This document shows positions 1 through 64,000 of a stretch of DNA of 64,000 nt, in pieces (the first letter of the stretch is position 1; every line of letters starts with the position of its first letter). The stretch covers positions 11,142-75,141 of the forward strand of contig JAHEDI010000007.1 in assembly GCA_024641305.1 (NCBI GenBank). The letters are read 5' to 3'. The notes below the pieces were generated by a model. The model did no database searches, was not told the DNA's origin, and was given only the letters and a program-made list of their open reading frames with translations. This DNA is from a bacterium. Its GTDB lineage: Bacteria > Actinomycetota > Acidimicrobiia > Spongiisociales > JAENVV01. Both the position numbers and the translations under genes were made by a program.

Positions 1-684
1 GACGTCGTCGACCCGGCAGTCCTGGCGGTCCGGCACGTCACCGTCGATTTCCACGGCAAGGATTCACACGCCGCCGCAGCCCCACAACTGGGTATCAACG
101 CGCTCGATGCTTTCGTGCAGGCATACGTCAATGTCTCGACGCTCCGCCAGGCCCTCTATCCGACCGACAAGATTCACGGAATCATCACCCACGGCGGCGA
201 CGCTCCGAACATCGTCCCGTCGTTCACACGATCCTCGTGGTACATCCGGGCCGCCGACAAAGACCGGATGGATGAATTATCCGGTCGCGTTGAGGCATGT
301 TTCGAGGCGGCCGCCCTGGCAACGGGCTGCACCTGGGACATAACAGAGGTCGGACATCGATTCGACAACCTGATCGCGGATCCGACCATGGTGGGACTAT
401 TCGACGCCAACGCAGCGATCCTGGGACGCACCATGGCCCGGGGGGCCGACCTGCCCCCCGGCGAGGCCGGTTCAACCGACATGGGCAACGTGAGCCACGT
501 GGTCCCGACCATCCACCCGGAACTGTCCCTGGACTGCTACCCCGCCGTGAACCACCAACCCGAGTTCGCCGCCCATACGGTGTCGCCAGACGGCCATCGG
601 GCTCTTCGAGACGGTGCCCTCGCCATGGCGTGGACGATCATCGACATGGCCGAACAAAACCAGTGGCCCATCGCCCAGTCGTAG
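1..684 (+). CDS. M20 family amidohydrolase/peptidase (AbgB/ACY1L2-like), 5'-truncated by the window edge
   Basis: Frame open from base 1 (...FHGKDSHAAAAPQLGINALDA...); HGIITHGGDAPNIVP and GSTDMGNVS motifs typical of M20D enzymes. Confidence 0.85.
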   Translation, partial: DVVDPAVLAVRHVTVDFHGKDSHAAAAPQLGINALDAFVQAYVNVSTLRQALYPTDKIHGIITHGGDAPNIVPSFTRSSWYIRAADKDRMDELSGRVEACFEAAALATGCTWDITEVGHRFDNLIADPTMVGLFDANAAILGRTMARGADLPPGEAGSTDMGNVSHVVPTIHPELSLDCYPAVNHQPEFAAHTVSPDGHRALRDGALAMAWTIIDMAEQNQWPIAQS

Positions 685-701
685 CCTCTCTGCCGAACTC
701 G

Positions 702-2867
702 CTACTTCCAGCGGATCACCGAAACGACGTTCGAATAGTTGTCGGTCCATAACGGGCCATCGCCGGCCATGCCCGTCCACATCGGGTGATCGGTGGCCGC
801 TGCAACAGCTGCCTCAGATCGACCCATGACTACCCAGATCGACGGTGAGGCGTACGTGTCCTCAGCGGACGGCTGGAACGCCGCCACGCGACGCTCCAGA
901 CCCAATTCGGCTCCGATTCGACCGACGACAGGTTCGAGAGCGAGATGCCGATTGGAGATATGAAAGACGACGATCCCATCAGCCTTTACCGAATCAAGAT
1001 AGAGCTCAACCGCTTCAAGGGTCATCAGGTGAATCGGGATTGAGTCCGATGAAAAAGCGTCGATGATCAGGACGTCGTGTTTCGGGGCGATTCTTTCCAG
1101 TTCAATTCGGCCATCCCCCAACACCACCCCAATGGAGCCGCCAGACGAGCTCAAATAGGTAAAGAGTTTTGGATCTTTGGCGAAGGCAACTACCGCTTCG
1201 TCGATTTCGTAGAAGGTCATCGAGTCGCCTTCGTCGACATAGGCTGCAAGCGCGCCGGCCCCCAATCCCACCACGCCGACATCGATGGGCTCCGGCCGAT
1301 CGGCATAATGGGCAAGCACATGCCCGACCGGGCCAGCAACATCGTAATAGCCGATGGCAGCTGGATCAGCCTCGTCGCCCACCCAGATTTGAGCACCGTG
1401 AATGGTCGTCCCGCTCAGCAGTACATGGACGTCGCTGAGTTCTCGGACCTGATACACACCATAGAAGGTGCGTTCGGCTGCCAGGACCTTCGAACCTGCG
1501 CCCGGCTGAGCGACAATGAGAGCGATCAGCACGAGAGCAGCCGTGAATACCCACGCTCGCCCGGACCACGCATACGCAATCACACCGGCCAGTCCGAAGA
1601 GGAGCAACCGACTGAGATCGGTGCCAGCGAGAGCCCCGAGCCCGAGCGCTGATACGAACAGCACCAAGGCCAACAAGCGGGTAGAGAGCCGCAGAGCGGC
1701 GATCCGTTGCGGGACCAACAGCGTCGCTGCGAGCACCAGACCGATGGGATATTCAAGAATGCTGTTGAAGGCAACCGGCGCCACGAGCGCACCGGCGATT
1801 CCTCCTAGCAAACCCCCGACCGACAGGAGTAGATAGAACCGCGTCAGCCCATCAACCCCGGGGCGTCCGTCGTACAGTTGGCGATGGGCCACGTACGCCG
1901 CCAGGGCAAACACCACCATTGGGATGGTGATGGCGACTGCCAACACCCGGGAAGCCGCACCGGTCGCGATGATGACAGCCGGGATCAGGACCAGCCGAAG
2001 AGCCCGACCGGCAATCGGCAGAGCTTGCCCATCACCGCGGAACGACACCACAAAGCTGCCAAGGTACATAACCAGCGGGACAATCCACAGCAAGGGAAAC
2101 GCAGCGACGTCGGTCGAGATATGGCGTGTCACCCCGAGCAGCAGGAAAGACGGGATGAATGACAGATAGATGATGCGACCCGCTGAAATCGGTGCCGCTT
2201 CGGCGGCGGACGGGGCTACTGCAGCGATGTTCGTCCTGACTTCCCGCCTGGACAAATAGAACCAGACGATCAAGCCGAGCAGCACCGCCAACACGACGTA
2301 GCCCACCATGAATGCCACAGCCTGCCTGCGCAGGTCGAACAATGGCTCAAGGATCAGAGGGTAAGCGAGCAAGCCAATGATGCTTCCAGCGTTACCGGCC
2401 GCATACAGCGGGTACGGATTGTGGGCTAGCGGATGATTCGTCTCACCGAACCAACGTTGAATGGTGGGACTCATCGTTGTCAACGCGAAGTAAGGGGCAC
2501 CCACCATCACTGACAGAGTGAGAATTACCGCCAAGGTCGGGGATTCCTCCGTGAGTCCACCTGGCAGCGAAAACGGCAGCGTGAGGATTGGAACGCCAAC
2601 CACCAACAGCTGGATGAGTCTTCGCATGCCGGGAGCCAAACGAACCATGGCGTGCGCAAACAAATACCCGCCAAGAAGCAGCGATTGGAAAACGACCATG
2701 GCTGTGTTCCAGACGGCTGCAGACCCGCCGAATCGAGGTAGGAGCAGCCGGGTAGCCATGGGCTGAACAAGGAACACCAATCCGGCACTGATAAAGCTGA
2801 CGGTGACGTAGGTGCCGAGAAGGGCAGCCCAGGATCGGCGCTGGTCTACAAGCGATTGGGTCGTCAA
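702..2867 (-). CDS. Fused membrane domain / spermidine-synthase-like SAM-dependent protein
   Basis: About 13 hydrophobic segments followed by ERTFYG, GTTIHGAQ, VVGLGAG, YEID, GDGR, DAFSSDSIPIHL and WTDNYS motifs. Confidence 0.85.
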   Translation of the reverse strand: MTTQSLVDQRRSWAALLGTYVTVSFISAGLVFLVQPMATRLLLPRFGGSAAVWNTAMVVFQSLLLGGYLFAHAMVRLAPGMRRLIQLLVVGVPILTLPFSLPGGLTEESPTLAVILTLSVMVGAPYFALTTMSPTIQRWFGETNHPLAHNPYPLYAAGNAGSIIGLLAYPLILEPLFDLRRQAVAFMVGYVVLAVLLGLIVWFYLSRREVRTNIAAVAPSAAEAAPISAGRIIYLSFIPSFLLLGVTRHISTDVAAFPLLWIVPLVMYLGSFVVSFRGDGQALPIAGRALRLVLIPAVIIATGAASRVLAVAITIPMVVFALAAYVAHRQLYDGRPGVDGLTRFYLLLSVGGLLGGIAGALVAPVAFNSILEYPIGLVLAATLLVPQRIAALRLSTRLLALVLFVSALGLGALAGTDLSRLLLFGLAGVIAYAWSGRAWVFTAALVLIALIVAQPGAGSKVLAAERTFYGVYQVRELSDVHVLLSGTTIHGAQIWVGDEADPAAIGYYDVAGPVGHVLAHYADRPEPIDVGVVGLGAGALAAYVDEGDSMTFYEIDEAVVAFAKDPKLFTYLSSSGGSIGVVLGDGRIELERIAPKHDVLIIDAFSSDSIPIHLMTLEAVELYLDSVKADGIVVFHISNRHLALEPVVGRIGAELGLERRVAAFQPSAEDTYASPSIWVVMGRSEAAVAAATDHPMWTGMAGDGPLWTDNYSNVVSVIRWK

Positions 2868-2944
2868 GAGGGCTGAACCCTATTCAACCAACGACCACCT
2901 GCCACGGATTCCATAACTCACCAAAGGCGCGGAGGTTGCCGCGA

Positions 2945-3682
2945 TTAAAGAATCTGACTCAGGAAGAGCTTGGTGCGGTCGTGCTGGGGGTTCGTGAAGA
3001 AATGCTCGGGAGTGCCCGCCTCGACCAATTGGCCGTAGTCGAAGAACAGCACGCGATCGGCCACCTCACGGGCGAAACCCATCTCATGGGTGACGACAAT
3101 CATGGTCATGCCCTCTTTGGCGAGTTCTTTCATGGCATCCAAGACTTCCTTGACCATCTCAGGGTCGAGAGCCGAGGTTGGCTCATCGAACAACATGATC
3201 TGGGGCTTCATCGCCAGTGCCCGGGCAATCGCCACTCGCTGTTGCTGACCACCCGACAATTGACCGGGATACTTGTCGGCTTGCTCCGGAATTCCGACCC
3301 GCTCAAGCAGTTCGCGCCCGTACGCCTCAGCCTCGGACTTCGACTGCTTCTTCACCCAGATCGGAGCCAGCGTGATGTTCTGCATGATGGTGAGGTGCGG
3401 AAAGAGGTTGAATGACTGGAACACCATGCCGACGTCTTTGCGAATCGCCTCGATATTGCGAACATCGTTTGTCAGTTCGATGCCATCGACGAAGATCTGA
3501 CCCTCCTGATGAACTTCGAGTCGGTTGATGCATCGAATAAACGTCGACTTGCCCGAACCGGACGGGCCAATGATGACGACCACTTCGCCCTTCGTGACTT
3601 CGAGGTCGACGCCGCGCAACGCCTGGAAATCGCCAAACCATTTCTTGACGCCCCGGCAATCGATGATCGCTTGATCAGTCAT
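2945..3682 (-). CDS. Amino-acid ABC transporter ATP-binding subunit (AapP/BztD/GlnQ family)
   Basis: Walker A GPSGSGKS, signature LSGGQQQR, Walker [16 protein letters not shown] switch. Confidence 0.95.
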
Positions 3683-3694
3683 GTCATTGACTCC

Positions 3695-5557
3695 TTACCG
3701 TGTGCCTAGGCCGAGACGCCGCTCAAGGCGCATCGACGAACGAGAGAACGTAAATGTGAATATCCAGTAGATCGCCGCTGCCACAACGGTCAACTCCAGG
3801 ATCGAACCAATATTGGCAGATTGACCCGGGATGACATTTCGTGCGATGTAGAGAAGATCGAACAGCCCGATAATAGATACGAGCGAGGTGTCTTTGAAGA
3901 GCGAGATGACCTGACCAACCAACGCAGGGATGACTGCTTTGAGCGCCTGAGGAAGCGTGATGAGCACGGTCTTCTGTACGACGCTCATCCCCACCGCATC
4001 GGCCGCCTCATACTGACCTTTGGGAATTGACTGCAAACCGCCGCGGACGTTTTCGGCAAGATAGGCGGCCGAGAACAATGTCATCGCCGTGATCGCCCTG
4101 ACCACGCTGAAGATGTCGACAACCCCTGCCAGGAAAAGATTGAGAAGGTTGGAACCGATATAGAGCCAGGTGATCAACGGCACAGACCGCACCAACTCGA
4201 TATACGTGGTAGAGATCATGCGGACAATCGGCATTGTCGAGGCCCTGCCAAGCGCCAGGAGGACACCGAGCGGGAACGACAGGACAATGGCGGCAATAGC
4301 GAGGGTGAAGGTCAGCGATAATCCGCCAACGAACGCGGTTCCACTCAACTCCAACAGCGAGGAAGCCGCACCGAGACGGAACGACATGATCAACAGAACG
4401 AGGGCCCCAAGCCAGACTCCGATATATCGCAGCCGGGCGGCCCTGGCACCGCCGAAGGAGGGCGCCGCGAGAGCAAAGAGGGCACCCAGGATCAAGGGAA
4501 ACTTGAATTCCAGTCGCTTCAGCACGTCAGCCGCCGAAGAGGTGAAGTGGAACGGTGACGAAGACGCCGGGTCAAACAGATACCAAGAGAAGAGTACCCA
4601 CAGAACAGCCAGCACCAGCCAGATTGCTGAGACGATGTACTTCCATTCTCCGGCATCGGGAGCGCCGATAACGTACAGAATGACGCCGACCAGGGCACCT
4701 ATTGCAAGAAAGATCGGCAGGTCAACGCTGAGTACCGTGTCCCATTCAATATCCGGTGCTCTCATCACCACCATCAAAATGGCCGGGAAAGACAGGGCCC
4801 ATAGACCCACGAGGATCCGGCGCAGACTGCTAATCGAGTCTCGGATCGCCACACCCACCAGGTACGACACCGCCAGCACAAGAAGCTGGACCGTCCACGG
4901 AAGCTTGGTCGAGCGGGCAATCAATTGATTCGTGACTTCCTTCGATCCGTCGGCGAATACCTCCTGAACGGGGAGCTTGACCGTCCACAAAAACACGCCA
5001 ATAAGGACCAGCGCGAGACCAGCAAGGGCGACGGTTGAGATGACAGGTTCGTTGACGGAGCTCTTCCTTGCCCGCTTCCACATGTAGCCGATACCGGCAA
5101 TGACCAAGCCCACCGAACCGAAGATGACTCGACCCCCAGTGAGGCCACCAGGAGCCAGCAGGGCGAGGACAAGAGCTCCGGAACCAACCGAAAGAAGACC
5201 CTTGGCGACCTGACCCACCGAGACCTTCCCGGCCACCCGCCAGGCTGCCGCCGAAAGGCCCGCCAGCACCACGACAATTCCAACAGAGATCCACACTCGT
5301 ATGAACTGGTCGTCCGGGTAGGCCTGCACCATAAGCAAACGAGCATTGGCCGTGGCCGCCGACCACTTCCTGAACGGATTCAGGAACCAGGCGATCAGCG
5401 CGCGCAGTCCGAAAAAGACAACCAGACCAATCACGATCGTGGTGATCGTGCTGCTCACCGAGTAGGCCAGGTTTTCACGAATCCACTGAACCGGGCCCGA
5501 AGGCGGTGGTTCCGGAGCTAGCTCGACAGTCTCGACAAAAACGGTACCTTCGGCCAT
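3695..5557 (-). CDS. Amino-acid ABC transporter permease (AapM/BztC-like), unusually long
   Basis: C-terminal YIELVRSVP, SAYLAENVRGGLQSIPKGQYEAA and FKDTSL motifs; 620 aa with many extra TM segments. Confidence 0.9.
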   Translation of the reverse strand: MAEGTVFVETVELAPEPPPSGPVQWIRENLAYSVSSTITTIVIGLVVFFGLRALIAWFLNPFRKWSAATANARLLMVQAYPDDQFIRVWISVGIVVVLAGLSAAAWRVAGKVSVGQVAKGLLSVGSGALVLALLAPGGLTGGRVIFGSVGLVIAGIGYMWKRARKSSVNEPVISTVALAGLALVLIGVFLWTVKLPVQEVFADGSKEVTNQLIARSTKLPWTVQLLVLAVSYLVGVAIRDSISSLRRILVGLWALSFPAILMVVMRAPDIEWDTVLSVDLPIFLAIGALVGVILYVIGAPDAGEWKYIVSAIWLVLAVLWVLFSWYLFDPASSSPFHFTSSAADVLKRLEFKFPLILGALFALAAPSFGGARAARLRYIGVWLGALVLLIMSFRLGAASSLLELSGTAFVGGLSLTFTLAIAAIVLSFPLGVLLALGRASTMPIVRMISTTYIELVRSVPLITWLYIGSNLLNLFLAGVVDIFSVVRAITAMTLFSAAYLAENVRGGLQSIPKGQYEAADAVGMSVVQKTVLITLPQALKAVIPALVGQVISLFKDTSLVSIIGLFDLLYIARNVIPGQSANIGSILELTVVAAAIYWIFTFTFSRSSMRLERRLGLGTR

Positions 5558-7131
5558 TAGCGCTCCACCAACTTCAACTTCTTATTCCATCGGTTCACGA
5601 TTGCGGATAACGTCAAGCTCACAAACGAGTACCAGGCCATCCAGGAAATCACGATCGGAATCGTTTGACCGGTCTGGTTAAAAATGGTCTGACCAACCTG
5701 CACGATGTCCGGATAGGCGACCGCGATACCCAGCGAAGTATTCTTGGCAAGGTTCAGGTACTGGTTGCCAACCGGCGGCAGGATAATCCGGAAGGCCTGC
5801 GGGAGAACGATCATACGGAGCAACTGGCTTCGCCGAAGCCCGACGGCAAAACCGGCCTCGGTCTGACCCTTCGGTACAGCGAGCACACCAGCTCGCACAG
5901 CCTCACCGATAAACGCGGCTGTATAGAGAACCACACCAATCCACAGCGCGAAGTACGCCCGGGTGATGACATGCCCGGCATCTGCGGCATAGTTGTTGAA
6001 ACGTCCATCTATCGCCGGGAGGGAAAAGTCGAATGGCGCACCGCTCACGAATGAGAAGCGGCTCTCAAGACCGGTAAAGAGCTGGCTCAAGCCGATCTCC
6101 TGTCCAAAAATCGTGCCCTGCCCAACGATCGCCTTGACCGGACCAGACTGAAGGAGGAAAAACAACGCCAAGCCCGACGCCACCACCGCTGCCATGGCCA
6201 ATCGGAACCAGTCGTCATCGGTGAGCTTTCCAAGTCCGGCTGGAGTACGCAGTTCGTCGAGTCGCTTCTTGATGATGTAATAGGCGCCACCGACCGCCAA
6301 GCCGGCCAGAACTATCTGGAAGATGATGATCGGCGTGTTCTGAAAGAACGCCGCCACGAACCCGAACACCGGTCCGAAGATGCCCATCACCGGATGGGCG
6401 AACGTTCCGACGATGGCGAAGGCGACCAAAACACCACCCGACCAAAGAAACGCCCGGGCTTCGGCAGTACCGGCCTCTTGGAGGCGAATCCGCCATCGGT
6501 AGGCATACAAAGCCGCCACGGCTCCCACAATCATGAACCCGACCCACTGCCAGCGTCCGTCGGTTGGAACGAGCCACGGCATAGCAAAACCCTTGGGCGA
6601 GGCGAAGATCCATCCCTCCGGGAGGAGACGCAGGCCAAATAGGGATTTCAACGAACCGTCGCTGGTTTCGTCAACCACAATATCGGGAATGATCGAAACG
6701 ACAATGCCCCAGAAAACGATCTGAACCAGGAGCGGAATATTGCGGATTGTTTCAATGTAGACAGTCGCCAGCTTGTTGACGAGCCAGTTGTGCGAAAGCC
6801 TGCTGACCCCGATAATCACCCCGAGAATCGTGGCGGCCAGGATCCCGGAGATCGTAACCCGGAGCATATTGGTGATACCAACCAGCAGCGCCTGGAAACC
6901 GCTCTCGGGGAGCGTGGTAAACCCCTCAGCAACCTGGAATCCGACCGGCCGCGCCATGAAGTCCCATGACACCGCCAGGTTCTGTTTGGCCAAGTTTGCA
7001 ATCGAGAAACTGCCGAGAAGCCAAAAGACGGTCACGATTCCGATCAGGAACACAATCTGGAAGACCCACTTGAGGACCGTGACATCGCGGTAGAAGGGAG
7101 GGCGCGTTGGGCGCTGAATAGCTGTCGTCAC
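5557..7131 (-). CDS. Amino-acid ABC transporter permease (AapQ/BztB-like), unusually long
   Basis: YIETIRNIPLL, AFIGEAVRAG..VPKGQTEA and NLAKNTSL motifs; 524 aa. Confidence 0.9.
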   Translation of the reverse strand: MTTAIQRPTRPPFYRDVTVLKWVFQIVFLIGIVTVFWLLGSFSIANLAKQNLAVSWDFMARPVGFQVAEGFTTLPESGFQALLVGITNMLRVTISGILAATILGVIIGVSRLSHNWLVNKLATVYIETIRNIPLLVQIVFWGIVVSIIPDIVVDETSDGSLKSLFGLRLLPEGWIFASPKGFAMPWLVPTDGRWQWVGFMIVGAVAALYAYRWRIRLQEAGTAEARAFLWSGGVLVAFAIVGTFAHPVMGIFGPVFGFVAAFFQNTPIIIFQIVLAGLAVGGAYYIIKKRLDELRTPAGLGKLTDDDWFRLAMAAVVASGLALFFLLQSGPVKAIVGQGTIFGQEIGLSQLFTGLESRFSFVSGAPFDFSLPAIDGRFNNYAADAGHVITRAYFALWIGVVLYTAAFIGEAVRAGVLAVPKGQTEAGFAVGLRRSQLLRMIVLPQAFRIILPPVGNQYLNLAKNTSLGIAVAYPDIVQVGQTIFNQTGQTIPIVISWMAWYSFVSLTLSAIVNRWNKKLKLVER

Positions 7132-7178
7132 GGGCTCTCCTTCCGTCGTAACTAGTTATCGCCAGGTCACCATACCAA

Positions 7179-7207
7179 CGGGAGGGACGCCGATGGCGTC
7201 CCTCCCG
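7179..7207. terminator. 13-bp perfect hairpin between the substrate-binding and permease genes (terminator or mRNA stabiliser)
   Basis: CGGGAGGGACGCC-GAT-GGCGTCCCTCCCG. Confidence 0.75.
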
Positions 7208-7233
7208 GGTTTTTCTGTTTCGCCTAAAGGTGT

Positions 7234-8403
7234 CTAGCGGGCGGGCGGAGCATAGATCATGCCACCGTCATACCACTGGGCGTTGTACGAACCATCACGA
7301 AAGATTCCGACCGGGTTAAGGGTACGAGTGAAGATCTCATCGTAGTTGCCGACCTGGCTGATGACCTGGTAAAACGCGTCAGCGGACAGACCCATAGTGG
7401 ACTGCAGTTCGTCATCCGTCACACCGAACAAACGGCCGAGCTCCGGATTGAGATCAGCGTCGCCAATCAGGGAATCGATGTTTCCGGACGTGGCGCCGAA
7501 TTCATCGGCAATGAAGGTCGCATACACGGTCCAGTTGACAATGTCGGCCCACTGGCTGTCATTCTGACGATATACCGGGCCGAGTGGCTCCTTGGAAATC
7601 GGGGCACGTGGGAACACGACCCAATCGCCCTCTTGGATTGATCCGTCGCGAATGGCGGTCACCATGTTGCCAACCAAGCCAGAAGCATCAGTCGTCACGA
7701 GGTCACATGAGCCGGCTTTGAAGCCTTCCATAGCCTCGGGGAACTCCGCCACCGTACTCAATACGATCGTGGCACCGGCCTGAGCAGCACCCTCGGAAAT
7801 GTTCTTTTCAGTCGTCGTGCCGGCGTTGGTACAGAGCACGGCACCGTCAACATCGGCCAAAGTGGAGTCGGCAGTGAAGCCGTCGCTCGCCTTACCCATA
7901 ACACCCTGACCGTCGTAGTAGGTGGTCGGACCAAAGTCGAGTCCAAGGGTTGTATCACGGGACTGGGTCCAGGTTGTGTTGCGAATGAGAACGTCAATCT
8001 CGCCGGCCGCAAGAGCGGTAAACCGCTCGGCTGCAGTCAACGCTGCGAACTCGACTTTGGTGGCATCGCCAAGAACGGCAGCAGCAACAGCGCGACACAT
8101 CTCGGCATCGAAGCCGGTCATCGACCCATCGGATTGGGTTTCAGAGAACGCAACCGCGCTGCCGCTAACGCCGCACTTGAGGACGCCGCGAGCGCGAACT
8201 TCGTCAAGAGTTGCCCCACCGGTCTGGCCGGCGACGGGGGTAGTTGGATCGGTCGAACCGCCGGCGATAGTTGTATCTGTAGTGCCAGGGTCGGTTTGAG
8301 TGGTGTCATCCGGGGTAGTCGGTGCGGTGTCATCGGCGGTACACGCCGTTGCGAAAACACCCAGTACCACCAACACCGAAAGTATGCGTTGGATCTTATT
8401 CAT
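7234..8403 (-). CDS. Amino-acid ABC transporter substrate-binding lipoprotein (AapJ/BztA-like); start corrected to ATG 8403
   Basis: SD AAGGAG before ATG 8403; lipobox VFATAC; Thr/Asp-rich linker; RGVLKCGV, ERFTAL, RNTTWT, YYDGQG and ISKEPLGP motifs. Confidence 0.92.
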   Translation of the reverse strand: MNKIQRILSVLVVLGVFATACTADDTAPTTPDDTTQTDPGTTDTTIAGGSTDPTTPVAGQTGGATLDEVRARGVLKCGVSGSAVAFSETQSDGSMTGFDAEMCRAVAAAVLGDATKVEFAALTAAERFTALAAGEIDVLIRNTTWTQSRDTTLGLDFGPTTYYDGQGVMGKASDGFTADSTLADVDGAVLCTNAGTTTEKNISEGAAQAGATIVLSTVAEFPEAMEGFKAGSCDLVTTDASGLVGNMVTAIRDGSIQEGDWVVFPRAPISKEPLGPVYRQNDSQWADIVNWTVYATFIADEFGATSGNIDSLIGDADLNPELGRLFGVTDDELQSTMGLSADAFYQVISQVGNYDEIFTRTLNPVGIFRDGSYNAQWYDGGMIYAPPAR

Positions 8404-8551
8404 TTCTCTCCTTAGTTCCAGTTTGTCGATGTACGAAAGGGCGACCCGAACTGGACAGGGCGTCCCGCAAGCTCCACCACGGTAGACGAAAGAGCGCCCG
8501 AAGATCAACAAGAACCTTCTCGAGGACAAATGTCGCAGCACACCTAACGAG

Positions 8552-9232
8552 TTAGGTTGCCACCAATGCGGCAAGGCCGACGGCCAAATCGCGATACGAC
8601 CGGTGGCGGTCAGCCACGTCCGAATCGTGACCGTACAGTTGCAGCGTCGCCGATGTGGAAGAGCCCAAACAGGCAATCCGCAGCCGATCAAAACTACGGG
8701 TAAGCGCCCAGCCGTGTACGGCTGATGACGAGACAAACACCACCCCATCAACCTCTTCGTCATCGGCTGGTCCGATAGGAGCGGTCGAGTACACGGGGAC
8801 CGCCACAAGGTTGCGGCACCGATCCGCCAGTTGAGCGAGCGCCTGTGGGTCGGTGCTCGGTGCGTGCGGGATAGCCACCCGGCAATGTTCGACGTCGAGC
8901 GAGCACACCAGACTGAGCAGACTGCCGTTACCGACGACACTGACCGACCCTCCGCGCTCGACGACCGATGTGGCCGTGGCCGGCCCAATGACGGCTGCGT
9001 CGACCTCCGGAAAGGACCCGTCAGGCCAGAGAGCGTCCAACGGCCGGGACGAAGCGAGAACGATCAAGTCGGCTTCCTCGCAAGCGGCCCTGGCTCGCAC
9101 GATGTCCTCATCCCTACCCCGGACAACTTCGATACACGGCAACTCGATCGGAGTGAGGCCGACCGCAACCAGCTCGGAAGACATGCCTGCTGTTCTATCC
9201 AATGTGGTCGTGACCGCAACCCGGAACACCAT
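8552..9232 (-). CDS. hemD: Uroporphyrinogen-III synthase
   Basis: IELPCIEV, IGPATA, PVYST, FVSSSAV and CLGSSTS motifs of the HEM4 fold; TAGGGT -10 box 6 nt upstream. Confidence 0.75.
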   Translation of the reverse strand: MVFRVAVTTTLDRTAGMSSELVAVGLTPIELPCIEVVRGRDEDIVRARAACEEADLIVLASSRPLDALWPDGSFPEVDAAVIGPATATSVVERGGSVSVVGNGSLLSLVCSLDVEHCRVAIPHAPSTDPQALAQLADRCRNLVAVPVYSTAPIGPADDEEVDGVVFVSSSAVHGWALTRSFDRLRIACLGSSTSATLQLYGHDSDVADRHRSYRDLAVGLAALVAT

Positions 9233-9290
9233 AGGCCAACCCTACGCCGTTAGTTCCCAAAATGAGTCCCGATCGGTACTGTTCGGTGTC

Positions 9291-11336
9291 ATGGAGCGAT
9301 TCACCAACCGAGAGCTGTCGTGGCTCGACTTCAACGAACGAGTTCTCACCATCGTCGAGGACCCGACGACACCATTGTTGGAACGCGCCAAATTTGCCGC
9401 CATCTTTTCGACCAACCTCGACGAGTTTTTCCAGGTTCGAGTGGCGGGCCTCATGGAACAGGTAGCTGCCGGAGTTACCAGCCCGCCACCGGACGGGATG
9501 TCACCAACCGAACAACTTGAAGCAGTGCGCGCCAGGGCGACCGAATTGATGGATCGCCTGACCGGTGTGGTCCAGGACGAACTGATTCCGAAATTGGCAA
9601 CCGAAGGCATTGCCATCGTCAATGTCGACACCCTGACCGGCGAGGACCTGGACTGGCTCGATGAGGAGTTCCGCTCCAAGGTATTTCCGGTTCTTACCCC
9701 GCTGGCTGTCGATCCGGCCCATCCTTTCCCGTACATTTCGAACCTGTCACTGAGCCTCGCCGTGAATATCCGGGATCCACAAGACGGAACCATGCGCTTT
9801 GCCAGGGTAAAAGTCCCACCCCGACTGGATCGCTTCGTAGGTTTGCCCGATGGACTCCGCTTCGTGCCGATCGAACAGGTCATCGCCTCGCATCTCAGCG
9901 ATCTGTTCAGCGGGATGGAAGTAATCGACCACTACATGTTCCGCGTCACCCGCAACGCCGACCTGGTCCTTGAGGAATCCGAAGCCGACGACCTGCTCGA
10001 AGCGATCTCCATCGAGCTAACCCGGCGGCGCTTCGGCAGGGCAGTCCGGCTGGAAGTAGAGACTGATATCTCACCCAACAGCCTGGCCGTACTCATGCGA
10101 CAACTCCAGATGGATTCCCGCGACATCTACGTTCTGCGAAGCCCCCTCGACCTCACCGGTCTGATGAGTCTGTATTCCCAGGACCGCCCTAACCTAAAAT
10201 GGGAATACTGGAAAGGTCTCACCCAACCGGCACTTGCCCAGGTGGATGGCTCACCGCCAAATATCTTCGATGTCATCCGAGAACGCGATCTGCTGGTCCA
10301 ACACCCCTACGACTCCTTCACCAGTTCCGTCGAGGAGTTCCTCAGCCAGGCGGCCCGTGATCCCGACGTGCTCGCAATCAAACAGACGCTATACCGGACT
10401 GCCGACGACTCGGCGATCGCCAGGGATCTGATCGTGGCAGCCGAGCGCGGCAAACAGGTCGTGGCGCTCGTCGAATTGAAAGCCCGCTTCGACGAGGAAC
10501 GCAACATCGAATGGGCCAGGAAACTCGAGACGGCCGGTGTGCATGTCGTGTATGGCCTGGTTGGGCTCAAGACCCATGCAAAGGTGTCGTTGGTCGTCCG
10601 GCAGGACCGGGACGCCATCCGGAGGTATGCCCACATCGGGACCGGCAACTACAACGGTTCGACAGCTCGAACCTACGAGGACATCGGCTTGTTCACCGCC
10701 AACCCGGACATCACTGCCGACCTCGGGGACCTCTTCAATTTCTTGACGGGCCACAGTCGGCTGATCAACTACCGCAAGCTGGCCGTCTCGCCGTATTCGG
10801 GCCGACAAACCGTCACCGACCTTATTCGCCACGAGGGTGCGGCACCCGATGGGCACGTCGTGATGAAGCTGAACAGCCTCGTCGATGCCGGAATCATCGA
10901 AGAGCTCTATGCGGCTTCGCAGGCCGGAGCCAGAATCGATCTGTTGGTGCGGGGGATTTGCTGCCTAAAGCCGGGGATTCCCGGTCTGTCGGAGAACATC
11001 ACCGTCCGCTCGATCGTGGGCCGCTACCTTGAGCATTCGCGCATTCTTCGCTTCGGGAGTGCCGACCGGGGTTACCAGTTCTGGATCGGATCCGCCGATA
11101 TGATGCCCCGCAACCTCGATCGAAGGGTGGAGGCTCTCACCCCGGTCGAAGCTCCGGAACTCCAAACCAGGCTCCAACAAATCCTCGACGTGCTCCAAGC
11201 CGACGATACGTTGACCTGGATACTCAAAGCAGACGGCACCTACGAGAAACTGACCGGCCAAATGTCGGAGGCACACACCGTCCTGCATGAGTTGGCGGTT
11301 GGCCGATCCATCGACGATCCGACCTTCGGGTTCTAG
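9291..11336 (+). CDS. ppk1: Polyphosphate kinase 1; start corrected to ATG 9291
   Basis: NRELSWLDFNERVL, NLDEFF, HPFP, QHPYDSF, ELKARFDE, KTHAK and RYLEHSR motifs. Confidence 0.96.
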   Translation: MERFTNRELSWLDFNERVLTIVEDPTTPLLERAKFAAIFSTNLDEFFQVRVAGLMEQVAAGVTSPPPDGMSPTEQLEAVRARATELMDRLTGVVQDELIPKLATEGIAIVNVDTLTGEDLDWLDEEFRSKVFPVLTPLAVDPAHPFPYISNLSLSLAVNIRDPQDGTMRFARVKVPPRLDRFVGLPDGLRFVPIEQVIASHLSDLFSGMEVIDHYMFRVTRNADLVLEESEADDLLEAISIELTRRRFGRAVRLEVETDISPNSLAVLMRQLQMDSRDIYVLRSPLDLTGLMSLYSQDRPNLKWEYWKGLTQPALAQVDGSPPNIFDVIRERDLLVQHPYDSFTSSVEEFLSQAARDPDVLAIKQTLYRTADDSAIARDLIVAAERGKQVVALVELKARFDEERNIEWARKLETAGVHVVYGLVGLKTHAKVSLVVRQDRDAIRRYAHIGTGNYNGSTARTYEDIGLFTANPDITADLGDLFNFLTGHSRLINYRKLAVSPYSGRQTVTDLIRHEGAAPDGHVVMKLNSLVDAGIIEELYAASQAGARIDLLVRGICCLKPGIPGLSENITVRSIVGRYLEHSRILRFGSADRGYQFWIGSADMMPRNLDRRVEALTPVEAPELQTRLQQILDVLQADDTLTWILKADGTYEKLTGQMSEAHTVLHELAVGRSIDDPTFGF

Positions 11337-11341
11337 GCGGC

Positions 11342-12541
11342 CTACCCGACCACTTGTATGCCAGATTTCCAGACAGAGCTGATAGCCCAATCGTCGAACT
11401 CGAGCGGGTCGCCGGAAATCACGGTCAGGTCGGCTCGTTTCCCCTGGGTGATGGAACCAACCTCGGTACCGAGGCCGAGTAGGTCGGCCGCCGACTGGGT
11501 GGCGGCGACCAGCACATCTCGCCGATCCATGCCGCCGCTCGCCATCAGGCTCAATTCTTCAAGATTGTCACCGTGGGGAGTAACTCCAGTGTCGGTGCCC
11601 ATGGCTATCTTGACACCGGCTTGGACTGCCCTGGCAAACGACTGGCGATGGATCTCGATCACCTCGTTCGCTTTCTGAATTGACGCCTCCGGGATGCGCG
11701 CCCCAGCTGCGGCGGCCTTCGAAACACCGGTAGGTGCCACCAGGGTAGGGACCAGGTAGGTGCCGTTGGCGATCATCAATTCGATTGCCTCGTCGTCTAG
11801 AAAAATGCCGTGCTCGATGGACCGAATCCCGGCGCGCACGGCATTCTTTATTCCGTCGGTGGCCTGAGCGTGAGCCATGACGAAGAGTCCGGCGGCCGAG
11901 GCCTCAGCGACCAGGGACCGCAGTTCGACGAGATCGAAGTGCGCGTGCCGGGGGTCGTCCCGGGGTGAGAGCACGCCACCAGACGTAGCTACTTTGATGA
12001 CGTCCGCTCCGGCCCGCACAAGTTCCCTAACTTTCTTGCGTACCTCTTCGGGGCCATCCACGATGGTCTTCGGTGCGCCCGGGTGATCGCCCTCAAGAAC
12101 TCGTAGGTTCATCCCGGACGGCAGCCACCCGTCGCCGTGGCCCCCCGTTTGGGAAAGCATCCCGATGGCGATCTGCATGTGTGGGCCTGATATCAGACCA
12201 CGTTCGACGGCCGTCTTGACGCCGAGGTCGGCACCTCCGGCGTCTCGAATCGACGTGATGCCCGCCTCAAGTGTGGCGCGAAGGTTGCCAATGGCTTGAA
12301 AGAAGCGCAGGGAGTACGGTTCTTGCATGGACCCGAACAGGTCCAGTGAGGAAATCATGACATGGACGTGCGTGTCGATCAGACCCGGAAGAATGGTGCG
12401 CCCGGTCAGGTCGACCGAAACGTCCCCATCGAGGTCGGGACCCACCTCGACGATCCGATCGCCTTCGACAACGACATCACTCGACGAGAAAGCCCGAGCT
12501 TCGACATCGAAGATCCGAGCCCCGGCCAGAACCGTTCTCAC
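11342..12541 (-). CDS. Metal-dependent amidohydrolase (Xaa-Pro dipeptidase-like)
   Basis: PGLIDTHVH, GGHGD, MAHA, IEHG, MGTD and GKRADL motifs. Confidence 0.88.
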   Translation of the reverse strand: MRTVLAGARIFDVEARAFSSSDVVVEGDRIVEVGPDLDGDVSVDLTGRTILPGLIDTHVHVMISSLDLFGSMQEPYSLRFFQAIGNLRATLEAGITSIRDAGGADLGVKTAVERGLISGPHMQIAIGMLSQTGGHGDGWLPSGMNLRVLEGDHPGAPKTIVDGPEEVRKKVRELVRAGADVIKVATSGGVLSPRDDPRHAHFDLVELRSLVAEASAAGLFVMAHAQATDGIKNAVRAGIRSIEHGIFLDDEAIELMIANGTYLVPTLVAPTGVSKAAAAGARIPEASIQKANEVIEIHRQSFARAVQAGVKIAMGTDTGVTPHGDNLEELSLMASGGMDRRDVLVAATQSAADLLGLGTEVGSITQGKRADLTVISGDPLEFDDWAISSVWKSGIQVVG

Positions 12542-13146
12542 GTACCCATTCCTGACAGGAGCACCGACACCATCGCGTCGGTGACCTCTTGGCGCCTCAC
12601 CTGCGGATCGGGCGAGTCGATAAGGGCTTTGGCAGCCGACATGATGAGGTCCTGAAGAAATCGTCCGACAAGATCGTACGGAAGGGCCTTGAGCTCACCG
12701 GCGTCGACGCCGCCCTGGTAGATCGTTACGAATTCGGTTGACAGACCGCGATGAGCCCGGCCAACTCGATCCTGGGCTTCGATTGACAACTTCGCCACTT
12801 CGCGATGCAAGATGAGACCGAGTGTCGGATCGGTTGCGACAAAGTTGACCATGGCCACTGAGAGGGCGGCCAACCGATCTCGCCACGAGAGTCCTTCGGG
12901 AAGCTCGCGAACCATGCGCTCGATCGTGGCCGGCAGGGTTTCCTCGACGAGGGTTGCCAGCAGGTCTTCTTTGTCCCGGAAATAGTCGTACAGGGTCGTC
13001 CGGCCGATTCCGACCGCCCCGGCGACATCACCGAGCGACACTTGCTCGTATCCATATTCGCCAAAGAGCCGTTCGGCTTCCTCAAGCACCTGGGCGCGAG
13101 TTAACTCTTTGTGTTCTCCGATGCTGGCAGCTCTGATGCGAGGCAT
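12538..13146 (-). CDS. TetR family transcriptional regulator; start corrected to ATG 13146
   Basis: HTH DVAGAVGIGRTTLYDYFRDKEDL; stop overlaps the amidohydrolase start; TACCAT box upstream. Confidence 0.9.
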   Translation of the reverse strand: MPRIRAASIGEHKELTRAQVLEEAERLFGEYGYEQVSLGDVAGAVGIGRTTLYDYFRDKEDLLATLVEETLPATIERMVRELPEGLSWRDRLAALSVAMVNFVATDPTLGLILHREVAKLSIEAQDRVGRAHRGLSTEFVTIYQGGVDAGELKALPYDLVGRFLQDLIMSAAKALIDSPDPQVRRQEVTDAMVSVLLSGMGT

Positions 13147-13256
13147 GAACCGCAATGGTAGAGGATTGCGCGACGCTACGGATATCGGCAACTTGACTGA
13201 ATCGGGGCGATCGTCGAGCCACTACGATCAGGTCTTACCGACCCAAAGGATCAACG

Positions 13257-14531
13257 ATGACAGCCACAATCGTGCTCGGTGCACAGTGGGGCGACGAAGG
13301 CAAAGGCCGGGTCGTCGATCATTTCTCGAAGAACGCGGACATGGCAGTGCGGTTCCAGGGTGGAAACAATGCCGGCCACACGATCGTCATCGGGGAGGAA
13401 AAGTTCGCTCTGTCGATGACCCCGAGCGGAGTCCTGTATCCCCACGTAACTCCGGTCATCGCCTCAGGAACCGTGATTGACCCGAAGGCGCTTCTCAACG
13501 AGTTGGCGATGCTCAACGAACGAGGCATCACGACGTCAAAGCTGCGAATCTCGTCAAACGCTCATCTCATCATGCCGTATCACCGCAAGATGGATGCCAT
13601 TCAGGAGCGATACCTCGGCCGGAATCAGATTGGCACCACCAAGAAGGGCATTGGCCCGGCTTACACGGACAAGTTCGCCCGTTCGGGGATCCGGGTCCAG
13701 GACCTGTTTGATCCAAAGATCTTCCGCGACAAACTGACCCTTTCCCTGGTTGAAAAGAACAAGATCCTCACCCGCGTCTATAACCAACTCCCGATGGACG
13801 CCGATGAGATTGCCACCGAATACCTCGGTTATGCCGAGCAGCTGATGCCGTTCGTCACCGATACCTCCCTGCTCGTTTGGGAAGCGATCAACGATGGCAA
13901 AACGGTCGTGTTTGAGGGAGGTCAAGGAACCCTGCTCGATGTCGATCATGGAACCTACCCGTTCGTGACATCTTCCAACCCGACCGCCGGCGGCGTCCTG
14001 ACCGGCACGGGAATTGGTCCCAAAGCCATTGACGAAGTAATCGGCGTTTCAAAGGCGTACCTAACTCGGGTTGGGACCGGGCCATTTCCGACCGAACTCC
14101 TCGACGAGACCGGTGATCGCATGATCGACCTCGGCCACGAATATGGGGTGGTCACCGGGCGGCGTCGACGAGCCGGATGGCTTGACGTCGTGGCGCTTCG
14201 CTACGCCGTTCGAATCAACTCTCTCACTTCGATCTTCTTGACCAAGCTCGACATTCTGTCGGCTTTCGACGAGATCAAAGTGTGTGTTGGCTACACGTCG
14301 CTCGGTGAGCAATACAGCGAATTCCCCCGGCAACAACGAGTTCTCTATAACTGCCAACCAATCTACGAAACGCTCCCCGGCTGGAGAACTGATATCACCG
14401 ATACCCGGGCCTACGTCGACCTTCCCAAGGAGGCCCAGCAATACATCGAGTTCATCGAGGATCAACTCCGGACCCCTTGTGACTGGATTTCAGTCGGCCC
14501 AGAGCGTGAGCAACTCCTGACTCGTCGATGA
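13257..14531 (+). CDS. purA: Adenylosuccinate synthetase
   Basis: QWGDEGKG, GGNNAGHT, GTTKKGIGP, HGTYPFVTSS and TGRRRRAGW motifs. Confidence 0.97.
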   Translation: MTATIVLGAQWGDEGKGRVVDHFSKNADMAVRFQGGNNAGHTIVIGEEKFALSMTPSGVLYPHVTPVIASGTVIDPKALLNELAMLNERGITTSKLRISSNAHLIMPYHRKMDAIQERYLGRNQIGTTKKGIGPAYTDKFARSGIRVQDLFDPKIFRDKLTLSLVEKNKILTRVYNQLPMDADEIATEYLGYAEQLMPFVTDTSLLVWEAINDGKTVVFEGGQGTLLDVDHGTYPFVTSSNPTAGGVLTGTGIGPKAIDEVIGVSKAYLTRVGTGPFPTELLDETGDRMIDLGHEYGVVTGRRRRAGWLDVVALRYAVRINSLTSIFLTKLDILSAFDEIKVCVGYTSLGEQYSEFPRQQRVLYNCQPIYETLPGWRTDITDTRAYVDLPKEAQQYIEFIEDQLRTPCDWISVGPEREQLLTRR

Positions 14532-15784
14532 GTATGCGGGTTCTACTCATCGGGGGTGGGGGCCGCGAGCATGCCCTCGGCTGGAAGCTGGCGCAGTCCC
14601 CGCGAGTCACCGAAATCATGTCACTACCTGGCAATCCGGGACTGGCCCAACTCGGATCGGTCATCGAAGGGATCGAGCCAACCGATATCGGGGCAGTGGC
14701 GGCCTTCGCCAAAGCCCAGCAGGTCGATCTGGTCGTCGTCGGGCCCGAAGCTCCGTTGGCCGCCGGCATCGTGGACGCCCTCAGCAGCTTCGGAGTTCCC
14801 GCCTTTGGCCCAACCAGAGCCGCCGCTCGACTGGAATCCTCCAAAACCTTTGGCAAGCAAGTCATGGATCGCGCCTCCGTGCCGACTGCCCCGTGGGGAT
14901 CGTTCGATCAACCGGACGAGGCCAAGACATTCCTGCGAGCCCAGACGGCACCTTATGTGATCAAAGCTGACGGGTTGGCGGCCGGCAAGGGCGTGCTCGT
15001 CACCGAAGACCTTGCCGCAGGCGAAGCATGGATCGATGATTGCCTATCAGGCCGCTTCGGCGACGAGCGAGTCCTCATCGAGGCGTTCCTCGCCGGTCCC
15101 GAGCTCAGTATCTTTGCCGTTTGTGATGGGACCGATGCCGTGCTGCTCGATCCGGCTCGCGATTACAAACGCCTCCGCAATGACGACCGCGGGCCCAATA
15201 CGGGCGGAATGGGCGCATTCAGCCCGGTCGATGATCTTCCACCAGGAATCATGGATTTTACCCTCGATCGGGTGGTTCGTCCGGTGCTCTCCGCCATGGC
15301 CGAAGACGGAAACCCCTACATCGGATTTCTGTACGTCGGCTACGTTCTGACGAGCGAAGGTCCGTCGGTGCTCGAGTTCAACTGCCGACTAGGGGACCCC
15401 GAAACCCAGGTTGTGCTGCCCCGTCTCGAAACCGATCTACTCGACCTCATCGAAGCAGCCCTGGCTGGAAACATTCGGAAGTCCAGGGTCGGCTGGTCTC
15501 CTGAGACGGCCGTCAACGTGGTGCTGGCGGCTGAGGGTTACCCGGACGCTCCGGTCAAAGGCACCCGGCTATCACGACTTGAACGAGCTGAAGACATCAT
15601 CATCTTTCACGGGGGAACGAGCTATGACGATGCCGGACAGGTGGTGACCAGCGGGGGCCGGGTTCTCAGTGTGGTTGCCATCGATCGGACCGCCGAGGAT
15701 GCACGCGCCCGGTGTTACCGGGCAGTCGATACACTCCGGTGGCCCGGAATGCAATATCGTTCTGACATAGCGAGGGAGATATGA
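14528..15784 (+). CDS. purD: Phosphoribosylamine-glycine ligase
   Basis: GGGGREHAL, VGPEAPL, KADGLAAGKGV, GPNTGGMG and EFNCRLGDPE motifs. Confidence 0.97.
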   Translation: MSMRVLLIGGGGREHALGWKLAQSPRVTEIMSLPGNPGLAQLGSVIEGIEPTDIGAVAAFAKAQQVDLVVVGPEAPLAAGIVDALSSFGVPAFGPTRAAARLESSKTFGKQVMDRASVPTAPWGSFDQPDEAKTFLRAQTAPYVIKADGLAAGKGVLVTEDLAAGEAWIDDCLSGRFGDERVLIEAFLAGPELSIFAVCDGTDAVLLDPARDYKRLRNDDRGPNTGGMGAFSPVDDLPPGIMDFTLDRVVRPVLSAMAEDGNPYIGFLYVGYVLTSEGPSVLEFNCRLGDPETQVVLPRLETDLLDLIEAALAGNIRKSRVGWSPETAVNVVLAAEGYPDAPVKGTRLSRLERAEDIIIFHGGTSYDDAGQVVTSGGRVLSVVAIDRTAEDARARCYRAVDTLRWPGMQYRSDIAREI

Positions 15785-16242
15785 GCAAGGTTGCAATAGT
15801 CATGGGGTCGGGCAAGGACCGCCCCGTCATGGAGAAAGCGGCGACAACACTCGCCGGGTTCGGCATCGACACCACCGTGGCGGTGATGTCAGCCCACAAG
15901 ACACCCGACGTTGCATTGTCTTTCGCTGAAAACGCAGCAAGAGACGGCTACTCAATCATTATCGCCGGGGCAGGAAAAGCAGCTCATCTGGCTGGTGTCA
16001 TGGCTGCCAAGTCGTTACTCCCGGTAATCGGAGTTCCTCTGTCAGCATCGCTCGACGGCATGGATGCCCTTCTGTCGACTGTCCAAATGCCGACCGGTAT
16101 TCCAGTTGCGACAGTGGCGATTGATGGTGCGACGAATGCCGCGCTTCTGGCAGTCGCCATCCTGGCCATCGACGACGAAGCCCTGACAAGAAAGCTCGCC
16201 GACTACCGCGCTGAACTAGCGGAAGTCACCCTCAAGGGTTAG
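15781..16242 (+). CDS. purE: AIR carboxylase / N5-CAIR mutase
   Basis: [29 protein letters not shown] and [11 protein letters not shown] motifs. Confidence 0.95.
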
Positions 16243-17688
16243 GTCCTTGCGGGGAAGCGTCAACGAGAAAGTCGACCAACCATCGGCACAGTCATACGTC
16301 AGATCGCCGTTCATGAGTAGGGCCAACTGGCGAGATACCGTCAACCCGAGTCCCACGGCGGCGCTCCGAGAGTCCCTACCTCCGGACGTGTGATACGGCT
16401 CAAAAATCAGGGACTGCCGATCTTCCGGCACGCCTTCGCCATCGTCGCGAACGTGAATCGTCACGACATCATCGGCAACGGAGGAGGTGACCCGGACATT
16501 CGGACCACCGTATCGCCGGGCGTTCGTAAGGAGATTCCGGATAATCTGTCGCACTCTCACCGGATCAGCCCAGATGTCAACCGCGTCGACATCGATCCGG
16601 AACGACTCGAATTCACCCAAGAGCGCATCTGCAGCCGATTGAACCTGGGACTCAACGCTGACGAGAACCGGAACGACCGAAACGCTGCCAATCTCGGCTC
16701 GAGCGCCGACCATGAGGTCTTCCACAATGCTGGAGACTTCTTTGGCCTGTTCGGCAATCAACTGCATGATCCCTGCCATCTCTTCTTCTTGCCCGTTCAG
16801 GGCACCGGAGTGAAGTAGTTCGGTGAACCCAAGGACGGCCGTCAGGGGAGTTCTCAGCTCATGCGAAACACTCGCGACAAACTGATCTTTGGCACGTATC
16901 TGCTGCTCCATGTGGGCTTTTTCGGCCGCCGCCTTCAAGGCACTCAAGTCATGGGCAACCAACGAGGTGTACGCCTGACCTGACAGACCAGACCGTTCGT
17001 GGTGAATGAGGGTGATGGCATGGTCGGCTGGCTCCCCGTCTGCAGGAGTCAGAACCGCCTCCCCGACAAACCGGCCAGCCAGCATCAGCTCCGGGAGGGC
17101 CTCATGCCAGATCCCACTACCTTCTGGTCCGAGAACGTCGGTAATTCGGGGGTGACCACCGTCGGGGATACCGAAAAAGGCCCGGGCGGCGGGGTTGGCC
17201 GACTCGACCTTTTCCCAGTTGTCGATGACCAAAACCAGATCGTCGGCAGCTTCGATGACTTCATAGAAACGATTCACCGAGGCCTTCGACCTCGCCAACT
17301 CGCGATCAACCATTCGGCGGCGTAACGCCGAGGTGATCGCCCGTCCCAGGTTCAGGGAGTTGACGTGGTCAAGGATGAGAAAGTCATCGGCACCCTGGTC
17401 AATGGTTACCGCCCCGGCCTCTTCGGCATCAAGGTGGACCAGCGTGATGATGGGTGCATCGATGAGTACCTCACGAAAAGTCTCCACCCCCGTCCGACCG
17501 ACGGAACCGGGAAAGGACGCATCCATAATGACCGCATCGATAGCATTGTTGTTGATCACGCCCATGGCGGTACCCGGACTGTCAATTGAGATCACTTCGC
17601 GCGCCATGCCATCGCCAACCAACTCTTTGATGAGTTTGGCTGTAATCGGTTCGTGAGCCAGAACCAGCAGCGTATCGAGGCGCTTCAC
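16216..17688 (-). CDS. Cytoplasmic hybrid histidine kinase (receiver-PAS-HisKA-HATPase)
   Basis: N-terminal receiver (VIMD), PAS-like ANPAARAFFG, SHELRTPL H-box, NLLTNA, DDGEG and GLGL boxes; no TM segment. Confidence 0.88.
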   Translation of the reverse strand: MKRLDTLLVLAHEPITAKLIKELVGDGMAREVISIDSPGTAMGVINNNAIDAVIMDASFPGSVGRTGVETFREVLIDAPIITLVHLDAEEAGAVTIDQGADDFLILDHVNSLNLGRAITSALRRRMVDRELARSKASVNRFYEVIEAADDLVLVIDNWEKVESANPAARAFFGIPDGGHPRITDVLGPEGSGIWHEALPELMLAGRFVGEAVLTPADGEPADHAITLIHHERSGLSGQAYTSLVAHDLSALKAAAEKAHMEQQIRAKDQFVASVSHELRTPLTAVLGFTELLHSGALNGQEEEMAGIMQLIAEQAKEVSSIVEDLMVGARAEIGSVSVVPVLVSVESQVQSAADALLGEFESFRIDVDAVDIWADPVRVRQIIRNLLTNARRYGGPNVRVTSSVADDVVTIHVRDDGEGVPEDRQSLIFEPYHTSGGRDSRSAAVGLGLTVSRQLALLMNGDLTYDCADGWSTFSLTLPRKDLTLEGDFR

Positions 17689-17751
17689 GGTGAGTCCACC
17701 GGAACGGTAGGACTGGTTACGACCGGTTTGATGGCAGCGGAAACGGGCCTC

Positions 17752-18921
17752 TCATATGGCGGCGCGAAGCTCCCGGGCAAGATTCCCATTGTCCGCCACT
17801 TCGATCCCGCCAAGATCCAGCCATTCGGCCATCCTGACGAGTTCGGCGGCGAGCGCCGGTGCAACCCGGGAAGATGCTTGGTCGTCTTCCAGAAATGTTC
17901 CACGTACTAGTAATCGGCTTAACTGACGGTCGGACTTGAGGTCAACTCTTGCGACCAATTCGCCGTCCATTAGGAACGGCATCACGTAATAGCCATACAC
18001 CCTTTTTGGTTCCGGGACGTAGATCTCGATCCGGTAACGGAAGTCAAACAAACGTTCGGCTCGATCACGGGTCCACACCACTGGATCGAACGGGGTGAGA
18101 AGCGCCGAACCCACGATGGCCCGCGGAGTTGTCGCCTCTGGATCGAGGTAGGCAGGCTGGTTCCAGCCCCTGACCCCCACTTCGACGAACTCCCCTGACT
18201 TCACCAGATCCTTGATCAATGGGCGAGCCTGCGGCATGCGGATTCGGTAGTAGTCGGCCAGGTCGGCGGCGGTCCCGATCCCGTGATGTCGGATAGCCAT
18301 CCGCAACATTTCCCTACCTGCCTCTGCAGGATCGACGGCCGGGAGATCAAACACCGATGGGGGGATAACCCGTTCCGCCAGGTCGTAGTAGCGAGTGAAG
18401 TTCTCCCGGTGCGAGCAAGCCACGAGACCTTTCACGAAGAGCCACTCCAGGGCGATCTTGCCTTTTGAATATCCCCACCATGGTCCTGAGCGCTCCCCCG
18501 GTTCACCGAGATCCGACAATTTGACCGGACCACGGGCCGCCACTTCTTCAAGCACCCGGTCTACGTAACCGGGTTCTTCCTGGATAAGCCTCCACGGATG
18601 ATCTTTCTCCATCCGATGACGGTAAAGGGGGTAGGTGGCGATGGGGAGAAGTGACGCTTCATGGCCCCAATACTCGAATAGCTCGCCTCGCTCATAGGCC
18701 ACCTCGTCAATCAACTCTTTGCGATATGAACCGAGACGAGAAAAGAGCGGCATGTAGTGGGATCGGACGGCCACGTTCACCGAGTCAAGCTGGAGAAGAC
18801 CGATACGACGCATGACACGGCGCACATGGCGGACGTCGACCGGACCGACGGGAGGCCTGTCCGAAAAGCCCTGGGCGCCGAGTGCCATCCGACGCGCTTG
18901 ATCGATGCTGACAGTCCGCAT
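17752..18921 (-). CDS. YcaQ/AlkZ-family winged-helix DNA glycosylase (interstrand crosslink repair)
   Basis: LLQLDSVNV (QxD), FEYWGHEAS, LLTPFDP and RIEIYVPEPKRVYGYY motifs. Confidence 0.88.
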   Translation of the reverse strand: MRTVSIDQARRMALGAQGFSDRPPVGPVDVRHVRRVMRRIGLLQLDSVNVAVRSHYMPLFSRLGSYRKELIDEVAYERGELFEYWGHEASLLPIATYPLYRHRMEKDHPWRLIQEEPGYVDRVLEEVAARGPVKLSDLGEPGERSGPWWGYSKGKIALEWLFVKGLVACSHRENFTRYYDLAERVIPPSVFDLPAVDPAEAGREMLRMAIRHHGIGTAADLADYYRIRMPQARPLIKDLVKSGEFVEVGVRGWNQPAYLDPEATTPRAIVGSALLTPFDPVVWTRDRAERLFDFRYRIEIYVPEPKRVYGYYVMPFLMDGELVARVDLKSDRQLSRLLVRGTFLEDDQASSRVAPALAAELVRMAEWLDLGGIEVADNGNLARELRAAI

Positions 18922-18942
18922 AGCCGCCGAACCCTAATCGGT

Positions 18943-19653
18943 TCAGATTTGCCAGGCGGTCATGACGCCGATCATGGCGACGACGCCTGCCGCTATCGAA
19001 AACGGCGTAATCAGACCAGGGGCGGGGATCCGACCCTCTTGATCCACGCGACGCCACACGTGAACCACGCCGAGGGCGCTCAGTCCGGCAGGCATGATGA
19101 AAGCGAGAAAGGCGACGGCTACCACGCCAATCGAGCCGTTCCCATGGACAACGCCGAGGGTCGCCAAGCCGAGACCGGCCAGAACTCCCGGTGCTCCCGC
19201 CGCCGCCCCCAGGGCCAAGGAACCAGGAACGGTCCACGGCCGCACCTCCACCCAAACCAACGCCGGGGCTACCAAAAGAAGCCCGATGACCGCCGGCAGG
19301 TAGGTTCCAAATCCCAGAAAGCGAATCGGCAGGGCGAAGTCTCCGTAGAGCCTCGCCAACATCAACCCGATCGGGACCAGCATCACTCCAAACGTGATGG
19401 CCGCGCTCGCCAGCATGACGAGGAGTACGGTCCCCCACGAGGCCGGAGTTCCAGCCCTGAACTGTTGGTAGACCTCGGCGTAATTGGGAAGCCGACCATC
19501 GCTCTGCAGTGCGGGCTCATTGCCAAGCGCCGCCAGGGGGGTGCCCCGCTCCACCGGGAGCCGACCGGTGAGGGCCGACTCCTCGTCAACGCCATCGAAC
19601 GTCTCAGAAATTGAACCATTGAGAGCCGGCTCATCCGAGACGGGATCGTTCAT
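18943..19653 (-). CDS. Hypothetical membrane protein (about 6 TM)
   Basis: Hydrophobic ORF; ATG 19653 overlaps the upstream stop (ATGA coupling). Confidence 0.7.
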   Translation of the reverse strand: MNDPVSDEPALNGSISETFDGVDEESALTGRLPVERGTPLAALGNEPALQSDGRLPNYAEVYQQFRAGTPASWGTVLLVMLASAAITFGVMLVPIGLMLARLYGDFALPIRFLGFGTYLPAVIGLLLVAPALVWVEVRPWTVPGSLALGAAAGAPGVLAGLGLATLGVVHGNGSIGVVAVAFLAFIMPAGLSALGVVHVWRRVDQEGRIPAPGLITPFSIAAGVVAMIGVMTAWQI

Positions 19654-20123
19654 GGCATGACGGCCGTTCCGTAACACAGCACCTCACTCATGGCGGCCGA
19701 CTTACCCCTCGCCTGCCCGATCTGGGAAGTCTCAAACCGAACATTGATGACCGCCACGGCATCAAGCTTGCGAGCGTCCTCGATCATTCTCAAACGGGCC
19801 TCGGCCTTGGCTCGTTGCATCATGGTTTGGTACGACTTCATTTCGCCTCCGAAGATCTGGCGGTATTGGGCAAAGAAGTTCTTGAGATAGTCCGAGGCGA
19901 TGACCACCTGCCCCGTAACGAGAGTACTGCGGCTCGCCGTCATGCCGGCGGGCAAGAGCGACAGGTCGATTACCGGGAAATTGCGGTGAATGGCTTCTCG
20001 CCGAGCGATATCTTCAAAGTGATTCTTCTCACGGATCCGTCCGGTGATGATGAAGGCGATCGGCAGTCCGATGACCACCAGCATCCACAACAATAGGAAG
20101 ACCACTCCTGCAGTATCGTTCAT
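19650..20123 (-). CDS. YbjQ/UPF0145 domain protein with N-terminal TM anchor
   Basis: IFGGEMKSY, EARLRM, INVRFETS and EVLCYGTAV motifs. Confidence 0.85.
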   Translation of the reverse strand: MNDTAGVVFLLLWMLVVIGLPIAFIITGRIREKNHFEDIARREAIHRNFPVIDLSLLPAGMTASRSTLVTGQVVIASDYLKNFFAQYRQIFGGEMKSYQTMMQRAKAEARLRMIEDARKLDAVAVINVRFETSQIGQARGKSAAMSEVLCYGTAVMP

Positions 20124-20125
20124 CG

Positions 20126-20449
20126 CTAGGTCACGGGTTCAACGGTGACGGCGGTTCCGTAGGCATAGAGCTCTGCTGCCCCGGCAGCAACAGAAGATGT
20201 CGTGAATCGAACATTCAATATCGCGTTGGCACCAAGCTGTTGAGCCTGAGCCATCATTCGCTCCATCGCCTGTCGGCGCGACTCGGTAAGGAGCTCCGTG
20301 TACGCCGTCAATTCGCCGCCAACCAGATTCTTCAGACCCGCCCCGATGTCGCGGCCCAGATGCTTGGCCCGAATGGTATTGCCTTGGACGAGCCCTTTCA
20401 GGGCGATAATCCGGTGCCCTGGAATGGTTTCAGTGTTCACGACAATCAT
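20126..20449 (-). CDS. YbjQ/UPF0145 family protein; start corrected to ATG 20449
   Basis: MIVVNTETIPG, GRDIGAGLKNLVGGELTAYT, GANAILNVRF and YAYGTAV motifs; SD GAGG upstream. Confidence 0.92.
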   Translation of the reverse strand: MIVVNTETIPGHRIIALKGLVQGNTIRAKHLGRDIGAGLKNLVGGELTAYTELLTESRRQAMERMMAQAQQLGANAILNVRFTTSSVAAGAAELYAYGTAVTVEPVT

Positions 20450-20548
20450 AAAGAATCCCTCTGTTCGACTACCGCCCAGACGCCTCAACGACCGGACCGG
20501 TTCCCCACCAGGGTACGATCTGGCCGAGCCAAAAACGAGGACACCAAC

Positions 20549-21850
20549 GTGATTGAGCGGTACAGCCTCCCGGATATGTCCCATATCTGGTCGGAAGAAC
20601 ACAAGTACACACTGTGGAAAGAAGTCGAAACCCTGGTCGTCGAGGCATGGGTGGAACTGGGCGTAGCGCCTGCCGCGGCAGCCGCAGCCGTCCGGGCTGC
20701 TCCCGAAGTGACCCCGTCCCAGGTGGCCGATCGAGAGGCCGTTACGAATCATGATGTCGCGGCGTTCGTCGATGTGCTGGCCGCATCGACCGGTGATGGG
20801 GGCGAGTGGGTTCATTACGGGCTTACCTCCTCGGACGTGCTCGACACCGCCGGAGGGGTTCGTTTGCGAGAGGCCGCTGATCTACTCCTCGACAAAGTCG
20901 CCGTCCTGCACGCCACGGTCAAAGCCAAAGCCCTCGAACATCGGGCCACCCCGATGATCGGGCGAACCCATGGGATCTGGGCTGAACCCACCACGTTTGG
21001 ACTCAAGCTGGCCAACTGGGCCTTCGAACTCGAGCGGGACCATCGGCGCCTTTCAGCAGCTCGGAAGGCGGTGGCGGTCGGAAAAATATCCGGAGCGGTC
21101 GGCACCTATGCCCACACGCCTCCAGCGGTTGAGAGCTACGTGTGTGAACGCCTGGGCATCGACATCGAGCCGGCCTCAAGCCAAGTCACCATGCGTGACC
21201 GTCATGCTGAATTCCTGCAGGCCATCGCTTTGACCGGAGCGGCCGTCGAGCGGTTTGCCACCGAGATCCGCCACCTCCAGCGTTCCGAAGTCGGGGAGGC
21301 CGGCGAAGCTTTCCGGACCGGGCAGAAGGGGTCATCGGCGATGCCTCACAAACGCAACCCGATCATGTCCGAACGTATGACCGGCATGGCTCGCCTGCTG
21401 CGCGGGTACGCCCAGGTGGGACTTGAGAACGTTGCCCTGTGGCATGAGCGAGATATCAGCCACTCATCTGCCGAACGCGTCGCCATACCGGACGCATGTG
21501 GAACGCTGAACTACATGCTGGAAAGGTTCAACGGTCTCGTCGAAAACCTGCGAGTGGACACCGCCCGAATGCAAGCCAACCTCGACATGACTGGAGGTCT
21601 GGTTTTCTCTCAGGCCGTGTTGCTCGAACTCATCGATAGCGGGCTGAGTCGCGACGAGGCCTACCGGATCGTCCAGAAGAACGCCATGGAGACCTGGGAG
21701 AACGGCGGCAATCTGCATGATCGTTTACTGGCCGACCCGGACGTGACGCTGTCCGAGGACGTCCTGGCGGTTTGCTTCACGGTGAAACGGTTCCTACGCA
21801 ACGCCGACGTCGTGTTTGAGCGACTCGCCGGGTCCGATCTGCCTGGCTAG
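20549..21850 (+). CDS. purB: Adenylosuccinate lyase; start corrected to GTG 20549
   Basis: IERYS, HYGLTSSD, GRTHG, GSSAMPHKRNP and ERDISHSS motifs; SD GAGG. Confidence 0.96.
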   Translation: MIERYSLPDMSHIWSEEHKYTLWKEVETLVVEAWVELGVAPAAAAAAVRAAPEVTPSQVADREAVTNHDVAAFVDVLAASTGDGGEWVHYGLTSSDVLDTAGGVRLREAADLLLDKVAVLHATVKAKALEHRATPMIGRTHGIWAEPTTFGLKLANWAFELERDHRRLSAARKAVAVGKISGAVGTYAHTPPAVESYVCERLGIDIEPASSQVTMRDRHAEFLQAIALTGAAVERFATEIRHLQRSEVGEAGEAFRTGQKGSSAMPHKRNPIMSERMTGMARLLRGYAQVGLENVALWHERDISHSSAERVAIPDACGTLNYMLERFNGLVENLRVDTARMQANLDMTGGLVFSQAVLLELIDSGLSRDEAYRIVQKNAMETWENGGNLHDRLLADPDVTLSEDVLAVCFTVKRFLRNADVVFERLAGSDLPG

Positions 21851-23010
21851 GGCGCAGCGGGTGGGTAAACCTCCGCAAGAACCGCATTAAACGACTCAGT
21901 CGGGGCGAGCACCAGGGCACCCTGCGGCGTCCGGTAATTGTCGTAGTCGAGCGAAATTCGGTTGACCTGCGACTTGCCAAGCCCCCGGTAGTGCCAGGCG
22001 AGCGCCAGCGCGTTCGTAAACGAGAGCCCGGAGTCGAGACGCACCGAGTTCGACAACGAGTTTGCCACCGACTGGAACGACGACAGTGACGAAAACGAAG
22101 TGAGCTTGTGAGCGATCAAAAACAGGACGTCTTGCTCTTTACGTTGGCGGGTAAAGTCCGACGCTCCGATCGCCACCCACTGATCATCCACCAGCTGTTC
22201 GGTACTTCGAGAACGCACCCAGGCCAGGGTGGTCGCACCATTGGCTCGAATACACCCGGCCTCGACTTCCAACTTTGACTTGGCATCACGGGTCGGGTGA
22301 TCGAAGCAGAGTTCAACCCCACCAAGTACGTCGATCACTTTGGCAAACCCTTCAAAATTCACGAGGGCAAAATGGTCGATCGTAATTCCTGTGAAATCTG
22401 CCACCGTGAGCGCCAGCAAGGTTGGGCCGTTGGCAACACCTTTGCATCCACCGAGGTTGGCGTTGACCCGTGAGAACTCGCCGGTGCAGGCATTCGGAAT
22501 GTATAGGTCACGCGGCAACGACATCATGATCGGAGCTGCCCCATCCGTCGGCTGAAGCATCAAGATGATGACATCAGCCAGATAACCGGACGCGTCGGCC
22601 CCAATGATCAAGTACGAGTTAAACATGTCGTCTGGCAATGGCGGGTTCGTCGCGAACGGGTTCTTGTACTTCGATTCCTCCACCAGCCGGGCTTGGGCGG
22701 CGGCCGCCTCCATGATGTCTTTCAAAACCTGATCATCGAGCCTGGCGAGTTCTTCGGCGAGCATGGCCTGCTCGATGGCGGCGATGTCAATCCCGGCGGC
22801 GGCCACCTCGTCATCGGTCAGCTGTTCACGAGCCAGCACCGATTTGGTCGGGTCATATTCGACCCGATCGGCTTCAAACCGACCAGCCAGGTTGAGAACC
22901 CAGAGGGCGGTTGCCGCCGATAGCAAAGCAATCAAAGCCATCAAATATCGAATCCAATGCACCGAACGAACCACTTCCACAACCGACCGGCGCTTACTAC
23001 TGTTTGTCAT
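21847..23010 (-). CDS. LytR-CpsA-Psr (LCP) family cell-wall protein
   Basis: N-terminal TM; LIIGAD, ADVII, SLPRDL, IDHFALVNF, VRSR and DFTRQRKEQ motifs. Confidence 0.88.
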   Translation of the reverse strand: MTNSSKRRSVVEVVRSVHWIRYLMALIALLSAATALWVLNLAGRFEADRVEYDPTKSVLAREQLTDDEVAAAGIDIAAIEQAMLAEELARLDDQVLKDIMEAAAAQARLVEESKYKNPFATNPPLPDDMFNSYLIIGADASGYLADVIILMLQPTDGAAPIMMSLPRDLYIPNACTGEFSRVNANLGGCKGVANGPTLLALTVADFTGITIDHFALVNFEGFAKVIDVLGGVELCFDHPTRDAKSKLEVEAGCIRANGATTLAWVRSRSTEQLVDDQWVAIGASDFTRQRKEQDVLFLIAHKLTSFSSLSSFQSVANSLSNSVRLDSGLSFTNALALAWHYRGLGKSQVNRISLDYDNYRTPQGALVLAPTESFNAVLAEVYPPAAP

Positions 23011-23059
23011 CGCCGAGCGATGGTAGCGGGCCGTCGGGCCGTCCCTGAAGTCACTAGCT

Positions 23060-23270
23060 CGTCGAGCCGACTACGACGACGTTTCCTCCAGATAGGCGTC
23101 CAAATCGTCAGACGCCTTCGTCAACGTCCCTGACCTATCCTCAGGGATCCCGGCAAGAACCCTTCCCAGCCCGATCATGCTCGACTGTTCATCCACTCCG
23201 CCGGGCGGGTTTGGGCTCGGGGACGGGCCCGAACGAGAACGTTGACAACGGAACACGCCACGGCTGTTGG
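23060..23270. ncRNA. Candidate structured non-coding RNA of unknown family (minus strand favoured)
   Basis: Nested complementary segments: 23065-69/23261-65, 23095-100/23111-16, 23120-27/23239-46, 23127-33/23141-47, 23165-73/23202-09 and 23210-19/23224-33, in a 320-nt gap between divergent genes. Confidence 0.5.
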
Positions 23271-23331
23271 ATGGGGCCTACTCATGCGAGTATCAACCCG
23301 ACACCCGACCTACCTGTTCCCCGGAGCCAGA

Positions 23332-24135
23332 ATGTTCGCTGACCAACCTGACCGGCCAGCCGTTGAAGCAGCCACCATCATGCTGATCCGCGATGCCCCA
23401 ACCCTCGAAGTGTTCCTGCTCGAACGCCATCTGGACTCGGATTTCGTCGGCGGGGCCTGGGTATTTCCTGGCGGCAAGGTCGACCCCATGGATCGGACAA
23501 TCCCGACTCAACTGCTGGCGGGCGAACCTCCGGCCTCTCTCAGAGCCGCAGTAGGCGACGAAATGGCTACTGCGCTGGCCGTGGCTGCCATCCGCGAGAT
23601 GTTCGAGGAGGCCGGGGTCCTCCTGGCGGCGACTCCTGACGGTTTCGTCGAAGCGGAGTGGCTTCGACGATCCTCGTTTGTCTATGCACGCAACGAACTC
23701 ACCACGCGGGGGAGTACCTGGGACTGGACTGCGTGGCTCCTCGACGAACGACTCCGCCTCGACCTATCGGCGATCGCTTGGTGGTCCTGGTGGGTAACCC
23801 CGCGAGGTGTTCACCGGAGATTCGATACGAAATTCTTCGTGGCGACGTTGCCGGGCGACCAGGAACCACTGCACGACAACGTCGAAACGACGAACTCCCG
23901 GTGGATGAGGCCCGGCGCGGCCTTGGAGGCGGCTCGGTCAGGTTCGGTGTCCATCATCCTCCCAACGAGGAAGAACCTTGATCAGCTTGGAAGATACGAG
24001 ACCACTTGCCAGGCGATGAAGGCTGCCGGTGAGCCAGGATTCGAGCGCCCGCGCATCGAACCTTCGGTGATACTCGGCGACGACGGCCAGGTCTACGTTC
24101 ATCACGCCACATTTGATCAGGCCGAATCCGTCTAG
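23332..24135 (+). CDS. NUDIX hydrolase (Nudt19/CoA-pyrophosphatase-like); start uncertain
   Basis: AATIMLIRD, WVFPGGKVD, AAIREMFEEAG and WVTP..RRFDTKFF motifs. Confidence 0.85.
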   Translation: MFADQPDRPAVEAATIMLIRDAPTLEVFLLERHLDSDFVGGAWVFPGGKVDPMDRTIPTQLLAGEPPASLRAAVGDEMATALAVAAIREMFEEAGVLLAATPDGFVEAEWLRRSSFVYARNELTTRGSTWDWTAWLLDERLRLDLSAIAWWSWWVTPRGVHRRFDTKFFVATLPGDQEPLHDNVETTNSRWMRPGAALEAARSGSVSIILPTRKNLDQLGRYETTCQAMKAAGEPGFERPRIEPSVILGDDGQVYVHHATFDQAESV

Positions 24136-24144
24136 CATAAGCTC

Positions 24145-24402
24145 ATGGCAATCGTCATAGAAAACACTCCCAACCCGAACGCCTTGAAATTCACCGTCGG
24201 GGTGCCGGTTGGCGGGCCCAAAACCTACCTTCCGGGTCAGACGGACGGAAACGAACTTGCCGAAGGCCTTGTGACGATTCCCGGCGTGATTTCGTGTTTC
24301 ATGACTGCCGACTTCGTGACCATCAGTAAACTTCCTGATGCGGATTGGACCCTCATTGCGCCGGTAGCCGAGAAGCTCCTGGCGGAGCATTTCCACTCCT
24401 AG
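24145..24402 (+). CDS. NifU N-terminal (scaffold) domain protein
   Basis: ENTPNPNALKF and DFVTISK...DW motifs. Confidence 0.85.
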   Translation: MAIVIENTPNPNALKFTVGVPVGGPKTYLPGQTDGNELAEGLVTIPGVISCFMTADFVTISKLPDADWTLIAPVAEKLLAEHFHS

Positions 24403-25187
24403 TCAGTGATCTCAAGGACCAGGGCGAACCCTCGCTCGTCGCGAACAACCACGTTCCATCCCAACTCGTCCTGCCACGCTCCGACCACCTCGTCCCCCGG
24501 TCGAAGCGGAGAAGCCTGCAGAAGGGTGGCTGGCAGGTCGACCAAAGGGTGATCATCGACGACGACAGCGAGCTCCCCACCCGAACCGACACGACGGACC
24601 GGCAGGCTGACGTATGTAGTGCCTTCAACGGTGGAAACTTCTATCGCATACTCGTAAACCGGCAGACGGCGCGGCTCGGTACCCAGTTCGAGCAGACCGA
24701 CTCGCATCGTCACCAGCCATCGGTCTAGCTCGCCCGACTCTTCGACGGCCAGCAACGTGATCCATTCGACGTATACCGAACCGACCGGCTCGCCATATGG
24801 ATGGAGTTCAGGTCGAAGGCCGCCGAGATAGTCCCGCAGGAACTCGACAGCGACTCCACCTGCGAACTCCCGGCCTGGATGAGGAACGATCGCTCGCAAA
24901 TCGGCCTCGGCATACCCAACCGGGGACGGCACCGTCGGGGGAGGGCCTGCGGGCTCGGCCTCGAGCAATGTTGTTGCCACCCCTTCAGGGCCGGCCAAGG
25001 CCACAGGTTCTGTCTGGAAACTCGAGCCACGCCCGAGTGCCAGCCAAGCGACTACCAGAGCTCCTGCGACTACTGCGATTCCCATACCTGCCAGGCGAAG
25101 CTGAATCGTCGTTGATTGCCCGGGACTTCGGCGCAATTGGTCCCACGGAACGAATTCGACCCGTTCCCGCTCTTCTGTCGGCTCCAT
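24399..25187 (-). CDS. Hypothetical single-pass membrane protein; start corrected to ATG 25187
   Basis: SD GGAG; one TM, Pro-rich linker and globular C-terminal domain; TTGATT-17-TACGGT promoter upstream. Confidence 0.7.
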   Translation of the reverse strand: MEPTEERERVEFVPWDQLRRSPGQSTTIQLRLAGMGIAVVAGALVVAWLALGRGSSFQTEPVALAGPEGVATTLLEAEPAGPPPTVPSPVGYAEADLRAIVPHPGREFAGGVAVEFLRDYLGGLRPELHPYGEPVGSVYVEWITLLAVEESGELDRWLVTMRVGLLELGTEPRRLPVYEYAIEVSTVEGTTYVSLPVRRVGSGGELAVVVDDHPLVDLPATLLQASPLRPGDEVVGAWQDELGWNVVVRDERGFALVLEITD

Positions 25188-25302
25188 ATCTGGCTCCGTT
25201 CCTGCCGGGGAAGCGTTGGAGAGCCCGACCGTATGACACTCTGTTACATGAATCAAGATGTTCAACGGGAACTCCGGCGCAGTCGGCTATCGTTCAAACC
25301 GC

Positions 25303-25914
25303 ATGACAACCACAAAGGCAGACCCAAAGCCCGGGAGGTGGATCCTCCCACTCGTGATCATCGGCATGGTGATCTTCACCTACGTATTCGTCGGCAACAT
25401 CCGCAACAACACGCAGCCGGCCGACATTTCCGTCAGTCTTGGATCAGGTAGCACCGATACCACCGAGCCGGATACGGGGACTTCCACCCCTTCAACTTCT
25501 CAGCCGTCCGGGGTGGTGGTCGACACCGAATCGGTCGCCTACCTGGCAGATATCGCCGAACTCGATGCCAATCTGACAATCCTTTACACATCGATGCTGC
25601 AAACGAATGCCGATTTTGACGCCAGGACCGTGGCGTATGCGGAAGCCCGTGACACGATCCGCGACACGATCAACCCCGCGTTCGTTGCATGGGCTGCACA
25701 AGTCAAAGCAACGGTCGCGCCCGAATCGAATACCACCCTTACTGCGCTCGGAGCGGAGCTGGCCGGGCGGGCTGACGCCATCGTCAAAGCTTCCAGCGAC
25801 ATTCTCGCCGGACTCCAGTCGTCAGACACCGGTGAGGCCCGGGCTGCTGCCCAAGCGGACCTCAAGACGCAGGTCGAAGGATTCAACGCCGCCGTGGCCG
25901 CCGCCAACAGCTAG
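25303..25914 (+). CDS. Hypothetical membrane-anchored helical protein
   Basis: TATCGT box 10 nt before ATG 25303; TM, Thr/Ser linker and Ala-rich helical domain. Confidence 0.75.
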   Translation: MTTTKADPKPGRWILPLVIIGMVIFTYVFVGNIRNNTQPADISVSLGSGSTDTTEPDTGTSTPSTSQPSGVVVDTESVAYLADIAELDANLTILYTSMLQTNADFDARTVAYAEARDTIRDTINPAFVAWAAQVKATVAPESNTTLTALGAELAGRADAIVKASSDILAGLQSSDTGEARAAAQADLKTQVEGFNAAVAAANS

Positions 25915-25932
25915 GCCAAACCAGGCAAGCGA

Positions 25933-26532
25933 TTACCCGAACCTGCGAGCCAGGACGACTCGCAGACGATGTTCGCCGACCCCTCCAACGAACCACCACA
26001 ATCCGGTCGCCAGCGCCCCCGAAACGAACGAGCCCAACACGACCAGATAAGTACGTTGGGCGGCGGTTCCGAATTCGAGCAATGTCCCCCACCCGGCCCA
26101 CAACCCAACGACCATCGCCCACACGCCGGTGGCAGTAACCAGGATCGTCATGAACGAAAACCACGAGAATGGCCTGCCGATCGGCACCGTGACGACCTTT
26201 CGAGCGTCCAAGGGAAACAAATAGGAATTCTCTAGTGACGCCCCAACGAGCACCCCCTCGGCACCATTGTCATTTAGGAATTTCTCGAGAGCGGCCGCGT
26301 AGTGTCTCGCCATGATCAGGTAGCTGGCGTCAAAAGCAGTCTGGGTGCCAGCCCAAAGACAAACGAACGGCACCACCAAGAACATCTCTGGGACTCCCCA
26401 CCAACCGAGCCCCAACAGGAAAATGACCAGAACCATCGCCAGGCGCACATCACGGAAGAACATCCGGTGATACATGCCCACCATGGCACGCATACGGCCA
26501 AGCTGGTGGCTGGCGTGCTCCTGGGCGCCCAT
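25933..26532 (-). CDS. Hypothetical membrane protein (about 4 TM) downstream of the anti-sigma gene
   Basis: ATG 26532 lies 10 nt after the anti-sigma stop; hydrophobic pairs flank FDASYLIMARHYA. Confidence 0.7.
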   Translation of the reverse strand: MGAQEHASHQLGRMRAMVGMYHRMFFRDVRLAMVLVIFLLGLGWWGVPEMFLVVPFVCLWAGTQTAFDASYLIMARHYAAALEKFLNDNGAEGVLVGASLENSYLFPLDARKVVTVPIGRPFSWFSFMTILVTATGVWAMVVGLWAGWGTLLEFGTAAQRTYLVVLGSFVSGALATGLWWFVGGVGEHRLRVVLARRFG

Positions 26533-26542
26533 CTGGGCCAAC

Positions 26543-27265
26543 TCAGGCCCCCGCCAGCCATACCGCGGCGGGTTCCTGGTCTGATACGACCACTCCACCA
26601 AACTGCTCCACCGTCAGGGCCAGAACAGCCACTTGCCCCTCAATGCGTAGCGAGGCGACGTGCGGGTTGGGCCCAAGGACTGCAGCACTAACGACCTCAC
26701 CGTCGATGACCGCCCAAAGCTGATAGGTGTGATCCCCGGGGAGTGGTGGCAGGGTATTTTCAACGATCAAAGCCGAACCATCAGGCTGGATGACGAAGGT
26801 AATGGACCCGCCTGGACCGGAGAGCACGGCTGTGCGAGCGTACGGACTGTCTATCGCAGTCGCTAGCAACCGATCCGGAGAGACCTCATCGAGTTGACGA
26901 CTCTGTCCTTCGATTGCGAGAGTCTGCCGGGCGATCGTTGCCTCCAAGGTGACGACTCGACGTTGCTGTATCACCGCAACACCAACGAGGGCAATGATTG
27001 CGGTGGCTGCCACCATTGACAACCAGGGCCAGGGTTGACCAGGCGATCGATCCGGAGTCTTGATGTCGCGAACGACCCGTTGCCAAAGCGACCACGGTAC
27101 GGCTGCCCCCTCGGCAAAGCTAGAGGCCGCCTCCTGGAAATGGCCCACCTCGGTGCGGCACATCGTGCAGATTTCAACGTGAGCCTCGATGACCTGACGT
27201 TCATCGTTATCTACGGCATCGAGCGAATACGCGCCGAGCAGCCCGATTATGTGATCGTGGTCCAC
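26543..27265 (-). CDS. Anti-sigma factor, RskA-like with zinc-binding (ZAS) motif
   Basis: LLGAYSLDA, HxxxCxxC, TM, and C-terminal YQLW..SAAV..ALTVE..GG motifs. Confidence 0.88.
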   Translation of the reverse strand: MDHDHIIGLLGAYSLDAVDNDERQVIEAHVEICTMCRTEVGHFQEAASSFAEGAAVPWSLWQRVVRDIKTPDRSPGQPWPWLSMVAATAIIALVGVAVIQQRRVVTLEATIARQTLAIEGQSRQLDEVSPDRLLATAIDSPYARTAVLSGPGGSITFVIQPDGSALIVENTLPPLPGDHTYQLWAVIDGEVVSAAVLGPNPHVASLRIEGQVAVLALTVEQFGGVVVSDQEPAAVWLAGA

Positions 27266-27273
27266 AACGAGAA

Positions 27274-27849
27274 CTAGGCGTTGACGACGCCGAGCTGACC
27301 CATCGATTCCTGAAGTCGGCTCAGCCCGCTGCGAATCCGGCTCTTGACCGTTCCTTCTGCCATCCCGAGTCGACCGGCAACTTCCCGATAGGTCAAACCG
27401 CCAAAGTACGCCAGTTCGATCACTTGTCGTTCACGCTCGGGGATCGTCTCCAGGGCGGATCGGACTTTCGCTGAAACTGTCATCTGCCAAACCTCTTCGT
27501 CGACACTCGGGACCGATTCAGCCCTCAACAAGGCGTCCCGTTCCTCTCGTGTACGTCGCGAAGACTCCGAGCGGATGACGTCGATTGCCCGGCTATGCGT
27601 CTTGGCGAGAAGAAATGAGCGCAAAGAACCGCGGGAACTGTCGAACGCCTCGGGTTTCTTCCAGAGAGACACGAATACATCTTGGGCGATGTCGCGAGAC
27701 AATTCCTCGTCCCTGATGATTCGCTTGGCAAGCCCGAACACCTGACCGCCATGACGACGATAGATCTCAGCAAGAGCTTCCTCGTCTCGTTCGGTCACCT
27801 CGTGTACAAGATCAGCGTCTTCAAAACTTGAGTCGTCCCGATACATCAT
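27274..27849 (-). CDS. ECF sigma factor (SigK-like); probable start ATG 27849
   Basis: DIAQDVFVSLW, FDSSRGS, RAID and ELAYFGGLTYREVA..GTVKSRIRSGL motifs; SD AAGGA. Confidence 0.9.
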   Translation of the reverse strand: MMYRDDSSFEDADLVHEVTERDEEALAEIYRRHGGQVFGLAKRIIRDEELSRDIAQDVFVSLWKKPEAFDSSRGSLRSFLLAKTHSRAIDVIRSESSRRTREERDALLRAESVPSVDEEVWQMTVSAKVRSALETIPERERQVIELAYFGGLTYREVAGRLGMAEGTVKSRIRSGLSRLQESMGQLGVVNA

Positions 27850-27867
27850 TGCTCGTCCTTCTTGGTG

Positions 27868-27923
27868 TGACATATTTTTAGCACTAAAACCGGTCATCTG
27901 TCAACTCAATCATGCGTTAGACT
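27868..27923. promoter_or_regulatory. Divergent promoter region with palindromic operator candidate
   Basis: TTTTAG-CA-CTAAAA at 27876-27889; minus-strand TTGACA at 27904-27899; plus-strand TAGACT at 27918-23, 7 nt before ATG 27931. Confidence 0.55.
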
Positions 27924-27930
27924 CACGAAC

Positions 27931-28749
27931 ATGACTGACGACGTTCTCTCCCTGCAGGCAGCCGCTGATGAATTGGGCGTCCACTACATGACCGCGTATC
28001 GCTATGTCCGTCTGGGAAAACTCGATGCCAATAAGTCGGGAGGGGTCTGGGAGGTGCGTCGGGCAGACCTCGACAACCTCATCAACTCGAATCGACAACA
28101 GCCGGCCCTAAAAAGCACTAAAGCGTGGGACAAGCAGCTGGAAACCGTCTTACTGAGCGGCGACGAAGCGGCCGCCTGGCAGGTTGTCGAAGCAGCACTG
28201 GCGTCAGGTCACGAGCCTTCTGAGATCTACTCCCAGATGATCTCGCCTGTCTTGCGAGATCTAGGTGCCCGGTGGCAACGGGGAGAAATCGATGTCGCCG
28301 ATGAGCACCGTGCCAGCCTTACGGCTGCCCGTCTGGTCGGGCGACTGTCACCGCGGTTCAACCGACGGGGAAGACCGAAGGGAACGTTTGTGGTCGCGGC
28401 CGCACCGGACGACTTCCACTCGCTGGCCGTCATGATGTTGAGCGACGAGATTCGGGGTGCGGGCTATCGAACTGTCGACCTCGGTGCGGCCGTACCGGTC
28501 GAGTCATTACGACGCACTGTGGCCGAGACTCATCCCCTCACGGCCGTCGCCATCACAGCGTTCAAACCAGACAATGAGGCGTCGATCCGAGCGGCCATTT
28601 CCGCAGCCCGTTCTGCCCAGGACGTTCCGATCTTCCTGGGTGGCCCGGCCATCGATGGCCCCAATCATGCCAAAGGCCTAGGAGCGACTGCCTACGCCAA
28701 TTCGGTCGAGGACGCTCTCGAAGTCCTGAACCAATCGTCGGACGGTTAA
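27931..28749 (+). CDS. Cobalamin-binding transcriptional regulator (excisionase-type HTH plus CarH/LitR-like B12 module)
   Basis: LSLQAAADELGVHYMTAYRYVRLGKL HTH; W-x9-EH (WQRGEIDVADEH); DFH cobalamin ligand; GGPA C-terminal motif. Confidence 0.85.
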   Translation: MTDDVLSLQAAADELGVHYMTAYRYVRLGKLDANKSGGVWEVRRADLDNLINSNRQQPALKSTKAWDKQLETVLLSGDEAAAWQVVEAALASGHEPSEIYSQMISPVLRDLGARWQRGEIDVADEHRASLTAARLVGRLSPRFNRRGRPKGTFVVAAAPDDFHSLAVMMLSDEIRGAGYRTVDLGAAVPVESLRRTVAETHPLTAVAITAFKPDNEASIRAAISAARSAQDVPIFLGGPAIDGPNHAKGLGATAYANSVEDALEVLNQSSDG

Positions 28750-28781
28750 CCGAGTGACGCCCCGGTCGGGGCGTCACTCGG
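28750..28781. terminator. Bidirectional terminator hairpin between convergent genes
   Basis: CCGAGTGACGCCCC-GGTC-GGGGCGTCACTCGG, 14-bp perfect stem. Confidence 0.85.
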
Positions 28782-28796
28782 GACTTCAGTTGCAAC

Positions 28797-29795
28797 TCAG
28801 GCTTGGGAGCAGATCGTATCCGTGATCAACTGGGTCACCACGTATGGGTCACAGTTGGCATTAGGACGCCGATCCTCGATGTAGCCTTTTCCTTCCTTGG
28901 CGACCTGCCAGGGAATCCGCACCGAGGCGCCCCGATTGGAGACGCCATAGGAGTACTCAGTCCACGGAGCTGTCTCATGGAGTCCGGTCAGACGGTGCTC
29001 AATATCGGCGCCGTAGCTGGCAATGTGTTCTTGGGCCTTGGTTCCGAGTGCCTCACAGGCCGCGATGATCGGCTCGTAGCTTTCGCGCATTTGCTTGGTA
29101 GAGAAGTTGGTGTGAGCGCCCGCTCCGTTCCAGTCACCCTTGACCGGCTTGGGGTCGAGAGTGGCCGCTATGCCGAAGTCTTCGGCAGTCCGGTATAGCA
29201 ACCAGCGGGCCAGCCACAAGTGATCGGAGGCGGCCACCGGCGACAGCGGGCCGATCTGGAACTCCCATTGCCCGATCATGACCTCGGCGTTGGTGCCCGA
29301 TATCCCGATTCCAGCGTCCATGCAATTCTTGGTATGGGCCTCGACCACATCGCGCCCATAGATCTCATCGTCGCCCACCCCGCAGTAGTAACCGCCTTGG
29401 GGAGCGGGGTAACCGTGCGTCGGCCAACCGTGTACCCGTCCATCCTTGAAGAACGTGTATTCCTGCTCGATACCAAACCACGGCTCGAAACTGGCATACT
29501 TCGTCTCGGTCGCCAGACAGGCTGCTCTGGTGTTGGTTGGGTGCGGTTCCATGTCAACCGTCAAAACCTCACACAGAACCAACACATCGTTACCGCCCCG
29601 AATCGGGTCGGGAACCGACAAGACGGGCCGCAGAACGCAGTCGGAGTTCTTGCCAGGTGCCTGGTTGGTCGATGAACCATCAAAACCCCAGATGGGCAGC
29701 TCTTCGCCGTCCTGAAGGACCCGGGTCTTCGAACGTAGCTTCGAGGTCGGTATAGATCCATCGATCCAAATGTACTCAGCTCTGAAAGTCATCAT
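28797..29795 (-). CDS. glnII: Glutamine synthetase type II
   Basis: AEYIWIDG, LRSKTR, WGFDGSSTNQAPG, FGIEQEY, QWEFQIGP, DWNGAGAH and EDRRP motifs; 332 aa. Confidence 0.95.
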   Translation of the reverse strand: MMTFRAEYIWIDGSIPTSKLRSKTRVLQDGEELPIWGFDGSSTNQAPGKNSDCVLRPVLSVPDPIRGGNDVLVLCEVLTVDMEPHPTNTRAACLATETKYASFEPWFGIEQEYTFFKDGRVHGWPTHGYPAPQGGYYCGVGDDEIYGRDVVEAHTKNCMDAGIGISGTNAEVMIGQWEFQIGPLSPVAASDHLWLARWLLYRTAEDFGIAATLDPKPVKGDWNGAGAHTNFSTKQMRESYEPIIAACEALGTKAQEHIASYGADIEHRLTGLHETAPWTEYSYGVSNRGASVRIPWQVAKEGKGYIEDRRPNANCDPYVVTQLITDTICSQA

Positions 29796-29849
29796 TACCT
29801 CACGATTGTCGGCAAAACGAACCTGATAAACCCAGCGTCCCAGGGTGCC

Positions 29850-29887
29850 GTTTCTTCGCCGTTACCCAAATGTGAACGCTGCGTTAA
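29850..29887 (-). promoter_or_regulatory. GlnR operator (four direct repeats, 11-bp period) upstream of glnII
   Basis: Minus strand TTAAC-n6-TTCAC-n6-GTAAC-n6-GAAAC, matching the actinobacterial gTnAc-n6-GaAAc box. Confidence 0.8.
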
Positions 29888-30020
29888 CTCAAAACAGACG
29901 GTGCCTGCCTCTCGATCCCGAAAACCGCCCGCCTGGTGGGAGTGTATCGCTCCCGACCACCCGCCGCGTTTACCCGCCCGGCCTATTGCGACCATCAATA
30001 TCGCGCTACCGTAACGGACC

Positions 30021-31352
30021 ATGAGCGCCGACAAACAAGCCGAGTACGTTCTCCAAACCGTCGCCAAACGCGGCATCCGGTTTATCCGCCTGTGGTTCAC
30101 CGACGTACAGGGGTTTCTTAAATCAGTGGCCATAAGCCCGGCAGAGCTGGAAACGGCTCTTACCGAGGGAATGACCTTCGACGGATCGTCGATCGACGGG
30201 TACGCCAGGGTTCACGAAGCCGACATGATCGCCAAACCGGATCCGACCACATTCCAGATCTTGCCGTGGCGAGAACCAGAAGGCGTCGCCCGGATCTTTT
30301 GCGACATTCATCACACCGACGGCACTCCATTCGCCGGCGATCCTCGCAATGTACTGCGCCGGAACCTCCGGGAAGCCAACGAGCTTGGCTATTCGTTCTA
30401 TGTGGCGCCAGAGTTGGAGTTCTTCTACTTTGCCGATTCAGGTCCTGAACCCAAGGTACTCGACCACGGCGGCTATTTCGACCTCACCCCGCTCGACACC
30501 GCCCAGGAGTACCGGCGGACCACCATCGAACACCTCGAGAAGTTGGGAATTCCAGTCGAGCAGTCACATCACGAGGTGGCCCCGTCCCAGCATGAGATCA
30601 CCCTCAGGTACGACGATGCCATGGCCATGGCCGACAACGTCATGTCATATCGGCTTACCGTCAAAGAAGTGGCCCTGGCCCATGGCATCTACGCCACGTT
30701 CATGCCCAAGCCCCTTGAAGATCATGATGGTTCGGGCTTCCACACCCACATGTCACTCTTCGAGGGCGACCAGAACATCTTCTATTCTGCCGAATCCGAG
30801 AACGGTTTGAGCCCGACCGCCGAGGCCTTCATTGCCGGTCTGGTCCATCACGCTCCGGCGATGACAGCCATTACGAACCAGTGGGTCAACTCCTATAAGC
30901 GCCTGGTCGCCGGATTCGAAGCGCCCATCTACGCATTCTGGGCACGCAACAACCAATCGGCCCTCGTCAGGGTCCCCACCATCAAAGCTGGTAAAGCTTC
31001 CTCGACCAGAGTCGAATACCGGTCTCCAGACGCGGCGACCAACCCCTACCTGACGTTCTCGGTTCTGCTCGCCGCCGGCCTCGATGGCATACGCAACGGC
31101 CTCACGCTTCCCGATGAGTTGGGGAAGAACGTCTTCGAGATGAGCGCCAATGAGAGACGTCAACTCGGCATCCGGCGTCTGCCCGAGACGTTATCGCACG
31201 CCCTTGACGAACTCGAGCAGTCTGAATTGATGAATCAGGCCCTCGGCGACCACGTCTTTGACTGGTTCCTACGCAACAAACGCAAGGAATGGGATGCATA
31301 CCAGCACCATGTCTCCCGTTTCGAACTTGAGCGATACCTTCCAATCCTGTGA
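30021..31352 (+). CDS. glnA2: Glutamine synthetase type I-like, GlnA2 subfamily
   Basis: KQAEYVLQTV..IRFIRLWFTDVQGFLKSV N-terminus; FDGSSI, HHEVAPSQHE, TFMPKP, NSYKRL and RVEYRSPD motifs. Confidence 0.85.
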   Translation: MSADKQAEYVLQTVAKRGIRFIRLWFTDVQGFLKSVAISPAELETALTEGMTFDGSSIDGYARVHEADMIAKPDPTTFQILPWREPEGVARIFCDIHHTDGTPFAGDPRNVLRRNLREANELGYSFYVAPELEFFYFADSGPEPKVLDHGGYFDLTPLDTAQEYRRTTIEHLEKLGIPVEQSHHEVAPSQHEITLRYDDAMAMADNVMSYRLTVKEVALAHGIYATFMPKPLEDHDGSGFHTHMSLFEGDQNIFYSAESENGLSPTAEAFIAGLVHHAPAMTAITNQWVNSYKRLVAGFEAPIYAFWARNNQSALVRVPTIKAGKASSTRVEYRSPDAATNPYLTFSVLLAAGLDGIRNGLTLPDELGKNVFEMSANERRQLGIRRLPETLSHALDELEQSELMNQALGDHVFDWFLRNKRKEWDAYQHHVSRFELERYLPIL

Positions 31353-31993
31353 ATGGTTTGGCGCTCTTTCCGGCCTCACCTAGCGCTGAGCTGGCCTCCG
31401 CCCTGCGATCCGCCGCCCTCGAACCGATCCTCTTGACGACCGAGGACCTTGACAAGACCGAAGAGGCAGCCAACTGGTCGCTCGTAATCATCGAACTGGG
31501 CGACGAACCCCTGCGCCGCCTGCGCAACGCCAGGCGACTCCAGGACGACACAGGTGTACCGATCATCCTGGCCGTTCAAAAAGACCAGATCGCGCTGATC
31601 ATGGACGAAGGCTTGACCCTGGCCGACTTCATCGTGCTGCCCGCCGAACCTCTGGAATTACGAGCCCGGGTGAGGAGACTGGCCGCCACGCTCACGACCG
31701 AGGAGATACTCCGCTACCGCGACCTGGAGCTGAACACCGCAACCTATCAGGCGATGATCGCTGACCGGCCCGCCGACCTGACGTACATGGAATATGAACT
31801 GCTCCGGTTTTTTGTTGAAAACCCCAGCCGGGTCTGGAGCCGGGAACAACTTCTGTCCAAAGTATGGGGATACGAGTATTACGGGGGGGCGCGGACGGTC
31901 GACGTCCACGTTCGTCGGCTCCGGTCAAAGATCGGCGAACAACGAGCCGCCTGGATTACCACCGTGCGTTCGGTCGGCTACCGCTTCGGCTAG
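31349..31993 (+). CDS. glnR: GlnR-like OmpR-family regulator with atypical receiver
   Basis: DLTYMEYELL and VWGYEYYGGARTVDVHVRRLRSK motifs; GTGA-coupled to glnA2; GlnR boxes nearby. Confidence 0.75.
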   Translation: MNGLALFPASPSAELASALRSAALEPILLTTEDLDKTEEAANWSLVIIELGDEPLRRLRNARRLQDDTGVPIILAVQKDQIALIMDEGLTLADFIVLPAEPLELRARVRRLAATLTTEEILRYRDLELNTATYQAMIADRPADLTYMEYELLRFFVENPSRVWSREQLLSKVWGYEYYGGARTVDVHVRRLRSKIGEQRAAWITTVRSVGYRFG

Positions 31994-34900
31994 TGGCGGC
32001 CCAGCATTCGGGTGAACCCGTCGACCCAGTGTGACGGCATCGTTCCCAGAGCAGTCCGGATCAATCGGTCGGCCCCATCGGCCACCATGTCGTCAACCGG
32101 CGCCCCTTGCGCTCGCAGGACTGCCACAGCCCGCCCGGCAGCCGCGGCCAGACCAAGCTCAACTGCCAACTCGGCAGCCTGGCGTCCCGACTTCGGGTCG
32201 GAATGGCTGTGACTTTGGGCGACGAGAAGATCAACCGCCGCCTCATCCCACCCGGCGGCCTGCAGGTCTTGGACGAGTTGCTCGGCTTCATGTCCTATCG
32301 GAACCCCGCGTTCGCACTCAATAAGATGGCTGAGGGCTTGGCACATCAATCTCCACCGGTAGCCATCGACACCACCCGGACAGGTATCGAGGGCGTTGGC
32401 AACCTCGTCGGCCGCGGCATCGGGTGCTCCGTTGACCAGATGGGCCTTGGCCATGAGGAACCGAGCAGAGTTCTCCCAGGCAGGGAGCTGTTGCAATACG
32501 AGTCCCAACATCTCCTTGGCAGCTTCCAATGAGTCGTGGCCGTGCCCGAACATCGCGGCTCCTTCTGCCTTGGCCATATAGGCCAGGAAGATCGGGCCGA
32601 CGTCGCCGGTTCGAGTCGCCAATTTGATCGACTTGTCTGCGGCAACATTCGCCTCGTCGATGCGCCCGAGCCGAAACAACGATCTCGATTGCCAGGCGAG
32701 AAGATCCGCCACGCGGGCGTCCGATCCGTCCAGCAGCCTGTCCAGAAGTTTCGCAAAGCTGGCTTCTGCATTCCGGACCTGTCCGCGATCGACTTCAATC
32801 CAGGCCTGGTTATAGGCGGCTAAAAACCTCTGATGCGGCTCTCCAATGGTCGACAGAACCTGCTGGCTTCGTACCGAGGCATCGTTGGCTTCACGCGGAT
32901 ATCCGAGCCTATTGAGAACCTGAGCCTGCAACGACAAGAGCGAAGCAGCCTTGGCAGGCGCTTGGAACTTGACGGCTAGGAGTTGGCCGACGCTCGACAT
33001 CCACTCGGCAGCAGAAGGGTTTTGGCGATCCGACGCCACCTGAGCGGCCCATCCCCAGGCGTCCACGCTCTCCAGTCCTTCGGCGTGCGCGGTCGCCTCT
33101 TGAATCGCCAGGCCGGCAAGTTGGGGCCAACCCGCCAGTCGATGACACGCCGCCAGCGAAAGATGGACATGACCCCACCGTGGGCCACCGATCTCGCCAA
33201 GCGTCACCATCGATCGCACCGCCGCCTCAAGTAACGGCTGGGCCTCCGACAAGTTCTGCCGAGACATGGAACGGTCTGCGGCCGAGATCAGGCTTGCCAC
33301 CGCAAGTTCGGATTCGCCCCCCACCGCGGCTACGAAGCCGAACGGTCCCTCGTCGGCTGGTTCGACCTGACCGTTCCAGGCGACGATCAGCGACCCAGCA
33401 ACCGCTTGGCGCCTCGTCGGGCCGATCCGCTCAGACAAGCGACCAGACGACAGTGCCGGACTAAGCGTGATGCCACGGTCTGATTCCTCGAGAAACCCTG
33501 CCGCCACCAACCGATCAACCGGGCTGACCGCATCCAGGGGCGATTCACCGATCAAACGAGCGACCACTCGCAAGGGAAGGACTGAACCGGCCACCGAACA
33601 AGCTTCGACAATCAGCCGGTCATTGGCGTCGAGAGCGGCCACTTGAGCGCCGAGCGGCTGGACCAGATCTTCAGGAAAACCCCCTCCGGCAAAGGACATG
33701 TGGCCATTTTTCAGGACGAGCAATTCCCGATCACGTAACACACCGAGCAATCGAGTCAACTCGTAGGAGTTTCCATTCGTCTGTTCATACAACCACTCGG
33801 CGAAACCCGGATCGGCCACGTCGGCGATTTCGGACCGACTAACCCGATCAACCACCAGGTCGACGGTGGTCGCACCCTGACCGATCGATTCGAGCACTTG
33901 TCCGGACCGACCGGTGAGGGGTATCTGACCAAACACAACGAGGATCGGTCGCCCCGATCGTAGCCGCAGGCCGATTCGGGCCAGGAACCCGGGATTTGCA
34001 TGGTGGGCAGACTGCACGATCAACGAAGTCGGGCTCCCTGATACTGAGGAGATCTGCTCGCCAAGGGGTCCGGCCGACTCGGGTGCCTCAAATGCTCGAA
34101 CGCGCAGTACCTCAAGCCCGGCCCCTTCGCTCAATGCAGCGGCTTCGTCCAGCAAGCTGCCAACCCCGGCCTCCGGTTCGCCAATCACCCGCACCAAAAC
34201 CGCTCCGCCCGCCTGGGCCAGAGCCACCGCCTCGGACAGGGCCGCCAGATGGCGACCCCGACCGATCAGTGGAAGGTCGGCCAGACTTCCTACCGGTCGC
34301 TGCGGTATCTGCAGGGAGGGATCCTGATTGAGGATCTGAACCTCAAGATGTTGCAGGTCGGGTCCCGGATCGATGCCCAGCTCGTCGAGAAGGGACTCGG
34401 CGGCGGTTCGATATGCCCGCAGTGCGTCGCCTTGCCGACCGCTCCGATAGAGTGCAAGCATCAGCTGGCGGTGAAGTCGCTCACGGTACGGATACCGGTC
34501 AACCAGGGCTTCTAGCTCCGGCACCAATTGATCATGCTCACCGAGTGCCAACCGGGCATCGACAAGACCTTCAGTCGCTGCAATGCGCTCCTCGGTAAGC
34601 CGGGCGACAGTCGGGGCGGCAAAGGACTCGTAAGCGAAGTCGGCTACCGCCTCTCCCTTCCACAAGTCCAGCGCGGCCCGCAGTTGAGTAGCCGCCAGGC
34701 CAGGGTCTCCGCGTTCAAGTGCCAGGCGTCCATCGGCCGCGGTGCGGCTGAAGACGCTCGCGTCGACTTGCCCATCGCGGACTCGCAACAGGTAGCCCGG
34801 CCGGCGAGTAAGAACAGTCGTCGGCTTCTGGTGCTTCTCCAGGTCTGGCTCAAGCGTCTTGCGGAGTCGACTGATATAGACCTGGATGATGTTGTTGGCG

Positions 34901-35073
34901 GTCTCGGGAGGCTCGTCTTCCCACAGCGAATCGACGATTCGATCGGTCGACACGACTTCATTGCCGTTCAGTACCAGAAGTGCGAGTAGGGCGCGCTGCC
35001 TATCACCGCCCAGGGCTAACGAGCGGCCATCCTCGCCAAAACCCTCGAATGGTCCCAGAAGCTGATATCGCAC
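31990..35073 (-). CDS. AfsR/SARP-family regulator (wHTH-BTAD-degenerate ATPase-TPR)
   Basis: LLGP, QRALLALL, YISRLRK, YPYRERL..LMLALYRSGRQGDAL and ELGIDPGP motifs; TAGAAT box upstream. Confidence 0.88.
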   Translation of the reverse strand: MRYQLLGPFEGFGEDGRSLALGGDRQRALLALLVLNGNEVVSTDRIVDSLWEDEPPETANNIIQVYISRLRKTLEPDLEKHQKPTTVLTRRPGYLLRVRDGQVDASVFSRTAADGRLALERGDPGLAATQLRAALDLWKGEAVADFAYESFAAPTVARLTEERIAATEGLVDARLALGEHDQLVPELEALVDRYPYRERLHRQLMLALYRSGRQGDALRAYRTAAESLLDELGIDPGPDLQHLEVQILNQDPSLQIPQRPVGSLADLPLIGRGRHLAALSEAVALAQAGGAVLVRVIGEPEAGVGSLLDEAAALSEGAGLEVLRVRAFEAPESAGPLGEQISSVSGSPTSLIVQSAHHANPGFLARIGLRLRSGRPILVVFGQIPLTGRSGQVLESIGQGATTVDLVVDRVSRSEIADVADPGFAEWLYEQTNGNSYELTRLLGVLRDRELLVLKNGHMSFAGGGFPEDLVQPLGAQVAALDANDRLIVEACSVAGSVLPLRVVARLIGESPLDAVSPVDRLVAAGFLEESDRGITLSPALSSGRLSERIGPTRRQAVAGSLIVAWNGQVEPADEGPFGFVAAVGGESELAVASLISAADRSMSRQNLSEAQPLLEAAVRSMVTLGEIGGPRWGHVHLSLAACHRLAGWPQLAGLAIQEATAHAEGLESVDAWGWAAQVASDRQNPSAAEWMSSVGQLLAVKFQAPAKAASLLSLQAQVLNRLGYPREANDASVRSQQVLSTIGEPHQRFLAAYNQAWIEVDRGQVRNAEASFAKLLDRLLDGSDARVADLLAWQSRSLFRLGRIDEANVAADKSIKLATRTGDVGPIFLAYMAKAEGAAMFGHGHDSLEAAKEMLGLVLQQLPAWENSARFLMAKAHLVNGAPDAAADEVANALDTCPGGVDGYRWRLMCQALSHLIECERGVPIGHEAEQLVQDLQAAGWDEAAVDLLVAQSHSHSDPKSGRQAAELAVELGLAAAAGRAVAVLRAQGAPVDDMVADGADRLIRTALGTMPSHWVDGFTRMLGRH

Positions 35074-35101
35074 GCCGGGCCGATTCTACCCGAGGGTCGG
35101 T

Positions 35102-35488
35102 TCAGGGGCGGAGGGCGATTAGCTCGATCTCGACGAGGAATCCACCCGGCAGGTTGGCTACTTCGACCGCGGAACGGGCCGGCGGCGTTTGACCCATGTA
35201 GGTGCCATACACCTCGTTGACAGACGCATAGTCGTTGATGTCTTTGAGAAAGATCGTCGTCTTGACAATCGCATCGGTCGTCAGGTCGAGATCGCCAAGA
35301 ATCGCCACGATGTTGTTCATGACTTGCCGGGTTTGGCCAACAACATCAAGCGCGGTCAGTCGTTCGCTGGTCTGCGGATCGAGGGCGACCTGACCTGAAA
35401 AGAACACGAACCCGTTGGCTTCGACGACCGCAGAATACGGACCCATCGCGGCGGGGGCACTGGGTACGGTGGGGATCTGTTTACTCAC
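35102..35488 (-). CDS. RidA/YjgF family enamine deaminase
   Basis: GPYS, SGQV, VKTTIFL, PPARSAV and VEIE motifs. Confidence 0.93.
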   Translation of the reverse strand: MSKQIPTVPSAPAAMGPYSAVVEANGFVFFSGQVALDPQTSERLTALDVVGQTRQVMNNIVAILGDLDLTTDAIVKTTIFLKDINDYASVNEVYGTYMGQTPPARSAVEVANLPGGFLVEIELIALRP

Positions 35489-35847
35489 GAGAACGAATTA
35501 CCGCAGCCACAACTCTTCGTGACGTTCGGATTGTCCATGGCAAAGCCGGCACCCATGAGTCCATCTTTGTAATCAAGGGTCGAGCCCCTCAACATCTCGA
35601 CGCTCTGTGAGTCGACGGCGATCCGAACACCAGCCCCGAAGTCTTCTACGACGTCATCGGGTTCCAACTCGGCATCAAAGAACATCTCATACGAGAAGCC
35701 TGAGCATCCACCCGGGCGGACGGCCACGCGCAATGCCAAAGCAGGATCTCCTTCTTCGGCGAGCAGGACGGCGAGCTTGCCGATGGCGGGTTCCGTTAGG
35801 TTCACAGCTCGAGCTGGCTTGGACGACTTGATCGTGAGGCCTTGCAC
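35485..35847 (-). CDS. A-type Fe-S carrier (IscA/ErpA/HesB); start corrected to GTG 35847
   Basis: GGCSGFSY and NPN..SCGCGNSF motifs; SD AAGGAG. Confidence 0.93.
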   Translation of the reverse strand: MQGLTIKSSKPARAVNLTEPAIGKLAVLLAEEGDPALALRVAVRPGGCSGFSYEMFFDAELEPDDVVEDFGAGVRIAVDSQSVEMLRGSTLDYKDGLMGAGFAMDNPNVTKSCGCGNSFS

Positions 35848-35864
35848 GTTTGACTCCTTCAACA

Positions 35865-35878
35865 ACTGATGCATCAGT
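35865..35878. promoter_or_regulatory. Perfect 14-bp palindrome overlapping the iscA -10 box and transcription start
   Basis: ACTGATGCATCAGT; minus-strand TATACT overlaps its edge. Confidence 0.5.
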
Positions 35879-35936
35879 ATAGGTTGTCGCAAGCTCAACC
35901 GGTCAGCTACTTGTGCCGAGCGCGTACTATGGCCCC

Positions 35937-37082
35937 ATGCCGACCAGATCCGACGTCATGGAGACACTCAAGGGTGTCATCGATCCAGAATTGGGAAGCG
36001 ACCTCGTAGACCTGGGAATGATCCAGGACGTCCACGTGAGTGCCGAAGGGGTCGTCACGATCGATCTAGCCCTCACCATCGCCGAATGCCCGATGCGAAA
36101 CCAAATCGAATCTGACACTACCCGTAAGGTCGGGTCCCTGCCCGGGGTCACCCGGGTCGAGATTCGAACGACCGCCATGACCAAGCAGCAACGAGCCGAC
36201 CTGATGTCGACCGCCCGTTTTCGGGTCAGGGAGCGGGCTGAGCCGACCAAGCTGTCGCCGACGACCAGGGTGATCGCGGTGAGTTCGGGCAAGGGCGGAG
36301 TCGGAAAGTCATCGGCCAGTACCAACCTGGCACTCGCCACCGCCGCCATGGGATATCGGGTCGGATTGCTTGACGCCGATATTTGGGGTTTCTCGATTCC
36401 ACGAATGCTCAACATCACGGAACGAATCACCGCCAACGAGGAACGGAATCTGGTTCCGGTGGAAGCCTACGGGCTCAAAGTGGTGTCGACCGGACTCATT
36501 GTCGAGTCCGAGGAGACCGCCCTCATGTGGCGGGGCCTTATGCTGTCAAAGGCCCTCGAGCAGTTCCTCAAACAAGTGGAGTGGGGGGAACTCGACTACC
36601 TCTTCCTCGATATGCCGCCGGGGACCGGTGATGTCCAGATGGCTCTCACCCGACTCCTTCCCCAGGCCGAGATGATCGTGGTGACCACCCCCCAACAAGC
36701 CGCCCAAAAGGTCGCCATCCGGGTCGCCGACATGGCCCGTCGCTCGTTCATGCCGGTGGTTGGGGCACTCGAGAACATGACGCACTTCGTGTGCGACCAC
36801 GGGGATATCTACGAATTGTTCGGATCCGGCGGTGGGGCGGAACTCGCCGAGGTTCTCAACGTCCCCCTCATCGGTTCGATCCCGATCGACCCGCAGATGG
36901 TCGCAGGCGGTGACAACGGGTTACCGGTTGTCGTTCACGCCCCCGACAGTCCCTCCGGCCGAGCGTTTCGAGAAGCGGCCGCCCGACTGATCGAAATCGT
37001 GCCGCCCGCCCAGGACGAAACCTGCACCGGACGAATCGCCAAGTTGCTCGAAGCGCTACCAGTAACTAGTCACTCCGAGTAA
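35937..37082 (+). CDS. mrp: Mrp/NBP35 (ApbC) Fe-S carrier ATPase with DUF59 domain
   Basis: VIDPELG, SGKGGVGKS, DADIWG, DMPPGTGD, VVTTPQ and ENM motifs; TACTAT box 6 nt before ATG 35937. Confidence 0.93.
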   Translation: MPTRSDVMETLKGVIDPELGSDLVDLGMIQDVHVSAEGVVTIDLALTIAECPMRNQIESDTTRKVGSLPGVTRVEIRTTAMTKQQRADLMSTARFRVRERAEPTKLSPTTRVIAVSSGKGGVGKSSASTNLALATAAMGYRVGLLDADIWGFSIPRMLNITERITANEERNLVPVEAYGLKVVSTGLIVESEETALMWRGLMLSKALEQFLKQVEWGELDYLFLDMPPGTGDVQMALTRLLPQAEMIVVTTPQQAAQKVAIRVADMARRSFMPVVGALENMTHFVCDHGDIYELFGSGGGAELAEVLNVPLIGSIPIDPQMVAGGDNGLPVVVHAPDSPSGRAFREAAARLIEIVPPAQDETCTGRIAKLLEALPVTSHSE

Positions 37083-37096
37083 CTTCTAAACCGCCC

Positions 37097-37125
37097 CCAA
37101 GTTAACCGGCCCTCCTGACCGATAT
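37097..37125 (+). promoter_or_regulatory. Possible sigma28/WhiG-type promoter for the downstream RNA
   Basis: CCAAG-N16-ACCGATAT. Confidence 0.4.
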
Positions 37126-37139
37126 AAGAAAAGAACGTG

Positions 37140-37312
37140 CCAAAGGAACCAGGGACCGGTTGGGAGTCATCCGAAGAGATGCTCCCCCTCCGGAGCTCTC
37201 AAGAAACAGTGAAGGACCGATCCTCCGTTATCGGTCCTTCACTCGTTTTGGATGCTGGCCGCCGTGCAACGCCAGACTCCCTGACTCAACAACGCGTCAG
37301 GACCGGGTTCAA
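37140..37312 (+). ncRNA. Candidate Ms1-like structured RNA
   Basis: Helices 37146-50/37306-10, 37156-60/37302-06, 37162-68/37275-81, 37168-75/37247-54, hairpin 37176-37200, perfect 14-bp hairpin 37208-21/37230-43, and hairpins 37255-75 and 37280-301; lies between convergent genes. Confidence 0.65.
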
Positions 37313-38397
37313 CCACACAAGGAACGGACGAGCGGGGTCGGGTTAACGGCTGACCCACCACCTGGGTGATACTCGAAGTGGAGGTGCGGCACGTTGGCGG
37401 GAGCGTTGCCGGTGGTTCCAACCTCCCCGACCTTGGTACCCGCCGAGACATGCTGACCTTTGGATATTCCCGAAGCGAACGAGTCGAGATGGGCATAATA
37501 GAAATCATCACCAGAGTCGCCCTTGAACCAGATCGTGATGCCACCAATGCCACCATTGCCCATCCGGGATATGGTTCCCGCTTCGATCGCTACGAGAGCG
37601 GTACCTCGGGCCGCAAGCATGTCAACGCCCTTGTGACTGCGACCACCCGACCGCGACGCTCCCCAGGTATCGGAAAAGGCCACCACGCCCTGGACGGGGC
37701 ACGTGCGGCCTGACACGACCACAGGTGGCGGAGCTCCCCTATCGCTGCTATTGCCGCCTCCGGCGGCGATCCGGGCGGCCTCGGCGAGTCGAAGCCGCTC
37801 CTGCTCAGCAGCCAGACGAGCCGCCTCCTGGGCCTGCCATTCGGTGTAGATCTCGTTGTACTGCGACTGAGCAGCTTCGAGCGTCTGGTTCAACTCTTCG
37901 GCGGTCGCCTCCAGCTTGACATTCGCCTCCTTCTGGGAGGCCCGGGCTGCGGCCAGGTCCGCCTCAATCCGGGCGATATCGCGCTCCAAGATTGCCAACT
38001 GATTCAGCAGAGCTTGGTCGTCGTCGCTGGCATCGCGCAGATACGCCAACCCTGCCTCCATGTCTGACAGCGAGCCGGCTCCGGTAAACAGCGGAAGATG
38101 GTTTCCCAGTGCTCCGATGTACATGTCAACAGCCCGTTCGGTGGCCACCACCCGGGTTAGCTCCATCTGACGGTCCAATTCGGCTGCCTGACTTTCTGCC
38201 CCAGCAATCAGCCAATCAAGGTGTTCCGTCTCCTCAAGGGCAGCTTCGTAGGCCGCCGCCAGCGCCTGCACCTCGTCCCGGACCGCAATCAACTCGCCTT
38301 TCGCCTTCTCCAACTCCTCCGGGGTGACCTCTCCGCGCGCTGGCAAGGCCACAACAAGAATCAGGAGGAAGGCCAGTGGGAACAGTCGACGCATCAT
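37309..38397 (-). CDS. M23 family peptidoglycan endopeptidase with coiled coil (EnvC/NlpD-like); start 38397
   Basis: Signal peptide, long coiled coil, HKGVD, YYAHL and PHLHFE motifs. Confidence 0.92.
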   Translation of the reverse strand: MMRRLFPLAFLLILVVALPARGEVTPEELEKAKGELIAVRDEVQALAAAYEAALEETEHLDWLIAGAESQAAELDRQMELTRVVATERAVDMYIGALGNHLPLFTGAGSLSDMEAGLAYLRDASDDDQALLNQLAILERDIARIEADLAAARASQKEANVKLEATAEELNQTLEAAQSQYNEIYTEWQAQEAARLAAEQERLRLAEAARIAAGGGNSSDRGAPPPVVVSGRTCPVQGVVAFSDTWGASRSGGRSHKGVDMLAARGTALVAIEAGTISRMGNGGIGGITIWFKGDSGDDFYYAHLDSFASGISKGQHVSAGTKVGEVGTTGNAPANVPHLHFEYHPGGGSAVNPTPLVRSLCG

Positions 38398-39182
38398 GCG
38401 CGAACCATCTCGACCAGTGACCCCCATAGGTCCGACGCACCAGCTTCGCCGAACGTAATCAGCCCGTCGTCGGTCAGCTTGCGGAGATGGGCTGCTACCG
38501 ACAGTGCCGCGACCCGGTGCAACTCCTCGGGAACATCCTTGTATACCTCGATGACGACGTCTCCGACCGATCCAGCCCCATCCTGCAAGGCGTTCACGAT
38601 CTCTTTTTCTCGCTCCATCCGGTGGGAAATGTAGTAGTCGATTACTTCCTGAGGGTTGTCGATCTCCGGGCCATGGCCGGGCAACAACTTCGAAAGGGAA
38701 ACCGATTGGAGTCGTTCAAGCGACGCCAGGTAGCGGGTCAGGTCTTCGATCATCACGGTCGAGCCACCGATGATGTGATCACCGGTGAACATGGTGGTAC
38801 CAAGCAGCAGGCAAATGTGATCGTCGGCATGGCCGGGGGTGTAAAGAACCTCGAGCGTCTCACCCTCCACTTCGATGTGATCACCCTCCCGGACCAGGTC
38901 GGTCGGGGCGAACTCCGGTCCGGGTGCAAATCCGTAGACCGGGGCATCAACTTCGAGCCCGAGCGGATTGGCCAGCGGGGCGTGATCGGGATGGGTGTGG
39001 GTGACAACGATCGCGGCGGTTCGGCGATCGCCGATCGCCTCGAGAATCCGGTCGCGATGTTCAGGAATGACGGGTCCCGGGTCGATTACCAGGGCGCGTG
39101 TTTCGCCTCCAAGCACATAGGTGTTGGTACCGGCCCCGGTAAACAAACCGGGATTCGGAGCGAGAAGATGGACAATGTTCAT
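38394..39182 (-). CDS. MBL-fold metallo-hydrolase (LACTB2-like)
   Basis: APNPG..GTNTY, THTHPDH, TPGHADDH, FTGDH and PGHG motifs. Confidence 0.92.
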   Translation of the reverse strand: MNIVHLLAPNPGLFTGAGTNTYVLGGETRALVIDPGPVIPEHRDRILEAIGDRRTAAIVVTHTHPDHAPLANPLGLEVDAPVYGFAPGPEFAPTDLVREGDHIEVEGETLEVLYTPGHADDHICLLLGTTMFTGDHIIGGSTVMIEDLTRYLASLERLQSVSLSKLLPGHGPEIDNPQEVIDYYISHRMEREKEIVNALQDGAGSVGDVVIEVYKDVPEELHRVAALSVAAHLRKLTDDGLITFGEAGASDLWGSLVEMVRA

Positions 39183-39808
39183 GCTGGTCCTGCTTGACGA
39201 CGCCTTATATCGGCTTCCTGGTCGATTTCTCCAGCGAATCGACCAAGAATGGCACCCTGTAAAGCGACGTCGACCGTTCCATAGTGGTCCAAATACCGCA
39301 GATGCGCAACCGTCGGCGAGACCATCTGCAGTTCGCCACCCGCCCAGCTTCGCAATGCGCGGGCGGGTTCAAACCAACCGGCACTAATCAGCTCTCGATC
39401 GTCGATGCGCAAAACGCTGCCCGCCGGCGCCACCGCAAGATAGAACCGTGTATCAAAACGGATACCGGACCGTTCGGGCGTCACCCACCTCGACAGGTAC
39501 ACGACATCGTCATATGCGAAATCTTCCACCGACCGTTGCTCGGCCAGCGGTCGGCCGGGATCAACCGGGCTGCCGACCCGGTCGGCCAGGAGCAGTCCAA
39601 CCTCTTCGAAGGTCTCACGAATGGCCGCCGCCTTGAATGGATCGGGAGCCCGCCGATCGGTGTCGTCAACTCCGCCTCCGGGAAACACCGAGGCACCTGG
39701 TACGAACGGCGACCCGTGTGACCGCTTCGCCAAGAGCACCTCGATGCCGGCCCGGCCATCACGAACCACACAGGCGGTGGCAGCCGGTCGAGGAACCGAC
39801 GGGGTCAC
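39179..39808 (-). CDS. NUDIX hydrolase (Nudt19-like)
   Basis: PRPAAT, VFPGG, AAIRETFEEVG and WVTP..RFDTRFY motifs. Confidence 0.88.
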   Translation of the reverse strand: MTPSVPRPAATACVVRDGRAGIEVLLAKRSHGSPFVPGASVFPGGGVDDTDRRAPDPFKAAAIRETFEEVGLLLADRVGSPVDPGRPLAEQRSVEDFAYDDVVYLSRWVTPERSGIRFDTRFYLAVAPAGSVLRIDDRELISAGWFEPARALRSWAGGELQMVSPTVAHLRYLDHYGTVDVALQGAILGRFAGEIDQEADIRRRQAGPA

Positions 39809-40164
39809 CTGGTGGATCTCCGCTGTACATACGTGGTCAATCGATCACGAACCACTCTACGAACCAGCGGGGCCATCAGTGAGAATCCGACCAGGTCAGT
39901 CAAGAGTCCGGGAGTCAACAAAAACGCCCCACCCACCAGAATCAGCGCCCCGTCTGCCAGTTCGCCGGCCGGCAGCTTCCCTTGTTGAAATGCGGCTCCG
40001 ATCGCTCTCCAGGCGTTGGTTCCTTGCCGCTTCACCAGATAGGCACCGATCAAGCCGGTGACCACGACGATTCCGAGGGCTATCTCCCAACCGATGACGC
40101 CGGACAAATAGACCAGCAAGCCCATCTCGAGGGCGGGTATCACGATGAAGAGGACCGGCAGCAT
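39805..40164 (-). CDS. fxsA: FxsA family membrane protein
   Basis: PALE, GAYLVKRQG and GGAFLLTPGLLTD motifs. Confidence 0.9.
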   Translation of the reverse strand: MLPVLFIVIPALEMGLLVYLSGVIGWEIALGIVVVTGLIGAYLVKRQGTNAWRAIGAAFQQGKLPAGELADGALILVGGAFLLTPGLLTDLVGFSLMAPLVRRVVRDRLTTYVQRRSTR

Positions 40165-40197
40165 GCGCCGAAAGCCTAACGGGTACCATTACCAACC

Positions 40198-41535
40198 ATG
40201 ACTCTCCGTGACCTGCCTTCGGTCGATGCGCTCGCCAGACAACTCAACGGAATCCCCCGGGTCGTAGCCACCGAGGTGGCCCGTTCGTCCCTTGAGGAGG
40301 CTCGACGTCTCCTGGTTGACGGCCAGCCCGCCGACGCCAGCGAGATCGCCGCCGCCCACGCCCGAAGGCTCGCCAGGCTCAAATTCCGGTCACTGATCAA
40401 CGCCACCGGCGTGCTGCTCCACACCAACCTTGGCCGGGCCCCGGTGCACCCTGACGCCGTTCGGGCTGCCGCTGAGGCAACTCTGGGGTATGGCAACCTC
40501 GAATTTGACCTCGACCAGGGTGAACGAGGCGGGCGGGGTGCCTATGTGCACGAATTGCTCATGGCTTTGACCGGCGCAGAAGCTGCCCTGGTCGTCAACA
40601 ATAACGCGGCCGCGTTGCTACTGGCCCTGGCCACGCTTGGAACGTCAAAAGGGGTCGTAGTCTCGCGAGGTGAACTGATCGAGATTGGCGGGTCATATCG
40701 GCTCCCCGAACTCATGGCGGCATCCGGCGCAGAGATGATCGAAGTCGGAACCACCAATCGGACCAGAATCGCCGATTATGCGCAAGTGGCACCAGCTGCG
40801 GGCCTGCTTCTGAAAGTCCACCCGTCGAACTACCGGGTGGTCGGCTTTACCGAATCAGCCGCCAGCCAGGAACTCGTCGAACTTTCCCGCCGCAGCGACG
40901 TACCGTATGCCTACGACGTCGGTTCCGGTCTGGTAGATGAGACCAGCCCCTGGATCTCCGGACCTCCCCCAAACTGGCTGGCAGGAGAACCTGGCGTACG
41001 TCAGGAAATCGACCGGGGAACTGGCCTCGTCATGTTCTCCGGAGACAAACTCTTTGGCGGACCGCAGGCCGGGATCATGGTCGGCGAAAGCCACCTCATC
41101 AAACGCATCAAGTCACATCCGATGGCCAGAGCCATGCGCGTGCCAGGACCGACCCTGGCGGCCCTGGCGGTAATCACCGAAATGTACCTGGACGGGCGGG
41201 CCCTCGAGATCCCGTTCTGGAGGATGGCAACTGCCCCATACGAACACCTTGAAATTCGGTTGCAAGCCCTACTCGACGCGGGCATCCCGGGCACGATCAT
41301 CGAAAGCACCTCGTTGTTGGGAGCCGGGTCGGTGCCCGGAATGACCGTGGCATCACCAGCACTCCAGGTCACCGCTCAAGCCGATCGGCTGTGGGACGAG
41401 CTGTTGGCCGCCGAACGCCCACTGATCGGACGGCGGGAGGCAGGGGCCTTCCTCGTCGACCTTCGATCGGTCAACCCCGACGAGGACGCATCGGTGGCCG
41501 CCACGTTGCGGGCTGCTGTCGCCGCATGCCAGTAG
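40198..41535 (+). CDS. selA: L-seryl-tRNA(Sec) selenium transferase
   Basis: LPSVD, INATGVLLHTNLGRA, VNNNAAA, SRGELIEIGG, EVGTTNRT and FSGDKLFGGPQAG motifs. Confidence 0.96.
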   Translation: MTLRDLPSVDALARQLNGIPRVVATEVARSSLEEARRLLVDGQPADASEIAAAHARRLARLKFRSLINATGVLLHTNLGRAPVHPDAVRAAAEATLGYGNLEFDLDQGERGGRGAYVHELLMALTGAEAALVVNNNAAALLLALATLGTSKGVVVSRGELIEIGGSYRLPELMAASGAEMIEVGTTNRTRIADYAQVAPAAGLLLKVHPSNYRVVGFTESAASQELVELSRRSDVPYAYDVGSGLVDETSPWISGPPPNWLAGEPGVRQEIDRGTGLVMFSGDKLFGGPQAGIMVGESHLIKRIKSHPMARAMRVPGPTLAALAVITEMYLDGRALEIPFWRMATAPYEHLEIRLQALLDAGIPGTIIESTSLLGAGSVPGMTVASPALQVTAQADRLWDELLAAERPLIGRREAGAFLVDLRSVNPDEDASVAATLRAAVAACQ

Positions 41536-43319
41536 TCGGTACCGCGGGCCATGTGGATCATGGCAAATCCACACTCATCCAGGCACTGACCGGCCGGGAC
41601 CCCGACCGCCTCGCCGAAGAAAAAACTCGTGGGTTGACGATCGACCTTGGTTTTGCCTGGACTGATCTTGACGGAATCGAGGTGTCATTTGTTGACGTTC
41701 CCGGCCACGAACGGTTCATGAAGAACATGCTGGCCGGCACAGAGGCAATCGACATCGCCATCCTGGTCGTGGCTGCCGACGAGGGCTGGATGCCCCAGAC
41801 GGAAGAACACCTCGCGGTCCTCGACCTCCTCGGGGTTTCCCTCGGCGTCGTCGCCATAACCAAGACCGATCGGGTTGATCCCGAATTGCTCGAACTCGCC
41901 GAACTGGAGATCGAAGAACAGGTGGCAGGCACCGCCTTCGAGACGGCCCGACTCATCGCAGTGTCTGCGATGAACGGCGACGGACTCGACGACCTTCGTA
42001 CCGAGCTGCGGTCGCTCTGCGAACAAGCCGAGACCCGACGGATCCTCAAAGATCCAGCGTTGTGGGTTGATCGCTCCTTCAGCATCGACGGCGCCGGAAC
42101 CGTTGTGACCGGGACGCTTCTGGGCGGTCCTCTATCAGTTGGCCAGACGCTTTCGGCCTGGCCGGGTGGTCACTCGGTTCGGATTCGCACGTTGCACAGC
42201 CATGAGCAGACCCACGAAACGGTTTTCGCCGGTCGGCGCACGGCCGCCAATCTGGTCGGGATAACCAGGGATCAGATCGCCAGAGGGTCGCTCCTTTCCC
42301 CTTCACCGTGGCCGACCAGTTCTTCGTTCAGTGTGGTTATGCGACCTGCTCGATACGCAGATGACGTCGGCGAGCGAGGGGCCTACCACCTCCATATGGG
42401 ATCCGGTTCGTGGCCGGTCGAGCTCCGACCGTTGACCGGCAACGAGGACCCTGACGTTGGAAATCCGATGACGGCGCTGATCAGGTCTGAAATCCCACTT
42501 CCGGTCCGGGTCGGGGAGCGCTTCATCCTGCGCGAAACCGGTCGGCAATCGGTGGTTGCCGGAGGTCGCATCGTCGATCCGGCCGCCCCCCGTCGGGCGG
42601 CAGAAGCTCGCCAGGCGCTTCGTCAACTAGAAGGAATCCTTGAAGCCGATCAGAACGATGCCGCCACCCAACTTCTTGACGCCCGCGGCATCTGCACCGT
42701 CCATGAACTCGCCGGTTGGACGGGCGGCGGGTACCCCCGCACCGGTCTCACACGCGGCGATGTGGCCATTTCCGTCGGGCGGGTAGCCGAATTGCTGACC
42801 TCGGCGGTGCACGATGTTGCCGCTTTCCATCACGAACACCCATTACGAGAGGGGATGCCGGTCGCCAGTCTGGCAAGTCGCCTCAACCTTGACATCGACA
42901 CCACCCGAGCACTCCTTGCCATGGACGACCGGGTGCGCGACGACGGACCGACCACCGCCCTGATTACGTTCAACGCCGGTCTGACGGACACTCAGGAATC
43001 GCAACTCATAACGGTCATCGGTCAACTGACAACCGCCGGATTTAACGTGCCAAGGCTCGACGAACTCAACCTCGACCGCGAACTGCTCCACATAGCGCTC
43101 CGGGAAGGCAGGCTGGTCCGAGTCTCAGATGATCTGGTGTTCCTCCCCGACCAAATCGAGGCCATCGGGAGCCGGCTACGAGAATTGCCCACCCCGTTCG
43201 GGGTGGGCAATTTCAAGGATGTCATTGGAGTATCGCGCAAGTACGCAGTGCCACTGCTCGAGTACTTCGACGCGCTTGGAGTTACCCAACGCGTCGGGAA
43301 CGATCGGATCCTGCGCTAG
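41526..43319 (+). CDS. selB: Selenocysteine-specific elongation factor; start corrected to ATG 41526
   Basis: GTAGHVDHGKS, RGLTIDLGF, DVPGHERF and TKTD motifs; C-terminal SRKYAVPLLEYFD..R winged helix. Confidence 0.96.
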   Translation: MPVVGTAGHVDHGKSTLIQALTGRDPDRLAEEKTRGLTIDLGFAWTDLDGIEVSFVDVPGHERFMKNMLAGTEAIDIAILVVAADEGWMPQTEEHLAVLDLLGVSLGVVAITKTDRVDPELLELAELEIEEQVAGTAFETARLIAVSAMNGDGLDDLRTELRSLCEQAETRRILKDPALWVDRSFSIDGAGTVVTGTLLGGPLSVGQTLSAWPGGHSVRIRTLHSHEQTHETVFAGRRTAANLVGITRDQIARGSLLSPSPWPTSSSFSVVMRPARYADDVGERGAYHLHMGSGSWPVELRPLTGNEDPDVGNPMTALIRSEIPLPVRVGERFILRETGRQSVVAGGRIVDPAAPRRAAEARQALRQLEGILEADQNDAATQLLDARGICTVHELAGWTGGGYPRTGLTRGDVAISVGRVAELLTSAVHDVAAFHHEHPLREGMPVASLASRLNLDIDTTRALLAMDDRVRDDGPTTALITFNAGLTDTQESQLITVIGQLTTAGFNVPRLDELNLDRELLHIALREGRLVRVSDDLVFLPDQIEAIGSRLRELPTPFGVGNFKDVIGVSRKYAVPLLEYFDALGVTQRVGNDRILR

Positions 43320-43561
43320 CTGGCTCGCACCCGGCGGTCGACCTCGGTCGTCCCACCCCAGATGCCGTACGGTTCGCGAATCTCCAGTGCATAGGAGACA
43401 CAGTCACCCTGAACCGGGCATACATCGCAAATGGCCTTGGCCCGCGACTCGCGACGCTCGCGCTCATCCTTCTTTTCGAACGTGCTCGGAGGGAAGAACA
43501 GGTGTGAATGGTTACCCCGGCAAAGCCCTTGAATCTGCCAGTCGCCGATGGCCAAACTCAC
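43316..43561 (-). CDS. WhiB family Fe-S transcription factor (WhiB3/WhiD-like)
   Basis: Four Cys (C..AKAICDVCPVQGDC) and YGIWGG; strong SD GAGGAGG. Confidence 0.92.
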   Translation of the reverse strand: MSLAIGDWQIQGLCRGNHSHLFFPPSTFEKKDERERRESRAKAICDVCPVQGDCVSYALEIREPYGIWGGTTEVDRRVRAS

Positions 43562-43644
43562 AATCACTCCTCCTCAGGATCGCCTTGGTACCTTCGGGAA
43601 ACTACCACCCACCCTGCCGGGCCGCCAGGAAAATTTTAGGAGGC

Positions 43645-44886
43645 TTAGGGTTGTTTTTCGCGATCTGGAGACTCGACCTCAAGGAACAAGCCCTGGACTG
43701 AGGCAACCACCACGGGAGATCCCTGCGAGATACCGGCTTCACGATGGGAGGTCGCCCGCCAGCGTGCTCCCTCAATTTCGACCAGCCCTTCGCCAGTGAC
43801 ATCCGTCAGAGCAACCCCCACCGCACCGATGAGATGGTCACGACCCATCGTTTGTGTCGTGAACCGGGAGCGCGCCACCGTCGACATGGCGAACATGTAG
43901 AAGAGCGCCACCCCGAGCGTTGTCACGACAACCGCACCTACGCTCGGAGGCATGTCGGGATACGTCCCGGCAATAAACAGGCCTCCCAGGGCAAGGAGCA
44001 CCGTCCCGATGTATGACAGAACACTGAAACCGCCCCGCTGATAGTCAACCGTCAGCAGCCACATGGCGAACAGGGTTACCGGCAAACCCCACCCGAACCG
44101 CATGGCGGACAGCCCGTAACCCGCCAGAAGAATCGGAACAACAGCCGTGGCCGCCGCCAGACCAGGTCCAATCGCGTAGAACTCGAAGGCTGCGAACGCC
44201 AATCCGACCACAAGAAAGAAGAAAGCCGCCTCCGGTGTTATGGCGAGACGCATGGTTCGGGCCCACACGCCAAGTTCGTTGAATCGGACTTGCTTGGTGA
44301 CCTGCGACCGTACCTGACCGTCGTCCTCGGCCACCTGCTCGGCGGTATGCAAGGTCACCGTCCGATCAGCGAGTTCAATCGTCTTGCCGTCAAGCGAAAC
44401 GATGAGCGGGCCAAGCGCCGCCTGAATATCGTCAATGGCGCCCGGGATCGGTTCGGTCACGGTAACCAGGACATCACCGTCAGAAGCAGCGGCAGACTCG
44501 CCAATAATCGTTCGGAACCGGCGCCCGATCTCCACTCCCGGTGCGGCGATCGTGATTTGCGCAGCTTCGGCGAGTCGGAGACTGGCTCCCTGGGCCGTGG
44601 CTGGTGCGTCGCCGATCCACGCCACAACCGGCAACGGCGGGTTTCGGACGAGGGCAATAAGTTCTTCCACCTCTGCGGTCAAGGACCCTGGAGAATCGAT
44701 CTTGAGGATCACAAACTCCGAGTCGCCCGCTGCTGCACGTTCGATCGAATCCGTTACGAACCGAACCAAAAACTGATCAACCGGGCCCTGCACCTCGACG
44801 ACATCTATTACCCCGTCAGAAGTTTGTGCAAAGGCCGGTACGGCCAGAGTGCCAAGCAGAAATACGAGGACCAGAATACGTCGCAT
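43645..44886 (-). CDS. NfeD family membrane protein (long form, divergent protease domain)
   Basis: IDSPG, PVVAWI, TM block and C-terminal OB fold GLVEIEGARWRA; TATCAT box 8 nt before ATG 44886. Confidence 0.85.
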   Translation of the reverse strand: MRRILVLVFLLGTLAVPAFAQTSDGVIDVVEVQGPVDQFLVRFVTDSIERAAAGDSEFVILKIDSPGSLTAEVEELIALVRNPPLPVVAWIGDAPATAQGASLRLAEAAQITIAAPGVEIGRRFRTIIGESAAASDGDVLVTVTEPIPGAIDDIQAALGPLIVSLDGKTIELADRTVTLHTAEQVAEDDGQVRSQVTKQVRFNELGVWARTMRLAITPEAAFFFLVVGLAFAAFEFYAIGPGLAAATAVVPILLAGYGLSAMRFGWGLPVTLFAMWLLTVDYQRGGFSVLSYIGTVLLALGGLFIAGTYPDMPPSVGAVVVTTLGVALFYMFAMSTVARSRFTTQTMGRDHLIGAVGVALTDVTGEGLVEIEGARWRATSHREAGISQGSPVVVASVQGLFLEVESPDREKQP

Positions 44887-44946
44887 GAACCTGGATGATA
44901 GGAGGCGCGTCATCGGCCTCAGTCGACGGCACTACAGTGAGTCATC

Positions 44947-45300
44947 ATGGAATCAATCCTCCTGGTAACCGACAGCAACTGGGTCCGCAACGACGTCGAA
45001 GCGGCGATCCTCGACCAAACTACATCCATTACCCATGTCGAAGACCCACGGACGGTCATCGCCGTCGCCGGGGAATCTCCACCGACGTTCTATATCGTTG
45101 ACATGCAGGTCGGATCGATGGGGGGAATGGCCATCACCAGGGCGATCAAGTCCGCGGCGAACAACGGCGACATCGAAGACCGCCCGGTGGTTTTGCTTCT
45201 TGACCGTTCGGCCGATGAGTTCATCGCCAAACGCGCCGGGGCAGATCGGTGGGTCGTGAAGCCGTTCACTGCCCAGGCTCTTCGCGCTGCCTTGGGCTGA
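44947..45300 (+). CDS. Single-domain response regulator
   Basis: ILLVTD, IVDMQ and GAD..VKPF receiver pattern. Confidence 0.85.
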   Translation: MESILLVTDSNWVRNDVEAAILDQTTSITHVEDPRTVIAVAGESPPTFYIVDMQVGSMGGMAITRAIKSAANNGDIEDRPVVLLLDRSADEFIAKRAGADRWVVKPFTAQALRAALG

Positions 45301-45305
45301 TAGTT

Positions 45306-46565
45306 GTGAGCCTCGCTGCCCTCTGGATCGTTCTAGCGCTCTGCCTCATCGCCTCGGGGTTTTTGTCAGGATCCGAAACGGCCGTGACCGCCATACCTCG
45401 CGAGCGGGTGGTGCGTCTGGAAGGCCATCGAGGAGAACGCCTCGCTCGCCTGGCAACCCACCCGGAACGGACCATTGGGACGATCCTGATCGCCAACAAC
45501 TTCGTCAACATCCTGGCGGCGTCGATCGCCACGATTCTGGCCGTCGACCTGACAGACGAGACGATCGGCCCGGTAATTGCCACGTTCCTCCTTACCGCCG
45601 TGGTGCTGGTGGTGGGTGAAATCACGCCCAAAACGCTAGCGTCGCGATACCCCGAAGAATACGGACTGGCCGTCGCTACCGGTTTGACCGCCGTTGCCAC
45701 GATGCTCAATCCGATTTCGCGGGTGTTCCGGTTCGTCTCGAATCGACTGCTCCGAATCTTCGGAGTCTCCGACGACCCGGACCGCTCCGTGACGGAAGAA
45801 GATGTCAAGGCTCTCACCGCCCTCGGTGAACAGGCCGGAGAGATCGATCAGGTCGAGCGAGAAATCATCGAAGCTTTGTTCGCGGCTACCGACCGGCGGG
45901 TGCGCGAAGTGATGACGCCGCGAGTCGATATCGAAACCATCGATGCTCCAATCGATGAGGCCAAAATTCGAGCCGCTGTCTCCGGCACCGCTCACTCTCG
46001 ATATCCCGTCGTCGCTCCCGGTCGAGGCCTCGACGAACTGGTCGGAATCTTGTACGTAAAGGATCTGCTTCGAATGCCTGGCGCCATCACCCCCGAAGCG
46101 GCCGCCCGTCTCATCCGCGAGCCGTTGTATGTGCCGGAAAGTGCTCCACTCATGACCGTACTCCACGAATTTCGCGACCGGCGCATCGGATATGCCATGG
46201 TGCTGGACGAACATGGCGGTGTCGAGGGAATGATCACTGCCAAAGACCTCATCGCCGAACTGATCGGCGATTTCCAGGACGAGTACGACCCTGGTGTACC
46301 GAAGGCCGCCCCAACCGGGGCCGGTACCTGGACCGCCGACGGGTCGATGACGGTCGAAGAGTTGAGCACCGAGATCGACTACCCCCTCCCCGAGGGGCCA
46401 TACACGACCGTGGGCGGTCTGGTCATGTACCTGAGAGGCGACATCCCGACCGAAGGCGACATCGTAGACATCGACAGGGTTCGACTGCGGGTTGCCATCA
46501 TGGACCGTAACCGTATTGGCCGGGTTTCGGTTTCCATATTGCCGGCGGGCCGCGCCGAAAACTAA
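45306..46565 (+). CDS. CNNM/hemolysin-family CBS-domain protein (CorC/TlyC-like)
   Basis: SGSETA, ILIANNFVN, GEITPK, EVMTPR, HSRYPV, DEHGG and YTTVGG motifs. Confidence 0.92.
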   Translation: MSLAALWIVLALCLIASGFLSGSETAVTAIPRERVVRLEGHRGERLARLATHPERTIGTILIANNFVNILAASIATILAVDLTDETIGPVIATFLLTAVVLVVGEITPKTLASRYPEEYGLAVATGLTAVATMLNPISRVFRFVSNRLLRIFGVSDDPDRSVTEEDVKALTALGEQAGEIDQVEREIIEALFAATDRRVREVMTPRVDIETIDAPIDEAKIRAAVSGTAHSRYPVVAPGRGLDELVGILYVKDLLRMPGAITPEAAARLIREPLYVPESAPLMTVLHEFRDRRIGYAMVLDEHGGVEGMITAKDLIAELIGDFQDEYDPGVPKAAPTGAGTWTADGSMTVEELSTEIDYPLPEGPYTTVGGLVMYLRGDIPTEGDIVDIDRVRLRVAIMDRNRIGRVSVSILPAGRAEN

Positions 46566-46585
46566 GGCGCTAACATCCACCGCAA

Positions 46586-46662
46586 CGGGACGTGGCGCAG
46601 CTTGGTAGCGCGCGTCGTTCGGGACGACGAGGTCGCCGGTTCAAATCCGGCCGTCCCGACCA
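46586..46662 (+). tRNA. tRNA-Pro(CGG)
   Basis: Cloverleaf CGGGACG..CGTCCCG; anticodon arm CGTCG-TTCGGGA-CGACG; GGTTCAAATCC T-arm; encoded CCA; TAACAT box upstream. Confidence 0.97.
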
Positions 46663-46699
46663 GTTCTCTCTTCACGAGAGTACGAGTCGGAACCACCGT

Positions 46700-46737
46700 A
46701 CTTGAGGGCTCTTCATCCGAGGGGCCCCCAAGTGTTT
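46700..46737 (+). terminator. Probable terminator after tRNA-Pro
   Basis: ACTTG.GGGCTCTTC-ATCC-GAGGGGCCC.CAAGT followed by GTTT. Confidence 0.55.
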
Positions 46738-46764
46738 AAAGGGAACCAGTCAGGGCGCCGATGA
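46737..46764 (+). promoter_or_regulatory. Sigma28/WhiG-type promoter
   Basis: TAAA-N16-GCCGATGA, 10 nt before ATG 46775. Confidence 0.6.
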
Positions 46765-46774
46765 TTTGATAACC

Positions 46775-47239
46775 ATGAACTGCCCGCGATGCGACGTGAT
46801 CCTCATCCCCACCCATGCCACTGGCAATCGGTATGAGTGTCCGCGCTGCAATGGACGCCTGTCGAACAACAACGACATCGGCCTGCTGCTCAGCTTCGCC
46901 AAACGAAACCAGCTCGTTCGGGCAGCCGCCGAAGTCTCCTACGAGGGCCTCAGGTGCCCTTTCTGTGGCTCGCCGATGACGCCGGTGAATCTGACCCACC
47001 GGCTAGGTGAAATGGAGGTCGACGTCTGTAACCCGTGCGTCGCCCTATGGACCGATCCCGGTGAAATCACCAAGCTCTCCCAGTCAACCATCGGATCGAC
47101 CACCAGTCACGAACTGGCGGCGATGGACCCTGACCTGCCGCTGAGCTGGCAACGAAGGTCCGTGGGTAGCGATGCCAACGGGAAGGCCACCACCGGGTTA
47201 CTCGACCTGCTGGTCGAGATCTTCACAACCCGAATCTAG
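46775..47239 (+). CDS. Double zinc-ribbon (zf-TFIIB-like) protein
   Basis: CPRC..CPRC and CPFC..CNPC..LWTDPGE motifs. Confidence 0.8.
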   Translation: MNCPRCDVILIPTHATGNRYECPRCNGRLSNNNDIGLLLSFAKRNQLVRAAAEVSYEGLRCPFCGSPMTPVNLTHRLGEMEVDVCNPCVALWTDPGEITKLSQSTIGSTTSHELAAMDPDLPLSWQRRSVGSDANGKATTGLLDLLVEIFTTRI

Positions 47240-47248
47240 AGAACCCAG

Positions 47249-48265
47249 CTAGGCGAGCAGCAGTTCAGCAATCTCAACGGTGTTGAGGGCGGCGCCCTTG
47301 CGCAGGTTGTCGCCAACTGCCCACAATGAAATTCCACCCCGTTCGCCGACCGTCGGTCGAATTCTCCCGACGAGAACATCGTCAATGCCAGCCGAGTCGA
47401 GAGGAGTGGGGATCTTGTCTTCCCAGACTTGTACCCCTGGACTGGCGGCGATTGCGGCAGTCGCCTCGGCAACGTCAATCGGTCGATCGAACATCATGGT
47501 GGCGGCTATGCCATGGCCGACCATGACCGGGACTCGCACACAGGTCGGTTCAACCGCGATCCCAGGAGCACCGAGAATCTTGCGGGTTTCGTTGACAAGC
47601 TTCCACTCTTCGTCCGTGTAGCCCTCGGTTGCCGCATTGCCGGCAAACGGCAACACGTTCCAGCCGATCGGACGAACATACAAGTAGTCGCCCGGCTCCT
47701 GCCATGAGCCGTCGACCAATCCTTGCCGATTGGCGGCGAGGGCCGCATTCTGGCGCACCAACTCATCCATGCCGGCCATCCCGGACCCGGACACCGACTG
47801 GTACGAAGTGGCCACCATCGATCGAAGCCCGGCCACCTGGTGAAGCGGACCGACCGCCATGAGCAGGGCCATCGTCGTGCAGTTCGGGTTGGAGATAATC
47901 CCGGCGTGCCCGGCCAGGGCGTCATTGTTCACCCCGGCCACCACCAGAGGAACGTCGTCACGCATCCGGAAGGCCGAGGAATTGTCAACCACCGTGCAGC
48001 CGGCTTCCGCAAAGCGAGGTGCGAACTCCCTCGAACGGTCACCTCCCGCAGAAAAGAGGGCAATGTCGAGGCCGGCCGGGTCCGCTCCGGCCAGACTCTC
48101 TACGAACACTGGACCCCATTTGGTGGCGACCTCAGTACCGGCCGACCGCTCCGAGGCGAACAAACGCAATTCTTTGACGGGGAAATCCCGTTCTTCAAGG
48201 ATGGACAACATGGTCCGACCGACGGCACCCGTCGCTCCGACGATGGCAACATTCGACAGGGTCAT
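47249..48265 (-). CDS. asd: Aspartate-semialdehyde dehydrogenase
   Basis: [29 protein letters not shown] and [10 protein letters not shown] motifs. Confidence 0.97.
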
Positions 48266-49494
48266 GCTCCGACCTCCTCTGCAACCTCTTCGAGGTTGAA
48301 CAACGAAACAAGCGTTCCGACCGCATTGTTCACATCAGCTTCGGGAACCACACAAGATATCCGGATCGACGAGGTCGAGATCATGTCGATATTGATCGAC
48401 TTGTCAGCCAATGCCCGAAAGACCCGGGCGGCGATACCTGACTCGGACTTCATACCGGCCCCGATTAGCGAGACCTTGGCGATGGATTCGTTCAGGTCGA
48501 TCGGGCCGGAGCCAAGTTCGGCACCGACCGCTTCAGCCAGTTGCCCGGCCTTGTGAGCCTGGATGCGGGGGACCGTAAAGGAAATATCCGTGTGACCGGC
48601 ACGCGAGACGTTCTGAACAATCATGTCGACGTTGACCCCACCCCCAGACATCGCTTCGAAGAGCCGGGCAGCCACCCCGGGGGTGTCGGGCACACCGGCG
48701 ACGGTTACTTTGGCCTGCGAGGTGTCATGGGCAACACCACTGACGATCGCCTGCTCCATGGTTGTCTCCTTTACCCAGGTGCCCGGGTTCGTGTGAAATG
48801 ATGAACGAACATGTATTGGAATGTTGAAGCGCCGACCGACTTCCACCGACCGTGCCATAAGTACCCCGGCACCCGACGATGCCAGCTCAAGCATCTCGTC
48901 GAACGAGATTTCGTCGAGCTTCCTGGCGGTGGGAACGACCCGCGGATCTGCGGTGAACACCCCATCAACATCGGTATAGATCTCGCAGACCTCGGCGTGG
49001 TGGGCGGCGGCCAGCGCGACGGCGGTCGCATCAGAGCCTCCTCGACCGAGCGTCGTCACCTCTTTGGTATCCGGGGAGACGCCCTGGAAACCAGCGACGA
49101 TCACGACCTTGCCTTCGTCGAGGCTATTGCGGATCCGGTCACCCCGAATCTCGGTGATCTTGGCCGATCCGTGTTCATTGTCCGTCAGGATGCCCGCCTG
49201 GGAACCGGTCAATGAGACGGCTTCGACCCCTTCGGCGTGGAGAGCCATGGCTACCAGGGCCATCGAAATACGTTCGCCGGCGGTAAGCAACATGTCCATC
49301 TCACGGGCCGGCGGATCTGGAGTGATATCTGCGGCCAACGCGATGAGGTCATCGGTGCTTCTTCCCATGGCCGACACCACTACGATCACCTCGTTCCCGG
49401 CGCGGCTCGTGTCGGCAATGCGCCGGGCCACCCGCTTGATGCGGTCGGGGTCTCCCACCGAAGTCCCACCGAATTTTTGAACAATGAGTGCCAT
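48262..49494 (-). CDS. ask: Aspartate kinase
   Basis: [23 protein letters not shown] and YTDVDG motifs; two ACT domains. Confidence 0.97.
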
Positions 49495-49612
49495 GATAAG
49501 TCTCTTCGCAGCGCCGACGGGGAAAGTCTACAAGCACTCGGCAAGCATCCCGTCATCACCAAATCGACGTACTCGACCAAACCCCCCTTCCGACGATCTA
49601 ACATGCCGCCTC

Positions 49613-50365
49613 GTGTCACGCTCAAAGGCAAACAAAGAAGCTGCCCGCAAACAACGGCAAAAACAGGCCCAGAGAAAACAGCTACTGGCCACGCTGCGCC
49701 GTTTCGGCATCGCCACGATCATTGTGGTGATCGTCCTCGGCCTGGCCTCCATATTCAGCAGTAAAGCCGGTCCACTCGGCGAGACATACGACGAGATTCG
49801 GACCTTCCCGGTTGCCTGCGGTGGCGACCTACCGCCCGAGATCACCACACCACAAACCTTCACGGAAGCCACCGATCAAGGATTGACGGAAAACGCCACC
49901 GCCACTGTTGTTACGTCGTGCGGGACCATTGAAATAGCTCTCGATCTGACCACTTCTCCGACAGCCGCAAACACGTTCGCGTTTCTTGCCAACGAGGGCT
50001 ACTACAACGGAACCGCCGCCCATCAACTCCTCCCCCAATTCGTCAAGTTCGGCGACCCGACCGCCACCGGCCTTGGCAATCCAGGCTTCACCTTTCAAGC
50101 TGAGAAGCCACCTGCGAACTTCGAGTACACACGAGGGGTGGTGGCCCTGGGCTTGAACGAAACTCAACGCAACGACGGCCAGTTTTTCATCGTGCTGGCC
50201 GACAAATCGACACGCGCCCCGAATTTCAGTCCCATCGGGGTCGTCACGGACGGCCAGGACGTTCTCGATAAGATCGCGGCCATCAACGTGCAGTTGGGAG
50301 TGATTCCCGAAATCAGCCAACCAGCCGAGACAATCTATATCGAGTCAATCACGATCAACCCGTAA
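49613..50365 (+). CDS. Membrane-anchored cyclophilin-type PPIase (PpiB-like, divergent active site); start GTG 49613
   Basis: Basic N-terminus and TM; TSCGTI, FLANEGYY, GDPTATGLGNPGF and QFFIV motifs. Confidence 0.85.
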   Translation: MSRSKANKEAARKQRQKQAQRKQLLATLRRFGIATIIVVIVLGLASIFSSKAGPLGETYDEIRTFPVACGGDLPPEITTPQTFTEATDQGLTENATATVVTSCGTIEIALDLTTSPTAANTFAFLANEGYYNGTAAHQLLPQFVKFGDPTATGLGNPGFTFQAEKPPANFEYTRGVVALGLNETQRNDGQFFIVLADKSTRAPNFSPIGVVTDGQDVLDKIAAINVQLGVIPEISQPAETIYIESITINP

Positions 50366-50403
50366 AGACGCCGTTCCTACCCAAAAGGCGGTACCGTCGC
50401 ATC

Positions 50404-51240
50404 ATGGCTGTCGACCTGCACACACACTCTCGCGTTTCGGATGGGTCCGACAGTCCAACCGAACTTGTTGCCAACGCCGTATCGGCCAGGCTCAACGCCC
50501 TCGCTCTCACCGACCACGACACCCTCGATGGCCTCGAAGAGGCTCAGGCAGCCGCCGACCTGGCTGGTATCCGACTCATCCGAGGGGTCGAACTATCGCT
50601 CGAATGGACCAAGGGCGGGATGCACCTGGTCGTGCTGTTTCTCACCCCCGAGGGCCCTCTCCAGGATCGACTCGCTGATCTTCAGATAGCTCGTCAAACC
50701 CGCAACGACCGGATGATCCTGCTTCTCCAGTCCCTCGGATATGACATCACGATGGAAGAACTGATCGAAGAATCAGGCGGCGGGGTCGTCGGCCGACCGC
50801 ACATGGCGGCCATCCTCGTCAGGAAGGGCTATTTCCCGGATCCTCCCGCGGTCTTTGACGAGCTCCTTGCTACCGGTCGACCCGGTTACCTCGGCCGGGA
50901 CCGACTCGATCCCGAGGAGGCCATCAGGCTTGCCAGGGCTTCGGGAGGCGTACCCATCGTTGCCCACCCTCACACGTTGGGCCTCGATACGGCGGCCGAA
51001 TATGCCGACGCGATGGAGACCCTGGCGACCACCGGGCTGGCTGGCATCGAGTGTTACTACGGCGACTACCCCCGGGCCCAGCAAGAAGAACTTGCCACGA
51101 CCACCAGGCGCTTCGGGCTGATCCCTTCTGGAGGATCCGACTACCACGGTACGTACAAGGAGGGTCTCGAGTTGGGAATTGGCCGGGGAGAACTGCTCGT
51201 TCCTGATCACGTCCTGGAAGAGCTAGAAGCCAACCGGTGA
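50404..51240 (+). CDS. PHP-domain phosphoesterase (TrpH/YciV-like)
   Basis: DLHTHS..SDG, LTDHDT, GRPH, AHP and GGSDYHG motifs. Confidence 0.92.
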   Translation: MAVDLHTHSRVSDGSDSPTELVANAVSARLNALALTDHDTLDGLEEAQAAADLAGIRLIRGVELSLEWTKGGMHLVVLFLTPEGPLQDRLADLQIARQTRNDRMILLLQSLGYDITMEELIEESGGGVVGRPHMAAILVRKGYFPDPPAVFDELLATGRPGYLGRDRLDPEEAIRLARASGGVPIVAHPHTLGLDTAAEYADAMETLATTGLAGIECYYGDYPRAQQEELATTTRRFGLIPSGGSDYHGTYKEGLELGIGRGELLVPDHVLEELEANR

Positions 51241-52826
51241 CCAAAGGAATGGGGCGGGCCGCCCTGATCGTCTCGGCCGGCATCCTCGTCTCAAGAGTCC
51301 TCGGACTCGTGCGAGAGTCGGTCATGGCTGCGTTACTCGGAGCGGGTACCGAGTCGGGAATCTATGTGGCGGCCTTCGCCATCCCGGACATCCTGTACTA
51401 CCTGATGGCGGGCGGGTACCTATCCATCACATTCATACCGATTCTCTCCCGTCACCTCGCTGCGGACGATGAGGCTGGTCAGTGGGAGTCTTTCGCAGCC
51501 ATCGCCAAACCCGTGACCACCGTCATGGTCGCCGTCACCGCCGCCGCCATGGTCTTCTCCGATCAATTGGTCGACTTCGTTTATGTCGCCCTCCCCCGGC
51601 TTCTCGACAGCGACGCCATCGTGGCTCTCGGCCCAACAGAGCTCGCTCAAGTAGCCCACTTGACCCGAATTGTCCTTCCCGCCCAAACGTTCTTCATGCT
51701 CGGCTCGCTCCTGGCCGCCGTTCAATACGCCCACCGCCGATTCACCCTGCCGTCGTTGGCGCCGCTCGTCTATAACCTGGCAATCATCGTCGGGGGGGTT
51801 CTGGGACCATCCCTCGGAATCGGCGGCGCCGAAGGGTTCGCCTGGGGTGCCCTGCTCGGGTCGATCCTTGGCAACTTTGGCCTTCAGTTATATGGCGCCA
51901 GACAGGTCGGCCTGCGGTGGGCACCGGGAACTTCCTGGCGAGGGCCGGTCGTCGGCGAGTACCTGCGCCTGGCACTACCGCTCATGCTTGGACAATCCAT
52001 CGCCGTCCTCGACGCCCAGTTCATTCCGATCTTCGGCCAGACCCTCGGCGAATCGGCCATTTCTCAGGTGTACTTCGGCCGCCGCCTCAATATGTTTCCG
52101 GTGGGCATCATCGCCCAGGCGGCAGGAGTCGCCGCCTATCCGTATCTGGCCAGGCTGGCCGAGGAAGGCAAACTTTCCGAACTCTCGGCTACCTTGACCA
52201 GAGCCCTGAGATACACCATCTTTGCCGGGTTCGCGGCTGCAGCAGCCGTATTTGCGGCCTCGGCACCAGCCGTACGGATTGCCTACCAGAGAGGTGATTT
52301 CACGAGCACGGACACGGTGGCGGTGGCCACTGCGCTGGCCATCTACAGCCTGTCGATTCCGTTGTGGGGCGCCCACCAGGTGTATTCCCGGGCCTTCTAC
52401 GCCCGACGCAAAATGTGGACCCCGGTCGTGATCGGCACATTGTGGACGGTGCTGGGCGCAGGCATTTACTGGTGGTTCGTGGCCCGGTATGGTCAATCAG
52501 GCCTGGCAGCCGCCAGTGTGACCACGATGGCGCTGTACACCCTCCATCTTGCCTTGTCCTGGTACCGCCAGACCGGATTATCCGAGGGCCGTTCCGTGGC
52601 CGGCGTCACCGGGAGGTCGGCACTGTCGGCACTTCTGGCCGGAGCGGTCGGTTCGTACGCGGTACGGATGATCACCGGCCCGGTGGAGTCGATGGGCCTC
52701 TTCGAGAGCCTGGCGGGCCTTGTGGTGGCGACGGTGGTGGTGGGCGGTCTATACCTGGCAATGACCAAAGTGCTGGGGGGACGTGAGCTATCAGAACTAC
52801 GACTCGCCAGGCGGGCCGGGGACTGA
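51237..52826 (+). CDS. murJ: Lipid II flippase MurJ/MviN
   Basis: SRVLGLVRE, AFAIPD, TFIP, RLNMFPVG, YQRGDF and RAFYA motifs. Confidence 0.9.
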   Translation: MTKGMGRAALIVSAGILVSRVLGLVRESVMAALLGAGTESGIYVAAFAIPDILYYLMAGGYLSITFIPILSRHLAADDEAGQWESFAAIAKPVTTVMVAVTAAAMVFSDQLVDFVYVALPRLLDSDAIVALGPTELAQVAHLTRIVLPAQTFFMLGSLLAAVQYAHRRFTLPSLAPLVYNLAIIVGGVLGPSLGIGGAEGFAWGALLGSILGNFGLQLYGARQVGLRWAPGTSWRGPVVGEYLRLALPLMLGQSIAVLDAQFIPIFGQTLGESAISQVYFGRRLNMFPVGIIAQAAGVAAYPYLARLAEEGKLSELSATLTRALRYTIFAGFAAAAAVFAASAPAVRIAYQRGDFTSTDTVAVATALAIYSLSIPLWGAHQVYSRAFYARRKMWTPVVIGTLWTVLGAGIYWWFVARYGQSGLAAASVTTMALYTLHLALSWYRQTGLSEGRSVAGVTGRSALSALLAGAVGSYAVRMITGPVESMGLFESLAGLVVATVVVGGLYLAMTKVLGGRELSELRLARRAGD

Positions 52827-54275
52827 GGCCGTCGGGGGAACGTTCATCAGCGTTCCTGGTTGAGGACCGGTCTGACCACCAAGGTTTCCAACCCCGGTCC
52901 GTTGCATGTCACCCCAGACCTTCTTCTTGGGGTTCCAAAACAGGGACCGCACCCGCCACCAGACCGATCGTTGCCGAAGCCCGAGATGCTCCCCGAGCGT
53001 GTACATCAACAAGCGTAAGGTCGATCGGCCGTCTGAGTAGTAGCCGAACCGATCGTCAAGAAAGAGGGAGGCAATCGAGTTGGCGGTACCCAATAGCAAC
53101 GCGATCAGGATGAGCGGCACAGCCACCTCGGGGTTCAAAAAGCCGGTGAGCAACGAGATCGGTATGAGAATCCATCCGGTGAACTCAAGAACTGGTGCGA
53201 TGAACTCGAACGCGATGAATGATGGCCATGCCACCATCCCGACAAACCCATAGCGCGGATTCAAGATCATTCCCTTGTATTGCCAGATGACCTGGATGAG
53301 TCCCCGATGCCAACGAACCCGCTGCTTCTTGAGCACGTTCCAGGTCACCGGTACCTCTGTCCAGGCTACTGCATCGGCCGAGTACACAATGCGATAGTCC
53401 TGCTTCTTCCGCCGGAAATGCCGGTGTAGTCGCATGGTCATCTCCATGTCCTCGCCGAGATGGTCGTTCCGGAAGCCCCCGACCTCGGTCACCGCCGCCT
53501 TGGAAAATATTCCAAAGGCGCCCGAAATGATGAGCAGCGACCCCATCCGGGACCAACCAGGTCTGGCCGACAGGAACGATCGTATGTATTCCACGACCTG
53601 GGCCATCTCAATCGCGGTTCGAGGCAGCGAGACTTTCGTCACCTTCCCGAGGCGCACCTCGCAACCGTTAAGCGGGCGAACATTGCCGCCGACGGCCACC
53701 GTTCGTTCCCGATCTTCTACAAAGTGGCGAGCTGCATGGATGAGCGCCTCGGATTCGAGCACCATGTCGGCATCGGTCGCCATGAAATACGGAAACTTGG
53801 AGACGTTGATTCCGGCGTTGATGGCATCGGATTTGCCGCCATTTTCTTTGTCGACCAGGACGACGGGATGTGGCAAGCGACTCTTGTACAGCCGTCGTAT
53901 TGTCTGCGTCGGTATCGCATTACGAAACGGAAAGTCGATCGGCACCATATCGAAGGCTTCGATCATCCGTTGAACCGTTTCATCCTTCGAACCGTCGTTG
54001 ACGACGATGATCTCCATGTTGGGATAGTGCAGCATCGCCATGGATCGAACCGAGTCGGCGATTCCGGTCGCTTCGTTGTACGCCGGGATCACGATCGAAA
54101 TCGGTGGAGTCGTATCGGAGGTAATCATGTCCTGAATGCGACCGTGCCGGGTCACGAACCGGTCGGAAGCCAGGGCACGATAAGACATCGTTGCCACAAA
54201 AAAGACTTGTATCTGCATCAGGATGACGTAAAAGATGATGAAGAAATTGAACGTCTGAACGATGGTGTTGAGCAT
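52797..54275 (-). CDS. Processive GT2 glycosyltransferase (PgaC/IcaA-like polysaccharide synthase)
   Basis: PAYNE, NDGS, KENGGKSDAIN, DAD, SGAFG, GEDME and QRVRW motifs; N- and C-terminal TMs. Confidence 0.9.
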   Translation of the reverse strand: MLNTIVQTFNFFIIFYVILMQIQVFFVATMSYRALASDRFVTRHGRIQDMITSDTTPPISIVIPAYNEATGIADSVRSMAMLHYPNMEIIVVNDGSKDETVQRMIEAFDMVPIDFPFRNAIPTQTIRRLYKSRLPHPVVLVDKENGGKSDAINAGINVSKFPYFMATDADMVLESEALIHAARHFVEDRERTVAVGGNVRPLNGCEVRLGKVTKVSLPRTAIEMAQVVEYIRSFLSARPGWSRMGSLLIISGAFGIFSKAAVTEVGGFRNDHLGEDMEMTMRLHRHFRRKKQDYRIVYSADAVAWTEVPVTWNVLKKQRVRWHRGLIQVIWQYKGMILNPRYGFVGMVAWPSFIAFEFIAPVLEFTGWILIPISLLTGFLNPEVAVPLILIALLLGTANSIASLFLDDRFGYYSDGRSTLRLLMYTLGEHLGLRQRSVWWRVRSLFWNPKKKVWGDMQRTGVGNLGGQTGPQPGTLMNVPPTASVPGPPGES

Positions 54276-54343
54276 GATGTACCGTCAGGTCGCGGTTGAA
54301 CTCATTCTGGTCGGTGCGAGGGTCATTGCCAGGGACCTCTCGC

Positions 54344-55522
54344 TCAGACCCGCATCCGGAGGGCGTCGACATACTCGGGATTGAGACCCGCCACCAGGAA
54401 GAACTCTGCCTTCCCGGCCTGAACCAGGGAGGAGATGAGATCCTCGGCGGCCAGCCGGTCAGTTGCTTCTGTTGAACGGAGCGCTTCAACAGCCTCGCCA
54501 GCAACCCCGGACGACAGAAGAACCGCGGCCGCCGCATCACGTGCATACGGGTCGGGATGTCCCAGCGAGGAACGGAGCGCCTCGTTTCCTCCTGGAACCT
54601 CGACCAGGGCTGAGGCAGCATTGTGCCGTACCCACCAGGATTGGTCACTGAGTGCTCTCCGGAGCCAGGGTATGGCCTGACGGTCAGTTCGTCGTCCCAA
54701 CGCCGAGGCGGCCTGGGCACGGACCTCCCACTGTTTATCTGCGAGAAGCTCCAGCAATGAGGGCACCGCCCGGGGAGTTCCGGCTCTTCCGAGCGCAGCA
54801 GCTGCCCTCATTCTCAAATCGGCGTCGGACGAGGACAGCGCCTGAATCAGCGATCCTTCGGCCCGAATATCACCGATAAGTCCAAGCGTGCGGGCAATCA
54901 AAGGCCGGTAGCGACCCGTCCCCTGCAAATAGCGAGCCATCTCGGGGACCGCCTCGCGCCCGAACGAGTAGAGGGCGTCGGCTATCCGTTGGGCGTGCCA
55001 CTCGTCCTGGTGTTCCATGCCGGCCAGGAGACTCCTGACGGAACTCGGGTCTCCGATATGAGCCAGCGCGGCAGCTGCCTGCACCTGGATCTCGGGGACG
55101 ATGTCGTGCAGCATGAACACGAGATCGGTAACGGTGGTGGGGTCGCCGATTTCGCCGAGCGCCTCCACGGCACTCACCCGTTCATCCCGGTCTTTCGACC
55201 GCAATCCCTTAAGGAAACGGTCGACTAATCCCATGTCACGGGCCGCCGTAAGCAACCGGAGTCGATCGTCGCCCTGGAGCATGCGCATATATTCGAGCAC
55301 CACCGATCGAAACTCCGGATCTCCGGCGTATCGACGGAAATTTCGAGATCCGGGATCACCGCGGACGATGAGTTCTCCAACCAAATCGACGAACCTGGCT
55401 CGCCGGGCGGCAGTCCGGCGACGGCGAGCCCCACTCACTGCCTTCAGGAGGAACAGAGAAACGGCGGAGATGATGACCAACCCGCCGAGGCCGATGAGAA
55501 CTGCCACTGCCAGATCAGCCAT
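54344..55522 (-). CDS. Membrane-anchored HEAT-repeat protein
   Basis: N-terminal TM; repeated L.D...VR..AA.ALG units including WEVRAQAA and WWVRHNAA. Confidence 0.88.
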   Translation of the reverse strand: MADLAVAVLIGLGGLVIISAVSLFLLKAVSGARRRRTAARRARFVDLVGELIVRGDPGSRNFRRYAGDPEFRSVVLEYMRMLQGDDRLRLLTAARDMGLVDRFLKGLRSKDRDERVSAVEALGEIGDPTTVTDLVFMLHDIVPEIQVQAAAALAHIGDPSSVRSLLAGMEHQDEWHAQRIADALYSFGREAVPEMARYLQGTGRYRPLIARTLGLIGDIRAEGSLIQALSSSDADLRMRAAAALGRAGTPRAVPSLLELLADKQWEVRAQAASALGRRTDRQAIPWLRRALSDQSWWVRHNAASALVEVPGGNEALRSSLGHPDPYARDAAAAVLLSSGVAGEAVEALRSTEATDRLAAEDLISSLVQAGKAEFFLVAGLNPEYVDALRMRV

Positions 55523-55895
55523 TCTGAGGCCGATCGCGGATTTGCACCTTCACTCTGGCAATGATCTCCCGAACCGAAAAGGGTTTCCGCACGTAGTCGG
55601 AGGCGCCTGACTCGAGTGAACGCACGATGTCCTCTTCGTTCGAGACCCCCGAGACGATGATGATCGGGGTTGCCATGCCGGCCTGGCGCCACCGTTGCAC
55701 GACTTCCTGACCGAGCAGTCCCGGCAAGAGGTGATCAATGAGGATGACATCGAATCGTTCGGCCAACGCGCGCTCGAATGCCTCGAGACCGTCGGCGAGG
55801 GCAGTCACCTCACAGCCAGCCGACTCAAGGGCGCGCGTCAACAGAAAGGCAACAGCCCGTTCATCGTCTACGACGAGAATCTTTGGTTTGTTCAT
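55515..55895 (-). CDS. Single-domain response regulator
   Basis: ILVVDDE, ILID, IVSG and GASDYVRKPF motifs. Confidence 0.92.
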   Translation of the reverse strand: MNKPKILVVDDERAVAFLLTRALESAGCEVTALADGLEAFERALAERFDVILIDHLLPGLLGQEVVQRWRQAGMATPIIIVSGVSNEEDIVRSLESGASDYVRKPFSVREIIARVKVQIRDRPQNG

Positions 55896-55937
55896 GCGCC
55901 AATTCCACCACCGGCACCCCCGGCGCTGTCGATGGAT

Positions 55938-57017
55938 TTAGTCGCTCGTTATCTCACTATCTGCCATTTGAACCAACCGCTCGACGAGCGGTGCATAAAT
56001 GCGGTAAAACAAGGCCGCGTTTCCGTGAGCTGCCAAACGCTTCATTACCGGCAGCGCGCCCGCTATGTGGCGCGCCGGAAAGGCTGCCGGAGTTGAAGCA
56101 AGATTGCCTGCTGCGTACACCGTGTTGTCGTTCCAAACGAGAAAAGGCGAACGCTGGGCGATACCCCATTCCTCGAGAAGAGCAGCTCCCCGATCATTGA
56201 CCGGGAGGTTGATCCACAGGGATGTATCGGCACCGGAATCCGCTTCTATAAGGGCAAACCACGAGTCGAAGGAAACGTCCAATTTCTCACGTTCGTCGGG
56301 CAAACTGCCGGTGATGCGGGGTCGGGGACTCTCCAAATCGGCCGATTGCAGCACAACGAGGGCCGGAGCACGGGTGCGGGTACCGACGCTAGTTCCAACA
56401 ATGATTATCCCGGGTCCCTGATAGTCCCACGCCCCGGCATGAAGGCTCCGCAACCGCGGGCCGGCATCCTGCAGATCCTCAAACGCCCGCCCCACCCAAC
56501 CGGTGGCATCGATCCCGAAGATCGACTGAAGCATTTCCGATGTCCCCGGATCGGTCGGCTCGTGCATCATGTTGAACTCAGCCATCACCACCGTGCCCTC
56601 GTCGGCCCATCGGGCTACATCGCGAGCGAACGATGGTGGGAAAGTCTGGCTGACTCTCACAATCCCGTCCGCATCAATCTCAGCCAATTCATTCACATAG
56701 ACCCCGTAAGCGTCCACCAACAAGACGAGGTCGGGCCGTTGATCAGGCCACGTCCCGAACGGAAGCCCTCCGGGACCCGACCCGACATAGTCGGTAGCGC
56801 CATTGAACGGCACCTTCAGATACGTCATCATCAGGCCTACCGCATTGTGCTCACGACGCAGATCGTCAACGACGGTCGAGTCATAGACGAGAAGGTCGAT
56901 GGGTCGTTCGGACGTAAGCGACCACCGCAACCACCCGCCAAATGGAAGCCCGGCTATCACAACCAATCCGATGAGCGAAAGCCCCAGGAATAGCCGATTC
57001 GCCGAGCGCAGTTTCAA
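55938..57017 (-). CDS. Hypothetical membrane-anchored extracytoplasmic protein
   Basis: N-terminal TM; YDSTV..RREH, DAYGVY, AEFN and GWVGR motif-like blocks; TTGA-coupled to the upstream gene. Confidence 0.75.
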   Translation of the reverse strand: MKLRSANRLFLGLSLIGLVVIAGLPFGGWLRWSLTSERPIDLLVYDSTVVDDLRREHNAVGLMMTYLKVPFNGATDYVGSGPGGLPFGTWPDQRPDLVLLVDAYGVYVNELAEIDADGIVRVSQTFPPSFARDVARWADEGTVVMAEFNMMHEPTDPGTSEMLQSIFGIDATGWVGRAFEDLQDAGPRLRSLHAGAWDYQGPGIIIVGTSVGTRTRAPALVVLQSADLESPRPRITGSLPDEREKLDVSFDSWFALIEADSGADTSLWINLPVNDRGAALLEEWGIAQRSPFLVWNDNTVYAAGNLASTPAAFPARHIAGALPVMKRLAAHGNAALFYRIYAPLVERLVQMADSEITSD

Positions 57018-57238
57018 TGGGCTTGGTCGACGAACCGACTCGGCTTGCCCGCCACTGCCGAGCTGGGTGGTGGAGGGGCGGCGCGGAGACGACTCCGAGT
57101 CTGCCGGACGGCCGCCACCCAGGCAGACGGCTCCGGCCGATACGCGGGTCGTCGCGCGCCTTCTTCCTCGTGGATCAAGGCAACCACGACCGCAATCGCG
57201 GCCGCTTCCTGCGGTCCGGCACCACCTCTAATGATCAT
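57014..57238 (-). CDS. Acyl-CoA carboxylase epsilon-subunit-like small protein
   Basis: IIRGGA.PQEAAAIAVV...SAW pattern; overlaps the mce stop. Confidence 0.65.
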   Translation of the reverse strand: MIIRGGAGPQEAAAIAVVVALIHEEEGARRPAYRPEPSAWVAAVRQTRSRLRAAPPPPSSAVAGKPSRFVDQAH

Positions 57239-57641
57239 GCGACAACTCTACGAGCTCAACGAGGGTCCCGCCCAGCGTCGAGGGGTGTACAAAGGCAATC
57301 CGGGCACCACGTCCGCCGGACCGTGGCACGGTATCGACCAGGCGAGCTCCCTGTTCGGCCAACTCACTCAAAGCCACTTCAATGTCATCAACGGCAAACG
57401 CCAGATGATGCAGACCCTCGCCGCGACTCGCCAGGAACCGGCCGACCGGAGAATCAGCCGATAACGGCTGAAGAAGCTGCACAAACGAGCCGCCAACCGG
57501 AATCATGGCCTCCTCGACTCCTTGCGCCTCGACCGTTTCACGGTACAACGGAAAGACGCCATACAGGCGTTCGTAATCGGACAGGGCCGCGTCCAGATCA
57601 AACACGGCAATCCCCACATGGTCAACGTTGTACAGGCGCAC
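57228..57641 (-). CDS. mce: Methylmalonyl-CoA epimerase
   Basis: DHVGIAV, QGV, GEGLHHLAF, IAFVHP and GGTLVELVE motifs. Confidence 0.92.
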   Translation of the reverse strand: MRLYNVDHVGIAVFDLDAALSDYERLYGVFPLYRETVEAQGVEEAMIPVGGSFVQLLQPLSADSPVGRFLASRGEGLHHLAFAVDDIEVALSELAEQGARLVDTVPRSGGRGARIAFVHPSTLGGTLVELVELSHDH

Positions 57642-57691
57642 GACTCAAGTGTAAACGGCTTGAGTACGATGGACCACTACAGGAGGAATCC

Positions 57692-58867
57692 ATGGCGGCT
57701 GTCATCGTTGGTGCAAAACGCACACCAATCGGAAAATTCGGCGGCGGTCTCGCCCCATTACGAGCGGTTGAACTTGGTGCCATGGCCATTCGGGCGGCGC
57801 TGGGCGATCTGGATCCAGGCCGGATCGATGAGGTCATTTTCGGCCAGGTACTCCAAGCAGGAGAGGGCCAGATCACTGCCCGACAGGCGGCCGTGAAAGC
57901 TGGACTGCCGATGACCGTCCCATCGGTGACCATCAACAAAGTGTGTCTTTCTGGCCTGGCGGCCATTGGCATGGCCAACCGATCCGTGTTGCTCGGCGAA
58001 TCAACCTTTGTCGTTGCGGGCGGGATGGAATCGATGTCGAACGCTCCATACGTCATGCCCAAGGCCAGGTGGGGGGCTCGCCTCGGAGACGCAGAACTCA
58101 TCGACGTGATGATGCACGACGGCCTGTACTGCTCGTTCGATGCCTGTTCGATGGGCCAGGCCTCCGATCTCAAAAATGACCAACTTGGGATCGATCGCCT
58201 TCGTCAGGACGAGTGGTCCGCCAGGAGTCACAAGCGCGCAGAGACCGCCACCCGCAACGGAATCTTCTCGAAGGAGATCGTGCCCGTTGAAGTACCACAG
58301 CGCAAAGGGTCAGCGCTTCTGATCAGTGAAGACGAAGGCATCCGTACCGGCACGACTACCGAGAGCTTGGGGAGCCTCCGGCCGGCGTTCGGAGCGACGG
58401 GCACGCTTACTGCGGGCAACTCAAGCCAGATATCAGATGGCGGGGCGGCGGTCATAGTGACGAACCGCCAGGCGGCCGAATCTGAAGGGCTAAGTATCCT
58501 TGCCGAGATCCGCTCCTACGGACAGATCGGAGGCGTCGACCCTTCCCTGCACGAACGGCCAGCCGAGGCTCTTGCGGTCGCGCTCCAACGGGCCAACCTC
58601 TCGGCTGGCGACCTCCACGCCGTCGAGATCAACGAGGCATTCGCTTCAGTTGCGCTTTGGTCAGCCCAGATGCTTGGAATACCGGAGGATCGCGTGAACG
58701 TCCACGGCGGAGCCGTGGCGCTGGGCCACCCGATCGGTGCAACCGGCGCCCGACTGGTCGTCAGTTTGATCAACGCGCTCAGCGAGCGCGGAGGCGGCCT
58801 TGGCGCCGTAACCTTGTGTGGAGGCGGCGGACAAGGCGACGCCCTGATTTTGGAGGTCCATGCATGA
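57692..58867 (+). CDS. Acetyl-CoA C-acetyltransferase (thiolase); start corrected to ATG 57692
   Basis: RTPIG, NKVCLSG, GGMESMS, NEAFA, GHPIGATG and CGGGG motifs; SD AGGAGG. Confidence 0.95.
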   Translation: MAAVIVGAKRTPIGKFGGGLAPLRAVELGAMAIRAALGDLDPGRIDEVIFGQVLQAGEGQITARQAAVKAGLPMTVPSVTINKVCLSGLAAIGMANRSVLLGESTFVVAGGMESMSNAPYVMPKARWGARLGDAELIDVMMHDGLYCSFDACSMGQASDLKNDQLGIDRLRQDEWSARSHKRAETATRNGIFSKEIVPVEVPQRKGSALLISEDEGIRTGTTTESLGSLRPAFGATGTLTAGNSSQISDGGAAVIVTNRQAAESEGLSILAEIRSYGQIGGVDPSLHERPAEALAVALQRANLSAGDLHAVEINEAFASVALWSAQMLGIPEDRVNVHGGAVALGHPIGATGARLVVSLINALSERGGGLGAVTLCGGGGQGDALILEVHA

Positions 58868-59850
58868 CAGAGGTTCCCGAACGAAACCTTGGCCTGGAAC
58901 TGGCCAGAGTCACCGAATCGGCCGCCATTGCCGGCGCTCGATGGCAAGGGCGGGGCGACAAGATGGCGGCTGACCAGGCCGCCGTCGACGCCATGCGAAT
59001 CATCCTTTCAACCATCGACATCGACGGCACCATTGCCATCGGCGAGGGTGAAAAAGACGAAGCTCCCATGCTGTACAACGGAGAGAAGGTCGGGACCGGG
59101 TTTGGTCCCAAGGTCGATGTGGCTGTCGACCCAATTGACGGAACGTCACTGACTGCGGCCGGTCGACCGGGAGCGCTCGCAGTTATCGCCTTGGCCGAAG
59201 CCGGCACCATGTATTCGCCGGGAAGCCTGGTCTATATGGACAAAATCGCCGTCGGCCCCGAAGCCGCCGGCTGGATTGATATCGAGGCGCCCGTGGCGCA
59301 CAACTTGCGCCAGGTTGCCAAAGCTCGTGACAAAGACATTGATGACCTCACGGCGATCATTCTTGACCGCCCCCGCAACCAGCCATTCATTGACGCAGTC
59401 CGGTCTGCCGGCGCTCGCATCCGACTCATCTCGGATGGAGATGTTTCGGGGGCAATCGCCACCGCCGAGCCCGACTCGGGTATCGACATCCTGTTCGGTA
59501 TCGGTGGATCACCCGAAGCGGTGATCGCCGCCGCCGCACTCACGGCCATGGAAGGCGAAATTCAGTGCAAGCTGTGGCCCCGCGACGAAAGTGAACACCA
59601 GTACGCCGCCGACAACGGACACGATCTCGACAAGATCCTGACGCTCAAAGATCTGGTGAGCGGCAAGAACATCTTCTTCGCAGCTACCGGTGTGACCGAT
59701 GGCGAGCTCCTCCAAGGGGTGGATTTCTTCGGCCACGGCGCAACCACCCATTCGGTTGTGATGCGCTCCAAGACCGGCTCGATTCGCTTCATGCACGCAC
59801 GCCATAATCTGGATCGCCTTGACCGTCTCAAAGGCACACTCGACGAGTAG
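58864..59850 (+). CDS. glpX: Class II fructose-1,6-bisphosphatase; start corrected to ATG 58864
   Basis: RVTESAA, IGEGEKDEAPML, DPIDGT, YMDK, DGDV and ATGVTDG motifs. Confidence 0.96.
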   Translation: MTEVPERNLGLELARVTESAAIAGARWQGRGDKMAADQAAVDAMRIILSTIDIDGTIAIGEGEKDEAPMLYNGEKVGTGFGPKVDVAVDPIDGTSLTAAGRPGALAVIALAEAGTMYSPGSLVYMDKIAVGPEAAGWIDIEAPVAHNLRQVAKARDKDIDDLTAIILDRPRNQPFIDAVRSAGARIRLISDGDVSGAIATAEPDSGIDILFGIGGSPEAVIAAAALTAMEGEIQCKLWPRDESEHQYAADNGHDLDKILTLKDLVSGKNIFFAATGVTDGELLQGVDFFGHGATTHSVVMRSKTGSIRFMHARHNLDRLDRLKGTLDE

Positions 59851-59857
59851 CTCACAG

Positions 59858-60952
59858 GTGCGAGTTTTCCTTATTGAGCCCTACTACACGGGGTCACATA
59901 AAGCGTGGGCGGACGGTTGGAAAGCCTCCTCCCGTCACGACGTGCACCTGCTCACAATGGAAGGGCGGTTCTGGAAGTGGCGGATGCATGGCGGACCGGT
60001 CACGCTCGCCCATCAGGCGCTTGAAATAGCCGCCCAAGCAGGTAGGCCCGACGTGATCGTGGCGTCGTCAATGCTCGACCTCGCCACCTTCCTCGGACTA
60101 GCCGGGTCGCAGCTCGGGAGCCCACCATCGTTGCTGTACATGCACGAAAACCAGCTGACCTACCCGCTTTCACCCCGGACCCGGGGCGAGGATTTGAGCT
60201 ACGGATTCGTCAACTGGCGATCGATGGTCGCTGCGGACCGAATCTTGTTCAATTCGCGCTACCACGAGGACGCCTTCTTTGGGGCGGTCGGGCCTTTCCT
60301 CAAGAATTTTCCCGACTACCGCCAGCTTCACCTCATCGACCGGGTCCGCGACAAGACCGCGGTGATCGGCGTCGGAATCCCCATCCGAACACCGGGTCAA
60401 ACTCCGTCACTCCCCCCGCTCGTGCTGTGGAATCAGCGTTGGGAATACGACAAAGACCCAATCGGGATGTTTGAGATGCTGTACGCGGTCGACGACCAGG
60501 GGATGAACTTTCGCCTGGCGTTGACCGGCGAGAACTTTCGACAAACCCCGACCGAATTCGAGGTGGCCAAACAACATTTCGGGGATCGAATCATCCAATT
60601 CGGGTACGCCGACGCCCATCGGTACGAACGCCTTGTCTCCGAGGCAGACATCGTCGTGAGTACCGCCAACCACGAGTTTTTCGGGGTTGGAGTCGCCGAA
60701 GCCACCGCTGCCAGAGCGTTTCCCGTGCTGCCCCGACGTCTCTCGTACCCCGAACTACTTCCCGAACAGATCCACCCGGCCTGCCTATACGAGACGGCCG
60801 ACCAGGCAGTCGCTTTGTTGGCAGCGGCGTTGACCAATCCGCAACACCGATCGACGATCACCGACATCGCAGGACCCTCCCTTGAGCGCTTCGCCTGGCC
60901 AATCATCGGTGAGGCCTACGACGAAGTTGTCGACCATCTCGCCGGAACCTGA
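59858..60952 (+). CDS. DUF3524/GT4 glycosyltransferase (GTDC1/QTMAN-like)
   Basis: EPYYTGSH, WKWRM, YMHENQLTYP, FNS.YH, WNQRWEYDK, HEFFG and LSYPEL motifs. Confidence 0.85.
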   Translation: MRVFLIEPYYTGSHKAWADGWKASSRHDVHLLTMEGRFWKWRMHGGPVTLAHQALEIAAQAGRPDVIVASSMLDLATFLGLAGSQLGSPPSLLYMHENQLTYPLSPRTRGEDLSYGFVNWRSMVAADRILFNSRYHEDAFFGAVGPFLKNFPDYRQLHLIDRVRDKTAVIGVGIPIRTPGQTPSLPPLVLWNQRWEYDKDPIGMFEMLYAVDDQGMNFRLALTGENFRQTPTEFEVAKQHFGDRIIQFGYADAHRYERLVSEADIVVSTANHEFFGVGVAEATAARAFPVLPRRLSYPELLPEQIHPACLYETADQAVALLAAALTNPQHRSTITDIAGPSLERFAWPIIGEAYDEVVDHLAGT

Positions 60953-61003
60953 GACCCGACCACGAGAGTCGTCCATACACCGGGCGACCGGTAGGGTGCT
61001 CGA

Positions 61004-61663
61004 ATGCAACATGTCATCTGGGACTGGAACGGCACTCTGCTCGACGATATTCACATCGTCGTCGACGCGGTGAGCGAGACAGTCGCCGCCTTCGGAGTTC
61101 CGACGCTGACCATCGAGGATCACGCCAGACTCTTCACCCGCCCGGTGTCGGTGTTTTACGAGCGGATGCTTGGGAGGCCGATCACCGGCACGGAATGGCG
61201 CCAGCTCGACGACACGTTCCACGAGGCGTACGCCAGACGCATGGTTCAAGCGGAGCTTTCCGTCGGTGCTCATCAGATCCTCGGGGACCTCGCTGACCAG
61301 GGAAAGAGCCAATCGCTCCTCTCGATGGCCCCGCACGATCATGTCCTGGAACGAGCTGCCACGTTCGGGGTCGACCGGTACATGATCCGCATCGATGGGC
61401 TGCGCGATGGCAGTGGGGCCCTGAAAGAATCGTCGATGAGCGCTCACCTGAGCGCCCTACTGGATCACCCGACTGCTCCGGATGATCCGGGTGCATACGT
61501 CGTCATCGGTGACTCGCTTGACGACGCCAAGGCAGCGCGAGCCAACCGGGTTCCAGCGGTGATGTTTGCGTCCGGGTCACATCACCGGGCTGACCTGGTC
61601 GCCACCGGCTTTCCGGTTGCTGACACCTTGCACGATGCCGTTCGCATCGCCATGGACCAATAG
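61004..61663 (+). CDS. HAD-superfamily hydrolase
   Basis: WDWNGTLLDD motif I, LLS, K and IGDSLDD. Confidence 0.9.
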   Translation: MQHVIWDWNGTLLDDIHIVVDAVSETVAAFGVPTLTIEDHARLFTRPVSVFYERMLGRPITGTEWRQLDDTFHEAYARRMVQAELSVGAHQILGDLADQGKSQSLLSMAPHDHVLERAATFGVDRYMIRIDGLRDGSGALKESSMSAHLSALLDHPTAPDDPGAYVVIGDSLDDAKAARANRVPAVMFASGSHHRADLVATGFPVADTLHDAVRIAMDQ

Positions 61664-61703
61664 CTCGCGATGTGATTCACCCGGGACGTTCTACACTCAG
61701 GCC

Positions 61704-62030
61704 ATGACTCAGCGACCACCCGACATGCGCCAACTCATGAAGCAAGCCCAGAAAATGCAAGAGCAACTCGCCACCGCTCAAGCCGAGTTGGCCGAGCGTG
61801 AGTTCCAGGGCTCGGCCGGGGGAGGCGTGGTCACCGCCAGCGTGAAGGGCTCCGGCGAGGTCCTGACGGTGAATATCGACCCATCGGTCATCGACCCCGA
61901 CGACCCGGAGATGCTTGGTGACCTGGTCGTAGCCGCTATCAACGCCGCCCTTCGGGGCGTTAGCGACGTCGCCGCCGAACAGATGGGCGGGCTAACGGGT
62001 GGCTTGGACCTCGGCGGCTTGCTCGGCTGA
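61704..62030 (+). CDS. ybaB: YbaB/EbfC nucleoid-associated protein; start corrected to ATG 61704
   Basis: LMKQAQKMQ, GSAGGG and DPEMLGDLVVAAIN motifs. Confidence 0.95.
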   Translation: MTQRPPDMRQLMKQAQKMQEQLATAQAELAEREFQGSAGGGVVTASVKGSGEVLTVNIDPSVIDPDDPEMLGDLVVAAINAALRGVSDVAAEQMGGLTGGLDLGGLLG

Positions 62031-62623
62031 TGTTTGAAGGACCTATCCAGAGACTCATCGACGAGCTCTCCCGGCTACCTGGTGTAGGTAGGAAGTCGGC
62101 TCAGCGATTGGCGTTTCATCTTCTCAACGGTGAGGAAGCCGATGCCCGTCGCCTGGCCCAGGCAGTCATCGACGTCAAGGAGCAAATCGGACTCTGCGCT
62201 CGCTGTTACAACGTGACGGCCGGAGACGAATGCAACATATGCCGTGACGTGCGACGGCTCCCGGATATCGTCTGTGTCGTCGAACGAGCCCAGGACATTC
62301 CCGTCATCGAGTCGACCAGAGAGTTCACCGGTCGCTATCACGTCCTCGGAGGGGCATTGTCGCCGATTGATGGAATCGGACCGGGTCAGCTTCGTTTCAA
62401 CGAGCTGAAACGGCGGGTCGAAAACGAAGGCATCACCGAGTTGATCTGCGCTACGAACCCGACCATTGAAGGCGATGCGACGTCCATGTATATCGCCAGG
62501 GAATTCAAGCCGCTCGGAGTCAAGGTGAGCCGTTTGGCTTCGGGCTTGCCGGTCGGCGGAGATCTCGACTACGCCGACACGGTGACCCTGGGTAGAGCAC
62601 TAACCGGACGTTCCGAGCTGTAG
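62030..62623 (+). CDS. recR: Recombination mediator RecR
   Basis: LPGVGRKSAQRLA, C4 zinc finger, YHVLGG.SPIDG, ATNPTIEG and GLPVG motifs. Confidence 0.97.
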   Translation: MFEGPIQRLIDELSRLPGVGRKSAQRLAFHLLNGEEADARRLAQAVIDVKEQIGLCARCYNVTAGDECNICRDVRRLPDIVCVVERAQDIPVIESTREFTGRYHVLGGALSPIDGIGPGQLRFNELKRRVENEGITELICATNPTIEGDATSMYIAREFKPLGVKVSRLASGLPVGGDLDYADTVTLGRALTGRSEL

Positions 62624-62641
62624 GGAATCAATCGGACCCGG

Positions 62642-64000
62642 TTATGACTCTTCGATGACCTCGCCACCGAGAAGGTCCTCGACGAGACCGACCGGGTCGT
62701 CTACCTCGCCGGCTTCGGCCATTCGATCCTTATCAGTCTCTTCGTCATCGTCATCGTCGACCCCCAACTCCACCGGAGAAGCCTGGTCGGCATTGTCAGC
62801 CACAAACCGAGCTGCCACCAACCCGCCCAACAAGGAAGACGCTTCCGCAGATACCGCGGCAGCGAACTGCGGGTCGGAAACCATTTGCTCAAGGTGAAAG
62901 CCAAGATGGCTGGGAACATGGATTACCAGCGTCGCCCCATCAACCAGCCCCGGGCGCGCCTCGCGGAATAGGGCATGCCGGCGATTCCCGAGTTCGTCTT
63001 TGATGCGGGCCGATAAGGCCGGCCAGATCCGCTTGAACGCCGCGAGATCGACGTCACCCGTCGGCGCACCGTCGCCACCTGCCCCCGAAGCCGGAGCGCC
63101 AGAAGGCTCAGACATCGGGGTCTCAGGTTTGGATGACACCGGGACCGCGCCTACGGGCGCCTCCGCCGTCGGTTCCTCGCCGGTTGACTCAGTGCCGGGA
63201 ATGGAACGAGGGGAACCGGCCGGAACGCTCGGGCGCAGGGTAGGAGTAGGAGCCGGAACTGCGTCTGCTGACAGGGTCGGGGCCTGCCGGGCGATGGCCG
63301 AAACCCGCCGCTCAAGGGTATCGAGGCGGGCCTGTATAGACGGGACATCCGCGGCAATCTCGGGTCGGGTCAATTTCAAGAGAGTGATCTCGGTCATGAG
63401 CCGCTCCTCGCGTCCTTCGCGCAACCGCAAGAGCCCATCCGAAAGCACATCCATCGACCGGATGACATCGCTAACGGAAAGGGTGTCTGCGACCGCTCGC
63501 CAATCAGCCAGGATATCGGCTGGTTCGTCTGCCACCTCTTCCAGATTCGGTGCATAGTGCGCCAGGAAGACCCCGCGGAAAAAGGCAATGGCTTCCGAGA
63601 TGAACCGCCGCAGATCGACGCCGTTGCCAGCCAGTGTCGCGACAAGTTCTAGAGCGGTCCGGGCGTCGTGTTCGCCAACGGCCACGGCAAGTCGGGCAAA
63701 CACATCACGGTCGGCCAGACCCAGCGCCCGATTGACGGCGGCTGGATCAACCGAACCGTCTCCCAGGGCGGCCACCTGTTCCAGCAGGCTCAACGAATCT
63801 CGAACGGAGCCTGCCGCGTGACGAGCGACCAGCTGAAGAGCCCCCTCGGCCACGGTATAGGACTCCAACTTGGCAACGCCGGCTAGATGATCGGTCAATG
63901 CCTCGACGGAGACAGGATGAAAATCGAAGCGTTGGGATCGGGACCTGATCGTATCAAGCAGTTTGTACGGTTCCGTCGTCGCCAACACAAAGTGCACGTG
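62642..64000 (-). CDS. dnaX: DNA polymerase III gamma/tau subunit, 5'-truncated by the window edge
   Basis: FVLATTE..TIRSRSQRFDF and GSVRDSLSLLEQ motifs; Pro-rich linker and C-terminal domain. Confidence 0.93.
   Translation of the reverse strand, partial: HVHFVLATTEPYKLLDTIRSRSQRFDFHPVSVEALTDHLAGVAKLESYTVAEGALQLVARHAAGSVRDSLSLLEQVAALGDGSVDPAAVNRALGLADRDVFARLAVAVGEHDARTALELVATLAGNGVDLRRFISEAIAFFRGVFLAHYAPNLEEVADEPADILADWRAVADTLSVSDVIRSMDVLSDGLLRLREGREERLMTEITLLKLTRPEIAADVPSIQARLDTLERRVSAIARQAPTLSADAVPAPTPTLRPSVPAGSPRSIPGTESTGEEPTAEAPVGAVPVSSKPETPMSEPSGAPASGAGGDGAPTGDVDLAAFKRIWPALSARIKDELGNRRHALFREARPGLVDGATLVIHVPSHLGFHLEQMVSDPQFAAAVSAEASSLLGGLVAARFVADNADQASPVELGVDDDDDEETDKDRMAEAGEVDDPVGLVEDLLGGEVIEES

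Follow-up and report, generated by a model that had tools for sequence, protein, structure and literature searches.

Comparative analysis of a 64,000-nt stretch of Acidimicrobiia DNA (hereafter, the window) indicates that the gap between its mrp and M23 peptidase genes is probably a self-contained gene for a non-coding RNA of approximately 115 nt, encoded on the plus strand (approximately 37132–37249). Among the genomes sampled, this small RNA has so far been seen only in one order of uncultured Acidimicrobiia. It likely represents a new small-RNA family because its sequence is conserved, its terminator covaries, its promoter type recurs, and its presence and absence follow a pattern among the genomes. 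The original prediction had described the gap as a stand-alone RNA gene rather than a leader, more highly structured than a terminator needs to be, and had named two candidates, a compact homologue of Ms1 RNA and a new RNA family. The comparative data agree with the stand-alone gene and with the possible new family; overall, the observation was partly confirmed and its interpretation partly supported, and the Ms1 reading was rejected.

The gap is 226 nt long and, as had been stated, lies downstream of both of its convergent flanking genes (mrp ends at 37082 and the M23 gene ends at 37309). The features discussed below are collected in Table 1.

Table 1. Features of the mrp–M23 gap and its flanks (window coordinates)
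Feature	Position	Strand	Basis or remark
mrp/apbC-type Fe-S carrier ATPase gene (upstream flank)	35913..37082	+	Pfam ParA/NUBPL 3.8e-86, FeS_assembly_P
ACTAGTCA upstream box, about 55 nt before the −10-like block, at about −68	37065..37072	+	
AAACCGCCCCCAAGT block; −35-like CCAA at 37097–37100	37088..37102	+	conserved in alignments A5 and A7
ACCGATAT, −10-like 8-mer of the sigma-28/WhiG type	37118..37125	+	central CGA in 32/32, CGATA in 30/32
Predicted small RNA, approximately 115 nt	37132..37249	+	conservation limits; putative start at 37131–37134, predicted end at the T-run
GAACGTGCC, invariant block at the predicted 5′ end	37133..37141	+	32/32 distinct elements (partly ascertained)
TTGGGAG, G-rich and Shine-Dalgarno-like (TGGGAGG in most relatives)	37160..37166	+	
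Hairpin with C/U-rich loop CCCTCC (37186–37191)	37176..37200	+	invariant within the genus
Predicted intrinsic terminator: 14-bp hairpin (loop 37222–37229) and tail CGTTTT	37208..37249	+	terminator scan, covariation
Spacer with two local hairpins, outside the element, required by the earlier-proposed closing stems	37250..37308	.	alignable only in the two 92%-identical genomes
M23 peptidase gene (convergent flank)	37309..38427	-	Pfam Peptidase_M23 4.2e-20; M23 domain C-terminal

When 61 related genomes were searched at the DNA level, only the seven other genomes of the same genus matched strongly; the remaining matches were short and at chance level (E-value of 0.0016 or worse). The whole gap was matched in two genomes (92% identity), and the similarity ended at about query position 166 (37248, the end of the T-run) in five of the seven. 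Conservation was not confined to the 14-bp hairpin, as it would be for a plain bidirectional terminator: the conserved stretch runs from the last mrp codons (37065) to the T-run after this hairpin (37249) and includes GAACGTGCC, TGGGAG, and the promoter-like blocks, and the next 60 nt are unalignable. A covariance model built from the eight sequences of the genus (R1) found full-length copies in G010, which belongs to a different genus of the same family, and in g51, a genus of a second family. Nine loci, all titled Acidimicrobiia or Actinomycetota metagenome-assembled genomes (MAGs), emerged when the species-genome collection was scanned with a strict pattern. When a second model, built from 16 sequences and including the upstream blocks (R2), was run on 151 genomes of the order, 34 copies were convincing and full-length; one further match was doubtful, and four covered the terminator alone. 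The full-length copies occurred in 9/18 genomes of family f1 (besides the window's own genome), 17/18 of f7, five or six of the seven of f6, 1/2 of f5, and 1/19 of f4, and in 0/86 genomes of families f2, f3, and f8–f12. The f5 record depends on an unpublished genome, G025, as does one of the 32 distinct copies; a further such genome, G036, enters only the tally of sigma factors given below. In a class sample (151 genomes), full-length copies were found in seven genomes of this order, the window's own included, and the 114 genomes of other orders contained no full-length copy and one terminator-only match. A phylum sample gave 0 matches in 146 genomes outside the order. These larger searches used Infernal's stricter filters, and the distribution refers to the sampled genomes only.

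The helices proposed from the single sequence can be read in the window. GGGAGTC (37162–37168) lies opposite GACTCCC (37275–37281), CATCCGAA (37168–37175) lies opposite TTTGGATG (37247–37254) with one G-U pair, and the perfect 14-bp hairpin (37208–37221/37230–37243) and the side hairpins are likewise readable. The plus strand of 37083–37312 folded at −87.0 kcal/mol (z = −4.52, with 0 of 200 shuffles as good) and the minus strand of the same gap at −98.6 kcal/mol (z = −3.20); the folding signal of the gap is mostly due to the 14-bp hairpin. The two 92%-identical relatives have another sequence in place of GACTCCC, without a change that would compensate for it, and in the other five same-genus relatives the pairing partner of CATCCGAA is lost. 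Among the proposed helices, the relatives keep only the 37176–37200 hairpin and the 14-bp hairpin. Because the closing-stem partners are lost without compensation even at 92% identity, the nested structure of approximately 170 nt appears to be a feature of this one sequence. In other words, the helices and the strong fold that had been claimed for the gap hold for the sequence itself, but the closing stems are not conserved in relatives, and the covariation expected of the structure was found in the terminator and not in these stems.

The predicted RNA, measured from its putative start to the end of the terminator stem, is 112 nt long here and 72–137 nt long in relatives. Downstream of the 5′ block, TGGGAG is found in 27/32 distinct copies, and at least two copies of CTGGGAG are found in 14/32; as the search models contained the conserved blocks, the invariance of the blocks is partly ascertained. 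The stems of the C/U-loop hairpin vary within the window's family and genus g51 (GCUCC/GGAGC, GGUCUUC/GAAGACC, GUUCCC/GGGAAC, and UCCCC/GGGGA), and this hairpin is absent in genus g13. In dinucleotide shuffles, hairpins with C/U- or G-loops were equalled in up to 42% of cases, and in more than 5% in most of the lineages tested. From the 5′ block to the terminator, no single fold is common to all lineages. Because equally good hairpins are common in shuffled sequences, the internal hairpin structure is only suggestive. A long helix between 37108–37121 and 37157–37166, indicated by RNAalifold at the genus level with slight covariation, was dropped as it is lost in other genera.

All 14 pairs of the 14-bp hairpin covary (14/14). 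Of the alignment cells, 96.4% are paired; the figure is 76.3% for shuffles and does not exceed 53% once the partners are slid. One row of this alignment is a reverse-strand match of the same hairpin. T-rich tails follow the hairpin in part of the lineages, with a clear U-run in genus g13. With its G+C-rich hairpin, T-run, and compensatory changes, the element is predicted to end in an intrinsic terminator. A terminator scan flagged the hairpin as terminator-like on both strands, and the excess of G-U pairs over A-C mismatches when it is read on the plus strand (17 versus 7) favours the plus strand for the RNA.

Among assembled metatranscriptome contigs (Logan, runs X16–X19) compared with 36700–37700, only run X17 covers the element, with one 151-nt contig from a close relative (approximately 37139–37288). 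The depth of this contig is low and close to that of the genes on either side, and its sequence continues past the terminator; as a contig it reveals no strand and no transcript ends, and DNA or read-through from M23 could be its source. A functional RNA on the minus strand, either a 3′ untranslated region (UTR) of M23 or an antisense RNA, would fit the lower fold energy of that strand and the extension of the X17 contig into the M23 side. However, conservation ends at the hairpin on the M23 side, leaving the 60 nt beside the M23 stop codon unconserved, the G-U bias points to the plus strand, U-runs follow the hairpin on the plus strand in several lineages, and two loci carry the element without M23. 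A minus-strand RNA is thus very unlikely.

The element also seems to be non-coding. Because 1- and 2-nt indels occur among close relatives inside the conserved part, breaking the reading frames, coding on either strand was ruled out. Two 69-aa open reading frames (ORFs) can be read on the plus strand (37137–37346 and 37160–37369), and a 22-codon frame is readable on the minus strand by inspection; nevertheless, the indels among same-genus genomes fall inside the frames, the plus-strand frames run through the terminator, and the GTG frame stops after three codons in genus g51, making an encoded small protein scarcely credible.

Upstream of the predicted RNA, conserved blocks are arranged in the manner of a promoter. 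ACTAGT lies 44–52 nt before the CGA block in 31/32 distinct elements. The ACTAGTCA box that contains it overlaps the last mrp codons in the window's genus and is intergenic in other genera, and is possibly an activator or operator site. CCAA precedes the −10 8-mer by 16 nt in 15/32 and by 17 nt in 9/32 of the distinct copies, the 17-nt spacer being that of the window's genus. The −10-like block reads (A/G)CCGATAT; in the window, its CGATAT lies within an A-rich stretch that had already been called promoter-like, a description that the conservation of this block bears out. Over the 32 copies, the 8-mer is GTCGATAC in 13, CCCGATAC in 7, ACCGATAT in 5, GCCGATAT in 3, and another sequence in 4. 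It stands 7–10 nt from GAACGTGCC, with CGA 7–16 nt upstream of GAACGTGCC in 32/32 and CGATA 5–14 nt upstream in 30/32. The spacers between the blocks are variable in sequence and nearly fixed in length (17–18 nt and 8–11 nt). A sigma-70 consensus scan of 36800–37600 found no promoter.

The same arrangement recurs elsewhere in the genome. When 31 oriented ACTAGTYA sites were inspected, CGATAY was found 45–47 nt downstream in six, CGATAY at any other spacing from 0 to 124 occurred only three times, and a reversed-pattern control gave 0. Five of the six sites lie 26–43 nt before a ribosome-binding site and start codon, and the sixth is the putative promoter of the RNA. Of the genes behind these five, two encode S8 subtilases that are paralogues of each other (Pfam 5e-41 and 1e-39); both carry GSTWS repeats at the C-terminus and a GLTWDHGKRIR tail. 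Two more encode small proteins (64 and 65 aa) whose sequences open with GLSWDHGKRK or GLSWQHGKQK, continue with a hydrophobic stretch, and end in GSTWG, and the fifth encodes a 90-aa cysteine-containing protein. A third 65-aa paralogue lies between the genes for the 64- and 65-aa proteins. The pattern was found three times each in G011 and G026, twice in G128, and once in G027. In these genomes it again stands ahead of an S8 subtilase gene, and also ahead of genes for a GLAWDHGRR protein and for related small cysteine proteins and of a pilin-like gene. G019, a genome without the RNA, had 0 sites, and the control gave 0 in all five genomes checked. This promoter class surfaced only with a scan anchored on ACTAGT, and the CCCAAG..CGATA form was not found elsewhere in the genome and is unique to the RNA. 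Because the block architecture recurs ahead of protein genes in this and related genomes, we infer that it is a working promoter type and that the RNA would start a few bases before GAACGUGCC.

The neighborhood of the element is largely constant. An mrp homologue lies directly upstream on the same strand in 30/31 distinct loci in which mrp is visible, and an M23 homologue lies on the far side in 30/32; in two loci (L090 and L092), an MBL hydrolase gene replaces M23 as the next gene, and the element is kept. One MAG, G011, carries the entire module, upstream boxes included and from ACTAGT through to the terminator, in inverted orientation within the same gap, where it follows M23. Genomes that lack the element were also informative: in G019, 5 nt lie between the stop codons of mrp and M23, and a plain short hairpin alone separates the two genes in G033. 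The inverted copy in this one MAG and the absence from some genera indicate that the element behaves as a detachable insert.

These observations bear on the possibility that the sequence is a conserved 3′ UTR of mrp, possibly excised as a 3′-derived small RNA, in which the upstream blocks would be RNA elements and not a promoter of its own. The near-constant position after mrp, the overlap of the first box with the end of the mrp coding region in the window's genus, the genus-level RNAalifold helix (with little covariation), and the lack of a sigma-70 promoter in the scan are all in line with a 3′ UTR. However, that helix is lost outside the genus, the spacers vary in sequence at a fixed length as they would in a promoter, the same block architecture stands ahead of protein-coding genes elsewhere in the genome, and in G011 the module follows M23 instead of mrp, suggesting that a UTR origin is rather unlikely.

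It is also improbable, to a slightly greater degree, that the locus consists of DNA-level parts only, namely a regulated promoter directed towards the 3′ end of M23 and a bidirectional terminator, with a transcript that is functionless, a relic of a leader, or a means of transcriptional interference. Such parts would account for the terminator score of the hairpin on both strands, for the initial transcribed sequence, which by inspection loosely resembles the leaders of genes with the same promoter, and for the weak support for internal RNA structure. In contrast, they would leave unexplained why the best-conserved blocks, GAACGTGCC (32/32) and TGGGAG (27/32), lie downstream of the predicted start, as a spacer transcript would not call for them. 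Moreover, the element is kept without M23 in L090 and L092, and genomes without the element manage with a 5-nt gap or a plain hairpin. A self-contained RNA gene with its own promoter and terminator accommodates these features, and we regard it as the probable reading.

The −10-like block suggests which sigma factor might read this promoter. For WhiG2 of actinobacteria, the consensus comprises a −35 T(A/C)AA, N16, and a −10 GCCGATAA with an invariant CGA (PMC12871210 and PMC8325347). The element resembles WhiG/sigma-28 (FliA) promoters in its −10 of the form xxCGATAx with the invariant CGA and in a 4-mer ending in AA 16–17 nt upstream; it differs in its −35, which is CCAA here versus TAAA or TCAA (three of the four bases agree), and in the extra ACTAGTCA box about 55 nt upstream. 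By inspection, the other ACTAGTCA-class promoters in the genome have neither a TAAA-like nor a CCAA −35. The genome encodes one sigma factor of the WhiG/FliA family (TIGR02479, 274 bits versus a cut-off of 189.6), and a flagellin gene was looked for in this genome and not found. Given a −10 of the sigma-28/WhiG type, a single WhiG-family sigma factor, and the negative search for flagellin, transcription of the RNA by WhiG is a serious possibility, with the chances somewhat below even. The presence of WhiG was rejected as a correlate of the RNA, as the sigma factor is nearly ubiquitous in the order (130/151 genomes, with or without the RNA). RsiG has been reported in three of four Acidimicrobiales species (PMC8325347), and no small RNA is mentioned in the text of PMC12871210, where the word 'sRNA' is absent.

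From these elements, a mechanism can be proposed. In the promoter, ACTAGTCA would occupy about −68, CCAA the −35 position, and (A/G)CCGATAT the −10 position, with the spacing between the three fixed, and an activator bound at the upstream box may assist WhiG. Transcription would start just before the invariant GAACGUGCC and proceed through one UGGGAG(G) motif in this RNA, or two in some families, and then, in the window's family, through a hairpin that would present a CCUCC-type loop, before ending at the covarying intrinsic terminator. The secreted S8 proteases and the small membrane proteins, whose genes have the same type of promoter, would be made alongside the RNA. At the weakest step of the proposal, the RNA would act in trans, with its single-stranded invariant blocks pairing with C/U-rich mRNA partners or possibly with another RNA. 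When targets were searched for with 10-mers complementary to the 5′ block, matches were at chance level. A role as a CsrA-type sponge was rejected because a CsrA gene was looked for in this genome and not found.

A broader and rather speculative version of this proposal, which is unlikely to hold in full, would make the RNA the first output of the c-di-GMP/RsiG/WhiG switch that is a small RNA. WhiG and a factor bound to the ACTAGTCA box would, in Acidimicrobiales that lack flagella, turn on a cell-surface programme (GSTWS-repeat S8 proteases, small membrane proteins of the GLSWDHGKR kind, and pilin-like genes) together with the RNA, whose Shine-Dalgarno-like UGGGAGG motifs and invariant 5′ end would act post-transcriptionally by pairing with C/U-rich mRNA sites or by titrating a C-rich regulator.

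Acidimicrobiia are abundant in sediments and waters and are mostly uncultured, and RNA regulators are almost unstudied in them; among titles and abstracts on Acidimicrobiia and small RNAs, no work on an Acidimicrobiia small RNA was found. A conserved, datable small-RNA gene with a recognisable promoter would therefore be a concrete handle on RNA regulation in this class, and, if the promoter link holds, the regulons of c-di-GMP-controlled sigma factors would extend to an RNA regulator. The analysis also removes a false lead, in that the element is not the missing Ms1 or 6S RNA of deep-branching Actinomycetota.

Ms1 is an RNA of approximately 300 nt (approximately 230 nt in S. coelicolor) that forms a 6S-like rod with a central bubble and extra hairpins and binds the RNA polymerase core, and its gene is flanked by those for a HAD-IB hydrolase (phosphoserine phosphatase) and an oxidoreductase (PMC9130861). 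The present element shares with Ms1 (MTS2823) of mycobacteria and Streptomyces that it is an actinobacterial non-coding RNA gene between protein genes. That it folds into an RNA-polymerase-binding rod, as a compact Ms1 homologue or a 6S-like RNA, is nonetheless barely conceivable. Much of the gene content given for the Ms1 region was indeed found in the window (RidA, MBL, asd, ask, recR, and dnaX genes and tRNA-Pro), and no 6S RNA was detected in the genome, which could leave the niche open. Against this, the conserved RNA is 72–137 nt long versus approximately 230–300 nt, and RNAs shorter than 150 nt were excluded as 6S or Ms1 in PMC9130861. Its 3′ end is a self-contained terminator hairpin, the closing stems are unconserved, so that no conserved pairing joins the 5′ and 3′ ends, and it lies after mrp and before M23 rather than between the HAD-IB hydrolase and oxidoreductase genes. 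The Rfam check that had been suggested for Ms1/MTS2823 and 6S was likewise negative: a permissive search of 36950–37450 (4227 families, E-value up to 10) gave no match to Ms1, 6S, or 6C, and none of the eight homologous loci matched any Rfam family. A missing Rfam match is weak evidence on this point, as the Rfam Ms1 model found only close relatives of mycobacteria (PMC9130861). At gathering thresholds, the sole Rfam match in the whole window was a tRNA, identified as tRNA-Pro by ARAGORN. The HAD-IB genes of this genome are on contigs C25 and C63, off the window's contig; these loci were also considered as places where a true Ms1 might reside, but crude ORF calling showed no large gap there and Rfam gave no match (E-value up to 1). 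Length, fold, and synteny contradict the compact Ms1 homologue that had been proposed.

Other known RNAs provide further points of comparison. 6S RNA (RF00013), a rod of approximately 180 nt with a bubble, was not matched at E-values up to 10, whether the region or the whole genome was searched. 6C RNA (RF01066) pairs with mRNAs through C-rich loops without a chaperone (PMC6486639), and the present RNA resembles it as a short actinobacterial small RNA with C-rich loops, the 37176–37200 hairpin likewise presenting CCCUCC. It differs in that RF01066 was not matched (E-value up to 10), in that the C/U-loop hairpin is missing in g13, and in that the invariant parts here are GAACGUGCC and the G-rich motif, not C-rich loops. 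A weak 6C match elsewhere in the genome, on contig C38 (30 bits versus a cut-off of 47), looks like a terminator hairpin and was set aside. The best permissive Rfam match, and the only family to score even weakly here, was CcsR1 (RF02791), with 24.3 bits at 37166–37248 versus a gathering score of 65.3. CcsR1 belongs to the CCUCCUCCC-motif RNAs of Rhodobacter, which, like the present RNA, have two hairpins with CCUCC-type loops; however, the score is far below the gathering score, the second loop motif is not kept within the genus, and the host belongs to another phylum.

DapZ and MicL of enterobacteria exemplify small RNAs transcribed from a separate promoter located where a coding gene ends. 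The element resembles RNAs of this type in that its putative promoter overlaps the end of the upstream gene and the RNA shares or supplies the terminator region, and it differs from them in that, as the inverted G011 copy suggests, the module here is detachable from mrp.

In the genome of the window (G000), the promoter type found at the RNA module between the mrp and M23 peptidase genes (ACTAGTCA...CGATAT) also precedes both of two paralogous S8 subtilase genes, whose products carry long arrays of GSTWS repeats and a GLTWDHGKRIR tail at their C-termini; the tail could serve as a sorting or processing signal of a kind not yet described. The start and end motifs of three small proteins encoded in tandem elsewhere in the genome resemble this tail and these repeats: all three begin with GLSW(D/E/Q)HGK(R/Q)K, contain a single hydrophobic stretch, and end with GSTWG. 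They matched no Pfam family, and a homologue with the same promoter type occurs in G011 (locus L117), the genome of a relative from the same order. The promoter type also lies ahead of genes for 64–90-aa proteins in G000, G011, and a second relative, G128, which share a C-x2-C motif; these proteins, likewise without a Pfam family match, could be regulators of the gene set with the shared promoter.

Features in the window and in the genomes of G000, G011, and G128
Feature	Position	Position in locus	Strand	Remark
S8 subtilase genes (two paralogs)	G000 C58:14388-18003	L110 189-1892, 2065-3804	minus	
Small-protein genes (three, tandem)	G000 C11:35780-36728	L109 1181-1375, 1542-1739, 1932-2129		64-65 aa
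C-x2-C protein gene	G000 C80:5126-5398	L111 1527-1799	minus	
C-x2-C protein gene	G011	L120 1587-1814		
C-x2-C protein gene	G128	L116 801-995		
SelB-type elongation factor gene	window 41391-43319			
WhiG/FliA-family sigma factor gene	G000 C35:139972-140640	L076		274 bits
ECF sigma factor gene	window 27274-27897			
RskA-type anti-sigma gene	window 26543-27265			

The entire RNA module is flipped between the same two flanking genes in G011 (locus L067, 1475–1703); such a local inversion of a 200-nt unit is rare and was found in a single MAG only. As for known small RNAs, 6S RNA was not found in the G000 genome, and the sole 6C-like match there was weak (30 bits versus a cut-off of 47; C38:22553–22621, locus L031) and reads as a C-rich terminator-like hairpin. 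Within the window, the gene for a SelB-type elongation factor suggests that the organism uses selenocysteine; tRNA-Sec was not found within these 64,000 nt.

The ECF sigma factor gene of the window adjoins the RskA-type anti-sigma gene. G000, in which flagellin was not detected, encodes a WhiG/FliA-family sigma factor; this sigma factor family is present in 130 of the 151 genomes sampled from the order but in none of the 18 genomes of family f11. The canonical TAAA-N15-CCGATA arrangement occurs ahead of likely start codons near positions 44151 of contig C69 and 57559 of contig C60, and these two sites are candidate classical WhiG/sigma-28 promoters of G000.
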